NCBI GenBank assembly: GCA_965247115.1
Contig: CBDFGR010000003.1
Span: 480,001-544,000 of the forward strand
Reading direction: 5' to 3'
From: Myxococcota bacterium
Lineage (GTDB): Bacteria; Myxococcota_A; UBA9160; SZUA-336
DNA: 64,000 nucleotides
Part shown: positions 1-64,000 of the stretch, in pieces
How the letters are laid out: each line of letters begins with the position of its first letter
How positions within the stretch are numbered: position 1 is the stretch's first letter
Translations under genes and position numbers: made by a program
Notes under the pieces: generated by a model
Seen by the model: only the letters and a program-made list of their open reading frames with translations
The model's database searches: none
What the model was told of the DNA's origin: nothing

Positions 1-1172
1 CTCGGCCACGAGAAGACGCCGCCCAGCTCTTTGTGAAGCTCAAAGAAGAGCCCGAGCACCAGCATCCGCAGTCCCGCCCGACCATCCTCCTCGGGACATG
101 CGAGCCCTCCCTGCCCTGCCAGCCATTCGGGCAGGGGAAGAACGCCGTGGTCGGAGGTGAGCACGACCAGCAGGCTTCCCGCTCCCAGCTCAGCGTTCAG
201 GAAGTCGAGAAAGCGGTCGAGCTCGCGATCGAGACGCACCAGTGTGTCGCGCGACTCGTGGCTGTAGGGACCGTAGAGATGGCCGACCCGATCCGTGGCG
301 GACAGCGAGATCGCGAGCAGGTCCGGACCCTCTCCCCGACCGAGCCGCGTTCTCGTGACGAGCTCTCTGGCGAAGCGCAACGTGACCTGATCGAGATAAG
401 GGGTGGCGTAGAGATTCTCTGCAAACCGCTCGGGGTCTCCGTGCAAGAGCGGATGGCCGCTGGTGCGACCGTACTCCGGAGACTCGCCGGGAAAGTCGTC
501 CGTCCTCCCGGCGGGCACGCCGCTCGCCACGTCGTGTGTCCACGTCCGGGGCAGGCCGGTGGTGAGCGCAGCGTTGAAGGCCGTCACCCAGGCCGGGCGC
601 TCGTCCACGTAGTAGCGGCTCGTGGTGAAGCCAACAGCGTCGCTGCGGTTCAGCCAGTAGGCGGCATCCGCGCTCTGTCCACCGAGCATGATGGCGGCTC
701 GGTCCTTGCCAGAAACGCTGAAGACACGCGTCTCGGGCCGCGCACGCTTCATCCAGTCTCCGAGCGACGTCGAGCGCAGGTGTCGCGGAGAACGGCCGTG
801 CTCCGCGCCGAACACGAGCGCATCCTCGCGCGGATCCTCGACGCAATAGGTCGGCCTTCCACCCTCACCATCAAGGAAGCGGTTGCCAGGAATTCCACTC
901 CCCGATGGGTGTCGGCCGGTGACCATGCTGGCGTGTCCCGGACAGGTCTCGGTAGTCGCGTGGTCGAGCCACGCGTTCGTGTAGCGCAGCCCTTCCCTCG
1001 CGATCCGACCGAGCCCTCCTGGCAGGCCCTCGTCGACCCGGTCTGCGCGCAGCTGGTCGATCGACAGCAGCAGCACGAGGCGCGGCAGCTCCGCTGCCGA
1101 AGCCGGGCCCGCGCTGCCGCTCGCCACGAGGAGAAGCGTCGCGAGAGCGCCGCTGAAGCGTACGCGACTCAC
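1..1172 (-). CDS. Alkaline phosphatase/nucleotide pyrophosphatase family (PafA-like) protein, 3' end outside window
   Basis: Not in the ORF track because it runs off the edge. Manual translation from GTG at 1172 gives MSRVRFSGALATLLLVASGSAGPASAAELPRLVLLLSIDQLRAD...HATTETCPGHASMVTGRHPS..GIPGN: signal peptide, IDQLRAD metal motif and TxPGH nucleophile motif. Confidence 0.85.
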   Translation of the reverse strand, partial: MSRVRFSGALATLLLVASGSAGPASAAELPRLVLLLSIDQLRADRVDEGLPGGLGRIAREGLRYTNAWLDHATTETCPGHASMVTGRHPSGSGIPGNRFLDGEGGRPTYCVEDPREDALVFGAEHGRSPRHLRSTSLGDWMKRARPETRVFSVSGKDRAAIMLGGQSADAAYWLNRSDAVGFTTSRYYVDERPAWVTAFNAALTTGLPRTWTHDVASGVPAGRTDDFPGESPEYGRTSGHPLLHGDPERFAENLYATPYLDQVTLRFARELVTRTRLGRGEGPDLLAISLSATDRVGHLYGPYSHESRDTLVRLDRELDRFLDFLNAELGAGSLLVVLTSDHGVLPLPEWLAGQGGLACPEEDGRAGLRMLVLGLFFELHKELGGVFSWP

Positions 1173-1194
1173 GCCAACCCGGGCGGAGCGGGGC

Positions 1195-2052
1195 TCAGCC
1201 GCGCTCCGCCACCAGGGTCTGCAGCCGCGCCCACTCGTCGAGGTAGCGCGCGAGGTGGGACCGGTCGGCCTGCCGACTCTCCGTGTGCAGAAGCTCGCGG
1301 AGGCGCTCCTGCTCCAGGGCGTACTCGTCGCTTGTGAAGTGGCCACCGAAGTGCGCGAGCCGCAGCCACAGCAGATAGGTCGTGAGCGCGTCGAACTCGT
1401 TGTACTGCACGATCTTCGCGAGCTCGCCGTCGAGCCACAAGCGCGCGACCTGGCTTCCGTCCACCTCCATCTTGCCCGGGATTCCGGACTGGGTCGCGAG
1501 CTCGTGCAACGACGGCGTTCCCCTGCCAAAGCCAGCGAGAATTCGCTTCAGGTCCACGTTCCAATCGCTGCTGCGAGCGAAGTAGTCAACGCCCTCCCAG
1601 GGCCGCTCTGGCCGCTCGCAGAAAGCCGCCGAGCGCAAGCCAAGAATCGTGCCGCGCTGCAAAAGCAGCTTGAGGTCCGAGTCGATCGAGTTGAAACCTA
1701 CCAGCTGCGGTCGGCGCTGACCGACGGCGTCGAGAAAGGTGCTGACGATGTGGGCTTCCGTGCACTCGTCGTCGGAGGACGGATCGCGGGGCAGGGACAG
1801 CAGGTACAGGGTCACCCCTGTGTCGGTGACGCGCCTCTCGACCGCCGCGATCGAGACCACACGACTGACGGCCAGCTTGAGAAAGGGCGTGGGATCCTCC
1901 GGCGTCGCTCCGCCCCGTTGCCACATGAGCTTCATGATCTCTTCGGGATCGGTCACGGAGTCCGGCACATCGTAGAGCAGACGCCCCGCCAGGGGGTCCG
2001 GGATCCACTCAGCGTCGAAGGCCCACACTCGCTCGGCGACGTACTTGATCAT
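1195..2052 (-). CDS. 3'-5' exonuclease related to the PolB exonuclease domain (DEDD)
   Basis: ExoI FDAEW, ExoII LVGFNSIDSDL and ExoIII YNEFDALTTY motifs; SLHELA..GIPGK segment typical of this family. Confidence 0.85.
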   Translation of the reverse strand: MIKYVAERVWAFDAEWIPDPLAGRLLYDVPDSVTDPEEIMKLMWQRGGATPEDPTPFLKLAVSRVVSIAAVERRVTDTGVTLYLLSLPRDPSSDDECTEAHIVSTFLDAVGQRRPQLVGFNSIDSDLKLLLQRGTILGLRSAAFCERPERPWEGVDYFARSSDWNVDLKRILAGFGRGTPSLHELATQSGIPGKMEVDGSQVARLWLDGELAKIVQYNEFDALTTYLLWLRLAHFGGHFTSDEYALEQERLRELLHTESRQADRSHLARYLDEWARLQTLVAERG

Positions 2053-2136
2053 GCTCGGCCGTCGGGAACGATAGTACCAACCGTCAGGGGCCGCGTCGGG
2101 TGCAACTCGCCAGCATTGAGTCGCTTCTCCAGCCCG

Positions 2137-2541
2137 CTAGGGACTGGCAGCGACGGAGACCGCGAGCCCTAGACGACCCGCGGCACTCATTGCGCTCAGG
2201 CCATCTTCCCAGCGCGTGTCCGCGTCGGCGCGCAGCGTGATGGCAGACGCGTGCGAGTCTGCGAGCGCCTCTTCCAGGCCTCGGAGTCCGCCGGCGATGC
2301 GCCGATCATCCAGCCAGACCTCGGGCTCCCCGGCAGACCTGGGGCGCAGCGTGACATTCAGCGCCGCCGCGTCGGCGCTTCCCAGTGCGTTCGCACTGCT
2401 CTTCGGGAGCTCGATCGGCGGCAGCGTGGTCTCCTGTGCGTGCGACACCAGCCAGACGATCGCCACCATGAGCGCGGCCATGGTGAGGAGCATGATGTCG
2501 GGAGCTCCCTCCAGACCCGTACCGGGATTCCAGCGGCGCAT
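2137..2541 (-). CDS. ExbD/TolR-like biopolymer transport protein
   Basis: ATG at 2541 overlaps the upstream stop. Single TM with the conserved Asp (APDIMLLTM), IELPK motif and C-terminal ITLRADADTRWEDGLSAMSAAGRLG. Confidence 0.8.
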   Translation of the reverse strand: MRRWNPGTGLEGAPDIMLLTMAALMVAIVWLVSHAQETTLPPIELPKSSANALGSADAAALNVTLRPRSAGEPEVWLDDRRIAGGLRGLEEALADSHASAITLRADADTRWEDGLSAMSAAGRLGLAVSVAASP

Positions 2542-3293
2542 CAAACGCGCACCTCGCGGACGGGGAGTGCGCTGTCGAGTCGCCGCCACAGAACGTCGCG
2601 GATCCTGGCGTGCCACTCGTCGGGCACAGCTCGGACGAGCTCGAGTCGCAGTGCTTCGGGCTGACGCGCCCGTAGCGCCAGCACCAGCGCCTCGAGCCCC
2701 GCAGCATCGTCACCGAGCGCATTTCCCTCCAGCTCGAAGCTCACTCCTCCCGCGCTCCGCTGGACCTGCACGCGGGACCACGCGGGGTTGAGCGTGGCGA
2801 TCACGAGCGTGGCGATCTGCAGGCCCAGACCCAGGAGCGTGGAGGTCATGGCCGCTCCCAGACCCGCCAGCAGGACGGGAAGGCGCGAGAGAAAGTCGCC
2901 TCCCCCGAGCGCATCAAAGGCAAAGCTCAGACCCCAGACGGTTCCGCAGAGCCCGAGCGCGGCGAAAAGCGGCGCGAGCTGACCCAGCTCTGGTCGTACC
3001 GGAGAGGCCGGCGGCCCGTGACCGTGGCGGGTCCGCAGGGCCCGGGCGGCAAGCCAGCCCACCCGCAAGGCAACCAGGAGCATGGGGACCCAGACCGGCC
3101 CCAGTCTGCCGTTCAGAGCGTCGACCAGGTGAACACCCCCCCGGGCCAGCTCGGTCGCCGAGCCAAGCGCAGGTGCCTCGGGCCCCACGCGCAGCGCGAG
3201 CACGCCGAGACCCCCGAGCACCGCGCCCAGAGCCGCAGAGCGCAGCAGGGGTGCCAGCCACGGGCGGGCCAGCGACAGGGCATCGGCGCTCAA
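2541..3293 (-). CDS. MotA/TolQ/ExbB proton-channel family protein with extra C-terminal domain
   Basis: APLFAALGLCGTVWGL and GLGAAMTSTLLGL match the ExbB/TolQ TM2-TM3 signatures. Likely TTG start at 3293 overlapping the upstream TGA; the ORF track start is 3365. Confidence 0.8.
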   Translation of the reverse strand: MSADALSLARPWLAPLLRSAALGAVLGGLGVLALRVGPEAPALGSATELARGGVHLVDALNGRLGPVWVPMLLVALRVGWLAARALRTRHGHGPPASPVRPELGQLAPLFAALGLCGTVWGLSFAFDALGGGDFLSRLPVLLAGLGAAMTSTLLGLGLQIATLVIATLNPAWSRVQVQRSAGGVSFELEGNALGDDAAGLEALVLALRARQPEALRLELVRAVPDEWHARIRDVLWRRLDSALPVREVRV

Positions 3294-3670
3294 CGCGAGC
3301 CCCCGCGGACTCGAAAGACCTCCCCGGCGAGTCCCTTTCCCGGCGCGGGGATGAGACCACTCCACTCCAGCTCGTTCGCGAGCAGCAGCGCGCCCAGGCG
3401 GTCCCGCTCGAGCCCGTGCGGGAGTGTCGTCGTGTGCAGGCGAGCGGGGAGCAACGGGCTCGACGAGCAGGCCACAATGCCGTGCTCGGCCTGCACCAGC
3501 TCGAGCAGCGCGTTTGCGGGCGGCTCCTGCGTGAACCAGTCATGGACTGATTCGACCACGATCGCACGCTGCCAGCCGCGCTTGCCGTTACATGATACGG
3601 TGTCAGCAGTCGCGGTCGACGCCGAGAGCGTCAGCAGCCCTGCCAGGCCAAGTACTCCGATTCGGATCAT
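3290..3670 (-). CDS. Secreted hypothetical protein
   Basis: ATG at 3670 with GAGGAGAGG RBS; Sec-type signal peptide MIRIGVLGLAGLLTLSASTATA; two Cys. Confidence 0.7.
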   Translation of the reverse strand: MIRIGVLGLAGLLTLSASTATADTVSCNGKRGWQRAIVVESVHDWFTQEPPANALLELVQAEHGIVACSSSPLLPARLHTTTLPHGLERDRLGALLLANELEWSGLIPAPGKGLAGEVFRVRGGSR

Positions 3671-3696
3671 GCGCCTCTCCTCTTGGTTCGTTGGGT

Positions 3697-4656
3697 TCAG
3701 CGGCAGTCGCCCCACTCCACGCAGTCATCGAAGCCATCGAGCGGGTCGGCGGACGCGGTGGTGCCGGAGAACGCCTCCTCTTCGATGTCTTCCAGGACGC
3801 GCCGCGTGGAGTCCTCGATGTCGAGGTCCGGGAGCTCGAGCCCCCGGATCGCTCCGAGCCGCGCAAAGTGAAGCCTCAGCATCTGGTTCTGGGCAGCCAC
3901 CTGGAGCAGCAGGCCCTGGTGATCGAGGGCCCCGCGCAGCGCGCGCGCCTGGTCGATCAGCGAACGGACCACAAAGGTGCGTTCGCGCACCAGCTCGACG
4001 GTCAGCCGGATGCCTTCGGAGGCTTTCGCCCGTCGCAGGTTGCGGTTCAGCACCCGCGACGTCGCCCAGAGGGCCCGGAACCGCGGGTCGTCGCGTGTGA
4101 GCGTGCCCCACTCCTCGAGCACGGCCAGGGCGATGCCTGTTCCCTGCTGCAGCGACCGGAAGGCGGCCTCCGCCTGTACTTCGTTCCCGCTCTGCTCGAG
4201 TCGACCCGAGTGTTCCAGCGCCAGGGCCAGCTTCTCCAGATTCTCGAGGATCGCGCTGCCGTGGACGTCGAAGGAGCGGATCGCGTCGAGGTCGGCAGCG
4301 TGCCGCTCCGCAAGCGCCTCGAGGTAGCGAGACTTCACCTCGATGCGATGCTCCTCCATCACTCGGGCGGCCGGCGAGTCGGGCTCCCGTTGCTCGGGCT
4401 GGAGCTCGCGCCGCTCACGCTCGATGGTGTCGAGCTCCTCCTCGATGCCGGAGATACGGGACTCGGTGAGGGCCCGTCGCGCCTCGATCTCGGTGGACGA
4501 GCTCTGCAGCTCCTCGTAGTGGTCGCTGATCGCCCGGTTCAAGCTGTCGATCTGGTCCAGCGTCTCCTCGTCAAAGGGCACCGCGGGGGCACCCGTCGCA
4601 AGAGAGGGGGTCGTGAGCAGCAGCGCGACGAAGCAGCTGAGCGTCTTGTGGAGCAT
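3697..4656 (-). CDS. Secreted coiled-coil hypothetical protein
   Basis: ATG at 4656 with AGGAGG RBS; signal peptide; long E/L/R-rich heptad-like helices; C-terminal CxxWGDC. Confidence 0.75.
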   Translation of the reverse strand: MLHKTLSCFVALLLTTPSLATGAPAVPFDEETLDQIDSLNRAISDHYEELQSSSTEIEARRALTESRISGIEEELDTIERERRELQPEQREPDSPAARVMEEHRIEVKSRYLEALAERHAADLDAIRSFDVHGSAILENLEKLALALEHSGRLEQSGNEVQAEAAFRSLQQGTGIALAVLEEWGTLTRDDPRFRALWATSRVLNRNLRRAKASEGIRLTVELVRERTFVVRSLIDQARALRGALDHQGLLLQVAAQNQMLRLHFARLGAIRGLELPDLDIEDSTRRVLEDIEEEAFSGTTASADPLDGFDDCVEWGDCR

Positions 4657-4713
4657 GGTTCCTCCTGATGTCCGCCGAGAGAAGTTCGGATCAAGCACCG
4701 TCCCCACGTTCGG

Positions 4714-5256
4714 TCAAGGAAGCCCGCGAGCGCGGTACTCCCGCTCGTAGCGCAGCACGCGCGCGATATAGGAACGAGTGCTCGTCGGCACCGACGCAAG
4801 TCCGCGCCCTGCGCGTTCGGGTCCCGCGTGGTAGGCGGCCAGCGCGAGCCTCACGTTTTGGAAGCTCTCGAGCTGGTCCGCGAGGTAGCGCGCGGCGCCG
4901 TCGAGGTTCTGGGCGGGGTCGAACGGATCGCGCACCGCGAGCGCGTCCGCCGTCTTGGGCATCAGCTGGCCCAGCCCCTGCGCCCCGGCGACCGATACGG
5001 CCTTCGGATCGAAGCCACTCTCCGTGCGCACCAGCGCCGCCAGTAGCGAGCTCGAAAGACCGTGGCGTCGGGCGGCCGTGCGGATCTCCAGAGCAAAGGG
5101 CACGTGCACGGTGGGCGCGACGACGGGTAGCCACTGGCCCCGAGCGATGCGCTGCAGACGCGCCAGCGCCGCGCGGTCAGACGCGTGCGCCGGCGCTGAC
5201 AGGCCCAGGACCAGGAGGATCCCGACAGCGAAGAGGCGGAGAGGGATGAGCCTCAT
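4714..5256 (-). CDS. Lytic transglycosylase (SLT domain)
   Basis: ESGF catalytic Glu, AxSxAGAQGLGQLMP, DPAQN..GAARYL, ALAAYHAG and YI..V motifs; signal peptide. Confidence 0.95.
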   Translation of the reverse strand: MRLIPLRLFAVGILLVLGLSAPAHASDRAALARLQRIARGQWLPVVAPTVHVPFALEIRTAARRHGLSSSLLAALVRTESGFDPKAVSVAGAQGLGQLMPKTADALAVRDPFDPAQNLDGAARYLADQLESFQNVRLALAAYHAGPERAGRGLASVPTSTRSYIARVLRYEREYRARGLP

Positions 5257-6038
5257 GTGCGCTCCGCCGCGGAGAGATCGATCCGCAGCCCGAGCTCGCG
5301 CTCACTGCCGTCGCGTAGCGCGACCGTGAGGACCTCGCACTGAAGTCTGCCGCCGCGCAGCTCGTAGGCCACGTCGACGCGCAGCAGCGAGTCCGAGCTC
5401 ACGCCGAGCTCGCGCAGACGCCGATCGAGGGCGCCGAGCAGCGCCGCGTCCAGGCTTGCCGGTGGCAGCAGCACGACTCGAGAGACGCGCGCACCATAGC
5501 GCTCCCGGCCGAGCGCGAGAGCGCTCTGCAGGTGACGGGTGACGTCCCGCGGCCAGCGGCTGAGCTCTTCCCGGAGACCTTCGGCCCCGAGCAGGCCGCT
5601 GCGCGGGTCCACCTCGGCGAGCGCTCGACGCGCCCGCGGGTCGTACACGTAGAACGCGCCCCCCACCTCGAGGACAGCCTCCCGGTAGGCGGCGAAGCCG
5701 ATCCGGATGTAGGTGGCCCGCAGTCGGGGGAAGGCCCCCGCGCGCAGCAGGGCGTCCCCACGCGCGAGGGCCTCGGGATCAGGGCGCAGCGCGGCAGGTT
5801 CGCTCTCCGCCCCGATCTCTGGCTTTGCGAGCTCGGCCCTGGGCGCAGGCGTCTCCCGCACCGGTGGCGCGAGCTCAGGCTCGCTCGGCTCCGCAAGCTC
5901 GATGCGCGCGATCTCGATCGCGCGCACAGCAGCAGTAGCGACGCTGGGCTTGCTGCGCTGCGCGCCGCCAGCGCGGAAGAGCAAGATCACGCTGAGCGCG
6001 ACCGCTATCGTGACCGCCCACTCGAGCGTGCGCCTCAC
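5253..6038 (-). CDS. Membrane-anchored protein with Pro/Glu-rich linker (TonB/TolA-like topology, unknown C-domain)
   Basis: GTG at 6038 overlaps the upstream TGA. TM WAVTIAVALSVILLF, linker EPSEPELAPPVRETPAP, then a globular domain. Stop overlaps the SLT start. Confidence 0.65.
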   Translation of the reverse strand: MRRTLEWAVTIAVALSVILLFRAGGAQRSKPSVATAAVRAIEIARIELAEPSEPELAPPVRETPAPRAELAKPEIGAESEPAALRPDPEALARGDALLRAGAFPRLRATYIRIGFAAYREAVLEVGGAFYVYDPRARRALAEVDPRSGLLGAEGLREELSRWPRDVTRHLQSALALGRERYGARVSRVVLLPPASLDAALLGALDRRLRELGVSSDSLLRVDVAYELRGGRLQCEVLTVALRDGSERELGLRIDLSAAERT

Positions 6039-6445
6039 GGGCTCGGCCCACGTGCGAGGTCCATGACACGATCGAGTCGCGAACGGATCTCCTCTGCCTG
6101 AAGCCGGCTCAGCTCGCGCGCCGACGTCGGCTCGGGGTGCAACGCCGAAGCTCCTCCCTCGGGCAGGAGCGACCCAACCGAGTCTTCCGACGGACCGAGA
6201 TCCGGCTCGAACTCCCGGCGAGCGGATACGTCCGGCAGGCCGGCATGGGTCGCGTCGAGCGTCGAGGACTCGAGCTGGCTCGGGCGCGCCGCGAGCTCCG
6301 CGGTCTCGGTAAGGGCATCCAGCGCGTCCGCCACGCCCTCGCTCACGCGGGCGGCCGGCTCGCGCCAGCTGCCTGTGTCGAGCGCCAGGTCGACCCCCCA
6401 GATGACGAGGGCCGCGCTCCCCAGCGTCGCGAGCAGGCGGATCAT
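6035..6445 (-). CDS. Hypothetical protein with N-terminal membrane anchor
   Basis: Hydrophobic N-terminus, acidic disordered middle and short C-terminal helix; 4-bp overlaps with both neighbours. Confidence 0.7.
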   Translation of the reverse strand: MIRLLATLGSAALVIWGVDLALDTGSWREPAARVSEGVADALDALTETAELAARPSQLESSTLDATHAGLPDVSARREFEPDLGPSEDSVGSLLPEGGASALHPEPTSARELSRLQAEEIRSRLDRVMDLARGPSP

Positions 6446-6954
6446 CCGCCGACCTCGAGCGGCGGGAGCAGCCGCCGCAGATCACGCGGGATCCGTGCAG
6501 ACCCCGTCATCTGACCGCAGAGACGATCCCGAATGGCCAGATGGACGAAGAGCTCACCGGCCGCCTTCTCGCTGCGACTCGCCTCGCGCTCCCAGGCTCC
6601 CACAGCCTGGATGTAGAGCTCTCGATCCCCCGCCCGGAGCGCGCTGCGCGCCGCAAGGCGCTGGCAGGCGCGGCGCAGGTCGCGCTCCACCCTGGGGTCC
6701 GCCACGTCGCCCGCGAGCAGACACATACGGGCCGCCCCGGCGTAGTCAGGGCCGCCGGTCCGCTCCGGGTCGAGCAGATGAAGCGCCGCCTCGGCCAGCT
6801 CGCCGGGGCGCGACGGGTCGGCGTCCTCCGGGGAGAGGGCCTTCGCGGGATCGGAGGGCATGCTGTAGAGCCCCGGGGCGGGACGGACCGAGGCACAGCC
6901 TGCGAGCAGCAGTATGGACAGGGCGAGAGAGTGCAATTTCGGGGCTTCGGTCAC
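6442..6954 (-). CDS. Helical lipoprotein, first gene of the envelope operon
   Basis: AGGAGG RBS before GTG; lipobox LLAG-C; alpha-helical, TPR-like body. Confidence 0.75.
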   Translation of the reverse strand: MTEAPKLHSLALSILLLAGCASVRPAPGLYSMPSDPAKALSPEDADPSRPGELAEAALHLLDPERTGGPDYAGAARMCLLAGDVADPRVERDLRRACQRLAARSALRAGDRELYIQAVGAWEREASRSEKAAGELFVHLAIRDRLCGQMTGSARIPRDLRRLLPPLEVGG

Positions 6955-7005
6955 TGGCTTCCTCCTGCCGGTCGGGGCTCTCTACCAGCCTCACCCTGGC
7001 GCTCT

Positions 7006-7086
7006 GGCGTTTCGACGCCGCCCGCCACCGGCGCGGGATGCTCGAGTGAGCCCGCGTTTCGGGACTGTCTGAAACACGCAGCTCAC
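7006..7086. promoter_or_regulatory. Structured divergent intergenic region: hairpins and a repeated GCGTTTCG
   Basis: GGCGT-TTCG-ACGCC hairpin at 7006-7019; GCGTTTCG at 7007-7014 and 7054-7061; imperfect dyad GTGAGC (7046-7051) / GCTCAC (7081-7086) enclosing GCGTTTC...GAAACACGC. Confidence 0.35.
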
Positions 7087-7195
7087 GCCGCGACGAGACC
7101 ATGCTGCAACGGTTAACAGCTCCAGCGCTTCGGTCGGGGCCGAATACCCGCTACAGGCCGAGCGCCTAACTGTGTGAGACTTGGAGGACCCGCCC

Positions 7196-8626
7196 ATGCC
7201 AGACGCAGAGAGGCAGCCTGACCTTCGAGATCAGCTTGCCGGAGCCGCCCAGGGAATCGCAGCGAAGCTGGTCGGAGATCCACAGCGGAGAGCCGAGAGC
7301 CTCGGCGAGATCTTCCTCGCCTGCGAGCAGACCGTCCGCGAGCACCCGGACGAGTGCCGCGAGGCGCTTGCAGTCGGCACCCTCGAGAGCTTTCTCTTGC
7401 CCTGCGTCCGGGCCAGCTTGCGCCGTGGCGAACCGTCGCCGCCGCGCGGCGGCTGGCTCGGGACCTTCATGAGCGTCGACGGGCGCCCCATCGAGCCCGA
7501 CGAGGCAGAGGATCCCGGTAGCCTGGACCGGGGCGCACTGGAGCTGAGTGAGCGGGCACTCCACCGCGCCATTTCAACCGCGGCAGCGGAGGGCAACGAG
7601 ACGTTGCTGCGCAACCTGCGCTGGTATCAGGAGCGGCTCGCCCACAAATCGTACGACGCCATCGCTCGAGAACAGGGGCGGATCCCGGCGACGGTGCGAA
7701 CAGGCGTGGCACGCGCCAGAAAGTTCGTGCTGCGCGCCGTCCACGAGCTCAGGAGCGCTCAGCCCGCACCGCTCTCCGGAGAAGCTCCGGCGGAGCTCGA
7801 GCCGCTGCGACAGCTCTGGGTAGACCAGGAGCTCGACGCGCTGGCCCGGGAGATGGAGCGGACCCGAGCCACGCACTCCGACGACGCCCACTGGCTCAAC
7901 CTGGCTGCACTGCTGGCAGGGGAGCGGGGCACGAAGGAGCAGGCGGAGGGGCTCTTCGAGAAGGCGCTCGTGTTCGCTGATGCTCCGAGTGTGCGCGGAC
8001 GGATCCTGAACAACCTGGGCAATCACGTCGAGGACCTCGGCGATGCCGACTCGGCGGTCGCGTACTGGTTGCGCGCCACGCAGCTGGTCCCGCACGCTCC
8101 TGCACCCCTCGTAAACCTGCTCGCGGCCGCGTCCGGGCGGAAGGACTACCCGGCTGCTCAGCACTACATCACCCAGCTCGGCGATCTCTTGAGCTCGGGT
8201 CACCTGCGGTCCGAGGAGAGGTCCTACCTGTGTCGCCGCCTGGCCGAGCATCCGAAGCTCGCCTGGCTGCGCGATACGGACGCGTGGCGCGTCGGTCCCG
8301 CCCGCTGGATCCGAGCCGCGCGCGCAGCTCGGTCCTTGACGGTCGCGGCCGCGGCAGCGGCAACTGCCGCGCTGGCCCTGCTCGTCCTGCTGACCCCGCA
8401 GCCCGCGGCGGCCTCAAGCCCGTCCGAGGCGGTGCTGCAAACCGTCGCTGCGGCGACGCTCGGCGACAGCATGAGCTTCCAGCGCGGCCGGGGCGGCGAC
8501 TCGATGGGCAAGCCACCGAAGAAGCTCCGCCCGGACGACGTGCACCTGCGGCACATGTTCCTCGCCGGCGACTCGATGGGTCGGAGCGGCTCGGGCAGAG
8601 GAGGCTCGCGACCGCGCGGCTCCTGA
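7196..8626 (+). CDS. Sigma-70 region-4-like HTH + TPR regulator with C-terminal signal-peptide-like segment and GDSM repeats
   Basis: GGAGG RBS then ATG at 7196. SYDAIAREQGRIPATVRTGVARARK is an ECF-type region 4 HTH. TPR motifs HWLNLAALL, ILNNLGNH..DLGD..SAVAYW and PLVNL. Then LTVAAAAAATAALALLVLLTPQPAAA and GDSM x3. Confidence 0.75.
   Translation: MPDAERQPDLRDQLAGAAQGIAAKLVGDPQRRAESLGEIFLACEQTVREHPDECREALAVGTLESFLLPCVRASLRRGEPSPPRGGWLGTFMSVDGRPIEPDEAEDPGSLDRGALELSERALHRAISTAAAEGNETLLRNLRWYQERLAHKSYDAIAREQGRIPATVRTGVARARKFVLRAVHELRSAQPAPLSGEAPAELEPLRQLWVDQELDALAREMERTRATHSDDAHWLNLAALLAGERGTKEQAEGLFEKALVFADAPSVRGRILNNLGNHVEDLGDADSAVAYWLRATQLVPHAPAPLVNLLAAASGRKDYPAAQHYITQLGDLLSSGHLRSEERSYLCRRLAEHPKLAWLRDTDAWRVGPARWIRAARAARSLTVAAAAAATAALALLVLLTPQPAAASSPSEAVLQTVAAATLGDSMSFQRGRGGDSMGKPPKKLRPDDVHLRHMFLAGDSMGRSGSGRGGSRPRGS
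8462..8581 (+). repeat. Three coding repeats GDSM(S/G)
   Basis: ggcgacagcatg at 8462, ggcgactcgatgggc at 8495 and ggcgactcgatgggt at 8567, all in frame with the 7196 CDS. Confidence 0.85.
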
Positions 8627-8661
8627 GAGCGCGCGCCCGCGCGCCAGTCTAGACTCCCCGG

Positions 8662-9489
8662 ATGAGTTCCGGGGGGGAGAGCGCGGCCCTGGCTGGGTGG
8701 CGAGCCAGGCTCCACGAGATCATCTTCGAAGCGGACACTCGCGCAGGCAAGGCCTTCGACGTGGGACTGCTGCTCACGATTACAGCCAGCCTCGTCGCGG
8801 TCAGCCTCGAGACGGTGTCGCCTTACGGGACCGAGCACGGGCGCACGCTGCGACTCCTGGAATGGGGCTTCACGCTCGTATTCAGCGCCGAGTACGCCTT
8901 GCGGCTCTTCTGTGTGCAGCGCCCGCTCGCCTACGCGCGCAGCTTCTACGGGATCGTGGACCTGCTGGCCATCTTCCCGACGTACCTGAGCGTGCTGTTC
9001 CCCGGTGCGCAGTCCTTCCTGATCGTTCGCGCGCTGCGCCTGCTGCGCGTGTTCCGGATCTTCAAGCTGGCCCGCTTCGTGGGCGAGATGGAAGTGCTGC
9101 GGACCGCCCTGCGCCAGAGCCGGCGCAAGATCACCGTGTTCGTGATCACGCTGCTCACGATTGTCGCCATCATGGGCGCCCTGATGTACCTGATCGAGGG
9201 TGACGAGTCCGGATTCACGAGCATCCCGCGCGGGATGTACTGGGCGATCGTGACCATGACCACCGTCGGATACGGGGATATCTCGCCCCAGACGCCGCTG
9301 GGACAGGTCGTAGCCTCTGTCTTGATGGTGATGGGCTACGGGCTTCTTGCCATTCCCACGGGGATCTTCTCCGCCGAGCTGATCGAGCTGACGCGGAAGC
9401 CGGTCAGCACACAGGTCTGTCCCAGCTGCTCGGCGGAAGGCCACGACGCCGATGCCGTCTACTGCAAATTCTGTGGCGTGGGTCTCTAG
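8662..9489 (+). CDS. Voltage-gated potassium channel (6TM) with C-terminal zinc ribbon
   Basis: S4 RALRLLRVFRIFKL; filter TMTTVGYGD; CPSC...CKFCG. Confidence 0.92.
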   Translation: MSSGGESAALAGWRARLHEIIFEADTRAGKAFDVGLLLTITASLVAVSLETVSPYGTEHGRTLRLLEWGFTLVFSAEYALRLFCVQRPLAYARSFYGIVDLLAIFPTYLSVLFPGAQSFLIVRALRLLRVFRIFKLARFVGEMEVLRTALRQSRRKITVFVITLLTIVAIMGALMYLIEGDESGFTSIPRGMYWAIVTMTTVGYGDISPQTPLGQVVASVLMVMGYGLLAIPTGIFSAELIELTRKPVSTQVCPSCSAEGHDADAVYCKFCGVGL

Positions 9490-9551
9490 GGGCGCCGCGC
9501 CGAAGGTCGCCTGCGGGCCCGGCGTTTGTTGTTCGAGCTTGCATAGCACTG

Positions 9552-9560
9552 TGATATGGT
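9552..9560 (+). promoter_or_regulatory. Candidate extended -10 promoter for the RRM gene
   Basis: TG-a-TATGGT in an AT-richer patch about 80 bp upstream of the start. Confidence 0.3.
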
Positions 9561-9638
9561 CGGACCACGGGACGCGAGGGCTCCGCGCTCGGAGGGACCG
9601 GCGCGGGAACTTCAAAGCTCGTGTTTGAGGAACGTAGT

Positions 9639-9950
9639 TTGGCCAAGAAGCTATACGTAGGGAATATTTCGTTCACGACGACCGAGGTCGAGCTTCGAGA
9701 GGTGTTCGAGAAGCACGGAGCCCTGGAGTCGGTCAACGTGATCACGGACCGGGAGACGGGCCGGTCGCGTGGATTCGCATTCGTCGAGTTCGCAGAGGAG
9801 AGCGGCGCGCAAGCCGCTCAGCAAGCTCTGGACGGCACGGAGCTGAGCGGGCGGAGTCTGCGTGTGAATGAGGCTCACGACCGTGGGCGTGGCGGTGGCG
9901 GTGGCGGCGGCGGTGGTGGCCGCGGCGGCTACGGGCGAGATCGCTACTGA
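9639..9950 (+). CDS. RNA-binding protein (RRM) with Gly-rich tail
   Basis: RNP2 KLYVGNI and RNP1 RGFAFVEF; GAGG RBS before TTG at 9639; poly-Gly tail from GGY codons. Confidence 0.95.
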   Translation: MAKKLYVGNISFTTTEVELREVFEKHGALESVNVITDRETGRSRGFAFVEFAEESGAQAAQQALDGTELSGRSLRVNEAHDRGRGGGGGGGGGGRGGYGRDRY

Positions 9951-10032
9951 CACGAACCCCTCGCGCGCCCTCTGCGCGCTGAGGTGCTCCCGGGGCTGGA
10001 TCCGAGCTCCTCGGACGTGGGCTGCGCTCGCG

Positions 10033-10359
10033 GTGAGTACGCTCGGGCTCGCGCTCGTCTCCGCCACGTGCGCGCCATATCAGAACGTGGGAATCGACAG
10101 CCGACCGGCTGCGGCCGAGGTCTTCGTCGACGGCTTCCGGATCGGTCAGACGCCGGTCCGAATTCCGATCGGAACCCTGAGCGACCACAAGGTCTACCTG
10201 AAGAAGGAGGGCTACCGCCCCGAGCTCGTCATCCTGACGCTGCGTGAGCCGCCCGACCGCCTCAACTTCCTGACCCCGCCCGACATCTTTGTCACGCTCG
10301 TCCCCCTGGACGACAGGTCCATCGGCAGCGACCTCCAGATCGAGCCGGAGGAGGACTAA
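10033..10359 (+). CDS. PEGA-domain protein, possible lipoprotein (start uncertain)
   Basis: IDSRPAAAEVFVDG..IGQTP...HKVYLKKEGY is the PEGA signature, preceded by a hydrophobic segment ending in C. Confidence 0.75.
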   Translation: MSTLGLALVSATCAPYQNVGIDSRPAAAEVFVDGFRIGQTPVRIPIGTLSDHKVYLKKEGYRPELVILTLREPPDRLNFLTPPDIFVTLVPLDDRSIGSDLQIEPEED

Positions 10360-11936
10360 GAGAGGCCGAGGCGGGGGCGGGCCGAGTAGCCGAGCTCGGC
10401 CTCGAGAACCATTCCTACACGACAGAGTGTTGATTCGTCGTAGAGGCGTCCGTGGAGCGTCAGCGCCGCGGGCGTGCCATCCACACGAAAGCCGACGGGG
10501 AGGGTCAAAGACGGGTGGCCGGTCGCGTTCGTGATCGGCGAGAAGCCGGCTCCCATCCCCGGCGCCACAAGGATCTCGGTCTGCTCGAAGAGATCGCGCA
10601 TCGCCCCCATGGCGTTCCTGCGCAGCCGCTGCAGCTGCACGTACTCGACTGCCGACGTGTAGTGGGCTGTGCGAAAGCTGTTCGGCCACGAGCGCGCCTC
10701 CTGCTGGCGCAGCTCGTCGTCGCGGTTCGTGAGTGTGAGCTCCTGAAAGGCGGCCGCCGCCTCGACGAAGAGCAGCGTCAGCACCACCTCGTACGACAAC
10801 TCCGGCGCGGTGATCTCCACGAGCTCGAGTCCGCTGCGTTCGAGAGCAGAGAGCGCTTCCCGTTCACTCGCTCCCGCCTTGGGTTCCGCGAACCACTCGG
10901 GAACGTATCCCACGCGGCCCCCGGCCACGGCGGCATCCGCGTCGAAGCCGAAGCAGACATCGACGGCATCGGGATCGCCCTCGTGGCTGCCGTGGATGGC
11001 GTCAAGCACGACGGCGGTGTCCTCCACACTCCTGCAGATGGGCCCGAGCTTGTCGAGCGACCAGCACAGGGTCATGGAGCCGGTGCGCGGAACGCGTCCG
11101 AACGTGGGCCGCAGCCCGACCGCCCCGCACGTCATCGACGGGCTGGCGATCGAGCCCAGCGTCTCGCTGCCAATGGCAAAGCCGACGAGACCGGCCGCCA
11201 CGGCGGCTGCCGACCCGGCGCTCGAGCCGCCAGAGCCCTGCTCGAGCTTCCAGGGGTTCCGCGTCTTGCCGCCGAACCAGACGTCGCCCATCGCCAGCTC
11301 GCCGAGGCTGAGCTTTGCGACGAGAACCGCTCCAGCGTTGGTCAGGCGACGGACGACCTCGGCATCCTCGTCGGGAACGCGGTCGCGAAACGGCGCCGCT
11401 CCGAAGGTCGTGGCGATCCCCGCGGTGTCCAGCAGGTCTTTCGCTCCCCACGGAACGCCGTGGAGCGGCCCCCGGTACCGGCCAGCAGCGATCTCCGCGT
11501 CCGCACGCTCCGCCGCCCCAAGCGCGCTGTCTTCGGTCAGGGTGACCACACACTCGAGCTGGGCGTCCGCTTTGGCGAGCCTGGTCAGGTAGAGCCGCGT
11601 CAGCTCCACGCTGCTGAGCTCTCGACGCTCGAGCCAGCGCGAGAGCTGCGAGAGCGGAGCAAAGGCGATGTCCTCTCCTGCCGTCGGAACCCGCGCGGAC
11701 GACGGGGAGGAGCGAACGAGGGGACGCAACTCGCGCTCGAAGCTCATGCCGGGCAGTACGGGGGTAAAGCCGGTCGCCGGTCCGAGGCCGTTTGGAAGCT
11801 CGACCTGGCGCCGCTTCGCGTAGGCCCGGAGCGGGAGCTCGATCGAAGCGAGCACGAGCTCGCGCTCGTCTTCGGTGAACTCGAGCCCGAGCAGCTCCTC
11901 TGCGGCGGCCAGTGATGAAGTCGTGAGTGAGCTCAC
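10356..11936 (-). CDS. Amidase signature family protein
   Basis: GPLHGVPWGAKD, GGSSAGSAAAVAAG and GSETLGSIASP motifs. Likely GTG start at 11936; the longer ORF overlaps xth. Confidence 0.92.
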   Translation of the reverse strand: MSSLTTSSLAAAEELLGLEFTEDERELVLASIELPLRAYAKRRQVELPNGLGPATGFTPVLPGMSFERELRPLVRSSPSSARVPTAGEDIAFAPLSQLSRWLERRELSSVELTRLYLTRLAKADAQLECVVTLTEDSALGAAERADAEIAAGRYRGPLHGVPWGAKDLLDTAGIATTFGAAPFRDRVPDEDAEVVRRLTNAGAVLVAKLSLGELAMGDVWFGGKTRNPWKLEQGSGGSSAGSAAAVAAGLVGFAIGSETLGSIASPSMTCGAVGLRPTFGRVPRTGSMTLCWSLDKLGPICRSVEDTAVVLDAIHGSHEGDPDAVDVCFGFDADAAVAGGRVGYVPEWFAEPKAGASEREALSALERSGLELVEITAPELSYEVVLTLLFVEAAAAFQELTLTNRDDELRQQEARSWPNSFRTAHYTSAVEYVQLQRLRRNAMGAMRDLFEQTEILVAPGMGAGFSPITNATGHPSLTLPVGFRVDGTPAALTLHGRLYDESTLCRVGMVLEAELGYSARPRLGLS

Positions 11937-12007
11937 CAGCAGATTGTAACCCGCTCCGAGTGGGGCACAGTTTGCGCGCCTCTGGACGGCTGCTCTAGGG
12001 TTGCGCC

Positions 12008-12775
12008 ATGAAGCTCGCCACCTGGAACGTGAACTCCGTGCGCGCCAGGCACGACCGCCTGCTCGCCTTTCTCGAGCGGCACGATCCGGACGTCGTCTGC
12101 CTGCAGGAGACGAAGGTCGTCGACGGTTCGTTCCCCAGCGACGAGATCCGACGTGTCGGTTACGAGTCGACGTTGCTGGGCCAGAAGACGTACAACGGCG
12201 TCGCGATCCTCTCGCGTCGGCCGCCCGAAGACGTGAAGCGAGGCTTCGAGGACGGGAGCGACGATTCACAGGCGCGCATGATCGCCGCGAGCATCGAGGG
12301 CATCCGCTGCGTGTGCGTGTACGTCCCGAACGGCAGGAGCGTGGGGAGCGAGAGCTACGAGTACAAGCTCGACTGGCTGGCGCGCCTGCGCGATTTCCTC
12401 GAGAAGGACTCGAGCCCGGAGCATCCGCTCGCATTGCTCGGCGACTTCAACGTCGCTCCTGCCGATCTCGACGTCCACGATCCCGCGGTCTGGCGAGGAG
12501 AGATCCTGTGCAGTGACGCCGAACGGGAGGCATTCGCCGAGCTCGGGTCCTGGGGCCTCACCGACAGCTTCCGAGCCCTCCATCCGGACGAGCAGAAATT
12601 CACCTGGTGGGACTACCGTCGGCTCGCGTTCCCCAAAGCCCGCGGCCTGCGAATCGACCACATCCTGCTCACGCCACCGCTAACAGAACGGCTGCAGGAG
12701 GTCGTAGTGGACCGAGACGAACGCAAGGGCAAGGGACCATCCGACCACGCCCCCGTGCTCGCGATCCTGGACTGA
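12008..12775 (+). CDS. xth: Exodeoxyribonuclease III
   Basis: MKLATWNVNSVR, LQETK, YVPNG, GDFN, GLRIDH and SDHAP motifs. Confidence 0.96.
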   Translation: MKLATWNVNSVRARHDRLLAFLERHDPDVVCLQETKVVDGSFPSDEIRRVGYESTLLGQKTYNGVAILSRRPPEDVKRGFEDGSDDSQARMIAASIEGIRCVCVYVPNGRSVGSESYEYKLDWLARLRDFLEKDSSPEHPLALLGDFNVAPADLDVHDPAVWRGEILCSDAEREAFAELGSWGLTDSFRALHPDEQKFTWWDYRRLAFPKARGLRIDHILLTPPLTERLQEVVVDRDERKGKGPSDHAPVLAILD

Positions 12776-12776
12776 C

Positions 12777-14030
12777 TCACTCCGTGTCGGGCAGGAGTGG
12801 TGCGGGCTTGCCGAAAAGCCAGCCCTGCCCGAACTCGATCCCGAGTTTACCGAGCGTGCGCAGCTCCTCGAGCCTGGAGAGCCCCTCGCCGATGATCCTT
12901 GCGCTCGTATCCTCGGCGATCGCCTGGAAAGCGCGCACCATGTTCTGCCGGGCAGGATCCTCGTCGATACCCTGGACGAACGCGCGGTCGATCTTGATGA
13001 ACTCCGGCGCGAGCTCTAGCACGGCCTCCAACGAGGCGTACCCCGCCCCCGTATCATCCAGCGCGAACGTGAAGCCAAGCTTCCCGTACGCATCACGCGC
13101 CTCGCGAAAGATCTCGTAGTTCTCGATCGACTCCTGCTCCGAGATCTCGAACACCACGTCGCTCGGGCTCAGCCCACAGTGGTCGAGCGTGGCGGTGAGC
13201 GCATCGGGCTGAAAACTCGGGTCATGGATCGCAGTCGGACGGATGTTGATGAACAGCTTCACCTGCTCGGGGAAGTCGATCGCTCCCTCGATCGCCTTTT
13301 GCCTGCACAGGCAGTCGAGCTCGAATGTCAGGTTCTCGCGCTCGGCGAGGCCAAAGAGCGCCAGCGGCGAGGACAGCCCGCTGCCTGCCGGACCGCGCGC
13401 GAGCGCCTCGTACCCGAACACCGTGAAATCGTTGGCGTACACGATCGGCTCGTAGACCGACCGCAGCCGGCCCGACACGATGATGTCCAGGAGCTCGCGC
13501 CGATTGTCGCGAATGCAGAGGCTGGCGTTCAGCTCAGCGTCGCGCCGCGCCGCGCGGAGCGCGTCCCGCAGCTGCGTGGCGCCGGAGACGAGCGGGTTGC
13601 GCAGCACGAACGCCAACCCGACGGACAGCGCCGGGGTCTCGCGCAGGTACGGATAGACGACCCGCTGACCGGTGCGCTCGATGCGCTCCCTGATCACCTT
13701 GGCGAGCTGGGGAAGCCCTTCGCGGTAGAATGGTGCGTCGCCAGGATCGCGCGCCAGGCAGAGGATGACCTCGCTGCGGCCCACCTCGCCGGAGGCGAGT
13801 AGCTCACCGCCGCCGAAGTCCTCCTCGCAGACGGACTTCACGATGCCAGCCAGAGTGCAGAGGGCCCGGCTGTGGGCCTCGTGACCATAGCGGCGCTCGA
13901 TCTGATCGAGCGGGCTGGCGTCGATGGTGATGACTCCCAGCGCGCCCGCAGCCGAGAAACGCTTCTCGATCTCGGCGCTCACGTCCCCCAGAGGGAGGAT
14001 GAATTCCAGAATGGCGGGAGTGTCCGGCAT
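12777..14030 (-). CDS. EAL-domain c-di-GMP phosphodiesterase with degenerate GGDEF domain
   Basis: YEPIV, GYEALAR, FIN, EISE, DDTGAGY, IKIDR, EG and GQG motifs; the N-domain has GRSEV in place of GGDEF. Confidence 0.9.
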   Translation of the reverse strand: MPDTPAILEFILPLGDVSAEIEKRFSAAGALGVITIDASPLDQIERRYGHEAHSRALCTLAGIVKSVCEEDFGGGELLASGEVGRSEVILCLARDPGDAPFYREGLPQLAKVIRERIERTGQRVVYPYLRETPALSVGLAFVLRNPLVSGATQLRDALRAARRDAELNASLCIRDNRRELLDIIVSGRLRSVYEPIVYANDFTVFGYEALARGPAGSGLSSPLALFGLAERENLTFELDCLCRQKAIEGAIDFPEQVKLFINIRPTAIHDPSFQPDALTATLDHCGLSPSDVVFEISEQESIENYEIFREARDAYGKLGFTFALDDTGAGYASLEAVLELAPEFIKIDRAFVQGIDEDPARQNMVRAFQAIAEDTSARIIGEGLSRLEELRTLGKLGIEFGQGWLFGKPAPLLPDTE

Positions 14031-14099
14031 GGTCCCCAGGCATCTCGAGGTAGTGGATCACCCTCGGCATCGGCAGCTGCGGGGACATCGTTGAGGACG

Positions 14100-14477
14100 T
14101 CAGGAGACCTTGTCCGCCTTCTCGTCGTGAGCTCCATTCACGCGGAGCCACGTCCCATGGCGCAGCGACAGGTCGAGCTCCGCGGCACACAGGTTGCGCG
14201 GGAAGCGTGCGCCGCCAATCCGCGCCCCGTGCAGGCTCGCTCCATCGAGTTCCGCATAGATCAGGTCGACGCCGCGCAGGTCGGCGTTGCGCAGGTCGGC
14301 GTTGCGCAGGTAGGCGCCCCGGAGGTTCGCGTGAGAGAGATCCGCGCCGCGCAAGTCGAGACCCCGAAGGCTGGCGTTCTCGAGCTGCGGGGCGTCTTCT
14401 GCGGCACGTTCGTTAAACTCGTCGAGCTTGCTCTCGACGAGCAGATGGCGTAGCCCGGAGCTCCGATCGAGCGTCAT
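14100..14477 (-). CDS. Pentapeptide repeat protein
   Basis: A(D/N)LxG/N repeats; exact 15-bp tandem DNA repeat at 14274-14303. Confidence 0.92.
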   Translation of the reverse strand: MTLDRSSGLRHLLVESKLDEFNERAAEDAPQLENASLRGLDLRGADLSHANLRGAYLRNADLRNADLRGVDLIYAELDGASLHGARIGGARFPRNLCAAELDLSLRHGTWLRVNGAHDEKADKVS

Positions 14478-14547
14478 ACAGCTCTCCTTCTCGGCCCCTA
14501 TCGGGGCTGGTGGCTCGGAGCTTGAGACGATCGGGTCGCTGCCCGTG

Positions 14548-17500
14548 CTACTTCGTGCGCAGGCCAGGCGGCCCGTCGCACACGCCTGCAGCTGTGAGCA
14601 CGCTCAGGGCCTGCCTCTCGTAGCGCCCCAGCCCGCGCTCGCGAAACATCGCGGCAGACTCAGCGGCGTCCCGGTCTCGCGCCTCGGCCTCACCGCGTAG
14701 GGCCGCCAGCTTCGCGCGGCCGAGCAGCGCCTTGGCTTGTACGAAACGCGCGCCGAGGTTCCTGGCCGAGCGCAGCGCCTCGTTCAAACAACGCTCTGCA
14801 TTCCCCCACCCAGACGGACCTCCTGCCAGCGCAACGGCGCCCAAGCTCAAAAGGCCCCTGGCCTCGCGCAGGCGGCCGCCGCCGCGGGCACTGCTTCCCT
14901 CGGCAACCCGCCTCGCGCGCTCGAGCTCGCCGGCTGCGAGCAGCGCTTCCACGATCAGGTCGACGTTCGTGGGCAGCTCGCCGTTTCGGAGGCTCTCCTC
15001 GATCCTCTCGAGCTCCGCGGCCTCCGCCATGCGCTCGCCACTCTCGGCGCGCACGGCGATCCTGACGGCTCGCATCGATCGGGCGGCCGCCACGTTCTCG
15101 ATCTGATCCGCGATGCCCAGGTCGAGCTCCGACCAGCGCCCGGCCTCGGAGCTGTTGTCTTGCGCGAACTCCAGGAAGGAGAGCAACGCGGCGCTCCCGG
15201 TCTGGAGAGTGCGGTTGTTGTGACGACGCGCCAGCTCGTAGGTCTCGCGCAGGCGGGGCTCCACCGTCAGGAACTCATCCGCCTCGAAGAGGACCCGGTC
15301 CCGAAAGAAGAGCGCGCCCAGGTAGGCGTCCGAGCTGCCTTCCTTCCCGTACAGTTTCTCCACCTCGAGCAGGGCCGCTTCGCTCTCGCGGCGAGCGTCC
15401 TCGAAACGTCCGTCGCGTGCGAGTGCCCAGCCGAGACTGCGGGAGATACGGGCCGCCGACGCCTCGTGTCCAGCCCGACGCGCGACGTCCAGGCCCTGCT
15501 CGACCAGAGCCAGTCCCTCGTCGAAGTCTCCATCGCGACTATCGATCACGAGCAGGCCGCGGTTCGCCAGCAGGTTCGCAAGCTCCTCACGGTCAGCGAG
15601 CCGCTCCGCGAGCTCTATGCCACGGCGAGCAGCCCGGAGCTGCTCTTCTCGTTCTCGCCCGTAGACGAGGCCCACACGCGCGACACCCGCACTGGCGTGG
15701 AGCACCGAACGCAGCAGCGACTCGTCCTCGTCGGGCGATTCGCCGAGGTTGGCCTCGGCCAACCCCCAGGCCTCCCGATACAGGCGAGCCGCATCCCCGT
15801 ACGACGGCAATGCCCCTGCCTCTGCGCCGGCCTGGAGGAGCAGGCGCGTACCCTTGCCCCGATCGTCGCTGCGGGCAAAGTGGTGCGCCAGCAGCGGCAA
15901 TCTCACCCTCGCTTCTCCGTCCGCCGCCTCGAGCAGCTCGCCTACGCGCCGGTGCAGCGTGCGCCGCTCGCGCAGCAGCAACGCGCCGTACGCAACCTCC
16001 TGCGTCAGGCTCTCACCGAAGCGGAACTCGTCCTTGTCCACGCCGAGCTTCCGGTGGACGATCCCGAGTCGCTCGAGCTCCTCGAGCTCCCGATCCACGT
16101 CGATGTTCTCTCCGCTCGCGAGGGCGGAGAGCTGCGGCCTGCGGAACTGGCGTCCGAACACCGAGGCGATCTGCGCTACGCGCTTGGCCGAGGGGCTCAG
16201 GCGGTCGAGCCGTGCCTCGAGCAGCTCGTGCACGGTGTCGGGGATGCGGATCTCTTCGACCGGACGGGTGAGCTCGACCCGACCCGAGCTACTCACCAGC
16301 GTCCCATCCTCGACCAGGGTCTTCGTCAGCTCCTCGAGGAACAGCGGGTTTCCCTCGCCCTTGGCGAGCACACGCTCCTCCAGCTCGATCGGGAGCGGAC
16401 CACCCGCGCGGGCACGCACGATCTCCGCGCCCTCCTCCCGAGACAGGGGGGAGAGGTGCAGCTGGGTCAGCGCCGCTGCGGACTTCCAGGCCGGCACGTA
16501 TTGCGGCCTGTGGGTCACGAGCAGCATCGAGCGACCCTGCTCGAACTTCGAGAGGGAGAGCTCCAGCATCTCGCGCGAGGCGTCGTCGATCCAGTGCAGA
16601 TCCTCGACGATCATCAGCACAGGCGTACGCATGGCTGCGCGCGTGACGAGCCCCACCACCGCGGCGAACGAGCGCAGCTTGTACTCCTCGGCGCCCACCT
16701 CCACGTCGGGTAGGGAGAGCATGGCGTGGAGACCTGGGGCGACGTCCTCCTCGTAGGTGCCGAGACCTGCCAGTCCCTTTTCGATCTTGCGGCGAGTTTC
16801 CTCTGCCTCTTCTCCCGGCACGATGCCGAAGTAGCGCTGAATCATGCTGACCCACGGGGAGTACGGCGTGCCCTGAGTCAGCGAAGAGCAACGCGCCTCG
16901 AAGAGGGACACCTCGTCTTGCTGAAGCTGCTGCTTGAACTCGTAGATCACGCGCGACTTGCCGGAGCCCGCTGGGCCGACGACGGCGACAACCTGGCCAA
17001 GGCGGCCGCGCGAGCTCTGGTAGCACGAGTCCAGCTGAGCCAGCTGCTCGGCTCGGCCGACGAGAGGCGTCAGCCCCTCGGAGCGCGCGATGGACATGGG
17101 TGTGAGGACCTCGGACAGGCCGAGTACCTCGTGCGCCTGAATCGGGTCGCGCTTGCCCTTGACGTCGAACGGGCCGAGCGGACGGGTATGGAAGGCGTCG
17201 CGCACGACGCGGTGTGTGGCATCACTGACCAGGATCGAGCCCGGAGCAGCCAGCGTCTGGAGCCTAGCCGCCAGGTTCGTCGTGTCGCCGATCGCGGTGT
17301 AGTCCATCTTCAGGTCGTTGCCGACGGTACCCGCCACGACCATCCCGGTATGAATCCCGATCCGTGCCCTGAGCTCGATGCCTCCCGCCCGCGGCTCGAG
17401 CAGAGAGAGCGCGCGCTGGATCGCGACCGCCGCGCGAACTGCGCGCTCGGAATCGTTCTCGTATGAGATGGGTGCGCCGAAGAGCGCCATCAGCCCGTCG

Positions 17501-17955
17501 CCCGAGAGCTGGTTCACGACGCCCTCGAGGCGATAGACCTCCTCGAAGACGAGCTCCAGGTATGACTCCAGCAGCTCCCTGTACTCCTCCGGGTCAAGCT
17601 CCTCGGCAATCGCCGTAGAGCCCACGAGATCGCAGAACAGTACGGTTGCCCGCTTGCGCTCGCCCGCCACCGAGCCTGCCTGACGGATCTTCTCCGCCGC
17701 CGCCTGCGGGATGTGCCTGGCGAGCCGTAAGAAGCGCTCGCCTTCCGCGTCCGTCTCGCGCTGCGCAGGGCTCTCGACCGCTCCGGCAGCGGGATGCGGG
17801 AGGGAAACCGAGGTGCCGCAATCGGGGCAGAAGCGGTACTCCGGCTCCAGCGGCGCGCCACACCGGCCGCAGCCGCTCGACGCCCGGGCCCCACAGACGT
17901 GGCAGAAGCTCTTTCCCTCGATCAGATCCGTCTGGCAGCTGGAGCACCGCATCAC
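14548..17955 (-). CDS. Double zinc ribbon + class III adenylate/guanylate cyclase + AAA ATPase + TPR protein
   Basis: Four CxxC pairs; TVLFCDLVGST, GDG, RIGIHTG and YTAIGDTTNLAARL; Walker A GPAGSGKS; Walker B IVEDLHW; GNPLFLEE. Confidence 0.92.
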   Translation of the reverse strand: MMRCSSCQTDLIEGKSFCHVCGARASSGCGRCGAPLEPEYRFCPDCGTSVSLPHPAAGAVESPAQRETDAEGERFLRLARHIPQAAAEKIRQAGSVAGERKRATVLFCDLVGSTAIAEELDPEEYRELLESYLELVFEEVYRLEGVVNQLSGDGLMALFGAPISYENDSERAVRAAVAIQRALSLLEPRAGGIELRARIGIHTGMVVAGTVGNDLKMDYTAIGDTTNLAARLQTLAAPGSILVSDATHRVVRDAFHTRPLGPFDVKGKRDPIQAHEVLGLSEVLTPMSIARSEGLTPLVGRAEQLAQLDSCYQSSRGRLGQVVAVVGPAGSGKSRVIYEFKQQLQQDEVSLFEARCSSLTQGTPYSPWVSMIQRYFGIVPGEEAEETRRKIEKGLAGLGTYEEDVAPGLHAMLSLPDVEVGAEEYKLRSFAAVVGLVTRAAMRTPVLMIVEDLHWIDDASREMLELSLSKFEQGRSMLLVTHRPQYVPAWKSAAALTQLHLSPLSREEGAEIVRARAGGPLPIELEERVLAKGEGNPLFLEELTKTLVEDGTLVSSSGRVELTRPVEEIRIPDTVHELLEARLDRLSPSAKRVAQIASVFGRQFRRPQLSALASGENIDVDRELEELERLGIVHRKLGVDKDEFRFGESLTQEVAYGALLLRERRTLHRRVGELLEAADGEARVRLPLLAHHFARSDDRGKGTRLLLQAGAEAGALPSYGDAARLYREAWGLAEANLGESPDEDESLLRSVLHASAGVARVGLVYGREREEQLRAARRGIELAERLADREELANLLANRGLLVIDSRDGDFDEGLALVEQGLDVARRAGHEASAARISRSLGWALARDGRFEDARRESEAALLEVEKLYGKEGSSDAYLGALFFRDRVLFEADEFLTVEPRLRETYELARRHNNRTLQTGSAALLSFLEFAQDNSSEAGRWSELDLGIADQIENVAAARSMRAVRIAVRAESGERMAEAAELERIEESLRNGELPTNVDLIVEALLAAGELERARRVAEGSSARGGGRLREARGLLSLGAVALAGGPSGWGNAERCLNEALRSARNLGARFVQAKALLGRAKLAALRGEAEARDRDAAESAAMFRERGLGRYERQALSVLTAAGVCDGPPGLRTK

Positions 17956-18199
17956 CTCCAGACCTTGGTGCCGGAGTGGCCGGACGTCAACCGAGGTCGC
18001 TCTCGCCCACTCCCATCACCTGGCTGTACGCCAGGGCGGAGCGACCTCGAGCAGCGAGGCCTCTCCTGGCACGCCGATGCGCAGGGGAAAGCCGCAAAAG
18101 CTCGCACCGTCAGGTCCGCGGCACCGGCCGGCACGAAGCGGAAGCCACTCGGGTCGTGGAGCAGGAGGATGCGATAGGCTAGCCGGCTGGAGGCCATGC

Positions 18200-18652
18200 A
18201 TGAGAATCTTCGCGATCGCGTGTACCGCACTGTTCACGCTCAGCGCCTGCGGTCCCGTGGAGCAGGTGTCCGGCGGACGGCTCTTCGGAGAGAAAGTCAG
18301 AGCGCCGGTTTCTGACTGGAGCTTCACCGACGAGATCCTGACCATCGCAGTGGAGACCCGCCCGAGCTTCCCCCACTCCATCACCACCTGGTGCTTCACG
18401 TACGGAGGAGACCTCTACGTTCCCGCGGGCGACCCTGCCACGAAGAAGTGGCCGGAGCTCGTGCGCCAGAACCCCTCCGTTCGCCTCGCTATTGACGGAA
18501 AGATCTATGCCGGCCGGCTCGTGCAGCAGACGGATCGAGTGGAGCTCCGCAAGCTGCTCGAGCCCCTCGCAGCCAAGTACCACCTCGGCGACCTGTCGTC
18601 CGACCCTTCCCGGGACTTCGCTCTCTACCGCTTCGACTACCAGCCGAGCTAG
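18200..18652 (+). CDS. Lipoprotein, split-barrel/DUF2255-like
   Basis: GGAGG RBS; lipobox LSA-C; SITTW...LYV...W...V.L.IDGKIY pattern. Confidence 0.65.
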   Translation: MRIFAIACTALFTLSACGPVEQVSGGRLFGEKVRAPVSDWSFTDEILTIAVETRPSFPHSITTWCFTYGGDLYVPAGDPATKKWPELVRQNPSVRLAIDGKIYAGRLVQQTDRVELRKLLEPLAAKYHLGDLSSDPSRDFALYRFDYQPS

Positions 18653-18782
18653 ACGCTAACTGCGCGTTTTTGTTTCTCTATCCAAGGCCGCGAATCTCAG
18701 CGGACCGCGGGGCGTCTAACGCACGTGTCGGGTCCTGCTCGTGGAGACACGGGCGGTTGCACCGGACGCTCACCGCAAGCCG

Positions 18783-19724
18783 ATGAGACGTACACACCTC
18801 TCCATTCTCAGAGGGCTCAGTGCCGGAGTCGTCGCCGGAGCGTTGGCCGCATGCGGCACGTTCAGCAACCCCGAGTCCGAGCCCATTCAGGTCAACAGCC
18901 AGCGCCTGGTCGACCACAGAACCAGCCTGGCCGGAAAGGTGGCGTCTATCTCGGGCTATCTCGTGGCCGCTGACACGATCGCGGATCGGATCTGCCTCAG
19001 GGTACTCGTCGACGAGACGCTGCGCGCGGCGCCCATGCTGCTGATCGAGCGCAGGAGACGGGAGGCCGATGTCGGTCAGACATGGTCGCTCGCAGAGGCC
19101 TACACTGGTGAGCGTCACCGTGAGCTGCGCGTAGAGATGGAAACGGACAGCAACGCGGAGCTGGCAATCGCTTCCGCGGATCCGCTCGTACGGCAGGGCA
19201 TCCAGATCGATCTGCGCACGGAGCTGTTGCGTGCGGATGCAGCCAGTCTCGGAGCCGGGGCGCCTCGCCCGAACCGAGCAGTGGTCATTCAGGCCTGCAA
19301 GCTCCCACCCACAGATGGAAATGAACGCGCCATCCAGCACGCACTCGAGTGGCTGGCGCCTCTCAAGAAGCCAGAGCGCGTCGAGAACGCGCCCGACATA
19401 GCTTCGCTCAGGCGCGAGCTGCAGCTGTTCTACGTGGAGCGTTCAGGAACGTACGACTGGACGCCGCTCGCCGGCGAAGAGGTGGTGGTGACGGGCACCC
19501 TGGTCGACGGAGAAACCGCTTCCGAAGACGAGATCCTGGCCGGTATCGACCTGGTCCCCTCGCTGGTCGGCATCCACGACCCGCAGCGTGGGCGCTGGCT
19601 AGTGATCGACCTGAATTTTGACGACAGCATCGCGAAAGAGCTGACCGTTGGTGTGTTCCGCTCGCACCTTCCCAGGCTCTTCAAGGGCACAACCAAGGCT
19701 GCGTTGAAGACGCTGACTCCATGA
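18783..19724 (+). CDS. Hypothetical lipoprotein
   Basis: MRRTH...GALAA-C lipobox; stop overlaps the next ATG (ATGA). Confidence 0.7.
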   Translation: MRRTHLSILRGLSAGVVAGALAACGTFSNPESEPIQVNSQRLVDHRTSLAGKVASISGYLVAADTIADRICLRVLVDETLRAAPMLLIERRRREADVGQTWSLAEAYTGERHRELRVEMETDSNAELAIASADPLVRQGIQIDLRTELLRADAASLGAGAPRPNRAVVIQACKLPPTDGNERAIQHALEWLAPLKKPERVENAPDIASLRRELQLFYVERSGTYDWTPLAGEEVVVTGTLVDGETASEDEILAGIDLVPSLVGIHDPQRGRWLVIDLNFDDSIAKELTVGVFRSHLPRLFKGTTKAALKTLTP

Positions 19725-20053
19725 GCAGGGGCGTCGAGCTCTACTCGGGGGCGTGGGTGCCGGGAAAGCGTCCGGCGACTCAGCTCGGACCGCTCGAGGC
19801 CGACGTGTTCGTCTCGGACGAGCCCATCGCTTCGCGGGAGCAGAGGATGGAGCGAGCGGAAGCGCGCGTCTTCGAGGACCTCCGCGAGCGTGCCGCGGAG
19901 CTCGACGCCAACGCCGTCACGTCCATCGAGCTCTCGGTGGACCTCTTCGCGAGCGAGGCAGGACGGAGGGGTACGTGGCTACGAGCCACCGGGACGGCGG
20001 CGAGGCTCGACCCCTGCGGGCGCCGCAGGCAGCTCGTCGCGGAGAGGAGCTAG
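19721..20053 (+). CDS. YbjQ/heavy-metal-binding domain family protein
   Basis: LRERAAELDANAV...ATGTA signature. Confidence 0.7.
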   Translation: MSRGVELYSGAWVPGKRPATQLGPLEADVFVSDEPIASREQRMERAEARVFEDLRERAAELDANAVTSIELSVDLFASEAGRRGTWLRATGTAARLDPCGRRRQLVAERS

Positions 20054-21345
20054 CCGGGCTGCTGCAGTAGAAACAGGCTCAGTGCGGGCCAGTACGTGAA
20101 TACGAGCACGAGCCCCAGCAGCAGTACGAAGAACGGGATGGTCGCTCGGTACACCTCGACGACGGGTCGCTCGAAGCGATAGCTCGAGATGAACAGGTTC
20201 ATCCCCACCGGCGGAGTGATGTAGCCGATCTGCATGTTCGCGAGGAACACGATGCCCAGGTGGACCGGGTGAATGCCGTATCCGATCGCAATCGGGAGAA
20301 TGATGGGAACGATGATCACGATCGCGGAGAAGATGTCGAGCATCATGCCGAGGGCGAGCAGAAAGCAGTTCAGCAGGATGAGAAACGTCCACTTGTCTGT
20401 GACCTGGCCGCGGATCAGCTCGAAGAGTCGCAGCGGGACCTCAGTGTCGATCATGTAGCTGGTCGACGCGAGGGAGACCGAAAGGATGATCAGAATGCCG
20501 CCCACCAGAACCATGGACTCCCGCGTCACCTCGAGCAGCTTCTGCAACGAGATCTCGCGCCGAATCAGGACCTCAACGACCAGCGTGTATAGCGCGGTGA
20601 CCGCGGCCGCCTCGGACAGAGCGAGGTAGCCGCCGTAGATCCCACCGAGAACGACGAACGGCAACGGCAGCTCCCAGCCGGAATCGCGCAAGGCCTCGCG
20701 CGTCTCGCGCCAGGTGTGCGAGGCGCTCGGTAGCGCGTCTCGAGGCACCTTGCCCTGGAACACGCTCCAGAGCGAGAGCACCAGCAGCATGGCGAGGCCC
20801 GGCAGGAGGCCGGCCCGGAAGAGATCGTCGATCCGCACGGGCTGGCCGAGGCTGAGCTGCTGCGCGACGACACCGTAGAGGATCAGCGGAAGGGCCGGCG
20901 CGAAGAGCAGGCCTAGGCTTCCTGAGGTGGTGATGAGGCCGAGGCTGAAGCGTTCCGCATAGCCCGCCTGCCTGAGCGCCGGGTACAGGACGCCCCCGAG
21001 CGCCACGATCGTCACTCCCGACGCCCCTGTAAACGCCGTGAAGAGAGCGCAGGTAACCAGCGACACCACGGCGAGCCCGCCCCGGAGCCAGCCGAGCAGG
21101 GAGTTCGTCAACCGAACCAGGCGCCGCGGTGCACCGCTCTCGCCGAGGATGTAGCCCGCGAAGGTGAAGAGTGGAATCGCCAAAAGAACCGGGACATCCG
21201 TGATGCTGTAGAGATTGATCGCGACGACCGCGAGATCGATGCCCTCGCGCCAGAACCCGATCAGCGCGCCGGCAGCAATGATCGCGTAGAGCGGCGCCCC
21301 CAGAAGCGCGAGGACCAGCAGCGCCGCGGTGACGAGAAGCGTCAA
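20050..21345 (-). CDS. dctM: TRAP transporter large permease
   Basis: LAIPLF, TGASG, GIHPVHLG and ITPPVGMNLF motifs; about 12 TM segments. Confidence 0.95.
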   Translation of the reverse strand: MTLLVTAALLVLALLGAPLYAIIAAGALIGFWREGIDLAVVAINLYSITDVPVLLAIPLFTFAGYILGESGAPRRLVRLTNSLLGWLRGGLAVVSLVTCALFTAFTGASGVTIVALGGVLYPALRQAGYAERFSLGLITTSGSLGLLFAPALPLILYGVVAQQLSLGQPVRIDDLFRAGLLPGLAMLLVLSLWSVFQGKVPRDALPSASHTWRETREALRDSGWELPLPFVVLGGIYGGYLALSEAAAVTALYTLVVEVLIRREISLQKLLEVTRESMVLVGGILIILSVSLASTSYMIDTEVPLRLFELIRGQVTDKWTFLILLNCFLLALGMMLDIFSAIVIIVPIILPIAIGYGIHPVHLGIVFLANMQIGYITPPVGMNLFISSYRFERPVVEVYRATIPFFVLLLGLVLVFTYWPALSLFLLQQPG

Positions 21346-21854
21346 GAGGGCGACTGCGGGGAGACCAGCGCGCGGATGTAGAGCGCCGACGAGATCAGCG
21401 CGCGTAGCGCGATCACAAAGAAGGCCAGCGGAAGGATCAGCTCGAACGGCCAGGCGGGGAAGCGAGCGAACGCGCTGACCTGCGCCTCGTAATCCAGCGC
21501 TACGAAGCGGACCGAGTGGTAGGCAACCACTGCGGCCACCGCGGCGGCGAACAGGTTCGTACAGGCTCGCGCCAGCAACAGGCGCACCGGAGATAGCGCC
21601 CCGGACAACACGTCTACGCTGATGTGACGGTCGTCGCGGCTCGCCGCCATGGCACCGAGCAGCCCGACCCAGAGCACGAGGACTCGGAGCAGCGGGTCAC
21701 CCCACGCTATGCCCGAGTCAAAGAAGTTGCGCAGGACGATCTGGACCGACGCCAGCAGGACCAGAACTCCCACGAACGCGACCAGCACGGCGTCTTCGAG
21801 GCGCCGCAGCGCTCGGAGGAAGAGCCCGAGTCGCCCCGCTCCGCCAGCGGCCAT
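21342..21854 (-). CDS. dctQ: TRAP transporter small permease
   Basis: QIVLRN...W..LLGA...HISVD; 4 TM segments; start overlaps the dctP stop. Confidence 0.9.
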   Translation of the reverse strand: MAAGGAGRLGLFLRALRRLEDAVLVAFVGVLVLLASVQIVLRNFFDSGIAWGDPLLRVLVLWVGLLGAMAASRDDRHISVDVLSGALSPVRLLLARACTNLFAAAVAAVVAYHSVRFVALDYEAQVSAFARFPAWPFELILPLAFFVIALRALISSALYIRALVSPQSPS

Positions 21855-22873
21855 CACTCGCTCGGGGACGGCGAACGGTTGCGATAGGTTTCGAGATGTC
21901 CCTGAAGCTCCTCGATCATCTCGTCGGAGTAGTAGGCCTCGGCGCGTACCCTGGCCAGCGCTGCATCCGCCACGTCTTGCCAGCGCTTCAGCTCGTCGGG
22001 AGAGCCGGCGACGAACTCGATCCCCTGGCTTCTGAGGGCACGCTTCGCGCCCTCGTCGCTCGTACGATTCCGCTCGTCCAGGCGCATGCCGGAGCGCTGC
22101 GTCACTTCCTGGAGGATGGCCTGGTCGGCTTCGCTGAGCTTCGCGAAGGCCCTGCCATCGACGGCGAGCACGCCAGACAGGTACATCAATGGAACATCGG
22201 TCAGGTAGCGCACCCGGGTGTGCCATTGGAAGGCAATGCAGGCGCCTGGCGAGGCCGCCACCGTGTCGATGAGTCCCGTCTGCAGGCCCGTGTACACATC
22301 CGCAAGGGGAAGCGGGACTGGAGAGACTCCCGCGAGGTCGAGCGCGATCTGGCTGAGCCGATCATCCTCGAGCACCCAGACCCGCGCTCCGGGCAGATCG
22401 TCGAGGGTCTGGACCGGCTTGTTGGAGAGCAGATACGCGAAGCCTCCCTCGCTGATGGCGAGGGCTACCATGCCCGCACTCCGCAGCCCCGCCTGGATCC
22501 GGTGATCCATGCGGGCGCGGACGTAGTCGACCTCTTCGTAGGAGTGGAAGAGGAATGGCAGCCCGTAGATCTCCGTGTCGCGATACAGGTCGGTCAAGCT
22601 GCTGCTGGTAAAGGCACCGCCGTGCAGCTGCCCGATGCGGATCTTCCTCAGCACCGCCTTCTCCGTCCCCATCACGCCACCGGGGTAGAACTTGAGCTTG
22701 ACCCGACCCTCCGTCCGCTGCTCGATCTCGCTGGCCGCGCCGCGCATCTCCTTCATCCACGTGCTGCCCTCCGGGACGACGGTCGCGATCTTTAGGGTTG
22801 CAGCGCGACTCTCTCCGGAGAAGCCCAGCAGCGCGCCAAGCAGCGCCAGGGTCAGCGGTGTCCGAAGCCCCAT
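21854..22873 (-). CDS. dctP: TRAP substrate-binding protein (TatP/DctP)
   Basis: Signal peptide; LKIATVVPEGS.W, FYPGGVMG.E and VYTGLQTGLID motifs. Confidence 0.93.
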   Translation of the reverse strand: MGLRTPLTLALLGALLGFSGESRAATLKIATVVPEGSTWMKEMRGAASEIEQRTEGRVKLKFYPGGVMGTEKAVLRKIRIGQLHGGAFTSSSLTDLYRDTEIYGLPFLFHSYEEVDYVRARMDHRIQAGLRSAGMVALAISEGGFAYLLSNKPVQTLDDLPGARVWVLEDDRLSQIALDLAGVSPVPLPLADVYTGLQTGLIDTVAASPGACIAFQWHTRVRYLTDVPLMYLSGVLAVDGRAFAKLSEADQAILQEVTQRSGMRLDERNRTSDEGAKRALRSQGIEFVAGSPDELKRWQDVADAALARVRAEAYYSDEMIEELQGHLETYRNRSPSPSE

Positions 22874-22882
22874 CGTGATTCC

Positions 22883-23737
22883 TTAGAAGTAGTCGTCGGC
22901 GTCCTGGAGGAGCTCGCGCGCCTGCTCCTGAGCGATGGTATTGCTCAGCGTCAGATCTCTTGCCACGGGATCGGCGGCGAGCACCTGGTTCAGGAGAGCG
23001 TCGTGCAGCTCCCGGTCGAATACGAGCATGGCGTACTTCTGCGCAAAGAGCACCTTGGCCATCAGGTTCCGATCCCGCGACAGCTCGATCGCCCGCTCGA
23101 AGTGCCGCCGCCCTACCTCGGGCTCGCCTCCCAGCGCGGAAGGGAGGAGGGTCGCCAGCACCCCGAGGTAGAGATAGGCGCTTCCGTTCTCGTAGCCAGG
23201 CTCGAGCTCCACAACCCGCTGCAGCGACGCCTCGATCTTCGGAACCTCGGCCACCGCGGCCCAGTCGTCCGAATTCGCCTGGACCCAGCCTGCCCAGGAG
23301 ACGGCGAAGCCGTAGAGCGCGGGGACATCGGAGCGGCGCAGCTCCGCCAGCCCGGGCTCGAACTCGCGGAAGGGTAGGTCGATGCGTGCGCACAGGTCCG
23401 AGCGACGCACACACAGCGCGCGGCGCCCATATCCCCTGCTTCGATCGGCCAGGCGCAGCGCGCGGGTCTCGTCGTCGACGAAGGCGGAGGCGTAGGCACC
23501 GTAGAGACTGGCGCCGGCAAGTAGCAGGTCCTGGTTGTCCGGCTCAGCATCGATCAGGCCGTCGATCAACAGGAGGTACGCCGGGGCGCCGTCTCGAACC
23601 GTAGCAACGTCGGTCTGATTCAGAATCGCGCGGGAGACGCTGTCCGCCAGACCAGAGGTGGCCGAGCTCGCGAGGGCCGCACAGCCCGTCAGCGCGACGA
23701 GGGGAAGCAACTTGGCGACACGAGCAATCGCGCTCAA
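22883..23737 (-). CDS. TRAP-associated TatT lipoprotein
   Basis: Lipobox LTG-C; helical body with LGG.PE....HFERAIE; lies directly upstream of dctP. Start is TTG 23737 or GTG 23794. Confidence 0.88.
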   Translation of the reverse strand: MSAIARVAKLLPLVALTGCAALASSATSGLADSVSRAILNQTDVATVRDGAPAYLLLIDGLIDAEPDNQDLLLAGASLYGAYASAFVDDETRALRLADRSRGYGRRALCVRRSDLCARIDLPFREFEPGLAELRRSDVPALYGFAVSWAGWVQANSDDWAAVAEVPKIEASLQRVVELEPGYENGSAYLYLGVLATLLPSALGGEPEVGRRHFERAIELSRDRNLMAKVLFAQKYAMLVFDRELHDALLNQVLAADPVARDLTLSNTIAQEQARELLQDADDYF

Positions 23738-23841
23738 GCGCGCTGCGGAGGAGGCGCTGCTCTGGAGATCGACGCTTCCATGCTCCGCGCGCACCTTATC
23801 ATCTCGATCGATCCCCCCGAGTACCGGACACCCGCGCGGCA

Positions 23842-24252
23842 CTACTCGGTCGGCAGCTCGCCCGCCCGCCAGCTTCTCATGTGACCCTGGAGGTCGCCGA
23901 GCTCGCGGAAGCCCGCAGTCTTCAGGCTCTCTTCCGCGATCCCGGCGCGCCGACCGGACTCGCAGTACGTGATCACGCCGCGGTCCCGAAACTCCGCGAT
24001 CTCCTCCGTGCGCCTCGGGAGCTCGTCGAAGGGAATGTTCACGGCCCCTGGCAGGTGGCCGGACGCGTACTCGCCCGGACTGCGCACGTCGAGCAGCAAA
24101 GGCCCCTCTCGCGAGCCGTCCTCCTCGATGAGGGCGAGCACTTCCTCCTGCGTATATTCGCGTACCGCTTCGTTCGCTGGGCTGCAGCAGAGGAGCACAC
24201 CAACGAGCAGCGTCACTCCGAGACTCGGCACCTTCCCCCCCGCCTCCGTCAC
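23842..24252 (-). CDS. Rhodanese-like domain protein, exported
   Basis: LLDVRSPGEYASGHLPGAVNIP; active loop CESGRRA. Confidence 0.92.
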   Translation of the reverse strand: MTEAGGKVPSLGVTLLVGVLLCCSPANEAVREYTQEEVLALIEEDGSREGPLLLDVRSPGEYASGHLPGAVNIPFDELPRRTEEIAEFRDRGVITYCESGRRAGIAEESLKTAGFRELGDLQGHMRSWRAGELPTE

Positions 24253-24506
24253 TGCTCAGTGGCAGCGGCAGTCTGGCCGCGCTCGTCGACCCAGCCGCGC
24301 GTCTCCATACACCGGTGAAGCGCGGCCTGGGTTGCCCTTTGCGCGCTTCGCTCCATTCCGCTGCGCGCCGCTTCGGAATCGCCGATTCCATTGGCGTAGC
24401 GGATGCATATTCTCCGATCTCGGTTGAGCTCCTCGGGAGTCGCACCCGCCCTCGTCCAGCTCGTGCTGACGCATGCGCCGAACGCGAGTGTGACAATGAT
24501 CGCCAT
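24249..24506 (-). CDS. Small hypothetical lipoprotein (start uncertain)
   Basis: FGA-C, then W..G..D...C and C M..RGW, a common small-lipoprotein pattern; stop overlaps the rhodanese start. Confidence 0.65.
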   Translation of the reverse strand: MAIIVTLAFGACVSTSWTRAGATPEELNRDRRICIRYANGIGDSEAARSGMERSAQRATQAALHRCMETRGWVDERGQTAAATEQ

Positions 24507-24617
24507 GAGAGCTCCGCGGCGGGCCGATGAGCACTGCACCAGGCGCCACCGTATCGCCAGCAGGAGGGAGATGCCAGGCGCTGTAACCGACCCGGTCCCG
24601 ATCTCGTAGGACTCTCG

Positions 24618-25562
24618 ATGGCTCACTTGCGCGGTGGAACCCGAACCGCCCTGATCTCGGGCGCCCTTGCGCTCGTGCTTTGCTCGGCTGCGAGCGCAGA
24701 GCCGCACCGCAACGGCTTTGATCTCGCGTCGTCCAGCGTTCCCGTATACGAGATCTTGAACGGCGGTCCGCCCCGCGACGGGATCCCGGCGCTCACTCTT
24801 CCCCCGCTGGTCTCGGCCGCAGAGGCGCCCTGGCGGGATGAAGATCGAGTCATCGGCGTCACACTCGACGGCGAGAGTCGGGCCTACCCCATCGCCATGC
24901 TCGACTGGCACGAGCTGGTGAACGATCGCCTGGGGAGCCGCCACATCCTGGTCTCGTACTGCCCCTTGTGCGGGACCGGAATGGTCTTCGATCGGGAGAT
25001 TGGCGGTCGGATTCGGATCTTCGGCGTGTCCGGGTTGCTCTACCAGTCGGACGTGCTCCTCTACGACCGCCGCAGCGAGAGCCTCTGGTCTCAGATCGCT
25101 TCCGAGGCGATCACGGGACCGGAGCGCGGAAAGCGACTCGAGCTCCTGCGCTCCGCGCAGATTCCCTGGGGCGAGTGGCGAGAGCGACACCCCGACACGA
25201 CGGCGCTGTCAGACGCCATTGGATACCGTCGCGACTACCGCAAGACGCCGTACGCCGGCTACTCGACCTCCTCGCGACTGTTATTCCCCGCTCCGGTCGA
25301 CCCCCGCTACCCCCCGAAGACCCCGACACTGGGCCTGCGCACCGCGGATGGGTCTGCGCGCGCGTATCCGGCTCCCGAGCTCGCCGCCAGCGGGAGCAGA
25401 GTCGTGGAGAGCTTCGAGGGTCGGCGCATCGAGGTCTCGTACGACCAGGTCAGTCGAGCGTTCGAGGTGGACGCACCTCCCGAGATTGAAGTGATCGAAG
25501 GGTACTGGTTCGCCTGGACCGCGTTTCACCCGGAGTCAACGGTCTACAGGGCAAGCAGATAG
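24618..25562 (+). CDS. DUF3179 family secreted protein
   Basis: GGPPRDGIPAL, RAYP, HELVND, SYCPLCGTG, FGVSGLLY, ESLWSQ and YWFAW..FHP motifs. Confidence 0.9.
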   Translation: MAHLRGGTRTALISGALALVLCSAASAEPHRNGFDLASSSVPVYEILNGGPPRDGIPALTLPPLVSAAEAPWRDEDRVIGVTLDGESRAYPIAMLDWHELVNDRLGSRHILVSYCPLCGTGMVFDREIGGRIRIFGVSGLLYQSDVLLYDRRSESLWSQIASEAITGPERGKRLELLRSAQIPWGEWRERHPDTTALSDAIGYRRDYRKTPYAGYSTSSRLLFPAPVDPRYPPKTPTLGLRTADGSARAYPAPELAASGSRVVESFEGRRIEVSYDQVSRAFEVDAPPEIEVIEGYWFAWTAFHPESTVYRASR

Positions 25563-25606
25563 CCGGATCCGCGTCCCGTGCGGCGGATCTCGGCCGGAGG
25601 AAAACG

Positions 25607-26392
25607 ATGACGGATCGTTCCTGGAAGAAGAAGCTGAGCTGGGGGTTGGCGCTGGCGGGGCTCGTTCTTCTCGGCGCCTGGGGAGTGGGCGCGCGGACCG
25701 GGCTTCTGAGAGCACCGGAGACCCTCAATCCGTGCGCTGCAGGGACGATCAACCCCTGCGTGGCAAAGACCCTCAATCCTTGCGCCGCGAAGACGCTCAA
25801 TCCCTGCGCCGCCAAGACCCTCAACCCTTGCGCGGCCAAGACCCTGAACCCGTGTGCCGCAAAAACGCTGAACCCCTGTATGGCGAAGACTCTGAATCCC
25901 TGCGCGATGAAGGCGGCGAATCCGTGCAACCCCTGCGGCGGTGCGATGGTCGACGCAGCCCGCTTCAAGCAGCCTGCCGGAATGACACTCGCTCGGGGGT
26001 CGAAGGCGCATCTGGTCGCCCGGGGCGAGGAGCTGTGGAACGATCGCACGCTCGGCAAGTCCGGCCTGGCCTGCGCAAACTGCCACGTCAACAACTACCT
26101 GCAGATGCAGTCGAGCTTCGCCGAACCGTACCCGCACTACGTCGCCATGGCGGCCCAGCAAGGAGGGGTCGACGAGGTCAGCGCCGCGGAGATGGTGCAG
26201 TTCTGCATGCTGGTGCCCATGGCAACGGACCCGCTACCGTGGAACTCCGAGGAGCTCGCCTCCCTGGCCGCGTGGGTGGAGAACATCCAGCCGGGCTACG
26301 TACCGCTGGCAGAGACGATGACCAACCCGTGCAATCCGTGCGGCGCCGGCAAGAACCCGTGCAGCCCCCGGAGCAATCCCTGTAGCCGCTGA
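25607..26392 (+). CDS. Exported monoheme c-type cytochrome with NPC repeats
   Basis: GGAGG RBS; N-terminal hydrophobic signal; one CANCH heme motif; 14 NPC motifs. Confidence 0.85.
   Translation: MTDRSWKKKLSWGLALAGLVLLGAWGVGARTGLLRAPETLNPCAAGTINPCVAKTLNPCAAKTLNPCAAKTLNPCAAKTLNPCAAKTLNPCMAKTLNPCAMKAANPCNPCGGAMVDAARFKQPAGMTLARGSKAHLVARGEELWNDRTLGKSGLACANCHVNNYLQMQSSFAEPYPHYVAMAAQQGGVDEVSAAEMVQFCMLVPMATDPLPWNSEELASLAAWVENIQPGYVPLAETMTNPCNPCGAGKNPCSPRSNPCSR
25721..25912 (+). repeat. Eight 24-bp coding tandem repeats (T-L/I-N-P-C-x-x-K/G)
   Basis: TLNPCAAG TINPCVAK TLNPCAAK x4 TLNPCMAK TLNPCAMK; synonymous positions differ between units. Confidence 0.95.
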
Positions 26393-26430
26393 GCAGCGCC
26401 AGGAACCCGACGCCGCGGCCGCCGTGTATA

Positions 26431-27717
26431 GTGGGCGGCTGCGGGGTCGAGGCGTTCTTGTTCTACGGCTGGGTCATCGTTGCGGTCACTTTCCTGACGC
26501 AGTTCGTGGCAGTCGGGACCACCTTCTACTCGTTCGGCGTGCTGCAGAAGCCGTTCGCGGAGGACCTCGGCGGCTCGCGTATGGCCGTGGGCGCCGCGAT
26601 GCCTCTCATGATGATCGTCGTCGGGCTGGCGGGTCCCTTCATCGGGCGCGCCATCGACAGAGGCTCGATCCGTGCCGTGATGCTACTCGGTGTCGGGGCG
26701 CTCTCCGCGGGCTTTCTCACACTTTCCCGCGTAGAAGAGCTCTGGCAGTTCTACCTGGTGTTCGGGCTGGTGATCTCGCTGGGGATGGCCCTGGTGGGCG
26801 GCATCGCGAACACGGCACTCGTGGCTACCTGGTTCGTATGGCGCCGTGGCACCGCGCTCGGGATCTCGCAGATCGGGACCACGATCTCGGGAATGGTCAC
26901 GGCTTACGCCGCGAGCTGGCTCGTAGCCGAGCTGGGCTGGCGTGGTACCGCCGTGGTCTATGGCGTCGCTCCGCTCGCCCTGCTGCTGCCTGTGGTCTGG
27001 TTTCTGGTGGTGGCTCGTCCGGAAGACCGCCAGCTGCGACCGGACGGGGGTGCGCATCGCCATGGAGAGCACGAGCCGCCCAGCCCGACCGCATGGACGT
27101 TCGGACGGGTACTGCGTGAGCGGACCATCTGGCTCATCGCGCTCGTCGTCGGCCTCAGCTTCGCCGGGACCACAGCCGTCATTCTGCAGATTTACCCACA
27201 CGTCACCGACCTCGGCTACAGCGCCTCCCAGGCCGCGGCCGTCCTCTCCGTGATGGCCGGCACGGGGGCGCTCGGAAAAATCCTGTTCGGGTGGCTGGCG
27301 GACCGCTACGACAGGCGCGGCTGCATGTGGGGCGCGATTCTGTTCCAGGTTCTCGGGCTGGTCGGGATCATAAACGCCGGAACGCACGTGTCTCTGCTCG
27401 GCTCGGGAGCCCTGTTCGGACTCGGATTCGGAGGCGTCCTCCCGCTCTGGGGCGTCCTGCTCGGCGCAGCCTACGGTCGTGCGGAGTTCGGACGCATCCT
27501 CGGACTCATGTCGCCCATGATGATCCCGTTTGAGACGCTCGGCATTCCCTTCGCGGGCTGGGTGTTCGACAGGACCGGCAGCTACAACGGCGCCTTCCTG
27601 ACCTTCCTCGGCCTGTACGCCATCGCGGCCGTTGCGCTGGTCTTCCTTCGTCTACCGGCCCGCGCCACCCTGGAGGCTCGCGAGCGGCTGCCGGATCTCC
27701 TCGAGCACGTAGACTGA
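26431..27717 (+). CDS. MFS transporter
   Basis: About 12 TM segments; motif A GRAIDRGSIR and GWLADRYDRR; FYGWVIV N-terminus. Confidence 0.92.
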   Translation: MGGCGVEAFLFYGWVIVAVTFLTQFVAVGTTFYSFGVLQKPFAEDLGGSRMAVGAAMPLMMIVVGLAGPFIGRAIDRGSIRAVMLLGVGALSAGFLTLSRVEELWQFYLVFGLVISLGMALVGGIANTALVATWFVWRRGTALGISQIGTTISGMVTAYAASWLVAELGWRGTAVVYGVAPLALLLPVVWFLVVARPEDRQLRPDGGAHRHGEHEPPSPTAWTFGRVLRERTIWLIALVVGLSFAGTTAVILQIYPHVTDLGYSASQAAAVLSVMAGTGALGKILFGWLADRYDRRGCMWGAILFQVLGLVGIINAGTHVSLLGSGALFGLGFGGVLPLWGVLLGAAYGRAEFGRILGLMSPMMIPFETLGIPFAGWVFDRTGSYNGAFLTFLGLYAIAAVALVFLRLPARATLEARERLPDLLEHVD

Positions 27718-28923
27718 CACATCGGTGCGTCGGCCTGCTTCCCGGATCAGGGCCAACGCCTCCTGATCGCTCAGGCTCGCAGACAGACTCTCAAACACGC
27801 CGCGGTAGTGGTAGTCGGGGTCGACTCGAACCCTGGCGACGAGCTCGCGTGCGGTGTCAGCACGGGCGACCTCGTACTCGAGCCGGACCGACTCCCCTGG
27901 CAGCACGCGGGTGTCGAAGATCTCCACCAACCGCGCCAGGTCGACCTCTCTACCGATCGTACCCACGACACGGGTCTCCTCGAGCTCTTGCCCGTCGCCA
28001 GCGACCTGCACCACCTCCAGGAAGACCCGCGGGGTGACGTAGGTCGGGAAGGCGTGACCCACGTCACGGTTCGCGAGCACGAGTGTCGCGCGCAGCACGG
28101 CAGCATCCGGGGCGCTGGGGAAGAACTCGACCTCCACCGCCTGTCTCACCATCTCGGGATCGTGGATGCCCTGCCACAGGTGTGCGCGATCTGGCATGTG
28201 GCAGTCCTGACACTGACGACCGGCCAGGGCCTGGGGACTCCGCTCCCACTCGCGAAACGTGTTCTCGAGCGGCTTGCCATTCACTCCCGGATCATCGAAG
28301 AACTGGTGGCATTCCGCACAGAAGCGACTCTCGAGGTACTCGTCGCGGATCTCGAAGCCCCCGTGCGGCAGGGGATCGGCCTGCGGACCTGCGTCGGCGC
28401 GCCGGGGCGGTCCGAAGGTGCGGTGCCCTCGCCGGTGGCAGCCTGCGCAGACGAGGCCTTGCGAGCGAAGCTCCGCATCGAAGCTGGGATTGGGGCGAAG
28501 CGACGCGTCGAAGGGCTGCTGCTCGCCTAGCGGAGCATGGCAGGAGAGACAGTTCCGTACCTGAAACGGCGGGGCGAGGCTGCCCTCGATGAGTTGCCCG
28601 GCCAGACCTGGCGAGTAGGCAGCAGCGTGAAGCGAGCCCCGCCATTCCGCGAACTGCTCGGGATGACACGCGCCGCACGTCGCGGGATCGAGCGAGGCCT
28701 CGACTGCGGAGAAGCTCGCGGGTGGCGGTCCTTGCGCGGCGGCGGGAATGCTCCAGTGCGCGGCCAGAAAGGGCCCGAGCGTGCCAAGACGCTGCGTCGT
28801 GTCGTCCGCGGCGACGGGCTCCGGTGGCGCGAGCTCACCGTTCCCGCAGCTTGCCAGGACGAGGACCGGAGCCAGCAGACAGCAGCGCCGGAGCAAACCT
28901 CGCCTTGCGGAAACAGCGGGCAC
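27652..28923 (-). CDS. Pentaheme c-type cytochrome lipoprotein (c554/c552-like); start approximate
   Basis: CGACH, CLSCH, CAGCH, CAECH and CQDCH motifs; lipobox LAS-C; W..S.HA motif. Confidence 0.88.
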   Translation of the reverse strand: MPAVSARRGLLRRCCLLAPVLVLASCGNGELAPPEPVAADDTTQRLGTLGPFLAAHWSIPAAAQGPPPASFSAVEASLDPATCGACHPEQFAEWRGSLHAAAYSPGLAGQLIEGSLAPPFQVRNCLSCHAPLGEQQPFDASLRPNPSFDAELRSQGLVCAGCHRRGHRTFGPPRRADAGPQADPLPHGGFEIRDEYLESRFCAECHQFFDDPGVNGKPLENTFREWERSPQALAGRQCQDCHMPDRAHLWQGIHDPEMVRQAVEVEFFPSAPDAAVLRATLVLANRDVGHAFPTYVTPRVFLEVVQVAGDGQELEETRVVGTIGREVDLARLVEIFDTRVLPGESVRLEYEVARADTARELVARVRVDPDYHYRGVFESLSASLSDQEALALIREAGRRTDVSVYVLEEIRQPLASLQGGAGR

Positions 28924-29052
28924 TTCAGCAGCCAATACGCGACGCCATTCGCACAGGTTACGGCGTCTGTCGCCGGAAGATCGAGCGTAGCCCTGCCTGG
29001 CGGCTCCGCTCGACAAATCGCAGACTGCAGCACTCGGGCCACGGGGGCGGAC

Positions 29053-30456
29053 GTGACAGGGACAGCAACGGATGACTTTGCGATCCCGGATCTGGAGAGC
29101 GTCCGACGCCTGATCCCGAAGTACGAGCGACCGGGCCCGCGCTACACCAGCTATCCAACTGCGCCGGTGTGGAGCGAGGAGTTCGGAGAGGACGAGCTCC
29201 GCGACGCGCTCGCGAGGGCCACGGACCGACCGCTCTCGCTCTACATCCACATCCCGTTCTGCGAGCGTCTCTGCACCTTCTGCGCGTGCAACCGCACGAT
29301 CACGCGCGACCACTCCGTAGCCGGCCCCTACCTCGATTCGCTCGAAGACGAGGCCCGAAAGGTCGCGGAGACCATCGGTGGAGAGCGCCCCTGCGTCCAG
29401 CTCGCGGTCGGGGGGGGCACACCGACCTATCTCTCGGAGCTCGAGCTCGCGCGCATGTGCGAGATCGCAGACGCTCACTTCCCACCGCGCCCCGGTGCGG
29501 AGCGCAGCATCGAGGTCGATCCCCGCGTGACCCGGCGCGAGCAGCTCGAGGTGCTGGCGGAGCACGGCTTCAATCGCATCAGCCTCGGAGTTCAGGACAT
29601 GTCGCCGAAGGTGCAGAAGGCCATCAACCGGGTCCAGCCGCGCGCCATGACCGAGGAGCTCACGGAGAGCGCGCGCGCACTGGGTTTTGGCTCCGTCAAC
29701 TTCGATCTGATCTACGGTCTGCCCTTCCAGACCACCGACTCCTTCGACGACACGCTCACTCAGGTGATCGAGCTGCGGCCCGACCGCATCGCCCTGTACA
29801 GCTACGCACACGTGACCTGGATCTCGAAGCAGCAGAGGGGCTTCGAGAACAAGGACCTGCCGTCGGCCGAGCAAAAGCTCGCGATCTTCCTGCTGGCGAA
29901 CGAACGCCTGGCGGAAGCGGGCTACCTGTTCTTCGGGCTCGACCACTTCGCGCTGCCGGACGACGAGCTCTCGAGCGCCGCGCGCGGCGGCGACCTGCGC
30001 CGCAACTTCATGGGCTACACGACGAAGGCCAGCGTGGATCTGATCGGTCTCGGCGCCAGCGGCATCTCGGAGCTGTCCGACGCCTACGCGCAGTCGCTGC
30101 GTACGCCCGCGGAGTGGAGCGAACGCATCCGCGCGGGCAGGCTGGCCACGATGCGGGGCTGGTCGCTGTCCGAGGACGACCTGCGACGCAAGTGGCTCAT
30201 TCAACGGCTCATGTGCCAGGGCGAGATCAGCCCGCACGCGTACGAGGACAGCTTTGGGGAGCCGCTGTCTGCACGCATCCCCTCGCTGGAAGAACGGCTG
30301 GCGCCGCTCGTCGCGGATGGCCTGCTCTCGACCCGGGGAGACGAGTACGAGCTCACGCCGCGCGGTCGCGTGTTCCTGCGACCCGTGGCCATGACCTTCG
30401 ACGCGTATCTCAGCGAGCAGGACTCCTCGCGTCCAAGATTCTCCAGCACGCTGTGA
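29053..30456 (+). CDS. hemN: Oxygen-independent coproporphyrinogen III oxidase
   Basis: GPRYTSYPTA, LYIHIPFCxxxCxFC, GGGTPT, S.GVQD, DHFA and RNFMGY motifs. Confidence 0.95.
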   Translation: MTGTATDDFAIPDLESVRRLIPKYERPGPRYTSYPTAPVWSEEFGEDELRDALARATDRPLSLYIHIPFCERLCTFCACNRTITRDHSVAGPYLDSLEDEARKVAETIGGERPCVQLAVGGGTPTYLSELELARMCEIADAHFPPRPGAERSIEVDPRVTRREQLEVLAEHGFNRISLGVQDMSPKVQKAINRVQPRAMTEELTESARALGFGSVNFDLIYGLPFQTTDSFDDTLTQVIELRPDRIALYSYAHVTWISKQQRGFENKDLPSAEQKLAIFLLANERLAEAGYLFFGLDHFALPDDELSSAARGGDLRRNFMGYTTKASVDLIGLGASGISELSDAYAQSLRTPAEWSERIRAGRLATMRGWSLSEDDLRRKWLIQRLMCQGEISPHAYEDSFGEPLSARIPSLEERLAPLVADGLLSTRGDEYELTPRGRVFLRPVAMTFDAYLSEQDSSRPRFSSTL

Positions 30457-30890
30457 CTCTGCTGTGGCTGAAAGCGCTGCACCTGATCGCGGTGGTGGCC
30501 TGGTTCGCGGGGCTCTTCTACATGTTCCGCCTTTTTGTCTACCACGCGGAGAACACGGAAAAGCCGGAGGTCACCGACGTGCTCAAGACGATGGCCTGGC
30601 GCCTGTATCGCGTGATCACCACACCCGCGCTGATCGCGAGCTTCGTGTTCGGGCTCGGAATGGTCGCGCTCCAACCGGGCTACCTGAGCCTTGGCTGGTT
30701 CCAGGCGAAGCTCGGGCTCGTGCTGGGTCTCGCCGGCTACCACGGCTACGTCGGCAGGGTGCGGCGCCGCTTTGCCGCCGACGACGTGTACCTGACTTCG
30801 CGCCAGTGCAGGATTCGCAACGAGATCCCGACGCTGTTCCTGATCGCAATCGTGCTGCTGGCGGTCCTGAGACCCCTCGCCGGCGCGTAG
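30453..30890 (+). CDS. hemJ: Protoporphyrinogen oxidase HemJ (CopD family)
   Basis: WLKALHLIAVVAWFAGLFY..RLFVYH, W..AKL and NEIPT motifs; GTGA overlap with hemN. Confidence 0.92.
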   Translation: MTLLWLKALHLIAVVAWFAGLFYMFRLFVYHAENTEKPEVTDVLKTMAWRLYRVITTPALIASFVFGLGMVALQPGYLSLGWFQAKLGLVLGLAGYHGYVGRVRRRFAADDVYLTSRQCRIRNEIPTLFLIAIVLLAVLRPLAGA

Positions 30891-30979
30891 CTTGCCTTGG
30901 CGCCCGGACGCCTGGCCTTCGGGTGCCGTCATGCGCCACACTCGGGACAGACAACGGATCGAGCCGAGAGGTGACAGCC

Positions 30980-32236
30980 ATGAAGTTCGGGATCTTCTAC
31001 GAGCACCAGCTCCCGCGCCCCTGGAGCGAGGGAGCCGAGCTCCAGCTGTTTCAGGAAGCTCTGGACCAGGTCGAGCTCGCCGATCGCATTGGCATCGACT
31101 ACGCCTGGGAGGTGGAGCACCACTTCCTGGAGGAGTACTCGCACTCTTCGGCACCCGAGGTATTCCTCGCCGCCTGCTCGCAGCGGACGCAGCGAATCCG
31201 CCTCGCGCACGGGATCGTGCTCATGCCCTCGGGCTACAACCATCCCGCTCGCGTCGCGGAACGCGTCGCGACGCTGGATCTGGTCTCGAACGGCCGAGTC
31301 GAGTTCGGCACGGGCGAGTCTGCGTCGCTCGCAGAGCTCGGCGGCTTCCGCGTCGCCGTCGAGAGCAAGCGCGAGGAGTGGCAGGAGTCGGTGGAGCAGG
31401 CGGCGAACATGCTCGCCATCGATCCCTACCCCGGCTTCGAGGGCAAATACTTCAGCATGCCCTGCCGCAACGTCGTGCCGAAACCGGTGCAGCGCCCCCA
31501 CCCGCCGCTGTGGGTGGCATGCTCCAACCGGGAGACGATTCACGTCGCTGCAAAGCTCGGGATGGGTGCGCTCACATTCGCGTTTATCGACCCGGAAGAG
31601 GCCAAGAAGTGGGTGGACGACTACTACACCATCCTGAAGACCGAGTGCGTTCCGATCGGTCACGCGATCAACCCGAACATCGCGATGGTCACGGGCTTCT
31701 CCTGTCATCACGACGAGGAAGAAGCGAGGCGCAGGGGCATGGACGGCTTCCGCTTCTTCGGGTACGCGCTCGGCCATCACTACATCTACGGCGAGCACAC
31801 GCCCGGCCGGACGAATATCTGGGAGCGCTTCGAAGCCGCGCGAGACAATATGCCCCAGGAGGGAGCGAACCGCGGGATCGGTACGCCGGAGCAGCTCCGC
31901 GAGCACTTGCGGGGCTTTCAAGAGGCCGGTGTCGACCAGGTCTGCTTCATCCAGCAGGGCGGGCGGAACAAGCACGCGCACATCTGCGAGTCACTGGAGC
32001 TGTTCGGCAAGGAGGTCATGCCGGAGTTCCACGAGCACGAAGAGGAACGCGAACGCCGCAAGCGGGACGAGCTCGCACCCTTCCTCGAGCAAGCCCTGGC
32101 TCGCAAGCAATATCTGAAGCCGCTCGCGGACGACGAGATTCCGAAGGTGGTCGCCTTGGGGCGCGAGATCGTTCAAGAGCTTCCGAAGAGACAGGGCGCG
32201 CTCAGCGTTCCCCTTCACGATCCCGCCGAGGGCTAG
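30980..32236 (+). CDS. LLM-class flavin-dependent oxidoreductase
   Basis: MKFGIFYE, VEHHF.EEYS.S..PEVFL, HPARVAE...LD..S.GR and PKP.Q.PHPP motifs. Confidence 0.92.
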   Translation: MKFGIFYEHQLPRPWSEGAELQLFQEALDQVELADRIGIDYAWEVEHHFLEEYSHSSAPEVFLAACSQRTQRIRLAHGIVLMPSGYNHPARVAERVATLDLVSNGRVEFGTGESASLAELGGFRVAVESKREEWQESVEQAANMLAIDPYPGFEGKYFSMPCRNVVPKPVQRPHPPLWVACSNRETIHVAAKLGMGALTFAFIDPEEAKKWVDDYYTILKTECVPIGHAINPNIAMVTGFSCHHDEEEARRRGMDGFRFFGYALGHHYIYGEHTPGRTNIWERFEAARDNMPQEGANRGIGTPEQLREHLRGFQEAGVDQVCFIQQGGRNKHAHICESLELFGKEVMPEFHEHEEERERRKRDELAPFLEQALARKQYLKPLADDEIPKVVALGREIVQELPKRQGALSVPLHDPAEG

Positions 32237-33237
32237 CCCTCGGCGGACGCGGCGAGCCTCGCGAGCTGATCGAGGCTAGCGCGCTCACCGATCACGACGA
32301 GGTGATCGCCGGCTGCGACCGGCCTGTCGTCGGTGGGAACGAGCTCGATGTCTTCTTCGCCGCGCTTGAGAGCGACGACGCGCATGCGCGCGCTGGCCTG
32401 CTCCAGATCTCCCACGTGTTGCCCCACGAGGCTGGAACGTTCCTCGACACGGATCTCCTCCAGATCCACCTCCGCGTGGGAGAGGGGCCGAGAGATCTCC
32501 AGGAAGTCGACGACCGCGGGCCGCAGGATCGAGCTGGCGAGGCGCAGGCCGCCCAGCTGATAGGCAGAAATCACGTGGTCCGCGCCAGCCAGCCGGAGCC
32601 TGCGCAGCGCGCTCTCGCTCTCGCCGCGTGCGTGGATGCGGATCTCCGGGTGGTGCTCGCGCGCTGACAGGGTGATGAAGACGTTGTCCGGATCCGAGCC
32701 CGTGGCAACAACGATGGCGTTCGCGCGCACGATGCCCGCGTGCACGATCACGTCATCCGAGACCGCCGACCCGATCAAGTACGGAACCCCGAGCCGCGCC
32801 AGCTCGTCGTCTTTGCTCCTGTCCTGCTCGATGATCACCTGGGACCTCCCCGCGCTCCGAAGCTCCTCGACGACGATGCGCCCCAGGCGCCCGTAGCCGC
32901 AGATGATCACGTGCCCACTCAGCTGATCGATGTTCTTCTGCATAGCGTTCCTCGAGAAGAGATCGCGGAAGCGTCCCTCCAGCAATAGTGCGGCCGTCTG
33001 GCCGAGGAGATAGAAGACGAGACCGACGCCGCCTGCGATCAGGATTACGGTGAAGAGGCGACCCCCTCCGCTGAGCGGTCGGACCTCGCCGTAACCCACG
33101 GTGGAGATGGTGATGACCGTCATGTAGAGGGCCTCAGACCACGACATTCCCTCGACCAGGACGTAGCCCGCCGTGCCCGCGGCGGTGATCGCTGCCAGCC
33201 CGGCAAAGGGCGCGAACAGCCGCCGATACACGTTCAT
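32233..33237 (-). CDS. 2TM potassium channel with TrkA-N/TrkA-C (RCK) domains
   Basis: Filter TISTVGYGE; Rossmann HVIICGYGRLG. Confidence 0.92.
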   Translation of the reverse strand: MNVYRRLFAPFAGLAAITAAGTAGYVLVEGMSWSEALYMTVITISTVGYGEVRPLSGGGRLFTVILIAGGVGLVFYLLGQTAALLLEGRFRDLFSRNAMQKNIDQLSGHVIICGYGRLGRIVVEELRSAGRSQVIIEQDRSKDDELARLGVPYLIGSAVSDDVIVHAGIVRANAIVVATGSDPDNVFITLSAREHHPEIRIHARGESESALRRLRLAGADHVISAYQLGGLRLASSILRPAVVDFLEISRPLSHAEVDLEEIRVEERSSLVGQHVGDLEQASARMRVVALKRGEEDIELVPTDDRPVAAGDHLVVIGERASLDQLARLAASAEG

Positions 33238-34382
33238 CGGTTCCCGACCAGGAGCTGGGCCCGTACGACACCGAGAAGCGCTTCACGGGTCACCGCGCCC
33301 ACCAGTCGATCGTCGGAGACCACCGGCAGCTGGTTCACGCCGAGCTCGACCATGCGCGAGAGTGCCACGTGGCCGCTGTCCTCGGGTGAGACCACGGCGA
33401 GCTGGTCGGCTCCAAGCATGACCCGCAGAACCGGAGTCGTGGCCCGCTCGGTCGGCGGCGTCTGCGCGAGCTCCCGCAGCGTGACGAGGCCCCGCAGCCG
33501 ACCAGCTGCGTCGACCACGAAGAACGTGCGTCGGCCCTGTCGAAGCACCATGCCCTCGAGCACCTCGGCCACGCTCTCGTCCCCCGAAAGCAGCGCCTCG
33601 GTGACCGGAACCAGCGTCTCGCGCACCCAGACCCGGGCCAGCGCACGCTGCATCGCCTCCTGTCCCACCGTGGCACGCGATGCACTCAGCAGGAACCAGC
33701 CGATCAGTACGAACCAGATGCCCCCGACGAGCTGGCCTCCCAGGACGGCGCTCAGCGCTCCCACTCCCATCAGGGTCCAGGCGAAGATCGCCCCACATGC
33801 GCCCGCGACGCGGGTCGCCCGCGTGAAGTCGCCCGAGATCGACCACAGGATGCCGCGCAGCACCCTGCCACCGTCCAGAGGGAAGCCGGGAACCACGTTG
33901 AAGGCCGCGAGCAACAGGTTGATGCGCCCGAGCCAGCCGAGCCCGCGACGGACGAGGCCCCCCTCCGCCCCAACCCCGGTTGCGAGGCCGAGGAAGAAGA
34001 GGCCGAGCAGCACGCTCACCAGCGGTCCCGCCACGGCCACGACGATCTCTTCCCGAGGCCGCTTGGCCTCCGAGCTCAGCTCCGCCACCCCACCGAACAG
34101 GAACAGGGTGATCGAGCGCACCCGAATGCCGAGACGCTGCGCCGTCAGGCTGTGGCCGAGCTCGTGAAGCAGGATGGATGCGAAGAACACCAGGCTCACG
34201 AGCGCCGCCGCGAACCAGGCATCGATCCCCAGCACGCCCTCACCCGCAGCGAACTGCTGGGCGAGCGAGAACGTGACGAGCGCAAAGATCAGCAGCCAGC
34301 TGTAATCGACCAAAAGCTCGATTCCGGCCACCGTTCCGAGCTGCCAGCCCGTGCGCCGAACCGTGCCGCCACCCTGCGCCAT
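33234..34382 (-). CDS. Site-2 protease (M50) with CBS pair
   Basis: HELGH, AGPLVS and FNVVPGFPLDGGR motifs; C-terminal CBS repeats. Confidence 0.93.
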   Translation of the reverse strand: MAQGGGTVRRTGWQLGTVAGIELLVDYSWLLIFALVTFSLAQQFAAGEGVLGIDAWFAAALVSLVFFASILLHELGHSLTAQRLGIRVRSITLFLFGGVAELSSEAKRPREEIVVAVAGPLVSVLLGLFFLGLATGVGAEGGLVRRGLGWLGRINLLLAAFNVVPGFPLDGGRVLRGILWSISGDFTRATRVAGACGAIFAWTLMGVGALSAVLGGQLVGGIWFVLIGWFLLSASRATVGQEAMQRALARVWVRETLVPVTEALLSGDESVAEVLEGMVLRQGRRTFFVVDAAGRLRGLVTLRELAQTPPTERATTPVLRVMLGADQLAVVSPEDSGHVALSRMVELGVNQLPVVSDDRLVGAVTREALLGVVRAQLLVGNR

Positions 34383-34530
34383 GCCGACTCTTTAGCCACC
34401 CGGACCCCTTGTGCAAGCGGGGCGCGCTCGACGCGGGGGCAGCTGCTTGCCGAGCCGGAGGCCAGGGAGCGATACGCTGTAGTCATTATCACCCGGTTCG
34501 CGTAGGCTGGTCGCGGGGTTTGGAGGAACC

Positions 34531-34815
34531 GTGATCCAGTCAGCCGCGATCCTGCTGCTCGCCTCCCTGGCGGGCTCGCCTGCGGGAGAGATCGTTTGCG
34601 AGAGCCGGCGCGTGCCCGTGCTGTTCGCTGAGGGCGGGGCGCGAAAGCACTACGTCATGGAGGTCGAGACGCGCTGCTACCATCCGCCGCTCGGCCACCT
34701 GCAGCAGCTCAAGCTCGCGTGCGACCTCTTCCACAGCGCCTACGGAGCGGAAGAGGGCCAGGCCCGCTGCCAGGATCTGATCTCACGCTCCGGGCCACCC
34801 GAACTGGAGCGCTGA
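34531..34815 (+). CDS. Small secreted hypothetical protein (4 Cys)
   Basis: GGAGG RBS before GTG; signal-like N-terminus; fills the intergenic gap. Confidence 0.55.
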   Translation: MIQSAAILLLASLAGSPAGEIVCESRRVPVLFAEGGARKHYVMEVETRCYHPPLGHLQQLKLACDLFHSAYGAEEGQARCQDLISRSGPPELER

Positions 34816-34858
34816 GCGACCGGCTATAGCGGGCTGCCGCTGCGCTACTTTTAGGCCC

Positions 34859-35767
34859 GTGGAAGAGCGTGACCTGTACAACGACCTCGGAGTGTCCCGG
34901 GATGCGTCCGAGGACGAGATCCGACGAACGTACCGCAAGCTCGCGCGGCGCTATCACCCCGACGTGAATCCGAACGACCCCAAGGCCGAGGAGCGCTTCA
35001 AGCAGATCGCGTTCGCGAACGAGGTTCTCTCCGACAAGGAGAAGCGCGGCCGCTACGACGAGTTCGGGATGCAGGGGCTCGGGGAGGGCTTCGACCCGGA
35101 GCATGCGCGCGAGTACATGCGCTGGTCCAGGGGCGCACGGCGCAGCCCGGACCACGACGCCTTCAGCTCCACGATGGATCTCGACGACCTGCTCTCCGGG
35201 CTGTTCGGCCGACGGCGCGGGCCGACTCCGGGTCGAGACGCGCACGCCCAGATTGCGGTCGACTTTCTCGACGCAGTGAACGGTACGGAGGTCCCACTTC
35301 AGCTCGAGGGCAAGACCCTGCGGGTGCGCATCCCACCCGGCTCCGACGACGAGACCCGTCTCCGGCTGGCCGGCAAGGGACTGCCGTCGCCCGACGGGGG
35401 CGGGCCCGGTGACCTGTACCTGACGCTCGAGGTCCGCCCCGATTCGAACTTCACGCGCTTCGGACCCGATCTCTCTCTTGAGGTTCCGGTCACCCTGCCC
35501 GAGCTGATGCTAGGCGCCGCGATCCAGGTTCCCACCCCCGACGGTCTCGTGACCCTGAAGGTCCCGGCGCACTCCGCGAGCGGCCAGAAGCTGCGCCTGG
35601 CCGGCAAGGGGGTCGCGCGGCGCGAGGGCGGGCGCGGCGACCTCTTCGTGACCTTGGTCGCGGTGCTTCCCGACGCCGACCAGCCCGAGTACGACGAGCT
35701 GGCGGAGCAGCTGCGTGCCCTGTACGGGGACCGAGACGTTCGCGCGCAGCTCAGGAGCAAGACGTGA
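34859..35767 (+). CDS. cbpA: DnaJ-class curved DNA-binding protein
   Basis: J-domain with HPD; C-terminal GDLY/GDLF repeats; no zinc finger; followed by a cbpM-like gene. Confidence 0.88.
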   Translation: MEERDLYNDLGVSRDASEDEIRRTYRKLARRYHPDVNPNDPKAEERFKQIAFANEVLSDKEKRGRYDEFGMQGLGEGFDPEHAREYMRWSRGARRSPDHDAFSSTMDLDDLLSGLFGRRRGPTPGRDAHAQIAVDFLDAVNGTEVPLQLEGKTLRVRIPPGSDDETRLRLAGKGLPSPDGGGPGDLYLTLEVRPDSNFTRFGPDLSLEVPVTLPELMLGAAIQVPTPDGLVTLKVPAHSASGQKLRLAGKGVARREGGRGDLFVTLVAVLPDADQPEYDELAEQLRALYGDRDVRAQLRSKT

Positions 35768-36057
35768 GCTACTACACGCGCAAGCAGCTGCTGGAGTTTC
35801 TCGACACCGACGACGGCTTCATCACGTCGCTCCAGCAGGAGGAGATCATCGTCGTGGACTCGCCCGAAGAGGGTCTTGGCGAGTTCTCGGACCGTATGCT
35901 CGAGCGGGCGCGCGTGGCACAGAACCTGGTCCGCGATCTCGAGGTGAACATGGCGGGAGTCGCCGTCATCGTGCGCATGCGCGAGGAGATGGCCGAGCTG
36001 CGCCATCGCCTGGAGCAGCTGCTCGGCGAGGTCCGCAAGCACGAGGGCGGCTCGTAG
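35764..36057 (+). CDS. cbpM: Chaperone modulator CbpM (MerR-like)
   Basis: R....L.RDLEVN.AGV.VI pattern; GTGA overlap with cbpA. Confidence 0.82.
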   Translation: MSYYTRKQLLEFLDTDDGFITSLQQEEIIVVDSPEEGLGEFSDRMLERARVAQNLVRDLEVNMAGVAVIVRMREEMAELRHRLEQLLGEVRKHEGGS

Positions 36058-36062
36058 CGCTC

Positions 36063-36671
36063 TTGCAGGCCACAAAGCTGCCAGCGGAGTTCCTGCGCCA
36101 CCTCGAGGTGCTCGAGCGGGCCTACCTCGCGGAGAGCGATCCGATCCGGGCGAGCGGCTTTGCCGGTGGCGCGCTGCGCTGGCGGCGGGAGCGAGAGCCG
36201 TTGCTCGACGCCGTGGAGGCGGACGGAGATCTGCTCGACGTGGGTTGTGCGAACGGGCACCTCGCGGAATGTCTCGTCGATTGGGCGCGCGAGCGAGGCC
36301 GGCTAATAACTCCTTACGGTGTAGACTACGGAGAGCGCCTGATCACGCTCGCCCGGAGGCGACTACCGCACTGGGCGTCACACTTCTATGTCGGCAATGC
36401 CTGGGACTGGGAGCCGCCGCAACGCTACGGCTACGTGTACACCCTGTACGACTGCGTGCCCCGTTCGCACCTCGCTCGCTACCTGCAGCGTCTGTCGACC
36501 GAGTTCGTCGAGCCCGCGGGTCGACTCATCCTTGGCGCGTACGGCAGCCGCTCGCGCGGTTTCGCCCCCCCCGACGTGCGCGCCGCTCTCGAGCAAGCGG
36601 GCCTACGAGTCGCCGGCTCGAGCACAGGAGGCGACCCCCCCATAGCCACCTTCGCCTGGACCAACGTGTAA
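36063..36671 (+). CDS. Class I SAM-dependent methyltransferase (start uncertain)
   Basis: Motif I LLDVGCANG; YGVD; G.LI motif. Confidence 0.8.
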   Translation: MQATKLPAEFLRHLEVLERAYLAESDPIRASGFAGGALRWRREREPLLDAVEADGDLLDVGCANGHLAECLVDWARERGRLITPYGVDYGERLITLARRRLPHWASHFYVGNAWDWEPPQRYGYVYTLYDCVPRSHLARYLQRLSTEFVEPAGRLILGAYGSRSRGFAPPDVRAALEQAGLRVAGSSTGGDPPIATFAWTNV

Positions 36672-36720
36672 CTACCACCAACATACGCGATGACCCGCAC
36701 GCCATCGCAATCTACAAGGA

Positions 36721-36833
36721 GTCGGAGGTCGGGAACGTCCTCCAGCGGACTGTGGTAGCGGTTCCCGAGGCGTGCACCCCGCCCTGAACACGCAAGGAGC
36801 GGAGTCCGCCGGAGGACGTTCCCGACCTCCGAC
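36721..36833. repeat. 31-bp inverted repeat with 51-nt spacer
   Basis: 36721-36751 GTCGGAGGTCGGGAACGTCCTCCAGCGGACT is the reverse complement of 36803-36833 with one mismatch; lies between convergent genes. Confidence 0.9.
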
Positions 36834-36868
36834 GGCGTGGGTCCCAACGTCAAGGGGGCGGAGGGAGA

Positions 36869-38023
36869 TCAGCCGTCAAGCCCCATACGCCGAGCAATGA
36901 TCACCTTCATGATCTCGTTCGTCCCCGCATAGATCGACTGGACGGCGGCGTCTGCGTAATCCATCGAGATCGGGAACTCCTTCATAAAGCCGTAGCCCCC
37001 GTGAAGCTGCAAGCACTCGGAGGTGACGCGCTTCTGCAGGTCGCTGGCCCACCACTTGCCCATGCTCACCTCGGAGACGATTTCGTCGCCGCGCACGTGG
37101 GCGACGAGCAGGCGGTCGATGAAGGCCTGGCCGACCTCCACCTCCGTGGCCATCTCCGCCAGCTTGAACTGCGTGTTCTGGAAGCCGGCAATGGGTTTGC
37201 CGAAGGCCTTGCGCTCCTTTACGTACTGGACCGTATCGTCCAGCGCCCTACGGCAGGACGCGATCGAGCTCACGGCGATGCAGAGCCTCTCCTGTTGCAG
37301 GTTCTGCATGAGCTGGTAGAAGCCGCGACCTTCCTCTCCGCCAAGCAGGTTCTCGACGGGCACGCGACAGTCCTGGAAGAAGAGCTCGCTGGTGTCCTGG
37401 CCAACGAGCCCCAGCTTGTCGAGCCTGCGTCCGCGCACGAATCCGGGCGCGCTGGCTTCGACGAGCAGCAGGCTGATGCCGCGGTGGGGCGGGTCGGCCG
37501 CCGGTTCCGTCTTCGCGACGACCACGAACAGATCACCGAGCTGGCCGTTCGAGATGAAGGTCTTGGAGCCGTTGAGCACGTACTCGTCGCCCTCGCGGAT
37601 GGCCGTCGATTGTACGTTCGCGAGATCCGATCCGGTGGATGGCTCGGTCATCGCGATTCCCAGGATGATTTCGCCGGCGACAACGCCGGGGATGTACTTC
37701 TCTTTCTGCGCCTCCGTGCCGTAGGCCGTGATGTAGGGCAGACAGATGTCCGAATGCAGCGACATCATCAGGCCGTGGGCACGGTTGTACGCGAGCTCTT
37801 CCATGACGATCGCGTCGTAAATGAAGTCCGCCCCCGCGCCTCCGTACTCCTCCGGGGCATTCGCACCGAGGAAGCCCTCCTCTCCCATACGCTGCCAGGT
37901 CTGCCGGTCGCTGCTGCCCTGTGCGTTCCACTCCTCGATCCGCGGCAGGATCTCGGCCTCCGAAAAGCGCTTGAACTGGCTGCGGAAGAGCTCGTGCTCG
38001 TCGCTGAAGATGTCACGTCGCAT
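36869..38023 (-). CDS. Acyl-CoA dehydrogenase (LCAD-type)
   Basis: AMTEP..GSD, LNGSKTFISNG, R.AFGKPI and QLHGGYG motifs; LQQERL carries the LCAD-position Glu, and IYAG replaces IYEG. Confidence 0.95.
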   Translation of the reverse strand: MRRDIFSDEHELFRSQFKRFSEAEILPRIEEWNAQGSSDRQTWQRMGEEGFLGANAPEEYGGAGADFIYDAIVMEELAYNRAHGLMMSLHSDICLPYITAYGTEAQKEKYIPGVVAGEIILGIAMTEPSTGSDLANVQSTAIREGDEYVLNGSKTFISNGQLGDLFVVVAKTEPAADPPHRGISLLLVEASAPGFVRGRRLDKLGLVGQDTSELFFQDCRVPVENLLGGEEGRGFYQLMQNLQQERLCIAVSSIASCRRALDDTVQYVKERKAFGKPIAGFQNTQFKLAEMATEVEVGQAFIDRLLVAHVRGDEIVSEVSMGKWWASDLQKRVTSECLQLHGGYGFMKEFPISMDYADAAVQSIYAGTNEIMKVIIARRMGLDG

Positions 38024-38765
38024 GGTTTGGATTGTAGTCGCGGAGTGCTGGAGGGGCGAGATCCGGAGCTTCCAGCAGCTGCAGCGCGGCCTCGATAACC
38101 GCGTGTTGACGAAGCGGGTCCCCTGGAACGTCGAGCGGATAGCCGTGGTGGAATGGGACGACCAGCGACCTCGGGGGGCGTACGCGTTCGGCGACGCTGC
38201 GCAGTAGCTGGATGGCCACGCTCGCAATCCCCTGGCGCTCGAGCTCCGCAGCGACCAGGCCGACCGCCTGGTTGCACATCGGTCAGACCGGGACGAGCAA
38301 CGCGACGTCGACCGACTCGTCCAGGAGCCGACGCGCCGCCTGCGGCGCCGAGTCGCGTGTGAGCCGACCGGGAGCGGTGATGCTGCCCATGAAGGAGAGG
38401 TGGAACGGGCTCACGCCGGCGATGCGGCCGCGCTCCATGAGCTCCTGCACCCGTGCGATGGGGAACCCCAGGTTCGGATCGCAGGCCAGCCCGGCGTGAT
38501 CGAACAGCTCGCTGCGATGGGTCTCGACCAGGGCGGAAGGATCGGCGTCACTCGGAATCTCGCGAAAGCTCGGATCGCCGCCCCTGGCGGTCTCGTCGAA
38601 GGGAGCCTGTCCGGGCAGCACGAAGCCGGCACTCGATACCAGCGCGAGCCTGCACTCCGAGAGCGGCTTTGCGAGCCGGGTCCACGGAACGGGATCAATG
38701 CGGCGCCAGCGATAGGCGCGGAGAAAGAGTCTCCACCTGGCAGGAAACTCCCCGAGCTCACCCAC
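38013..38765 (-). CDS. Glycine/betaine/sarcosine/D-proline reductase selenoprotein B family (PrdB-like), Sec at TGA 38283-38285
   Basis: ORFs 38283-38765 and 38013-38279 are in the same frame, separated by TGA-CCG, giving VDVALLVPV-U-PMC. Also KPLSE.RLALVSSAG, GDPSFREI, DPN..FP and ERxGIASV...VRPPR motifs. Confidence 0.88.
38254..38272 (-). promoter_or_regulatory. Bacterial SECIS-like hairpin
   Basis: Minus strand reads UGA-CCGAUGUGCA-ACCAGGC-GGUCG-GCCUGGU: a 7-bp stem with a G-led 5-nt loop, 10 nt after the UGA. Confidence 0.75.
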
Positions 38766-38934
38766 GACGGCACCTCCTGGCTGAGCACACCTTTGCCCGC
38801 GGACCCGCCCGATTCAAGCGTGCGCACGCCGCGCGTAACGCGGCGTCGCCAGGGAGCTCGCTCAGGAGCTCCACGAAGGGCTTGACTCTGGAGCCCGGAC
38901 CGAATAATCATCTCCATAATCGAGAGATCCAAGA

Positions 38935-39417
38935 ATGTTCGACGATCGAGACGAGGCCATACTGTCGATCCTGCAGTCGGCCGCACGAACCCCGAATGCG
39001 GAGATCGCGCGGCGCCTGGGTATGGCCCCGTCTGCGATCCTGGAGCGCATTCGCAAGCTGGAGCGCGGGGGGACGATCCAGGCCTACCAGGCGCGTCTCG
39101 ACCCCGCAGCGGTAGGCCTGGGCGTCACCGCCTTTGCCTTCGTGACCGCGATCGAGCCCGTGAGCGAGATGAAATCGGGTGCCGCGCTGACCGCGATCCC
39201 AGAGGTCCAGGAGGTCCACTACATCGCCGGCGAGGACTGCTACCTGGTCAAGATCCGCGCTGCAAACAGCGAGGCGTTGGGGCGGCTCATCCGCGAGAAG
39301 ATCGGGACCATCCCGGGCATGCATCGCACTCGTTCGACAATCGTGCTGACGACGCTGAAGGAGACGTCGAACGTAACGCTCGGAAGCCTGCCGCTCCGAA
39401 AGCCACGGGAGTCCTAG
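38935..39417 (+). CDS. Lrp/AsnC family transcriptional regulator
   Basis: D..D..IL..LQ..AR....EIA..LG...RI.KLE HTH; C-terminal PEV.EVH.IAG..YLVK. Confidence 0.95.
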   Translation: MFDDRDEAILSILQSAARTPNAEIARRLGMAPSAILERIRKLERGGTIQAYQARLDPAAVGLGVTAFAFVTAIEPVSEMKSGAALTAIPEVQEVHYIAGEDCYLVKIRAANSEALGRLIREKIGTIPGMHRTRSTIVLTTLKETSNVTLGSLPLRKPRES

Positions 39418-39457
39418 CTCCGGAGGCGCCAGGTGTCGGATGCGATAGGATGCCGCG

Positions 39458-40642
39458 ATGCGGTGGGCCTCGACCCTGTCCGAACAACGTGAGTCCGAGG
39501 CGGCGGCGCTCGATGCGTCCGCCCGACTTCGCAGCGAGCTCGACGGCGATCCGGATCTCGCCATCGTCTTCGCATCGAGCCACCACGAGAGCTCCTACGA
39601 CAGCATCGCGAGCACCCTCACGCGGGAGCTCGGCGGGGCCATGCTGATCGGCTGCAGTGGCCACAGCGTGATCGGGGGAGGACGCGAGCTCGAGGCACAA
39701 CCCGGTCTGGCCCTCTCGGGAGCGACGCTGCCCGGTGTCGCGATTCACCCGTTCGGACTGGATGCCGAGGGGCTACCGCCTTTGCACACACCGGCCGCGT
39801 GGCACGAGCGGATCGGCGTCGACCCCGAAACGGAGCCCCACTTCCTGCTTCTAGCCGACCCGTTCGGGTTCGATGCCGAGCACTTCATCCGCGGCATGGA
39901 CCAGGCGTATCCCGCCAGCATCAAGGTCGGAGGCGTGGCAAGCGGTGGTCAGCAGCCAGGCCAGCACGCGCTCTGGCTCGGGGCGGAGACCCAGCGCTCG
40001 GGTCTCGTCGGCCTGGGCCTTTCGGGCAACCTGATCATCGATCCCGTCGTCGCCCAGGGCTGCCGCCCCGTCGGGACGCCAATGTTCGTAACGCATTGCC
40101 ATGACAACGTGCTGCAGCGCCTGGACGGCCAGCCTCCAGTAGAGCTGGTCGAAGAGCTGTTCGAGGCCGCGAGTGCCGCGGACCGGGAGCTCTTTCGGAG
40201 CTCGCTCTTCCTCGGCCTGGAGATGCAGTCTGACCAAGGCGAGTACAAGCAAGGCGACTTCCTGATCCGCAACATCATCGGCATCGACCCCGACGACGGC
40301 GCGCTCTCCATCGCCGCTCCACTTCGACAATCCCAGGTGGTGCAGTTCCACCTGCGCGACGCGAAGGCCTCCACCCTGGACCTGGAGCGATGCCTCAACC
40401 GGTACAGCAGCGACGTCGGGGCAAACAAGGCCCGCGGCGCCCTGCTCTTCTCCTGCCTCGGTCGCGGCGCCGGGCTGTACGGCACGCCAGACCACGACAG
40501 CCGCGCCTTCCGCTCACTGGTCAGTCAGGTCCCCCTGACAGGCTTCTTCTGCAACGGCGAGATCGGCCCCGTCCGCACGCAGACCTTCCTCCACGCCTAC
40601 ACCAGCGCCTTCGCCATCTTCCGAGAACGCGACGCTTCCTAG
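39458..40642 (+). CDS. FIST N/C-domain signal transduction protein
   Basis: IGCS..VIG, LADPF, VGG.ASG, VAQGCRPVG, FHLRD, FSC.GRG and GFFCNGEIGP motifs. Confidence 0.92.
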   Translation: MRWASTLSEQRESEAAALDASARLRSELDGDPDLAIVFASSHHESSYDSIASTLTRELGGAMLIGCSGHSVIGGGRELEAQPGLALSGATLPGVAIHPFGLDAEGLPPLHTPAAWHERIGVDPETEPHFLLLADPFGFDAEHFIRGMDQAYPASIKVGGVASGGQQPGQHALWLGAETQRSGLVGLGLSGNLIIDPVVAQGCRPVGTPMFVTHCHDNVLQRLDGQPPVELVEELFEAASAADRELFRSSLFLGLEMQSDQGEYKQGDFLIRNIIGIDPDDGALSIAAPLRQSQVVQFHLRDAKASTLDLERCLNRYSSDVGANKARGALLFSCLGRGAGLYGTPDHDSRAFRSLVSQVPLTGFFCNGEIGPVRTQTFLHAYTSAFAIFRERDAS

Positions 40643-40670
40643 CGCTCGCCTTCCGAACCCCAACTCCGTA

Positions 40671-40825
40671 CCGAACTTAGGGACGGTCCTTAGTCCGAAC
40701 TTATTCCGCGTGAGACGACCGCTGCGACGCCTAGATGACCGAATGTGCCCAAGAGTCCGACCTCAGTGACCAGCGGTTCCGACGCCGGCAAACAAGTTCG
40801 GATTAAGGACCGTCCCCAAGTTCGG
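40671..40825. repeat. 32-bp inverted repeat with 91-nt spacer
   Basis: 40671-40702 CCGAACTTAGGGACGGTCCTTAGTCCGAACTT versus 40794-40825 AAGTTCGGATTAAGGACCGTCCCCAAGTTCGG, 2 mismatches; lies between convergent genes. Confidence 0.9.
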
Positions 40826-40946
40826 ATTCCGGTAGGCGGCTTGGCAACCATGCAAGCGCCGCAGTAGCGGCGCGCGCAGCGAAGGGCGTAGCCCTGAGCG
40901 GAGGTGGGTGGCCGCGTGCCGCCCGCGGCCGGGTCCCACAAGGCAG

Positions 40947-41666
40947 TCAGACGGACCAGGCGAGGGCCAGGGAGCCTCCGAAGTCCTCGATGTCCAGCTC
41001 CAGGCAGGAGATCTGATGGAGCGGGTTGGGGAACTGCCATTCGTCGGCGACGCGGGCGCGAAAGACGTCGGCCAGGTCCCAGGTGAGCTGCTGGAGGGGC
41101 TCGATGCACTCCTCGTGCTCGGAGCGCTGCACGACGAGGTGCAGGTCGAACGCGTCGTGGGTGGCGATACCGAACAAGTCGGTTGCCGAGCCTGCCAGGC
41201 AATGGGGCGGGGAGACCTCGGAGAGGCCGATCAGGAGGCGCAGCAGGGTGAGATACGGGGATCTTCCCGGTGGGGCTGCGACGCCGCCGAGAATGGGCGA
41301 CGGAGGGTCAGCCAGCGTCACGGCCGTATAGTCGATCAGGGGTGGATGCTTCGGGGGGTCCTGCTCCGGAGAGACCAGACGGAACGAGTAGGTGCCGCGC
41401 TCGGGCACGATGATTCGCTCTGCCCCGGCGAGGGACTCGATGGCTTTCGCAGCGCCGACGAGCTCCGAGGAGGAGCCTCGGGGCATGCGCCTCCCACTCT
41501 GCGCGAAGCGTTCCATCGACTGATACGAGTCGACGAACTCCGCCACGAATACTTCCGGGTTCTCGAGGTAGTCGACACACTGGTGCAGCTGCCGTTCGAC
41601 GGGGTGGCCCCGGATCTGCTCGTACCGCTGCCGCAGCGCGGTCTGTGGGCCGCTCCGAGCACTCAC
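40947..41666 (-). CDS. Hypothetical protein
   Basis: 239-aa ORF with protein-like composition, starting 5 bp after the ACP stop. Confidence 0.65.
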   Translation of the reverse strand: MSARSGPQTALRQRYEQIRGHPVERQLHQCVDYLENPEVFVAEFVDSYQSMERFAQSGRRMPRGSSSELVGAAKAIESLAGAERIIVPERGTYSFRLVSPEQDPPKHPPLIDYTAVTLADPPSPILGGVAAPPGRSPYLTLLRLLIGLSEVSPPHCLAGSATDLFGIATHDAFDLHLVVQRSEHEECIEPLQQLTWDLADVFRARVADEWQFPNPLHQISCLELDIEDFGGSLALAWSV

Positions 41667-41671
41667 GCCGA

Positions 41672-41905
41672 CTACAGCCGCCCGGCCACGTAACCCGCAA
41701 CCTCGGAGAGCGTCTGTAACTCCGCGAAGTCCTTGTCGGGGATATGGATCTCGAAGAGCGCCTCGATCGCAATCATCAGCTCGACCAGGTCCAAGGAGTC
41801 CGCGCCGAGCTCATCCGAGAGGTCGGCGTCTGGGGCGAGCGTCGACTTGTCGATGTCGAACTTCGTCGCCATCAGGTCCCTGATCCGCCGCGCGATCGTC
41901 TCCAT
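41672..41905 (-). CDS. Acyl carrier protein
   Basis: LGADSLDLVEL phosphopantetheine site; IE..FEI.IPD; 77 aa and acidic. Confidence 0.9.
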   Translation of the reverse strand: METIARRIRDLMATKFDIDKSTLAPDADLSDELGADSLDLVELMIAIEALFEIHIPDKDFAELQTLSEVAGYVAGRL

Positions 41906-42353
41906 CCGCTGGCTCTACGTCCGCCGCCGCCGATTGCTTGAGTCGTGTCGGTCCCTGGTCACTCTCGATCAGGAGCGTCATTCCCCGTACCTCCCGAACA
42001 CGCACGTGGCTGCCCCCGGGCACCGGAGCGTCTTCGCTGGCCCGAGCCTGCCAGAGCTCCCCCTTGACGCGCACCCAGCCGGTCGGCGACAGGTCCTCCG
42101 TCGCGACTCCTCGCGCCCCGATCAGAGGCCGGACGCCCACCCACTCGCTCTCGCCCAGACTGAACGAGCGCCGCACGAGTGGATAGATCGCGATGTCCTT
42201 TGCAATCCAAACGGCGAGCCCCACCAGTGCCACCCAGCCCGGAATGAGCAGCCAGTTCCACAATGCCCAGACGACGAGCGCCGCCAGAGCTACATCCGGC
42301 ACCTGCAAGAGCGTGTAGCGCAATAACGGATGTGAGCGCGTGCGTTCCGCCAT
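41811..42353 (-). CDS. NfeD family protein
   Basis: Two TM segments, then OB-fold LIGARGV..EDL.P.GWVRVKGELWQA...G..V.V; low-complexity tail overlaps the ACP start. Confidence 0.85.
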   Translation of the reverse strand: MAERTRSHPLLRYTLLQVPDVALAALVVWALWNWLLIPGWVALVGLAVWIAKDIAIYPLVRRSFSLGESEWVGVRPLIGARGVATEDLSPTGWVRVKGELWQARASEDAPVPGGSHVRVREVRGMTLLIESDQGPTRLKQSAAADVEPADGDDRAADQGPDGDEVRHRQVDARPRRRPLG

Positions 42354-42521
42354 CAGGAATGAGTCTACGCGCGGCCGGGATCGGTCGCGAGGTGCAAGAA
42401 TCGCCGGACACCGGGAACCGCGGTGCGCCAGCCAGGCGCCGCGATCGCCCCCAGAGAGCCTCGCCGAGCTGGTACGCTGCATGCACCCTGAGTCTGCAGC
42501 CGAATCAGACAGGAGGTCGCC

Positions 42522-42884
42522 ATGGATTACGAAGAAGGCGGGATCGAGCGGACGGATACGGCGCTACGCATGGCGTATAGCCTGCTCTTCGCCCTGATCA
42601 TCAGCGTGCTGGAGACAGTGGTAGGCGCCCTCGTGGTCTTCCAGCTCCTGTACACGCTCGTCACCAAACGCGAGCCGAGCCAGCGGGTGTGCGAGCTCGG
42701 GAACCGCATCTCCACCTACTTCTATCGCATGCTCCGCTACCTGACGCACAATTCCGATGCGCTGCCGTTCCCCTTCAACGACTTTCCCGACGCCATCGAG
42801 GCGCCCTTCACGGAGGGCTCCGATTCGGAGGAGGACGAGCTGATCGCCGGCGAAGAGCCTCCGGCCCGGCGCTCCGCGGGCTAG
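42522..42884 (+). CDS. DUF4389-like membrane protein
   Basis: AGGAGG RBS; FQ.L..L...P...G..I..Y....RYLT.N....PFPF..FP pattern. Confidence 0.8.
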   Translation: MDYEEGGIERTDTALRMAYSLLFALIISVLETVVGALVVFQLLYTLVTKREPSQRVCELGNRISTYFYRMLRYLTHNSDALPFPFNDFPDAIEAPFTEGSDSEEDELIAGEEPPARRSAG

Positions 42885-43165
42885 CCAGGCTCGACGTCCA
42901 CCGAGCGTCGAGATTCCAGCGCTCGGCCGGCGTAATCGTCAAAGTCTTGACCCTTGCTCACCCCAGAGGCCGGCAATGTCGCTTGGGGGAGTCTCCCTGC
43001 ACCCACCGCGATGCCCTGTCAGTTCCCCAGCATTCTCGATGACTTCTAGCGTCACCCCGAGCCGGACCGTGAAGATCCTGGAGCCACTCGGACGCGCCCT
43101 CGACCCCGGCACTGCCTTTGCACAAAGGGCCTTCACCGCGCGGAGACTGCGGAGGGAGTGCACGC

Positions 43166-43924
43166 ATGGAGGCAATGATCCGGGAAGCGTGGAAGGACGG
43201 GGGCCGAATCCCAGCGGACCTCAAGGACCGGATCGTTCTCGAGCACACCACCCTGATCAGCTACATCGTGAGCCGGATCGCAGTTCGGCTCCCGTCGCAC
43301 GTCGACCTCGAGGACCTGTACAACACCGGGGTCATCGGGCTGATGGACGCGGTCGACAAGTACGACCCGGACAAAGACTGCAAGTTCAAGACATATGCGG
43401 AGTTCCGGATTCGAGGTGCGATCCTAGACCAGCTCCGCTCGCTTGACTGGGTTCCGCGCTCGGTTCGCCAGAAGAGCCGAAGGGTCGAGCAGGCCTACAG
43501 CGAGGCCGAGAAGCGCCTGGGGCGCCAGGCCAGCGACTCCGAGATTGCGGACTCGCTGGGTATCGACCTGAGCGAGTTCCACGCCCTGCTCAGTCAGACG
43601 CGGGGGATCTCCATCGTGAACATGGACGACCTGCGCGCGCAGAGCGACTCCGACCACCCGGCTCCGAGCGCGAACCTCGAGGACGTGAACGCAGAGGATC
43701 CCTTCACGACCCTCAAGACCCGGGAGCTCACGCAGGCCCTGGGTACCGGCATCGAGGCGCTCCCGGAGAAGGAGCGGCTGGTCGTGTCGCTGTACTACTA
43801 CGAGGATCTCAACCTGAAGGAGATCGGGCACATCCTGGGGATCACCGAGTCCCGCGTGTGCCAGATTCACTCGAAGGCCGTCGGACGCCTGCGCGCCCGA
43901 TTGCGCTTCGCGGTGCGGAACTGA
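43166..43924 (+). CDS. fliA: FliA/WhiG family RNA polymerase sigma factor (sigma-28)
   Basis: RLPSHV..EDL...G.IGL, FKTYAEFRIRGAILDQLRSLDW.PRS and YYYEDLNLKEIG..LGITESRVCQIH motifs. Confidence 0.93.
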   Translation: MEAMIREAWKDGGRIPADLKDRIVLEHTTLISYIVSRIAVRLPSHVDLEDLYNTGVIGLMDAVDKYDPDKDCKFKTYAEFRIRGAILDQLRSLDWVPRSVRQKSRRVEQAYSEAEKRLGRQASDSEIADSLGIDLSEFHALLSQTRGISIVNMDDLRAQSDSDHPAPSANLEDVNAEDPFTTLKTRELTQALGTGIEALPEKERLVVSLYYYEDLNLKEIGHILGITESRVCQIHSKAVGRLRARLRFAVRN

Positions 43925-43979
43925 GCTACCCTTCCGCTGGCGGGACCGCAGCGTAGCCGCCGCTTCCGAAGGGCTTGGC

Positions 43980-44225
43980 ATGCTCGTGCGACTGGCGATC
44001 GACTTCGAGAACCCTACCCGGGCCTGGTGGGAGAACGGCGGTCAAGAGCTCTGGGAGAGTCTCTCCGAGGGCTTCGATGACAGCTCGGTCGTGCTCGACG
44101 AATCGGTCGCCGCCTCCTGGCTCGCCGAGGCAGAACGGGTCGACGGCTGGGGGGATGGCCCGGACTACGCTCCCCACCCGATCACGGTGTCTCCGGTCGA
44201 GAGCGATGAGGAGACCCGCGCCTAG
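43980..44225 (+). CDS. Small acidic Trp-rich hypothetical protein
   Basis: 81-aa ORF with ATG start that fills the gap. Confidence 0.6.
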   Translation: MLVRLAIDFENPTRAWWENGGQELWESLSEGFDDSSVVLDESVAASWLAEAERVDGWGDGPDYAPHPITVSPVESDEETRA

Positions 44226-45499
44226 CCGGGAGAGCCCCCGTTCGTGCGCGCCTTCTCGCACCTGCGAACGCGCACGCGCGTGATGCGGGTGCCCGAGATG
44301 TCGGCAACGGCAAACTCGTAGCCAGGGAGCTGGACAACGTCGCTCTTCCGCGGCGCGCGGCCGAGCTCGTTGAAAATCAGGCCGGACAACGTGTCACCGC
44401 GCTCGGCCGGCACCTCCCAGCTCGTCTCGCGGTTGAAGTCGAGCACGGTGACGCGTCCCAGCGCCTGGTAGCTGCCGTCGCCTAGCTTGCGGATGTCCAG
44501 CAGCTCCTCGCGGTCGAACTCGTCCCGGATCTCACCGACGATCTCCTCCAGGATGTCTTCCTGCGTGACCATGCCCTCCGTAACGCCGAACTCGTCCTTC
44601 ACCATGGCAACGTGCACGAAGGCGCGCTGCATGTCGGCGAGCAGCGGAAGGATCGGCTTCCGCTCGGGCACGCGCAGCACAGGCTTGATGATGCTGTGCA
44701 GATCGGAGCCGCCGCCACGAACCAGCTTGATCAGGTCCTTCAGGTGAACGACGCCGAGTATCTTGTCTATGTCATCCTCGTAGATGGGCGCGCGCGTGAA
44801 GCGTTCCCGCAGAACGTTCTCGAGCAGCTCCGAGGCCTCGGTGCTGATCGGGAATGCAACGATCTCCGTCCGCGGCACCATGATCTCCTCGACGGTCATC
44901 TGGGCCGCGCCGGCCGTCGCGCCCATGATGGCGAGCGGGGAGCCCCGCGTTTGCCCTTGCTCTTTGGCCTGGCGGGCCAGGCGCAGCACGTCTTCGGTGC
45001 TTCCCAGCGCCTCTTCCTCGGAGGGCCCGGAGACCCTCCGCACCACAGGCTCGATCAAGAGGTCGAAGACGATGTGCAGTGGCCGCAGGACCCAGTGGAG
45101 CAGGTAGAGCGGCAGCCCCACCATGTACGAAATGCGCCGTGGGTAGCGCGCGGCGACCGCCTTGGGCAGCACCTCGGCGAAGATCAGCACCAGCGTTGTC
45201 ATGATTGCAGTCGCGATCAGGATCCCGTTCTGCACGCCCAGAAAGCTGATCGCCAGCGCTGCTGCGACCGCAGAGCCGAGGATGTTCACGACGTTGTTGC
45301 CCAGCAGGATCGTGACCAGCAGTCGGGACGTGGAGGCCAGCAGGTTTCGCACCGCCACCGGGGCGGGCTGCATGGCCGCGCGGACGTCCTGCTCCACCTC
45401 GTGGGCACGCAGGCGCAGCAGGGCGGTCTCGCTGCCGGAGAAGAAGGCTGACATGGCCAGGCAGCCGAGAATGATTGCTACGGACAGGATCGGGTCCAT
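44222..45499 (-). CDS. CNNM/hemolysin family (DUF21-CBS-CorC) protein
   Basis: SAFFSGSETA, TILLGNN, E.LPK, MVPR, DEFG.T.G.VT.EDILEEIVGEI.DE and TLSG motifs. Confidence 0.94.
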   Translation of the reverse strand: MDPILSVAIILGCLAMSAFFSGSETALLRLRAHEVEQDVRAAMQPAPVAVRNLLASTSRLLVTILLGNNVVNILGSAVAAALAISFLGVQNGILIATAIMTTLVLIFAEVLPKAVAARYPRRISYMVGLPLYLLHWVLRPLHIVFDLLIEPVVRRVSGPSEEEALGSTEDVLRLARQAKEQGQTRGSPLAIMGATAGAAQMTVEEIMVPRTEIVAFPISTEASELLENVLRERFTRAPIYEDDIDKILGVVHLKDLIKLVRGGGSDLHSIIKPVLRVPERKPILPLLADMQRAFVHVAMVKDEFGVTEGMVTQEDILEEIVGEIRDEFDREELLDIRKLGDGSYQALGRVTVLDFNRETSWEVPAERGDTLSGLIFNELGRAPRKSDVVQLPGYEFAVADISGTRITRVRVRRCEKARTNGGSPG

Positions 45500-45791
45500 G
45501 GACTCTCCGAGTGGGCCGGGGCGGTTCGGGGCCGAGCGGCCTCGGCGGAACTGAGGAAAGGGCCTAGAAGCGCATCGCTTCGGGGCGGGAGAAGCGGGGG
45601 CCGCAGGCCATCACCTCTGTGCGTCCGGACTGGCACGGACGCTCGGGCACCTGTCTGGTACTGGGAGGTTGGTCTTCCGCGGATGGAGGCAACGAGGTCC
45701 TCTCGAAAACGGCCCACCTGATTGTACCGATTTAGACGGCAGCCGGGGCCCTATCCTGAAGCGAATCTCGAAGTTTCCTAGTCTCCCCGGC

Positions 45792-47462
45792 ATGCCGGAA
45801 TTCGTCTACACCATGGAGGACCTCGGCAAGGTCGTCCCGCCGGATCGCGTGCTGCTCGAGGGAATCACTCTGGCTTTCCTGCCAGGCGCCAAGATCGGCG
45901 TGCTCGGACACAACGGGGCAGGCAAGAGCACGCTGCTCCGCATCATGGCGGGCGACGACTCCGAGATCCTGGGCGAGGCCCGGCCCGGCGAGGGGATCCG
46001 CGTCGGCTACCTGCCCCAGGAGCCTGAGCTCGACGCCTCGAAGGACGTGCTCGGGAACGTCGAGGAGGGGGTGGCGGAGATCCGCGCCCTGCTGCAGCAG
46101 TTCGAGGACATCAGCGCCAGCTTCGCCGAGCCATTGGAAGACGACGAGATGAACAAGCTGCTCGCGCGCCAGGCGCAGGTCCAGGACGCGATCGATGCGG
46201 CTGGCGCCTGGGAGCTCGACCGCACGCTCGAGATCGCCATGGACGCCCTGCGTCTCCCGCCGGGCGACACCGCGGTCAGCACGCTCTCGGGTGGCGAAAA
46301 GCGTCGCGTCGCCCTGTGCCGGCTGCTGCTCACGAAGCCCGACCTGCTCTTGCTGGACGAGCCCACGAACCACCTGGACGCGGAATCAGTCGCATGGCTG
46401 GAGCGCTTCCTGCAGGAGTATCCGGGAACGGTCGTCGGCGTGACGCACGACCGCTACTTCCTCGACAACGTCGCGGGCTGGATCCTGGAGCTGGATCGCG
46501 GGCGCGGCATCCCGTACAAGGGCAATTACTCCAGCTGGCTCGATCAGAAGGCGCAGAGGCTGCGCGGCGAGCAGAAGCGCGAGAGTGCCAAGGCACGGAC
46601 GCTTGCGCGCGAGCTCGAGTGGATCCGCATGTCGCCGCGCGCGCGCCAGGCCAAAGGCCAGGCCCGCATCAACGCGTTCGAGAAGCTGCGCCACGAAGAG
46701 GAGCGACGCCTCCCGGAGAGCGTGGAGATCGCGATCCCCCCGGGTCCGCGCCTCGGCGAGCAGGTGATCGAGGTCCGCGGGCTGCGGAAGGCCTACGGCG
46801 ATCAGCTCCTGATCGACGATCTCTCCTTCAGCCTGCCGGCCGGTGGGATCGTCGGCGTGATCGGGGGCAACGGCGCCGGCAAAACGACGCTTTTCCGCCT
46901 CCTCGTCGGCGAGGAGAAGCCGGATGCTGGCGAGATCCAGATCGGCGAAACCGTCACGCTCGCCTACGCGGATCAGGATCGCAGCCAGCTCGACCCGGAG
47001 CGCAGCGTGTGGGAGACGATCAGCCAGGGCCAGGAACGCATCGCCCTTGGCCAGCGCGAGCTGTCGACCCGCGCATACGTGGGGTCGTTCGGGTTCAAGG
47101 GAGCGGACCAGCAGAAGCGCGTCGGCATGCTGTCGGGAGGCGAGCGCAACCGGCTGCACTTGGCGTGCGTGCTTACGAGCGGCGGCAACGTGATCCTGCT
47201 CGACGAGCCGACGAACGACCTCGACGTCGACACATTGCGCGCGCTCGAGGAGGGGGTGCTGGGCTTCGCCGGTTGCGTCGTGGTGATCTCGCACGACCGC
47301 TGGTTTCTCGACCGGATCGCGACGCACATCCTCGCGTTCGAGGGCGACAGCCACGTCGAGTTCTTCGCGGGCAACTTCGGCGAGTACGAGCTAGACCTGC
47401 GGCGACGTCACGGAGGCCGGGCAGAGCAGCCCCACCGTCTGCGCTTCAAGCGACTGCAGTAG
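45792..47462 (+). CDS. ettA: Energy-dependent translational throttle ABC-F protein
   Basis: Two ABC domains; PGAKIGVLG.NGAGKST, LSGGEKRRVAL, GNYSSWL, RQAK.ARI and SHDRWFLDR motifs. Confidence 0.95.
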   Translation: MPEFVYTMEDLGKVVPPDRVLLEGITLAFLPGAKIGVLGHNGAGKSTLLRIMAGDDSEILGEARPGEGIRVGYLPQEPELDASKDVLGNVEEGVAEIRALLQQFEDISASFAEPLEDDEMNKLLARQAQVQDAIDAAGAWELDRTLEIAMDALRLPPGDTAVSTLSGGEKRRVALCRLLLTKPDLLLLDEPTNHLDAESVAWLERFLQEYPGTVVGVTHDRYFLDNVAGWILELDRGRGIPYKGNYSSWLDQKAQRLRGEQKRESAKARTLARELEWIRMSPRARQAKGQARINAFEKLRHEEERRLPESVEIAIPPGPRLGEQVIEVRGLRKAYGDQLLIDDLSFSLPAGGIVGVIGGNGAGKTTLFRLLVGEEKPDAGEIQIGETVTLAYADQDRSQLDPERSVWETISQGQERIALGQRELSTRAYVGSFGFKGADQQKRVGMLSGGERNRLHLACVLTSGGNVILLDEPTNDLDVDTLRALEEGVLGFAGCVVVISHDRWFLDRIATHILAFEGDSHVEFFAGNFGEYELDLRRRHGGRAEQPHRLRFKRLQ

Positions 47463-47503
47463 GTGGGCCTTCGCTGCGTTTGCATTCGTTCTATACTTGG
47501 GGA

Positions 47504-48463
47504 ATGGGGCTACTCGTGGACGGTGTCTGGCGGGACGAGGATCCGCGCCGGCTCGATGAGCGGGGCGGGTTTCAGAGGCCGGACTCGAGCTTTCGGAGCT
47601 GGGTCTGCGCGGACGGGTCCAGCGACTTTCCGGCGGAGCCGGGTCGCTATCACTTGTACGTGAACCGGGGCTGCCCCTGGGCCCACCGCGCTCTTCTGTA
47701 CCGCGCGGTAAAGGGGCTCGAGGGCGTCGTCTCGCTTTCGGCGACCGCGCCTGCCGCGGGACCCAGCGGCTGGCGCTTCGCTCCCGGACCGGGCTGCATC
47801 CCGGACCCCATCTTTGGCGCCGAGCAGCTGCACCAGGTCTACACGGCCGCAAAGCCCGACTACACGGGGCGCGTCACCGTGCCTGTGCTCTGGGACCGCA
47901 AGACCGGGACGATCGTGAACAACGAATCGTCCGAGATCATCCGCATGTTCAACCACGCCTTCAACGCGTGGGGAGACGCGAAGCTCGACTTCTATCCAGG
48001 CGACCTTGCGAACGAGATCGACGCATTGAATGAGCGCATCTACAGCGACGTAAACAACGGCGTGTACCGCTGCGGATTCGCCGGCACGCAAGAGGCCTAC
48101 GAGGCGGCTTTTGAGCGGCTGTTCGCACTCCTCGACGAGCTCGAGGAGCGGCTTGGGCGCCAGCGCTACCTGCTCGGTGACCGCGTCACCGAGAGCGACT
48201 GGCGGCTCTTCTGCAGCCTGGTCCGCTTCGACGCGGCCTACTACCCTGTCTTCCGCTGCAACCTGCGGCGCATCGTCGACTACGAGAACCTGTGGGGCTA
48301 TACGCGCGACCTCTACCAGTTTCCCGGCGTCGCGGAGACCGTCAGCCTCTCGCACATCAAGCGCATTTACTGGTCAAACGCGCGGGGGCGCAGCGCGGTG
48401 GCGCTGATCCCGAAGGGTCCCGAGCTCGATTTCGGGGCGCCGCACGACCGGGGCCGACTCTGA
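47504..48463 (+). CDS. Glutathionyl-hydroquinone reductase (YqjG-like, Xi-class GST)
   Basis: MGLLVDGVW, GRYHLYV..CPWAHR, TVPVLWD, IVNNESSEI, NNGVY and RFD motifs. Confidence 0.93.
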   Translation: MGLLVDGVWRDEDPRRLDERGGFQRPDSSFRSWVCADGSSDFPAEPGRYHLYVNRGCPWAHRALLYRAVKGLEGVVSLSATAPAAGPSGWRFAPGPGCIPDPIFGAEQLHQVYTAAKPDYTGRVTVPVLWDRKTGTIVNNESSEIIRMFNHAFNAWGDAKLDFYPGDLANEIDALNERIYSDVNNGVYRCGFAGTQEAYEAAFERLFALLDELEERLGRQRYLLGDRVTESDWRLFCSLVRFDAAYYPVFRCNLRRIVDYENLWGYTRDLYQFPGVAETVSLSHIKRIYWSNARGRSAVALIPKGPELDFGAPHDRGRL

Positions 48464-49248
48464 TGGACGTACGCCTGGACTCGCGGACCGCGCTGATCAC
48501 CGGAGGCAGCCTGGGCCTCGGCCGCGCGATGGCGCTCAAGTTCGCGACGTCCGGAGCGAACCTGGCGATTCTCGCGAAACGACCGGAGCTGCTCGAAGCG
48601 GCGCGAAAGGACATTGCGGCCGCGGCTCCCGAGGTCGAGGTCCGGGCCTACTCGTGCGACGTTCGCGATCCCCGCCAGATCAACGATACCTGGGAGCGGG
48701 TCCAGGCGGATCTCGGCAAGATCGACATTCTGGTGAACAACGCGGGGACCTCGAAGACGGGACGCTTCGAGACGCTGACGGACGAGGAGTGGCAGGAGGA
48801 TCTGGACCTGAAGCTCTTCGCGGCCATTCGCTTCGCGCGGCTCGCCTTGCCGGGCATGAGGGAGCGGAGGTGGGGGAGAATCATCAACGTGCTCAACAGC
48901 GGCGCGAAAGCACCGCGCGCAGGTAGCGCGCCGACCGCGGTCTCCCGCGCCGCGGGAATGGCACTCACAAAGGTCCTGGCTGGCGAGGGCGCGCCTGACA
49001 ACGTGCTGGTCAACGCGCTGTGCACCGGCCTGCTGGTCACGGCGCAATGGACGGCCATGCACCAGCGCGCCGCGCCCGAGCTTTCCTTCGACGACTTCAT
49101 CGCGCGCACGGGAGAACGCATCCCCGTCGGTCGCATGGGAGACGCCGAGGAGTTCGCGAACCTGGCCTGCTTCCTCGCGTCGGACGCGGCGTCCTACGTC
49201 ACGGGTACCGCGATCAACGTGGACGGCGGGAGCTCTCCGGTCGTCTAG
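48463..49248 (+). CDS. SDR family oxidoreductase (atypical active site)
   Basis: TGGSLGLG and LVNNAG motifs; TxxSR instead of YxxxK; ATG overlaps the upstream TGA. Confidence 0.92.
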   Translation: MDVRLDSRTALITGGSLGLGRAMALKFATSGANLAILAKRPELLEAARKDIAAAAPEVEVRAYSCDVRDPRQINDTWERVQADLGKIDILVNNAGTSKTGRFETLTDEEWQEDLDLKLFAAIRFARLALPGMRERRWGRIINVLNSGAKAPRAGSAPTAVSRAAGMALTKVLAGEGAPDNVLVNALCTGLLVTAQWTAMHQRAAPELSFDDFIARTGERIPVGRMGDAEEFANLACFLASDAASYVTGTAINVDGGSSPVV

Positions 49249-50159
49249 CTCTTCTGCTTCGGCGCAAACTCGTTTTTGAGTCCACGCACGAGCGTCGCAG
49301 GCAGCGCGGCATCCAGCTGATCCAGCGACCACCCGTCCGTAGAGAAAACGGTTCCCTCGGGCTTCGGCTGCGTCATGCGGCTGATCTGTTCGGCGCTGAC
49401 GACGAAGTCCTGCCCGTTCACGTTCGCGGCGGCGTCACTGCAGAGCCACGCTACGAACGCCCCCACCGCAGCGGGCGTCTGCTTCTCGATCTGGGCGATG
49501 TCCACCGCGGGCTCGCCCGCCTTGCGTGAGCGCTCAGCGGCCTCGCGCAGCTCGTCGGAGAGCGTCATGCGCGTCGCGGCGCGGGGTCGGATCACGTTAC
49601 AGCGGCAGCCGTAACGGCCGAGGTCCCGGGCGACGGTGCGTGTAAAGCCCGCGATGCCCTCTTTTGCAGCTGAGTAGTTGCTCTGCCCCATGTTGCCGAG
49701 CCCCGACTCGCTGCCCGTGTTCACGACGACTCCGGAGCGCTGGTCCCGGAACACCGTCGCAGCCGCCCGGGTGCAGACAAAGGTCCCCTTGAGGTGCACG
49801 GCGATCACCCCATCCCACTCTTGTTCCGTCATGTTGTGGAGCATGCGATCACGGAGGATGCCCGCATTGTTGATCAGAATGTCCAGTCGCCCGAACTCGC
49901 GCAGCGCGAGCTGCACAAGCTCCTCGCCGGTCGCCATGTTCGACACGTCCCCGTAGTGGGGGATGGCCTTGCCACCGGCCGCCGTGACGGCATCGGCCAC
50001 CTCGTCTGCCGGCCCCTTCGCACCGCCGGTGCCGTCCGCACCACCGCCGAAGTCGTTCACGATGAGCGACGCCCCCTGGCGCGCCAGCTCGTGACACTCG
50101 GCCTGACCGATGCCCCGACCCCCGCCGGTCACGATAGCCACCCTGCCCTCAAGTCTCAT
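49245..50159 (-). CDS. SDR family oxidoreductase (3-hydroxyacyl-CoA dehydrogenase-like)
   Basis: TGGGRGIG, VND.GG..DG.G, NNAGILRD and GQSNYSAAK motifs. Confidence 0.93.
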   Translation of the reverse strand: MRLEGRVAIVTGGGRGIGQAECHELARQGASLIVNDFGGGADGTGGAKGPADEVADAVTAAGGKAIPHYGDVSNMATGEELVQLALREFGRLDILINNAGILRDRMLHNMTEQEWDGVIAVHLKGTFVCTRAAATVFRDQRSGVVVNTGSESGLGNMGQSNYSAAKEGIAGFTRTVARDLGRYGCRCNVIRPRAATRMTLSDELREAAERSRKAGEPAVDIAQIEKQTPAAVGAFVAWLCSDAAANVNGQDFVVSAEQISRMTQPKPEGTVFSTDGWSLDQLDAALPATLVRGLKNEFAPKQKS

Positions 50160-50307
50160 CGCCAGCTCCTTCGTCGCCCCTCGCTCAGTCTACCTCAGAC
50201 GCGTGGAAGGATTCGTCCGACGCCACGCTCAGAGTACGAGAGGCTCCGGGCCCCCTCGCCTCCCCGGATGGGTATACTCCGGCAGAGGTCGGCTCAGGAG
50301 AGGCGCG

Positions 50308-51633
50308 ATGGACTGGCACGAACGCTGTGGCAACAAGCTCGTCTCGCTCGACGCGGCAATTGCGGAGGTGAAGTCGGGCCTCACGGTCGCCGTCGCTCCC
50401 TACATCACCACTCCCTACACGCTGTGTACGGCGCTCTTGGACCGGGCGAAGTCGGGCAGCCTCGAGAACGTGCGGATCGATCACCCCGCCGCGCTCTTCG
50501 CCTGGACCGATCCCGATGCCCGGGGCGCCTTCGAGCTGCATGACAACTACGCGACCCCTCCGAACCGGGCCGCCTGCCACGCAGGAGAGATGGAGTACCT
50601 GCCGGTCGGGATCTGGAAGAGCTACTCCATCCCGCCGGGGTTCACCGAGCACCCGGACGTGTTCCTGGTGCCCGTCTCGCCACCCGACGACAAGGGCTTC
50701 TGCAGCTTTGGACCGGGCGTCTTTTTCTCCCGCACCACGAGCCAGAACGCCAGGATGGTGATCGCGGAGGTGCAGCCGGGCTTCATCCGGACCTACGGCG
50801 AGAACTACATTCACCTTGACGAGATCGACCTGCTCGTCGAGGGCGAGGTCCAGACGGGGGACGCGCCTGCGGAGGTGCGCAGCGAGGAGGAGATCGCCGT
50901 CGTGGAGGTGATCTGCTCGCTCGTCGCCGCCGAGCTCGTGAACGACCGGGACACGCTCCAGATGGGCGTCGGGATGGTTTCCGCGTCGCTCGGGCTCTAC
51001 CTGGACCACAAGCACGACCTCGGCGTCCAGACCGAGCTCATCACGGGCGGCATTGTCGACCTCGTGAAGAAGGGTGTCGTCACCGGGAAGTACAAGACCC
51101 TCCATCCGTACAAGGTGGTGGGCAGCGCGCTTGTCGCCCTCAGCAAGGAGGAGCTACAAGCCATCGACGGCAACCCGATCTTCGAGCTCTACGACTTCGG
51201 CTTCACGGACGACCTGCGCCGCCTCATCCTGCAGGAGAACTTCGTCGCGGTGAACAACGCCCTCGTGGTCGACCTGACCGGCCAGGTCTCCGCAGAGTCA
51301 CTCGACCACCGACCGTTCACCGGCGTGGGTGGGCAGACGGTGTTCATGATCGCCGGCGCGTACTCACCCGGCGGCAAGTCGGTGAGCGTCGTGCCGTCAA
51401 GCTCCGTCCCGAGCAGTACGGGCGAGCGTGTATCGCGCATCGTGCCCACGCTCGGGCCGGGAGCCGCCGTCACGGTACCGCGTACCTACGTGGACTACGT
51501 GGTGACCGAGTACGGCATCGCGACGCTGCGCGGCAAGACCATCAAGCAGCGCGCCCGGGAGCTGGCCGCGATCTCCCACCCCGACTTCCGCCCCGAGCTG
51601 GAGCAGCAGGCAGCCAAGCTCTACGGCGTCTGA
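50308..51633 (+). CDS. Acetyl-CoA hydrolase/4-hydroxybutyrate CoA-transferase (family I)
   Basis: SPPD..GFCSFG, TLQMGVG, LGVQTE, VDLTGQV, GVGGQ and DYVVTEYGIA.L.GK motifs. Confidence 0.9.
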   Translation: MDWHERCGNKLVSLDAAIAEVKSGLTVAVAPYITTPYTLCTALLDRAKSGSLENVRIDHPAALFAWTDPDARGAFELHDNYATPPNRAACHAGEMEYLPVGIWKSYSIPPGFTEHPDVFLVPVSPPDDKGFCSFGPGVFFSRTTSQNARMVIAEVQPGFIRTYGENYIHLDEIDLLVEGEVQTGDAPAEVRSEEEIAVVEVICSLVAAELVNDRDTLQMGVGMVSASLGLYLDHKHDLGVQTELITGGIVDLVKKGVVTGKYKTLHPYKVVGSALVALSKEELQAIDGNPIFELYDFGFTDDLRRLILQENFVAVNNALVVDLTGQVSAESLDHRPFTGVGGQTVFMIAGAYSPGGKSVSVVPSSSVPSSTGERVSRIVPTLGPGAAVTVPRTYVDYVVTEYGIATLRGKTIKQRARELAAISHPDFRPELEQQAAKLYGV

Positions 51634-51756
51634 GCTCGGGCGCCGAAGCATTCTGGACCGATCTCCGCAGCATCGTCGACGAGCCAGCAGTCCTTATCCG
51701 TTCCGTCCGCGAGCTCACGGGCTCGGTTGAGGTGCCCGGCTCGTATGCGTAGGTCG

Positions 51757-52872
51757 TCACTGCGTGATGCGAGGATAGATGAGGGACCGGTCGGCGAACC
51801 TGGGAGGCCACACGATACGTCGCGCGCCTCCTTGCCATTGCACGGTGAGTACCTCGTGCCCGACTTGAAGCCCGGTCGTCGGGTCGAGGCGGAAGTCTCC
51901 GAAGAGAGTTCGGCAATCGAGGCTCCGAGCGGCGGCCAGTTGGGCCGCGTCTTCCACTGCCCCGGCGTCCCTGAGGCAGCGTGCGGCGAGAACTCCGGCG
52001 GCGAAGGACTGCGCGGCGGGGTAGGGAGGATCGCTTCCGACGGCTGACCGGTACCGAGTCAGAAACCACGGCACATCGGGACCTTCGTCGGCCACGGACG
52101 CGGCGGTCGCGACCCATTGTGCCGGACCGAGAAGACCCTCGCGCGCGGGGCCGAGAGGCGCCAGGACTTCGTCCACTCCAGCCCCGACGAATCCCACCGC
52201 ACGCCACTCCCGTCCCTGCAGGGCCCGGGCGGCCGCGAGCTCGTCGCCAAAGGTGCCCACGACGAGGAGCACCTCCCCATCGGGAAGCTGGGAGGCGGCG
52301 CGCAGCGCCTCCCCGCTCGAGAAACCGATCGTCGTCACCCTGAAGTGGAGCCGAGCAGCATCCTCCGCGGCGCCCTTTGCTACGTCGGTGCCGAATCCGG
52401 TTCTGCCATGCATGATCACTACCTGCTGCGCCGTCGCATCGCTGCTGCGCACCGCCTCGAGAGTGCCCCGGAAGTAGGTGGACGCCGGAGCGAGGACGTT
52501 CACCGCCCGCGGAAACGCAGGCGAGCGGATGGTCGAGCTCGCACCGCCGTGGTTCCAGACAACCCGCTCGGTCGCCGCGAGCGCCCGCAACGAGGGGCGG
52601 CTTCCATACGAACCAAAGATCAGATGAGGCCGTGAGGCCAGTCCGCGTCGCATTGCGGCGGCGGGGTCCGGGTGAGCGTCGTGGACGTCGAGCCGAACGC
52701 CCCGCCAGGTGGGCGGAAGATCCGCGGCTTCAGCCGCCCAGAGGCGAAGAGCCTCGGCTCCGACGCGGCCGAAGCTCGCAAGCGGTCCGGAGAGTGGAGT
52801 TACCAACAGCGCTCGCAGCTCGCTCACGACGTGACGCCTCTCGTGCCGTCGGCGCGAATCCTGTCGAATCAA
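51757..52872 (-). CDS. Branched-chain amino acid (type 1) ABC substrate-binding-like protein
   Basis: PLSGPLASFG, G.YGS, T.FG.F..D and QWQ.G...VWP motifs; no signal peptide visible. Confidence 0.8.
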   Translation of the reverse strand: MIRQDSRRRHERRHVVSELRALLVTPLSGPLASFGRVGAEALRLWAAEAADLPPTWRGVRLDVHDAHPDPAAAMRRGLASRPHLIFGSYGSRPSLRALAATERVVWNHGGASSTIRSPAFPRAVNVLAPASTYFRGTLEAVRSSDATAQQVVIMHGRTGFGTDVAKGAAEDAARLHFRVTTIGFSSGEALRAASQLPDGEVLLVVGTFGDELAAARALQGREWRAVGFVGAGVDEVLAPLGPAREGLLGPAQWVATAASVADEGPDVPWFLTRYRSAVGSDPPYPAAQSFAAGVLAARCLRDAGAVEDAAQLAAARSLDCRTLFGDFRLDPTTGLQVGHEVLTVQWQGGARRIVWPPRFADRSLIYPRITQ

Positions 52873-54110
52873 TCCAGCGCGGCGAAGACCTGCTCGTTGT
52901 GCTCGCCAAGGAGTGGTGCGCGGCGCTGGATGCGCCAGGGGGAGCCGTGGAACACGTACGGTGCGCCGGGATAGGTGAAGCTGCGGCCGAGGTTATCGTG
53001 CTCGACCTCCACCGGGAAGCCGCGCGCCACGAAGTGGCGGTCTTCCATCACCTCTTCCGGGGAGTAGATGATACCGACAGGCAAGCCGCGCTCCTGCGAG
53101 CCTACGAAGAAGTCGTACGCCGAGATCTTCGAGGCGACGAGGTTCTGGCCCAGGCGTCCGGCGCCGAAGATCGTCCTCAGCTCCTCGTCCTCCCGAATCA
53201 TCGACAGGTCGATGCGCTCGCGCTCCTGCCCCAGCTTGAGCAGGAAGGCCTCGGGAAACTCCTCGAGCAGCCCGAGCTCCTCGATCCAGGCGTAGAGCGC
53301 GGCGAACTCTGGCGGGGCGCGCGGGGGGACGCCCGTGTTCACGTAGCGTCCATCCGCGCAGCGGATCTGGCTCTCCTGGGTCATGTGCGCCGCCGCGTGA
53401 CGACCGGTCTGACGCTGCACGGTGCTCTGGGCGACCAGCCAGTCGTAGCTCGCGGCCTCCGTCGTCACGTTTGCGGCGGCGTGCATGGAGACGTCGATGT
53501 GCTGGCCCACGCCGGTCTCGTGGCGCAGGAGCAGGGCTACCAGCGCAGACATCACCGCAAAGTGACAGCCCGTGTGGTAGCCCTGGTTCCCACCGCCGCG
53601 CACCGGCGGCAGCGAGTGGTCGTCGTAGCCACAGCTCCAGACGGGGCCGCCGCCCGCGAGAACCGTCAGGTCGGTCGCGTGGTCCTCGGAGCGCGGTCCC
53701 GCCCTGCCGAAGGGCGTGATCGAGACCATGATCAGGTCCTGCCGCAGCTTTTGGAGATCGGAGTAGTCGAGTCCGAGCTCGGCCATGCGGCCCGGAGCCT
53801 CGCACTCGATCAGCAGATCCGCACTGGCGACCAAGCGGCGAAAGCGCTCGCGTTCGGTCCCGCTCTCGAGATCGAGGCTGACACCGAGCTTGCTGGTGTT
53901 GTAGTGCCACCAGGAGAGGCTCCGCTCGGGGCCCGGCTCGTCGTCGAGAAAGGGACCACAGGCGCGCAGCGAGCTGCCCTCCGGCGGCTCGACCACGATC
54001 ACCTCCGCGCCCATGTCGCCCAGCAGCTTGCCCGCAAAGGCGCCGCACTCGCTCGAGAGCTCGATCACTCGCAGATCGGACAGAGCTCCGGGAGCGGGAT
54101 CGCTCGTCAT
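52869..54110 (-). CDS. CoA-transferase family III subunit lacking the catalytic Asp
   Basis: LRVIEL, GAEVI.VEPP.G, ITPFG..GP, GQHIDVS and APLLGEH motifs; NQGYHTG at the catalytic position. Confidence 0.9.
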   Translation of the reverse strand: MTSDPAPGALSDLRVIELSSECGAFAGKLLGDMGAEVIVVEPPEGSSLRACGPFLDDEPGPERSLSWWHYNTSKLGVSLDLESGTERERFRRLVASADLLIECEAPGRMAELGLDYSDLQKLRQDLIMVSITPFGRAGPRSEDHATDLTVLAGGGPVWSCGYDDHSLPPVRGGGNQGYHTGCHFAVMSALVALLLRHETGVGQHIDVSMHAAANVTTEAASYDWLVAQSTVQRQTGRHAAAHMTQESQIRCADGRYVNTGVPPRAPPEFAALYAWIEELGLLEEFPEAFLLKLGQERERIDLSMIREDEELRTIFGAGRLGQNLVASKISAYDFFVGSQERGLPVGIIYSPEEVMEDRHFVARGFPVEVEHDNLGRSFTYPGAPYVFHGSPWRIQRRAPLLGEHNEQVFAALD

Positions 54111-55345
54111 ATCACGCCCCCCTCGCGCAGGTCCCCGATCTCGGCGTCGGAAAGCCCGAGGATCTCGCCAAACACGCGCTCGTTGTGCTCGCCGAGGCAG
54201 GGAGCCCCGTTCTCGAGCTCCCAGTCGGTCTTCGACAGATGGACGGGCAGCCCGTCAACGCGTACCTCGCCCATGTCCCTGTGCACAACGGTGGGCCAGA
54301 GCCCCCAGGCCTCGGTGCTGGAGTCCTTGTCGATGCGCTCCTCGGGCTTCTGCACCGCGGTCGCAGGAATGCCCGCGGACTGCAAGCTAAGAGCGAGCTC
54401 GAAGGGGTCGTGCTTACAGGTGAAGTCGGCCAGGGCGCGGTCGAGCTCGTCCTCGTGCTCGAGTCGCCCTGCCAGGCTCGCGAAGCGCGCGGTGTCGAGC
54501 CACGCGGGGTCGACGCACTCCGCCAGAGTCCGCCAGTCAGCGTCGTTCCGACAGGCGATCGCGATCCAGCGATCCTCTCCGCGCGCCGGGTAGATGCCGT
54601 GCGGTGCCATGGCGGGGAACTGGCTGCGGTTGCTGTCCGGCAGACCGGGCCGACGCAGACGTCGCCCGTTCACCGTGGAGTCGAGCAGGGCCGGACCGTT
54701 GAGGGTGGCCCCCGCCTCCGTGCAGGACATGTCGACCCACTGACCCTCGCCGCTCCGGTTGCGGTTGTGCAGCGCCATGAGGATGCAGATGGCCATGTAG
54801 TAGCCACCGGTGTGATCCATGTACGAGTAGCCCCAGCCCGCGGGAGGCTGGTCGCGCAGACCCGAGCTGAACGTGAGGCCGCTAATCGCCTGGACGATCG
54901 GGCCCCAGGTCTTGAACTTGACGTAGGGCCCACTGTGCCCGAAGCCGCAGTTCGAGACGTAGATGATGTCCGACTTCAGAGCCTTGAGCTGCGCGTACCC
55001 GAAGCCGAGGCGCTCCATGACGCCCGAGGCGAAGTTCTCCGAGACGACGTCGGAGCGCTTCACGAGCTCGGCGAGCAGCTCCTTGCCCCGCTCCGTGCGC
55101 AGGTTGAGCGTGATCCCGAGCTTCTCGACGTTGTGGTTGTTGAACGAGCCGCTGAGCTCGAGGCCGCGGCGCTCGTCCTTGAAGGGTCCCATTCCGCGCA
55201 GGATGTCCCAGCGACCCTGCCGGACCGGATCCTCGATGCGAATCACCTCCGCGCCGAACGCAGCCAGGAAACGGGTCGCGCCGGCACCGGCGAGCTGACC
55301 GGTGAAGTCACAGATGCGGAGATGGGAGAGGGCCTTTGACGCCAC
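54107..55345 (-). CDS. CoA-transferase family III (CaiB/BaiF)
   Basis: GAEVIRIE, SDVVSENF, GFGHSGP, YMDHTGG (catalytic Asp) and APCLGEH motifs. Confidence 0.93.
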   Translation of the reverse strand: MASKALSHLRICDFTGQLAGAGATRFLAAFGAEVIRIEDPVRQGRWDILRGMGPFKDERRGLELSGSFNNHNVEKLGITLNLRTERGKELLAELVKRSDVVSENFASGVMERLGFGYAQLKALKSDIIYVSNCGFGHSGPYVKFKTWGPIVQAISGLTFSSGLRDQPPAGWGYSYMDHTGGYYMAICILMALHNRNRSGEGQWVDMSCTEAGATLNGPALLDSTVNGRRLRRPGLPDSNRSQFPAMAPHGIYPARGEDRWIAIACRNDADWRTLAECVDPAWLDTARFASLAGRLEHEDELDRALADFTCKHDPFELALSLQSAGIPATAVQKPEERIDKDSSTEAWGLWPTVVHRDMGEVRVDGLPVHLSKTDWELENGAPCLGEHNERVFGEILGLSDAEIGDLREGGVI

Positions 55346-55379
55346 GTCAGCCTCCGGAAGGGAGGCCAGCCTACCAGAC

Positions 55380-56408
55380 CTACGCGCTGCCCCGCGCGGC
55401 CGGACGGATCTCGTCGACGAGGCCCCAGAGGTGGGCCGTCGGGACGTCCAGCCGCGCTCCCGAGAGAGCCAGGTAGGCCGTGCGCTGTCGCCCGATCCGG
55501 CGCGGGATGCTCACCGTACCACCGGCTCCCGGGACCAGGCCCATGCCCACCTCCGGCAGCTGAAAGAAGGCATCCTCGCTCGCCACGACGTGTCCCGCGA
55601 ACGCGGGAAGCTCGATGCCCGCGCCCACGCAGGCTCCGTGAACCTCGACGCGAACGCGTTCGGCACACGCCGCGAGCATGCGGCCCGGGTTGCGCGTGCT
55701 CCGGATCGCGTGCGCGGTCGCGGGATCGGGCAGCGTGCCGAACTCGTCCAGGTCTCCTCCGCTGCAGAACGACGGGCCCGCACCACTGAGCACCACGTGC
55801 CGCACCTCTCTGTCGGTCAGCACCAGCTGCAGCGCCTCGGACAAGCCATCGCGCATCTCGGCCGAGAAGGCATTCCGCTTGCCAGGGCGATTCAAGGTCA
55901 GGCGCAGGCTGCCGCCCTCGCGCTCCACGCGGACGGCGGGGCCGGGATCTCCCTTTCGGCTGCGCTGGCGCGACTTGCGCTGCGCCAGCCAGGCGGCGAA
56001 CTCGGGACCGCTCTGCAGCGTGGAGTAGACCAGGGATTCGGCCACCAGCGCGCCGTGCACGTCGAGGTTCTCGCTCTGGCGCAGCTGCTGGACCAGGGCC
56101 AGAGCGGCGAGTGGAGTGTGGCCGATGGACTCCAGGAGCTCGTCGAGCTTGTCGCGTGACGAGACCGCGAGGTCGAAGCGGTCGAGCAGCGCGGCGCCGG
56201 TCTCCGAGAGCGCGTCGCCGCACACGGCGACGGACACGCAGGGCAGCTGCGCGAGCGCCGTGCGCGCGACGGCCAGCGCCTCCGCGCCTACGGCGGCGCT
56301 CGAGGACACGTCTACCGTGAGTGCCGGACCGGCTCCCATGACCGGGGAGAGGGCTTCCAGGCCATACGGCGACTGCAGTCGGTCGACGGCCTGTGCCAGC
56401 GTCAGCAC
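55380..56408 (-). CDS. Enoyl-CoA hydratase/isomerase with N-terminal extension
   Basis: LNRP..RNA, FCSGGDL, GAGIEL and PEV.MGLVPGAGG motifs. Confidence 0.9.
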   Translation of the reverse strand: MLTLAQAVDRLQSPYGLEALSPVMGAGPALTVDVSSSAAVGAEALAVARTALAQLPCVSVAVCGDALSETGAALLDRFDLAVSSRDKLDELLESIGHTPLAALALVQQLRQSENLDVHGALVAESLVYSTLQSGPEFAAWLAQRKSRQRSRKGDPGPAVRVEREGGSLRLTLNRPGKRNAFSAEMRDGLSEALQLVLTDREVRHVVLSGAGPSFCSGGDLDEFGTLPDPATAHAIRSTRNPGRMLAACAERVRVEVHGACVGAGIELPAFAGHVVASEDAFFQLPEVGMGLVPGAGGTVSIPRRIGRQRTAYLALSGARLDVPTAHLWGLVDEIRPAARGSA

Positions 56409-56416
56409 GCCTCGGC

Positions 56417-57916
56417 TCAGTCTCCCGCCAGGTCGGCCCGCACTACGCGGCGCAGCAGCTTGCCGGTCTCGTTGTACGGCAGCTCGTCACTGAACTCGAT
56501 GCGCGACGGCACCCGCGAGGAGCGCAGCCTTCCCTTGACCCAGTCTTGCAGCTCGGACACGCTCACCGAGCTTCCCTGCCGCGTCACCACCGCCGCTGCG
56601 ACCGCCTCGCCCCATTGCACGTCGGGGATCCCCACGACAGCGCAGTCCGCGACTGCCTTGTGCTCGAGAAGCACGTCCTCGATCTCGCCAGGCGACAGGT
56701 TCTCGCCACCCCGAACGATCACGTCGTCGATCCGGCCCTCCACGAACACGTAGCCCTCCGAGTCCATCGAGCCGCTGTCGCGGGTCGGGAACCAGCCGTC
56801 GCTCTCCAGCCGGGTGCCGTGGCCCAGGTACTCGCCCGAAACCTGCTCGCCGCGCACGTAGATCTCTCCGACCTGGCCAGCAGCCAGCTCCTTCCCCTCC
56901 TCGTCGCGGATCTCGAAGTCGAGGCTCGGTAGCGCACGGCCAACGGAGACGAGCCTGCGCTTCACGGCGGGGTCCTCGCTGGCGGCCGCCTCGCGATGAT
57001 CGTCGGGTCCGAGCAGCGCAATGGTCGAGCTCGTCTCGGTGAGCCCGTAGGCGTTGGTGAAATCCGTGTCAGGGAAGAGCTTCATCGCGCGCTCGATCAC
57101 CGGCAGAGGCATCTTCCCGCCCCCGTAGGAGAGCGCCCGCAGCTGTGGAAGATTGGCGCTTCCGGCGTCCCCCACCGCATCCACGATCCTGGCCAGCATG
57201 GTGGGAACAACGAAGGCGTGCGTGACGCCCTCGGAGCGTGCGAGCGCCAGCCAGTCTTCGGCGGAGAAGCCCGGCAGCTGCACCACGCGGCGGCCCGAGT
57301 AGACGGAGCTCAAGAGAGCCGCCATACCGGCCACGTGGTAAGGCGGGACACTGACGAGTGTAGCTTCCTCCTCGCCCGCTCCGCCGAAGTCGACCGAGCC
57401 GAGGATGTAAGAGACCAGGTGCTTGTGGCGCAGCACGGCGGCCTTCGGGGCGCCAGTGGTGCCGCTGGTGTACAGCAGAACGGCAATCTCGTCCGGATCC
57501 ATCGACCACTCTGGCGCCGCGTCACCACCGGGAACCATCCGCGCTAGAAAGGCCTCCCGCTCGACCGGGCTCGTGCCGGGGAGACGCCCGAGCTGCGACG
57601 CGCGCTCCGCGTCGGTGACCAGATAGGAGGGCGCGATCTCACCGACGAGCGAGTCCAGCTCGTCGGCGGTCAGGCGGTAGTTGAGGGGCACGAAGGGGAC
57701 CCCGGCCCAGGCGCTGGCGAAGAGCGCGACGGGGACGGCCGGGCTGCTCACGTCCAGGAGCGCCATGCGCTCTGCCCCGGAGGCTTGCAGGTGCAGTGCG
57801 GCAGCTCCGGCCGCACCAAAGAGCTGCTGGTAGGTCAGCTTGGTCGAGCCGCTCTGGACGGCCACTCGGTCGCCGAAGCCCTCGGCGGCCATGTCGAGCA
57901 GCATCATCAGGTTCAT
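56417..57916 (-). CDS. Acyl-CoA synthetase (AMP-binding)
   Basis: YTSGTTGAPK, YGLTE, GEI, GR.DD...GGEN and GKLLRR motifs. Confidence 0.95.
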   Translation of the reverse strand: MNLMMLLDMAAEGFGDRVAVQSGSTKLTYQQLFGAAGAAALHLQASGAERMALLDVSSPAVPVALFASAWAGVPFVPLNYRLTADELDSLVGEIAPSYLVTDAERASQLGRLPGTSPVEREAFLARMVPGGDAAPEWSMDPDEIAVLLYTSGTTGAPKAAVLRHKHLVSYILGSVDFGGAGEEEATLVSVPPYHVAGMAALLSSVYSGRRVVQLPGFSAEDWLALARSEGVTHAFVVPTMLARIVDAVGDAGSANLPQLRALSYGGGKMPLPVIERAMKLFPDTDFTNAYGLTETSSTIALLGPDDHREAAASEDPAVKRRLVSVGRALPSLDFEIRDEEGKELAAGQVGEIYVRGEQVSGEYLGHGTRLESDGWFPTRDSGSMDSEGYVFVEGRIDDVIVRGGENLSPGEIEDVLLEHKAVADCAVVGIPDVQWGEAVAAAVVTRQGSSVSVSELQDWVKGRLRSSRVPSRIEFSDELPYNETGKLLRRVVRADLAGD

Positions 57917-57919
57917 CGG

Positions 57920-58231
57920 TCAGTCCGAAGACGGGAGCTTCTTGGCTTCCTTGAGCTTGAGCAACACGCCACCCGCGGCAATCGAGCCGTCTCCGGCCTT
58001 CGTACAAAGAAGCTCGAGGGCTCCAGCGTCGTTGATATAGCGCTTGCCAAGCTTCGTCCCCTCGGCCGCATCGGGCGAAACCGAGAGATCCCCAGCTGGC
58101 GTCTCTGCGATATCGATCATCGGGACCCCGCCGCAGCTCAGCGCCACAGCTTCGTCCGGCACGGAGATAACCATCACCTCCGTCGTACACGCGGCGCTGC
58201 GTAGTCTGGATCCCGTCTTCAGGTCGGCCAT
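57920..58231 (-). CDS. Small protein with desulforedoxin-like internal duplication
   Basis: GAGG RBS; ATG at 58231; C.TEVMV...LSCGGVPM followed by KLGKRY...LELLCTKAGDG; stop lies 3 bp before the ligase start. Confidence 0.75.
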   Translation of the reverse strand: MADLKTGSRLRSAACTTEVMVISVPDEAVALSCGGVPMIDIAETPAGDLSVSPDAAEGTKLGKRYINDAGALELLCTKAGDGSIAAGGVLLKLKEAKKLPSSD

Positions 58232-58371
58232 GACGGTGCTGCCTCCTCGAGAGATGATATCAGTGGCGGCATGATACCAGCTCGCGCCCCGCTCGCCGAC
58301 ACGAGCCCCACGCAGCCGGGCTGCGGCCGGAGCATCGCCACAGGAGAACCCAACATGAGGAGCGAGTCGCC

Positions 58372-59763
58372 GTGCTGATCCGCCGGGCGGAGGTCGACGG
58401 GTCCGCTCCCCTCGACGTGCGGCTCGCGGACGGCAGGATTGCGGCAATCGACGCGGGGCTCTCGCGCGCTCCAGGCGAGGCCGTGCTGGAGGCCGACCGC
58501 GGGGCACTCCTGCCCGGCCTTCACGACCATCACCTGCACCTCTTCGCCCTGGCTGCGGCCTGGGGCTCGGTGCGCTGCGGGCCCCCGGAGGTGCGTGACA
58601 AGCAAGGGCTGGCGGAGGCCTTGCGCGGGTGGCGCGGAGCCGGGGAGTGGGTCCGCGGGGTGGGCTACCACGAGTCGGTCGCGGGTGTACTCACCCGCTC
58701 CGAGCTCGACGCCCTCCTCCCCGGGAGGCCACTGCGCATCCAACATCGCAGCGGTGCGCTCTGGATGCTGAACTCGACCGCGCTCAGCCGTCTGGAGCTC
58801 GACGGCGCGGACGCGGCCGACGGGGTAGAGCGGGCTCCAGACGGCCGGCCCACCGGGCGCCTGTTCGGCTTGGATGCCTGGTTGCGCGGCCGACTCGAAG
58901 GCTCCCGTCCCCCGGAGCTGGCGGAGGTAGGAAGGAGGCTGGCCCGACTCGGGCTGACCGGTCTCACGGACACCACGCCGAGCAACGGACCCGACGAGCT
59001 CGGCGCCTTCGAGGCGGCGATCGAGCGAGGGAATTTACCCCAACGGCTCGTCATGATGGGCAGCTCCGAGCTCGGCGAGTCGGACCGGGTCACACGGGGT
59101 CCGGTCAAGCTGCTGCTGCGCGACGAGGATCTCCCGGCGCCCGACCAGCTCGAAGAGACCATCCGCTCCGCGCACGCGGCTGGGAGGCGGATCGCGGTCC
59201 ACTGCGTGACGCGGGTCCAGCTCGTGCTCACACTCTCGGCTCTTCGGGCCGCCGGCAGCCTGCCAGGAGACCGCATAGAGCACGCATCCGTCACGCCCCC
59301 CGATGCGATGCGTTTGCTGGCCGGTCTGCCGGTTGCGGTGGTGACACAGCCGAACTTCGTGCGGGAACGAGGCGACGAGTACGCGGTTCTGGTGGATGAG
59401 CCGGACCGGCCCTGGCTGTACCGCGGTCGGGGCTTCCTGGAGGCAGGGGTCGCCCTTGGCGGCGGCACCGATGCCCCGTTCGGAGATCCGGACCCATGGG
59501 CCGCCATGCGTGCTTCGGTCGAGCGGCGCACAGAGTCCGGACTGTGTCTGGGTCCCGAGGAACGGCTCAGCCCCGAGCAGGCCCTGGCGCTCTTTACCTC
59601 GTCGCCCGAGGCACCCGGCGGGGCGCCGCGGGCGGTCGAGGTGGGGAGGCCAGCGGACCTCTGCCTGCTCGATCGACCGTGGTCCGCAGCGAGGCGAGGG
59701 CTCTCGAGCGAGCACGTCGCGGCCACGATTCGCGGTGGCTCTCTGATCTGGCGGGCGTCCTAG
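58372..59763 (+). CDS. Amidohydrolase family 3 protein
   Basis: LLPGLHDHHLH, AVHC, RIEHAS, GGTDAP and G.PADL motifs. Confidence 0.9.
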   Translation: MLIRRAEVDGSAPLDVRLADGRIAAIDAGLSRAPGEAVLEADRGALLPGLHDHHLHLFALAAAWGSVRCGPPEVRDKQGLAEALRGWRGAGEWVRGVGYHESVAGVLTRSELDALLPGRPLRIQHRSGALWMLNSTALSRLELDGADAADGVERAPDGRPTGRLFGLDAWLRGRLEGSRPPELAEVGRRLARLGLTGLTDTTPSNGPDELGAFEAAIERGNLPQRLVMMGSSELGESDRVTRGPVKLLLRDEDLPAPDQLEETIRSAHAAGRRIAVHCVTRVQLVLTLSALRAAGSLPGDRIEHASVTPPDAMRLLAGLPVAVVTQPNFVRERGDEYAVLVDEPDRPWLYRGRGFLEAGVALGGGTDAPFGDPDPWAAMRASVERRTESGLCLGPEERLSPEQALALFTSSPEAPGGAPRAVEVGRPADLCLLDRPWSAARRGLSSEHVAATIRGGSLIWRAS

Positions 59764-60971
59764 ATGACCTTTCGGTCGCGCAGGTCGCTGATCTGCTCCC
59801 ACTTGTAGCCGAGCAGATCCAGCAGGATCTCCTCCGTGTGCTGCCCGAACTCCGGGGCCGGCAGCCGGACCTGACCCGGAGTCTCACTCAGGCGGACGGG
59901 CATCCCCATCACCTTGGTCTTGCCGAATTCCGGGTGCTCGAAGTCGACGATGTAATCGTTCGCCAGGACCTGCGGATCTTCTGGCAGCTCGTCGACGGTG
60001 TTCACCAGCGTAAAGATCAGGTCCCCCGCCTCGTGGAGGATCTTCATCCAGTCCTCCCGGGGTTTTGTGGCGAACACACCATCGAGGATCGCAACTGCGG
60101 CCTCGGCGTTGGCGCCGCGCGCGCGTTGATCGACGAAGCGCTCGTCTGTCTCGAGCTCGGGCCGACCCATCCCCCGACACAGATCACCCCAGTAGCGGTC
60201 GGCCTGGAGCATGGCGAGCGCGATCCATTTGCCGTCCGAGCAGCAGTAGTGGTTCCAAAGTGGATTCGCCGCGCTCTTGCGCGCCGTGCGCCGAAACGAC
60301 TTGCCCAGCATGAGTCGCGACGAGACGCTCAGTCCCTGCAGCATGGCCATGCTTCCCAGGTGAGACGCATCGACCTGCTGACCGACACCCAGGCGCTCAC
60401 GCGCGACCAGCGCCGCCATCACCCCGTACGCCAGCATGATCGCGCCCATCTGATCGGCGACGCCGCCTGCGATGCCGAGTGGCGGCATGTCCGGCTCGCC
60501 AACGGCCTGCATGATCCCCGAGCGGGCCAGGCCGAGCATGTCGAAGGAAGGCTCGCCGCTGTCTGGACCCTCGGGACCGTAGCCGCTCGCGCTGGCGTAG
60601 ATCAGCTTGGCGTTGTGCTCGCGCAGCGTGGCGTAATCGAGACCAAGCCGCTGCGCCACGCCCTTGCGGAAGTTCTGAACGAAGATGTCTGACCTGGCGA
60701 CGAGCTGGTAGACGATCTCCCGCGCATCCTGCTGCTTCAGGTCGAGGGTGATGCTCTTCTTGTTGCGGTTGTTCGCCTCGAAGTAGAAGTTCGGGCGATC
60801 GGAGAGGTCCCTCCCACCCATCTTGAAGATGCTACGGCCCGGATCCCCGGCCTCGCGCTCCTCGATCTTGATGACCTCGGCGCCGAGGTCTCCCAGCATC
60901 ACCGTGGAGACCGGCCCCTGCTGCCAGATCGTCCAGTCGAGCACTCGAATCCCGTCGAGCGGCATGGCCAT
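59760..60971 (-). CDS. CoA-transferase family III (formyl-CoA transferase-like)
   Basis: PLDGIRVLD, GAEVIKIE, NRNKKSITLDL, SGYGPEGP and VADQMG (catalytic Asp) motifs. Confidence 0.93.
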   Translation of the reverse strand: MAMPLDGIRVLDWTIWQQGPVSTVMLGDLGAEVIKIEEREAGDPGRSIFKMGGRDLSDRPNFYFEANNRNKKSITLDLKQQDAREIVYQLVARSDIFVQNFRKGVAQRLGLDYATLREHNAKLIYASASGYGPEGPDSGEPSFDMLGLARSGIMQAVGEPDMPPLGIAGGVADQMGAIMLAYGVMAALVARERLGVGQQVDASHLGSMAMLQGLSVSSRLMLGKSFRRTARKSAANPLWNHYCCSDGKWIALAMLQADRYWGDLCRGMGRPELETDERFVDQRARGANAEAAVAILDGVFATKPREDWMKILHEAGDLIFTLVNTVDELPEDPQVLANDYIVDFEHPEFGKTKVMGMPVRLSETPGQVRLPAPEFGQHTEEILLDLLGYKWEQISDLRDRKVI

Positions 60972-61033
60972 GTGCGGTTCCTCCTCTGCCTGCGCCAATG
61001 TAGGGGGTCGGGAGTGGGCTGAACAAGCCTTCC

Positions 61034-62680
61034 CTATCGCAAGTAGTTGCCTCCGCTGAGACGTCTCGCCTTGGGATCGACCTGGACATGGACGAGGGCC
61101 ACGCCCGGAGCTGCGAGCGCGCGTTCGAGGGCTGGTCGTAGCTCGTCGGGCCGCTCGACCCGCTCCGCGTGACCGTCCACCATCTCCGCCATCTTCTCGT
61201 AACGCGCGGGTAGCAGGCTCGCGATACGCGGCGAGCCTGCGGGAAACATCCCGTCCTGGATCATGTGGCCCGCGATGCCCTGATTGTTGGAGACCACGAA
61301 TACCACGGAGGCTCCGATGCGCGCGACCGTCTCCACCTCCATGGCGGCGGCGCCGAAGGCGTAGTCGCCCAGAACGGCAATCGACGGGCGCTCCGGGGCC
61401 GCGAGCTTCGCGCCAATCGCGTAGGGCACGCCCGTCCCCATGCAGCCCGTCGTGCCCGCGTTGAGACGAGAACGGGCGCCGTAGCTCGGGAGGATCGCCC
61501 GGCAGATGCCCATGATGGTCTCGCCGTCGACGGAGATCGAGGCGTCCCGGCCCACCGTATCGCGCACCTCGCGAACCAGCCGGTAGGGGTTGATGGGGAC
61601 CGAGTCGAGCGCCATGGCCGATGCCAGAGCCTGCTCGTTCTGTTGCCGCTGCAAGCCGAGCTCCTTCAACCAGGAGGTCGCGGCGCAGCGGAGTGTGCGG
61701 CCCTGCAGGGCCTCTCCCAGCTGCTGCGCGGCCACGGCCGCGTCTGCGACCACGCCGAGCTCCACTTCCGCGGAGCTGTACATCTCCTCCGCGTCGACGT
61801 CGATCTGCGCGATGCGAACCCCTTCGGCATAGCGCGGCGCCCGGCCAAAGCCGAAGATCCAGTTGAAGCGACCTCCGATCATGACGATCACGTCGGCGCC
61901 CTTCAGAGCGGCGGATCGAGCGGCGTTCATGAAGTACGGGTTGTCGTCTGGGATCACGCCCCGCCCCATGGGCGACGCCACGTATGGAATCCCCAGGTTC
62001 ACCAGGCGCTCCAGGGCTGCGCCAGCATCCGCCCACGCGCTGCCCTTGCCGAGCATCACCAAGGGCCGCTCAGCGCCGGCCAGCAGCTCCGCGATGCGCT
62101 CGATCGCGTTCGGGTCCGGATGGGGAGCGGTCACCTCGGGCTGAGCCCGTCGGAGCCCGACATCTGCGTCGGAGATGCGGTGTGAGACCACCTGCGCGGG
62201 ATAGTCGAGGTAGACTGCGCCCGGACGACCACTCACGGACCGACCCAGGGCAAGATGAAGCAGCTCGGGGATGCGCTCCGTGCGGTTCACCTGAGCCGTC
62301 CACTTGCAGTGCGGCGCGGCGGCTCCCACTTGATCCGCTTCCTGGAAGCCGCCGAGCCCGACTGTTGCCGAGTGGCTCGATCCACCAAGCACCACGAGCG
62401 GCATGGCGCTGGCCGTCGCCACGTGCATCGACGTCAGCGTATTTGTCATTCCGGGACCCGAGGCCGCGACGACCACGCCCGGCTTGCGCTTGACGTAGCC
62501 CCAGGCGGACGCCATGAACGCGGCGGACTCCTCGTGGCGGCAGCCCACGACTTTCATGCCCTCCTCCACGGCACCCGCGAAGACCTCGATCATCGGCCCG
62601 CCAACGACTCCGAAGATGGTGTCGATCCCAGCAGCCGCTAGCTGCTTGGCGGTGATCTGACCGCCATTGAGTTCCGCCAT
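61034..62680 (-). CDS. ThDP-dependent oxalyl-CoA decarboxylase / 2-hydroxyacyl-CoA lyase family
   Basis: RHEE, SGPG..N, GGFQE, GRPG.VYLD.P, RLNAGT.GCMG.G and GDYAFG...ME...NN motifs. Confidence 0.9.
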   Translation of the reverse strand: MAELNGGQITAKQLAAAGIDTIFGVVGGPMIEVFAGAVEEGMKVVGCRHEESAAFMASAWGYVKRKPGVVVAASGPGMTNTLTSMHVATASAMPLVVLGGSSHSATVGLGGFQEADQVGAAAPHCKWTAQVNRTERIPELLHLALGRSVSGRPGAVYLDYPAQVVSHRISDADVGLRRAQPEVTAPHPDPNAIERIAELLAGAERPLVMLGKGSAWADAGAALERLVNLGIPYVASPMGRGVIPDDNPYFMNAARSAALKGADVIVMIGGRFNWIFGFGRAPRYAEGVRIAQIDVDAEEMYSSAEVELGVVADAAVAAQQLGEALQGRTLRCAATSWLKELGLQRQQNEQALASAMALDSVPINPYRLVREVRDTVGRDASISVDGETIMGICRAILPSYGARSRLNAGTTGCMGTGVPYAIGAKLAAPERPSIAVLGDYAFGAAAMEVETVARIGASVVFVVSNNQGIAGHMIQDGMFPAGSPRIASLLPARYEKMAEMVDGHAERVERPDELRPALERALAAPGVALVHVQVDPKARRLSGGNYLR

Positions 62681-62699
62681 GTGTACCTCCTGAGCGCTG

Positions 62700-63191
62700 C
62701 TACGCCCGAGCTCGGGGAGCAGTGTATTCGCTGGCGCGCGCGAGAGCTCGACCGGACGCGCACCAGCTCTGGACCGACCGGATCTCGATGGAGAGGAGCG
62801 TCGGCTCTCCCCGAAACAAAGGCGTCTCTCCGTACTGAGGATACTTGTCCCGCAATGTCCGTGCAGCCGCCTCGATCGTGGCCTCCGAGTCGGCGTCCGC
62901 CCGCGTGACCACGCTCGCGTGACCCGCAACGCGGAGCCACCACAGCCGCTTCCAATCCGGCTCGTATGCATCGAGGAGAAGGCTGACGCGCGGGTCGCGA
63001 CGCGCGTTCGAAAGACGAGCCAGCGCCGCGCTGGCCTTCGGCTTGCCGTCGACCGCGGACCAGAGTCGCTTCCCGCAACGTGCGAACACGACGGGCACGA
63101 GCTCGGGCTCACCGTCGGCGCCCAGTGTGGCGAGGCGGGCCACCGGCCAGCAGTCCAACAGGTGTTCCACCGCAGCGGGGGTGAGCTGCAC
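62700..63191 (-). CDS. PPOX-class, probably F420-dependent oxidoreductase (Rv0121-like)
   Basis: VARLAT..G.P.LVPVVFA, AVD.KPK, RL.N...P.VSLL.D.Y..DW..LWW and L..KYPQY motifs. Confidence 0.85.
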   Translation of the reverse strand: MQLTPAAVEHLLDCWPVARLATLGADGEPELVPVVFARCGKRLWSAVDGKPKASAALARLSNARRDPRVSLLLDAYEPDWKRLWWLRVAGHASVVTRADADSEATIEAAARTLRDKYPQYGETPLFRGEPTLLSIEIRSVQSWCASGRALARASEYTAPRARA

Positions 63192-63219
63192 CGGACTACC
63201 TACGCTGCGCAGCCGGGCA

Positions 63220-63615
63220 CTAGTGGACCCCGTGTGGCTGGCTCAGCTCGAAGGAGGGGATCTCGGCCTGAAAGGCGTCGCCATCACGAGTCACCATCTC
63301 GTAGGTGCCGCGCATGGCTCCGAACGGTGTGCGGAGGGGGCAGCCAGAGGTGTACTCGAAGGAGCCTCCCGGCTCGAGGATCGGCTGCTTTCCGACGACC
63401 CCCGGCCCTTCCACCTGCTCGGTACGTCCTTCGGCGTCCGTGATGATCCACTGCCGGCTCTGGAGCTGCACGGTCCGATCGCTCTCGTTGGTGATGCGGA
63501 TGGTGTAGAGGAAGAAGTACTCGCCTCGGAGCGGGTTGGATCGCTCGGAGTAGTAACCGGATTCGACGTGCACACGCACACCGTTGGTGAAGGCTTCTGC
63601 TTCTTCTCCGGGCAA
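63220..63615 (-). CDS. apaG: ApaG protein
   Basis: Y.F.YTI.I.N, R.W.ITD, V.GPGVVG.QP, FEYTSGC.L.TP.G.M.G.Y motifs. Confidence 0.95.
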   Translation of the reverse strand: MPGEEAEAFTNGVRVHVESGYYSERSNPLRGEYFFLYTIRITNESDRTVQLQSRQWIITDAEGRTEQVEGPGVVGKQPILEPGGSFEYTSGCPLRTPFGAMRGTYEMVTRDGDAFQAEIPSFELSQPHGVH

Positions 63616-63646
63616 GCCAGGGCTCCTCCGACTCAGCGAACCGATC

Positions 63647-64000
63647 TTAGCCGACGGACCCTTCGCGTGTCAGTGCGTCCACGACGCCCCGCGACGGGTC
63701 GAGGTGGACCAAGGCGATCGCCAGCGCCAGCAGGCAGAGAAGGCTCGCAACAAGGTACGGTGTCGCTGTCCCGAGCCACGAGTACAGGGTGAGAAAGACA
63801 AGGGGACCGGCGACGCGCGACAGGGATTGGGCGCTGTTGTTGAGGCCCATGGCCTCTCCCTGCACGCCTTCGGCCATGCGGCTCAGCTGCGCGGTGAAGG
63901 TCGGCGCAAGCATCGAGAAGCCGACGGCCAGCACAAAGCCACCAGCGGCGAGGCTGGCCCAGCCCTGCGCGACAGCGATTCCGACGAGGCCGACCGTCAT
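63647..64000 (-). CDS. MFS transporter, C-terminal part (5' end outside window)
   Basis: QG.AMG...SA.SL.RV.GP is typical of TM10-11 in TetA-like MFS proteins. Confidence 0.8.
   Translation of the reverse strand: MTVGLVGIAVAQGWASLAAGGFVLAVGFSMLAPTFTAQLSRMAEGVQGEAMGLNNSAQSLSRVAGPLVFLTLYSWLGTATPYLVASLLCLLALAIALVHLDPSRGVVDALTREGSVG

Follow-up and report, generated by a model that had tools for sequence, protein, structure and literature searches.

Within the 64,000-nucleotide stretch of DNA analysed here, which we refer to as the window, the gene at 7196-8626(+) likely encodes a receptor together with its peptide signal, an arrangement hitherto described only as two genes. Judging from sequence, we put the probability that this gene forms a one-gene receptor-plus-pheromone circuit at roughly 0.5. 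A preliminary description of this DNA had proposed such a circuit; the fusion, a conserved core in the C-terminal tail, the joint loss of core and tetratricopeptide repeat (TPR) residues in one clade and the tie to a divergent operon all speak for that proposal, and the rest of the circuit we infer.

The fused regulator gene and its family

The gene is a single uninterrupted frame of 476 amino acids, about 375 of which make up the cytoplasmic part (Table 1). The in-frame fusion originally described was borne out, in that the one frame is conserved across the family and contains no lost stop. At 8300-8340, where a lost stop had been considered, contigs of three runs, X4, X5 and X1, the last of which may itself have supplied this DNA, carry substitutions only, and the sole insertions in the X4 and X5 contigs amount to 6 bases net near 8611-8614. 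Together, the frame-intact assemblies and the family-wide conservation rule out a lost stop or chance fusion. Three short pieces from RNA run X19 fall inside 7434-8187, which does not in itself show transcription.

Table 1 Positions of the regulator gene, its parts and the neighbouring features in the window.
Feature	Position	Strand	Basis or detail
Fused regulator ORF (sigma-like, TPR, signal-peptide-like segment, GDSMG tail), 476 aa	7196-8626	+	
ECF sigma region-2-like helices, divergent (residues 8-77)	7217-7426	+	profile match, in register
GGWLG..DGR linker motif between regions 2 and 4 (residues 85-97)	7448-7486	+	conserved
Sigma region-4-like HTH (residues 112-187)	7529-7756	+	profile match P 82%, E 1e-5
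TPR domain (residues 199-351), including Q211, N235, R269, N273, N276	7790-8248	+	
Invariant Trp-rich motif 5' of hydrophobic segment (residues 357-371)	8264-8308	+	
Signal-peptide-like segment, internal	8312-8413	+	n-region 8312-8335, h-region 8336-8392, c-region 8393-8413
Disordered 70-aa tail, predicted exported	8414-8623	+	pLDDT, alignments
Core copy 1, GDSMS, closest relatives only	8462-8476	+	
Core copy 2, GDSMG, context RG-GDSMG-KP	8495-8509	+	
Core copy 3, GDSMG, context LA-GDSMG-RS, FLA directly before	8567-8581	+	
Promoter-like CGAATA-N18-CCTAA, 5' of regulator	7141-7169	+	11/16 upstream regions, fixed spacer
Palindrome GTTTCR-N8-YGAAAC, candidate operator	7056-7075	.	10/16 regulator upstream regions
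Promoter-like GAAAC-N11-13-GG(T)TGA, 5' of operon	6990-7013	-	9/11 operon upstream regions, loose pattern
Operon gene 1, lipoprotein-like, 170 aa, no family found	6442-6954	-	
Operon gene 2, N-terminally anchored, 136 aa, no family found	6035-6445	-	
Operon gene 3, membrane anchor, Pro-rich linker, conserved C-domain	5253-6038	-	TonB-like layout by eye, no family match
Operon gene 4, SLT lytic transglycosylase	4714-5256	-	PF01464 E 7e-25
Operon gene 5, helical, coiled-coil-like, signal-peptide-like start, no family found	3697-4656	-	
Operon gene 6, small two-Cys protein, signal-peptide-like start, no family found	3290-3670	-	
Operon gene 7, MotA/TolQ/ExbB family	2541-3365	-	PF01618 E 4e-8
Operon gene 8, ExbD/TolR family	2137-2616	-	PF02472 E 1e-5

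A word-based profile search in which 8000 candidates were scored returned 89 proteins, none of them weaker than E 2e-95, and so gave no distant relatives with other cores. Relatives are titled Myxococcota or Deltaproteobacteria, and viral contigs yielded none. Look-alikes in the Atlas all scored under 0.9, and the ECF42-like clusters (PF20239) among them, at 0.80-0.81, serve as leads only. The hydrophobic segment and one to three GD[S/T]M cores are kept in 81 of the 87 scorable relatives, so that neither feature is absent from homologues or unconserved; as a family, these proteins share the in-frame fusion, the anatomy of a signal peptide and the core repeat. A profile of the tail revealed no stand-alone core or propeptide gene in 301 genomes. 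Among proteins of 34-196 aa it gave three matches, two of which are pieces of the regulator fusion and the third a P0012-type tail joined to an unrelated N-terminus; the 11 weak matches in the 301 genomes lack a GDSM core, one of them having an unrelated GETMP. A propeptide split off as a separate ORF, which had been envisaged for relatives, was therefore found in none of them, the tail being in frame in the same 81 of 87.

The N-terminus had been described as an HTH resembling sigma region 4. That likeness holds, with structural similarity to region 4 of SigW, SigL and SigE (Z ~7) and a match to Pfam PF08281 that stays below the cut-off (E 0.042), but the HTH is not the whole story, as a region-2-like part is also present. 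Taken by itself, the region-2 profile match is weak (E 0.008), scoring 19.7 where 40 shuffled controls reached at most 17.1, and a Pfam scan at E up to 0.1 gave no match to PF04542 or PF20239. Residues 1-190 nevertheless match full-length ECF sigmas; in Foldseek, ranks 1-9 for these residues are all ECF sigmas over ~180 columns, the best at E 0.037 and none below 0.001. The gap of ~35 residues between the two regions (helices end at 77 and start at 112) leaves no region 3, as in ECF sigmas, and the linker within it has G86, W87, G89 and R97 at least 97% invariant while being mostly of low pLDDT in both structure models. On these profile and fold matches, the N-terminus looks like a complete, if divergent, ECF sigma with regions 2 and 4, and not like an HTH alone; its sigma activity is not certain, region 2 alone being a marginal match.

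The anatomy initially noted between the TPR domain and the tail, comprising a basic stretch, a hydrophobic stretch and PQPAAA, is present and conserved across the family. PQPAAA lies in the c-region and ends at 8413, with a predicted cut after Ala406. The n-region is net positive in 81/81 proteins, and the uncharged stretch measures 13-28 aa (median 16). A P-x1-4-[AGSVT]-x-[AG] site occurs in 62 of 79 proteins, compared with 23% in shuffles; the 17 unmatched by the P..AxA pattern include some pattern misses, the others being longer, anchor-like segments. The genome itself encodes one SPase I, M50 proteases and two family-5 solute-binding proteins (PF00496), neither of which adjoins the regulator, and in the ten loci with ORFs listed no peptide transporter or protease gene is conserved beside it.

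The GDSMG core and the TPR residues

Residues 420-472 of the tail have pLDDT below 50 in the full-length AlphaFold model, and across relatives the tail is hypervariable, unalignable outside the core and ~25-85 aa long. The core, in contrast, is essentially invariant across proteins of 47-100% identity, which leaves no differing cores for pocket residues to co-vary with, as had been proposed. Three GDSM copies had been reported here and three are present, but the GDSMS copy is restricted to the closest relatives and the family norm is one or two of the GDSMG type: among 87 proteins, 31 have one core, 44 two, six three and six none. GDSM occurs 23 times in the genome (5.17 Mb, six-frame open stretches of at least 30 aa), three of these in the tail, and both genome-wide occurrences of [GA]GD[ST]M[GP] lie in the regulator tail. 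Across 86 relatives, 127 [GAS]GD[ST]M[GP] cores were counted, compared with 0.01 in shuffled tails.

Conservation of the core is at the protein level, as 26 copies from 16 loci use all four Gly codons, GAC or GAT, and TCG, TCC or AGC; this synonymous variation rules out a DNA or RNA motif. The first core lies 10-62 aa from the h-region and successive cores are 11-27 aa apart, a variability expected of a short linear signal and not of a domain. Two types of context, with a basic or a hydrophobic residue at -2 and K/R at +5, account for 83 of 134 copies. GDSM presumably also recalls S24/S26 peptidases, an SGNH or GxSxG elbow, or a phosphopantetheine site; a catalytic motif or phosphopantetheine site was set aside given the disordered context and variable copy number.

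The TPR domain matches PF07719 (E 0.0028) and its best fold matches are TPR proteins, while the likeness to NprR is that of a generic TPR only (E 0.21). Asparagines in the TPR helices had been read as a sign of peptide binding; this did not hold up, since they occupy ordinary TPR-consensus positions and alone are no evidence for it. More informative are five proteins that lack the core and form one clade (SH-aLRT 99, quick tree). These keep 71 of 76 invariant positions, including all sigma and structural invariants, and their 15 changes, which require at least nine separate substitutions, all fall at Q211, N235, R269, N273 and N276, five TPR positions that differ in only 1 of 405 cells among core-bearing proteins. 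By alignment, N235, N273, N276 and R269 are TPR helix-A positions 6, 6, 9 and 2, which we take to line the groove. In this clade core loss therefore accompanies loss of specific TPR residues, and this natural experiment appears, at the level of sequence, to be the best evidence for a receptor-peptide link. Comparison of the core-less L007 with its sister L011 indicates purifying selection (dN/dS 0.22 for the sigma region and 0.11 for the TPR); the continued conservation of copies with no core and a mutated groove is in keeping with an active form free of peptide, in which case the peptide would act as an "off" switch.

These results should be read with care, as the natural experiment comprises one clade and one tail loss, and any lost input could relax the TPR groove. 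The rate of TPR change is consistent with neutral drift (dS 0.4-0.5) and hence does not tell binding in cis apart from binding in trans, and the 13 polar TPR invariants were chosen post hoc, giving P 7e-5 against all 76 invariants and P 0.024 against 25 polar ones. The C-terminal ends of core-less P0031 and P0032 are as given in the protein sequences. P0046, also core-less, keeps 76/76 invariants and is known from protein sequence alone; its loss of the core may be a recent or artefactual frameshift. A complex prediction for TPR residues 193-376 with tail residues 430-466 scored 0.03 against a mark of 0.32, with the controls unfolded; it points neither way.

The divergent operon and competing readings

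The divergent envelope operon was found only in regulator-positive genomes (8/12), in line with the early suggestion that the regulator plausibly controls it. In the window, L001-L004, L011 and L041-L044, the gene next to the regulator on its upstream side is the divergent lipoprotein gene. Five of the eight operon genes match no Pfam or NCBIfam family above noise, and four of those five proteins have no credible PDB-sequence match either; the coiled-coil protein reached only 0.77 in the Atlas. Homology of a look-alike operon at L006 to the divergent operon was not demonstrable. The core is retained in genomes in which the operon was not found (G009, 92% complete; G013, 97% complete), so that its partner need not be an operon product.

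The GAATA-N18-CCTAA element is present in 8 of 32 genomes of the organism's own family, all regulator-positive, and is nearly private to the regulator gene; a second GAATA..CCTAA in the same genome, with a 16-base spacer, and further sites in G005 and G048 are all within coding sequence and were attributed to chance. A two-box element with a fixed spacer would be as expected of an autoregulated ECF; ECF sigmas direct RNA polymerase to two-box promoters, in many cases their own. One of the ten palindromes has a 10-base spacer. The palindrome alone is modestly enriched, with 21 listed sites, two of them probably one site on overlapping contig ends, in 10 regulator-positive genomes (control 2) and 4 in 5 negative genomes (control 1). 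A tighter form of the GAAAC pattern upstream of the operon has 9 sites in the genome and is hence weak alone.

One explanation for these observations, which we favour, is a circuit in which the internal segment would thread the tail through Sec while the sigma-TPR part stays cytoplasmic. Signal peptidase I would cut after the P-x-A-x-A site and free the tail into the periplasm, and an RseP-type protease would clear the signal remnant, allowing the sigma-TPR part to leave the membrane. Periplasmic proteases would trim the tail to about (G/A)GDSMG and an oligopeptide transporter would return the peptide, which may bind the TPR groove and switch the sigma domain, off more likely than on. This switch would set expression of the gene itself, of the lipoprotein-SLT-ExbBD operon and of small secreted His/Arg-rich proteins. 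The two alternatives first put forward, a receptor fused to its pheromone and a membrane-tethered sigma-like factor released by cleavage, would be compatible, as the best model needs membrane release by cleavage and then peptide control. The host is a diderm, as had been supposed, with Omp85 present, and a released peptide would have to cross the outer membrane to reach neighbours; the peptide may act between cells, as in quorum sensing, or may merely tell the producing cell that it is being retained in the periplasm. A fuller proposal, tentative at present, is that this is a self-contained cell-to-cell signalling gene whose product is turned by SPase and RseP into a cytoplasmic receptor and a secreted pheromone, with GDSMG used family-wide to switch a private envelope machine (lipoprotein, TonB-like protein, SLT, coiled coil and ExbBD) and with core-less paralogues that are signal-blind and rewired. 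The invariance of the core would count against the best model by analogy, as an RRNPPA receptor usually recognizes only its cognate pheromone (PMC11343458, in part).

The same invariance, along with the absence of a linked transporter or protease and the outer-membrane problem, would be explained by an export monitor acting in cis, in which the core binds its own TPR domain only if export of the tail fails; normal export and cleavage would discard the core, whereas in jammed export it would stay cytoplasmic, fold back on the TPR domain and switch the sigma domain. Such a monitor accords fully with the loss of TPR residues alongside the core, and its putative targets are envelope and secreted proteins. 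We consider it unlikely, however, as the two conserved contexts of the core look like processing sites, the copy number of 1-3 matches that of known propeptides (PMC11343458, in part) and the AlphaFold model leaves the tail disordered.

Another scenario that we judge rather improbable is a membrane-tethered sigma controlled by gated proteolysis, in which the tail stays attached and GDSMG gates the internal cut by engaging a partner on the outside, perhaps the TonB-like protein of the operon with ExbBD as its power source, the TPR groove binding some other cytoplasmic partner. There is precedent in RsiV, where signal peptidase makes the regulated site-1 cut at an internal AxA site and RasP follows (PMC9044953, in part), and in IutY, a fused sigma/anti-sigma released by Prc and RseP (PMC8999054, in part); the operon that encodes ExbB, ExbD and SLT is also found only with the regulator gene. 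A tail without a fold, with its core 10-62 aa from the h-region, would nevertheless be a poor lever on the cleavage site. Genomes in which the operon was not found retain the core, and the release of just five TPR residues upon core loss is not directly explained.

That the tail is the precursor of an effector or a modified peptide (of RiPP type, or a tag for Ser modification) without TPR feedback, or that the N-terminus is a DNA-binding repressor or anti-activator instead of a functional sigma, is very unlikely: the Ser in GDSM is invariant, the GG/AG before the core presumably recalls double-glycine leaders, the palindrome suggests a dimeric DNA binder and region 2 is weakly matched, but no modifying enzyme or ABC exporter is conserved in the loci listed, the inter-core segments are unalignable, the TPR residues track the core, and the fixed-spacer element is almost private to the regulator gene, as for an autoregulated ECF.

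Significance and comparison with known systems

Intracellular TPR peptide signalling has so far meant Firmicutes and two genes. If the receptor-plus-pheromone reading is true, the receptor, a diderm protein with sigma-like output, would carry its pheromone precursor at the C-terminus, extending peptide signalling to a lineage not examined for it and fixing receptor-to-signal stoichiometry by construction. Detectors that rely on a small ORF next door (criteria of PMC10075063, in part) and ECF catalogues that require a region-2 match would overlook such genes. Under the rival readings, too, the gene would represent an undescribed way of regulating a sigma factor. The proposal lends itself to direct testing: a single gene is involved, the candidate ligand has six residues, five residues are candidates for the pocket, and there are candidate sequences for both promoter and operator.

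Several known systems share parts of this design. ECF42 sigmas have an ECF core and a C-terminal TPR extension of ~200 aa thought to bind partners (PMC8999054 and PMC7826278, in part), to which regulator residues 199-371 correspond. ECF42 has a YCII-domain gene at position -1 (PMC7826278 supplement), whereas the regulator has none upstream and no YCII match was found among the window neighbours scanned; nor is ECF42 described with a signal-peptide segment or a repeated core. RsiV, which controls sigma-V in Bacillus subtilis and Clostridioides difficile, resembles the regulator in having an internal A-x-A site immediately beyond the membrane segment; in RsiV signal peptidase cuts there before RasP acts (PMC9044953, in part). 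RsiV is, however, a stand-alone anti-sigma with a lysozyme-binding outside part, while the regulator has a short disordered repeat outside and a sigma-like domain inside. A sigma domain fused to a membrane segment is found in the regulator as in IutY (ECF243) and ECF48/52/53, theirs being released by proteolysis; these carry anti-sigma, zinc-finger or folded outside domains, and none is described there with a cytoplasmic TPR and a repeated peptide (PMC8999054, in part). The regulator tail is disordered and thus provides no folded periplasmic sensor or anti-sigma domain of the IutY type.

The DdvA structure 8rot is among the generic TPR fold matches (Z 13.1). The TPR-CHAT part of DdvA is periplasmic. 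Like the regulator, the DdvA-DdvS system of Myxococcus xanthus combines an ECF sigma, a membrane segment and a TPR in a myxobacterium (PMC11506125, in part), but it consists of two proteins; in the regulator the TPR precedes the membrane segment.

A functional parallel is with the RRNPP(A) systems Rap-Phr, NprR-NprX, PlcR-PapR and AimR-AimP, which likewise have a cytoplasmic TPR receptor and a Sec-type signal followed by a short unstructured propeptide; RRNPPA propeptides consist of a signal peptide and then one to four repeated cores (PMC10075063 and PMC11343458, in part). RRNPP systems are recognized by a receptor of ~250-500 aa with TPRs that bind the mature peptide and a separate, Sec-secreted propeptide of 10-100 aa encoded by a neighbouring gene (PMC10075063, in part). 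In these systems an oligopeptide permease brings the peptide back into the cell. The regulator falls within this receptor size (476 aa, ~375 cytoplasmic) and has TPRs, but it is one ORF and not a two-gene layout with a separate small propeptide. It further differs in its ECF-sigma-like output domain, its invariant core and its diderm host, RRNPPA matches having been in Firmicutes (PMC9765709, in part). The regulator would work like an RRNPP system, yet it is not a member of that family.

The regulator and its family

The regulator is encoded in a single frame of 476 aa, in which all the elements listed in the preliminary description are present: a sigma-like part, TPRs, a signal-peptide-like segment and a tail with GDSMG cores. 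That description had also called for a check for a lost stop at 8300–8340; contigs from three sequencing runs, one of which (X1) is possibly the source of the same DNA, span this region with no stop or frameshift. A protein search in which 8000 candidates were scored returned 88 relatives (47–99% identity, lengths 261–833), and the anatomy of the regulator is conserved among them. A profile built from 55 relatives recovered 89 proteins, and because the weakest of these matches still has an E-value of 2e-95, the family is tight. Relatives with named records have titles of Myxococcota, Deltaproteobacteria or Proteobacteria MAGs. Within the class, 12 of 225 genomes had a match to the N-terminal profile, and 11 of these belong to the same family as the host. 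Since its genome encodes Omp85, the host is diderm, as had been thought probable. In one relative (locus L002, contig G002:C12) several genes including the regulator are frameshifted within one assembly, which points to assembly errors.

Residues 1–190 matched a profile of 11 ECF-like sigma factors from the same genome (three of 14 region-4 matches were excluded as non-ECF) with P 94%, E 2e-7 and a score of 51, compared with at most 19 for 40 shuffled controls. Region 4 by itself reached P 82%, which bears out the region-4-like HTH originally proposed, and region 2 by itself matched marginally. In Foldseek, a model of residues 1–190 had only ECF sigma factors at ranks 1–9 (best E 0.037); VIA gave a Z of about 7 against sigma region 4, a value common according to the tool. 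Judging from these profile and model matches, the N-terminus is predicted to be a divergent ECF sigma factor. The motif GGWLG..DGR in the sigma 2–4 linker is almost invariant, with W87 and G86 altered in three proteins only, and falls in a low-confidence loop of the model.

Features of the regulator locus and related loci
Feature	Location	Strand	Remarks
PolB-type exonuclease gene	window 1195-2052	-	beyond ExbD
Divergent envelope operon	window 2137-6954	-	lipoprotein-like, two anchored proteins, SLT, coiled coil, two-Cys protein, ExbB, ExbD
Regulator	window 7196-8626	+	
GGWLG..DGR	window 7448-7486		
Ion-channel gene	window 8662-9489	+	PF00520; 3' of regulator
M50-family protease gene	window about 33783-34196	-	about 25 kb from regulator
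Operon of similar build (G048)	L006:1-2740	-	lipoprotein-like, coiled coil (weak DUF3450 match), two-Cys protein, ExbB, ExbD-like; no SLT
Core-less regulator copy	L007:9917-11248 (G014:C14)		
His/Arg/Tyr-rich protein	L072:6842-7237 (G000:C2 near 210335)	-	no known family; likewise L076, L081, L092, L125
Membrane-anchored helical protein	L088 (G020:C77 near 54182)		

Signal-peptide-like segment, tail cores and TPR residues

The n-region of the segment is net positive in 81/81 core-bearing proteins, and an uncharged stretch of 13–28 residues (median 16) precedes the tail. The pattern P-x1-4-[AGSVT]-x-[AG] follows this stretch in 62 of 79 proteins, compared with 23% when the next 30 residues were shuffled; among the remaining 17 are proteins that the pattern misses and a group whose segments are longer and anchor-like. 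By eye, the segment is built like the signal peptides with which secreted proteins of these genomes begin, and we infer that the N-terminus lies inside and the tail outside. The host genome encodes one SPase I and has M50 proteases at three loci.

Genome-wide, GDSM occurs 23 times in six-frame open stretches, three of these in the regulator tail, and [GA]GD[ST]M[GP] is found in that tail only. Of the 89 proteins P0001–P0089, tails were scored in the 87 that have the Trp motif by which the tail was located, leaving out P0085 and P0089. The proposed repeated core is indeed kept by homologues: GD[ST]M is carried by 81 of the 87 (one copy in 31, two in 44, three in 6) and absent in 6. When a stricter anchor was used, 86 proteins held 127 cores in all, compared with 0.01 for shuffled tails. 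Outside the cores the tail cannot be aligned among relatives and is disordered in the predicted structure. Core codons vary synonymously across 26 copies from 16 loci, which argues that selection acts on the peptide. Of 134 core copies, 123 have G or A at position −1 and 83 have K or R at position +5, which suggests the likely ends of a trimmed peptide. One 189-aa protein (P0092) combines an unrelated hydrophobic N-terminus with a P0012-type signal segment and two cores, and is probably a mis-assembly.

The core is absent from nine of 90 aligned proteins. Five of these (P0031–P0034, P0038) group as a single clade whose sister is the core-bearing P0013 (SH-aLRT 99, quick tree). Among the 81 core-bearing proteins, 76 positions show invariance of at least 97%. 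Over these 76 the clade has 15 changes, all at Q211, N235, R269, N273 and N276 and requiring at least nine substitutions; at these five positions 1 of 405 cells differs in core-bearing proteins. Read most simply, the alignment suggests that binding the core is the function of these TPR residues, and the ligand-receptor link is thus supported indirectly. However, the support comes from one clade, the rate of change fits drift after loss of constraint, core loss in P0031 and P0032 possibly reflects contig-end cuts, and core-less P0046 retains every invariant position. The other core-less proteins (P0085, P0089, P0093) look chimeric or frameshifted. P0033 (L007) has a genuine stop with no core downstream and shares its genome with an intact copy (L011); dN/dS between the two (sigma part 0.22, TPR 0.11) argues against a decaying pseudogene. 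This copy has the appearance of a signal-blind paralogue recruited for a different role. It is divergent from an XRE-HTH/cupin gene, has a trehalase-like gene nearby (by eye) and lacks the promoter-like GAATA-N18-CCTAA element.

We consider a complete export and re-import route most likely, with a probability of about 0.5. The tail would be exported and cut off by SPase I, an RseP-type protease would free the sigma-TPR part, and the tail, trimmed to about (G/A)GDSMG, would be re-imported to bind the TPR, with a probably inhibitory effect. In a diderm, such a peptide could signal periplasmic retention in place of cell density. One may postulate instead that the core binds the TPR in cis upon export failure, which we regard as rather unlikely; that the core serves as ligand for the TPR of the same protein, a claim common to this alternative and the re-import route, is probable overall. 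Gated proteolysis of the RsiV or IutY type appears about as unlikely as the cis alternative, and other explanations are more improbable still.

Divergent operon and upstream sites

The coiled-coil and two-Cys products of the eight-gene operon are secreted-type and five of the eight products have no family found; the operon could be a proton-driven envelope machine not yet described. Strong matches to its gene 1 came from 8 of 225 genomes, every one of them among the 12 that are regulator-positive, and there were three further weak partial matches. The operon adjoins the regulator in six genomes, is unlinked in G005 and G020, and was not found in the regulator-positive G009, G013 and G021 (92, 97 and 58% complete) and G048. 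This co-occurrence is linkage and not a statistic, as the genomes are kin and not independent. In G048 a divergent operon of similar build lies beside the regulator and palindrome, with no detectable homology to the operon in the window. The ion-channel and exonuclease genes are probably outside the system because, among the relatives, only the closest (L001, L002) have them too.

The promoter-like element GAATA-N18-CCTAA, with fixed spacer, is present in 11 of 16 upstream regions. Within the host's family 8 of 32 genomes have it, each of them with the regulator; it also occurs in 15 of 213 regulator-negative genomes, near control level. A palindrome, GTTTCR-N8-YGAAAC, occurs in 10 of the 16 regions and is a candidate operator. 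Off-locus, in the five genomes G000, G001, G007, G013 and G020, it lies upstream of small His/Arg-rich proteins of secreted type, with 43% identity over 96 aa between G000 and G001, 55% over 64 aa between G013 and G020, and 32% (E 0.024) for G007. The genes of these His/Arg/Tyr-rich proteins lie about 60–100 bases 3' of the palindrome. Other sites adjoin unrelated genes. At L088, the palindrome and a GAAAC..GGGTAG box lie 5' of a membrane-anchored helical protein, a possible further target, with no relation to operon genes by BLAST.

Comparison with known systems

Within the literature searched, mostly without subscription papers, the architecture is undescribed: there was nothing on a fused RRNPP propeptide in Gram-negatives or on a sigma factor fused to a signal peptide or pheromone with RseP, and GDSMG occurred in unrelated papers only. 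No match appeared in titles and abstract openings on Myxococcota ECF and TPR proteins, or in titles on Gram-negative peptide quorum sensing. Other TPR-bearing ECF groups in the supplement of PMC7826278 may bear on novelty. Further comparison drew on portions of PMC9765709 and PMC11343458 (RRNPP type) and PMC11506125 (myxobacterial ECF/TPR). As far as excerpts of the cited papers go, the regulator would work like RRNPP systems, yet it departs from them in two of five criteria, having neither a separate small propeptide nor two adjacent genes (PMC10075063). Although distinct from each of the following systems, it has a sigma-like part plus TPR in common with ECF42 (PMC7826278), a predicted internal SPase site with RsiV (PMC9044953) and a sigma-membrane fusion with IutY (PMC8999054).
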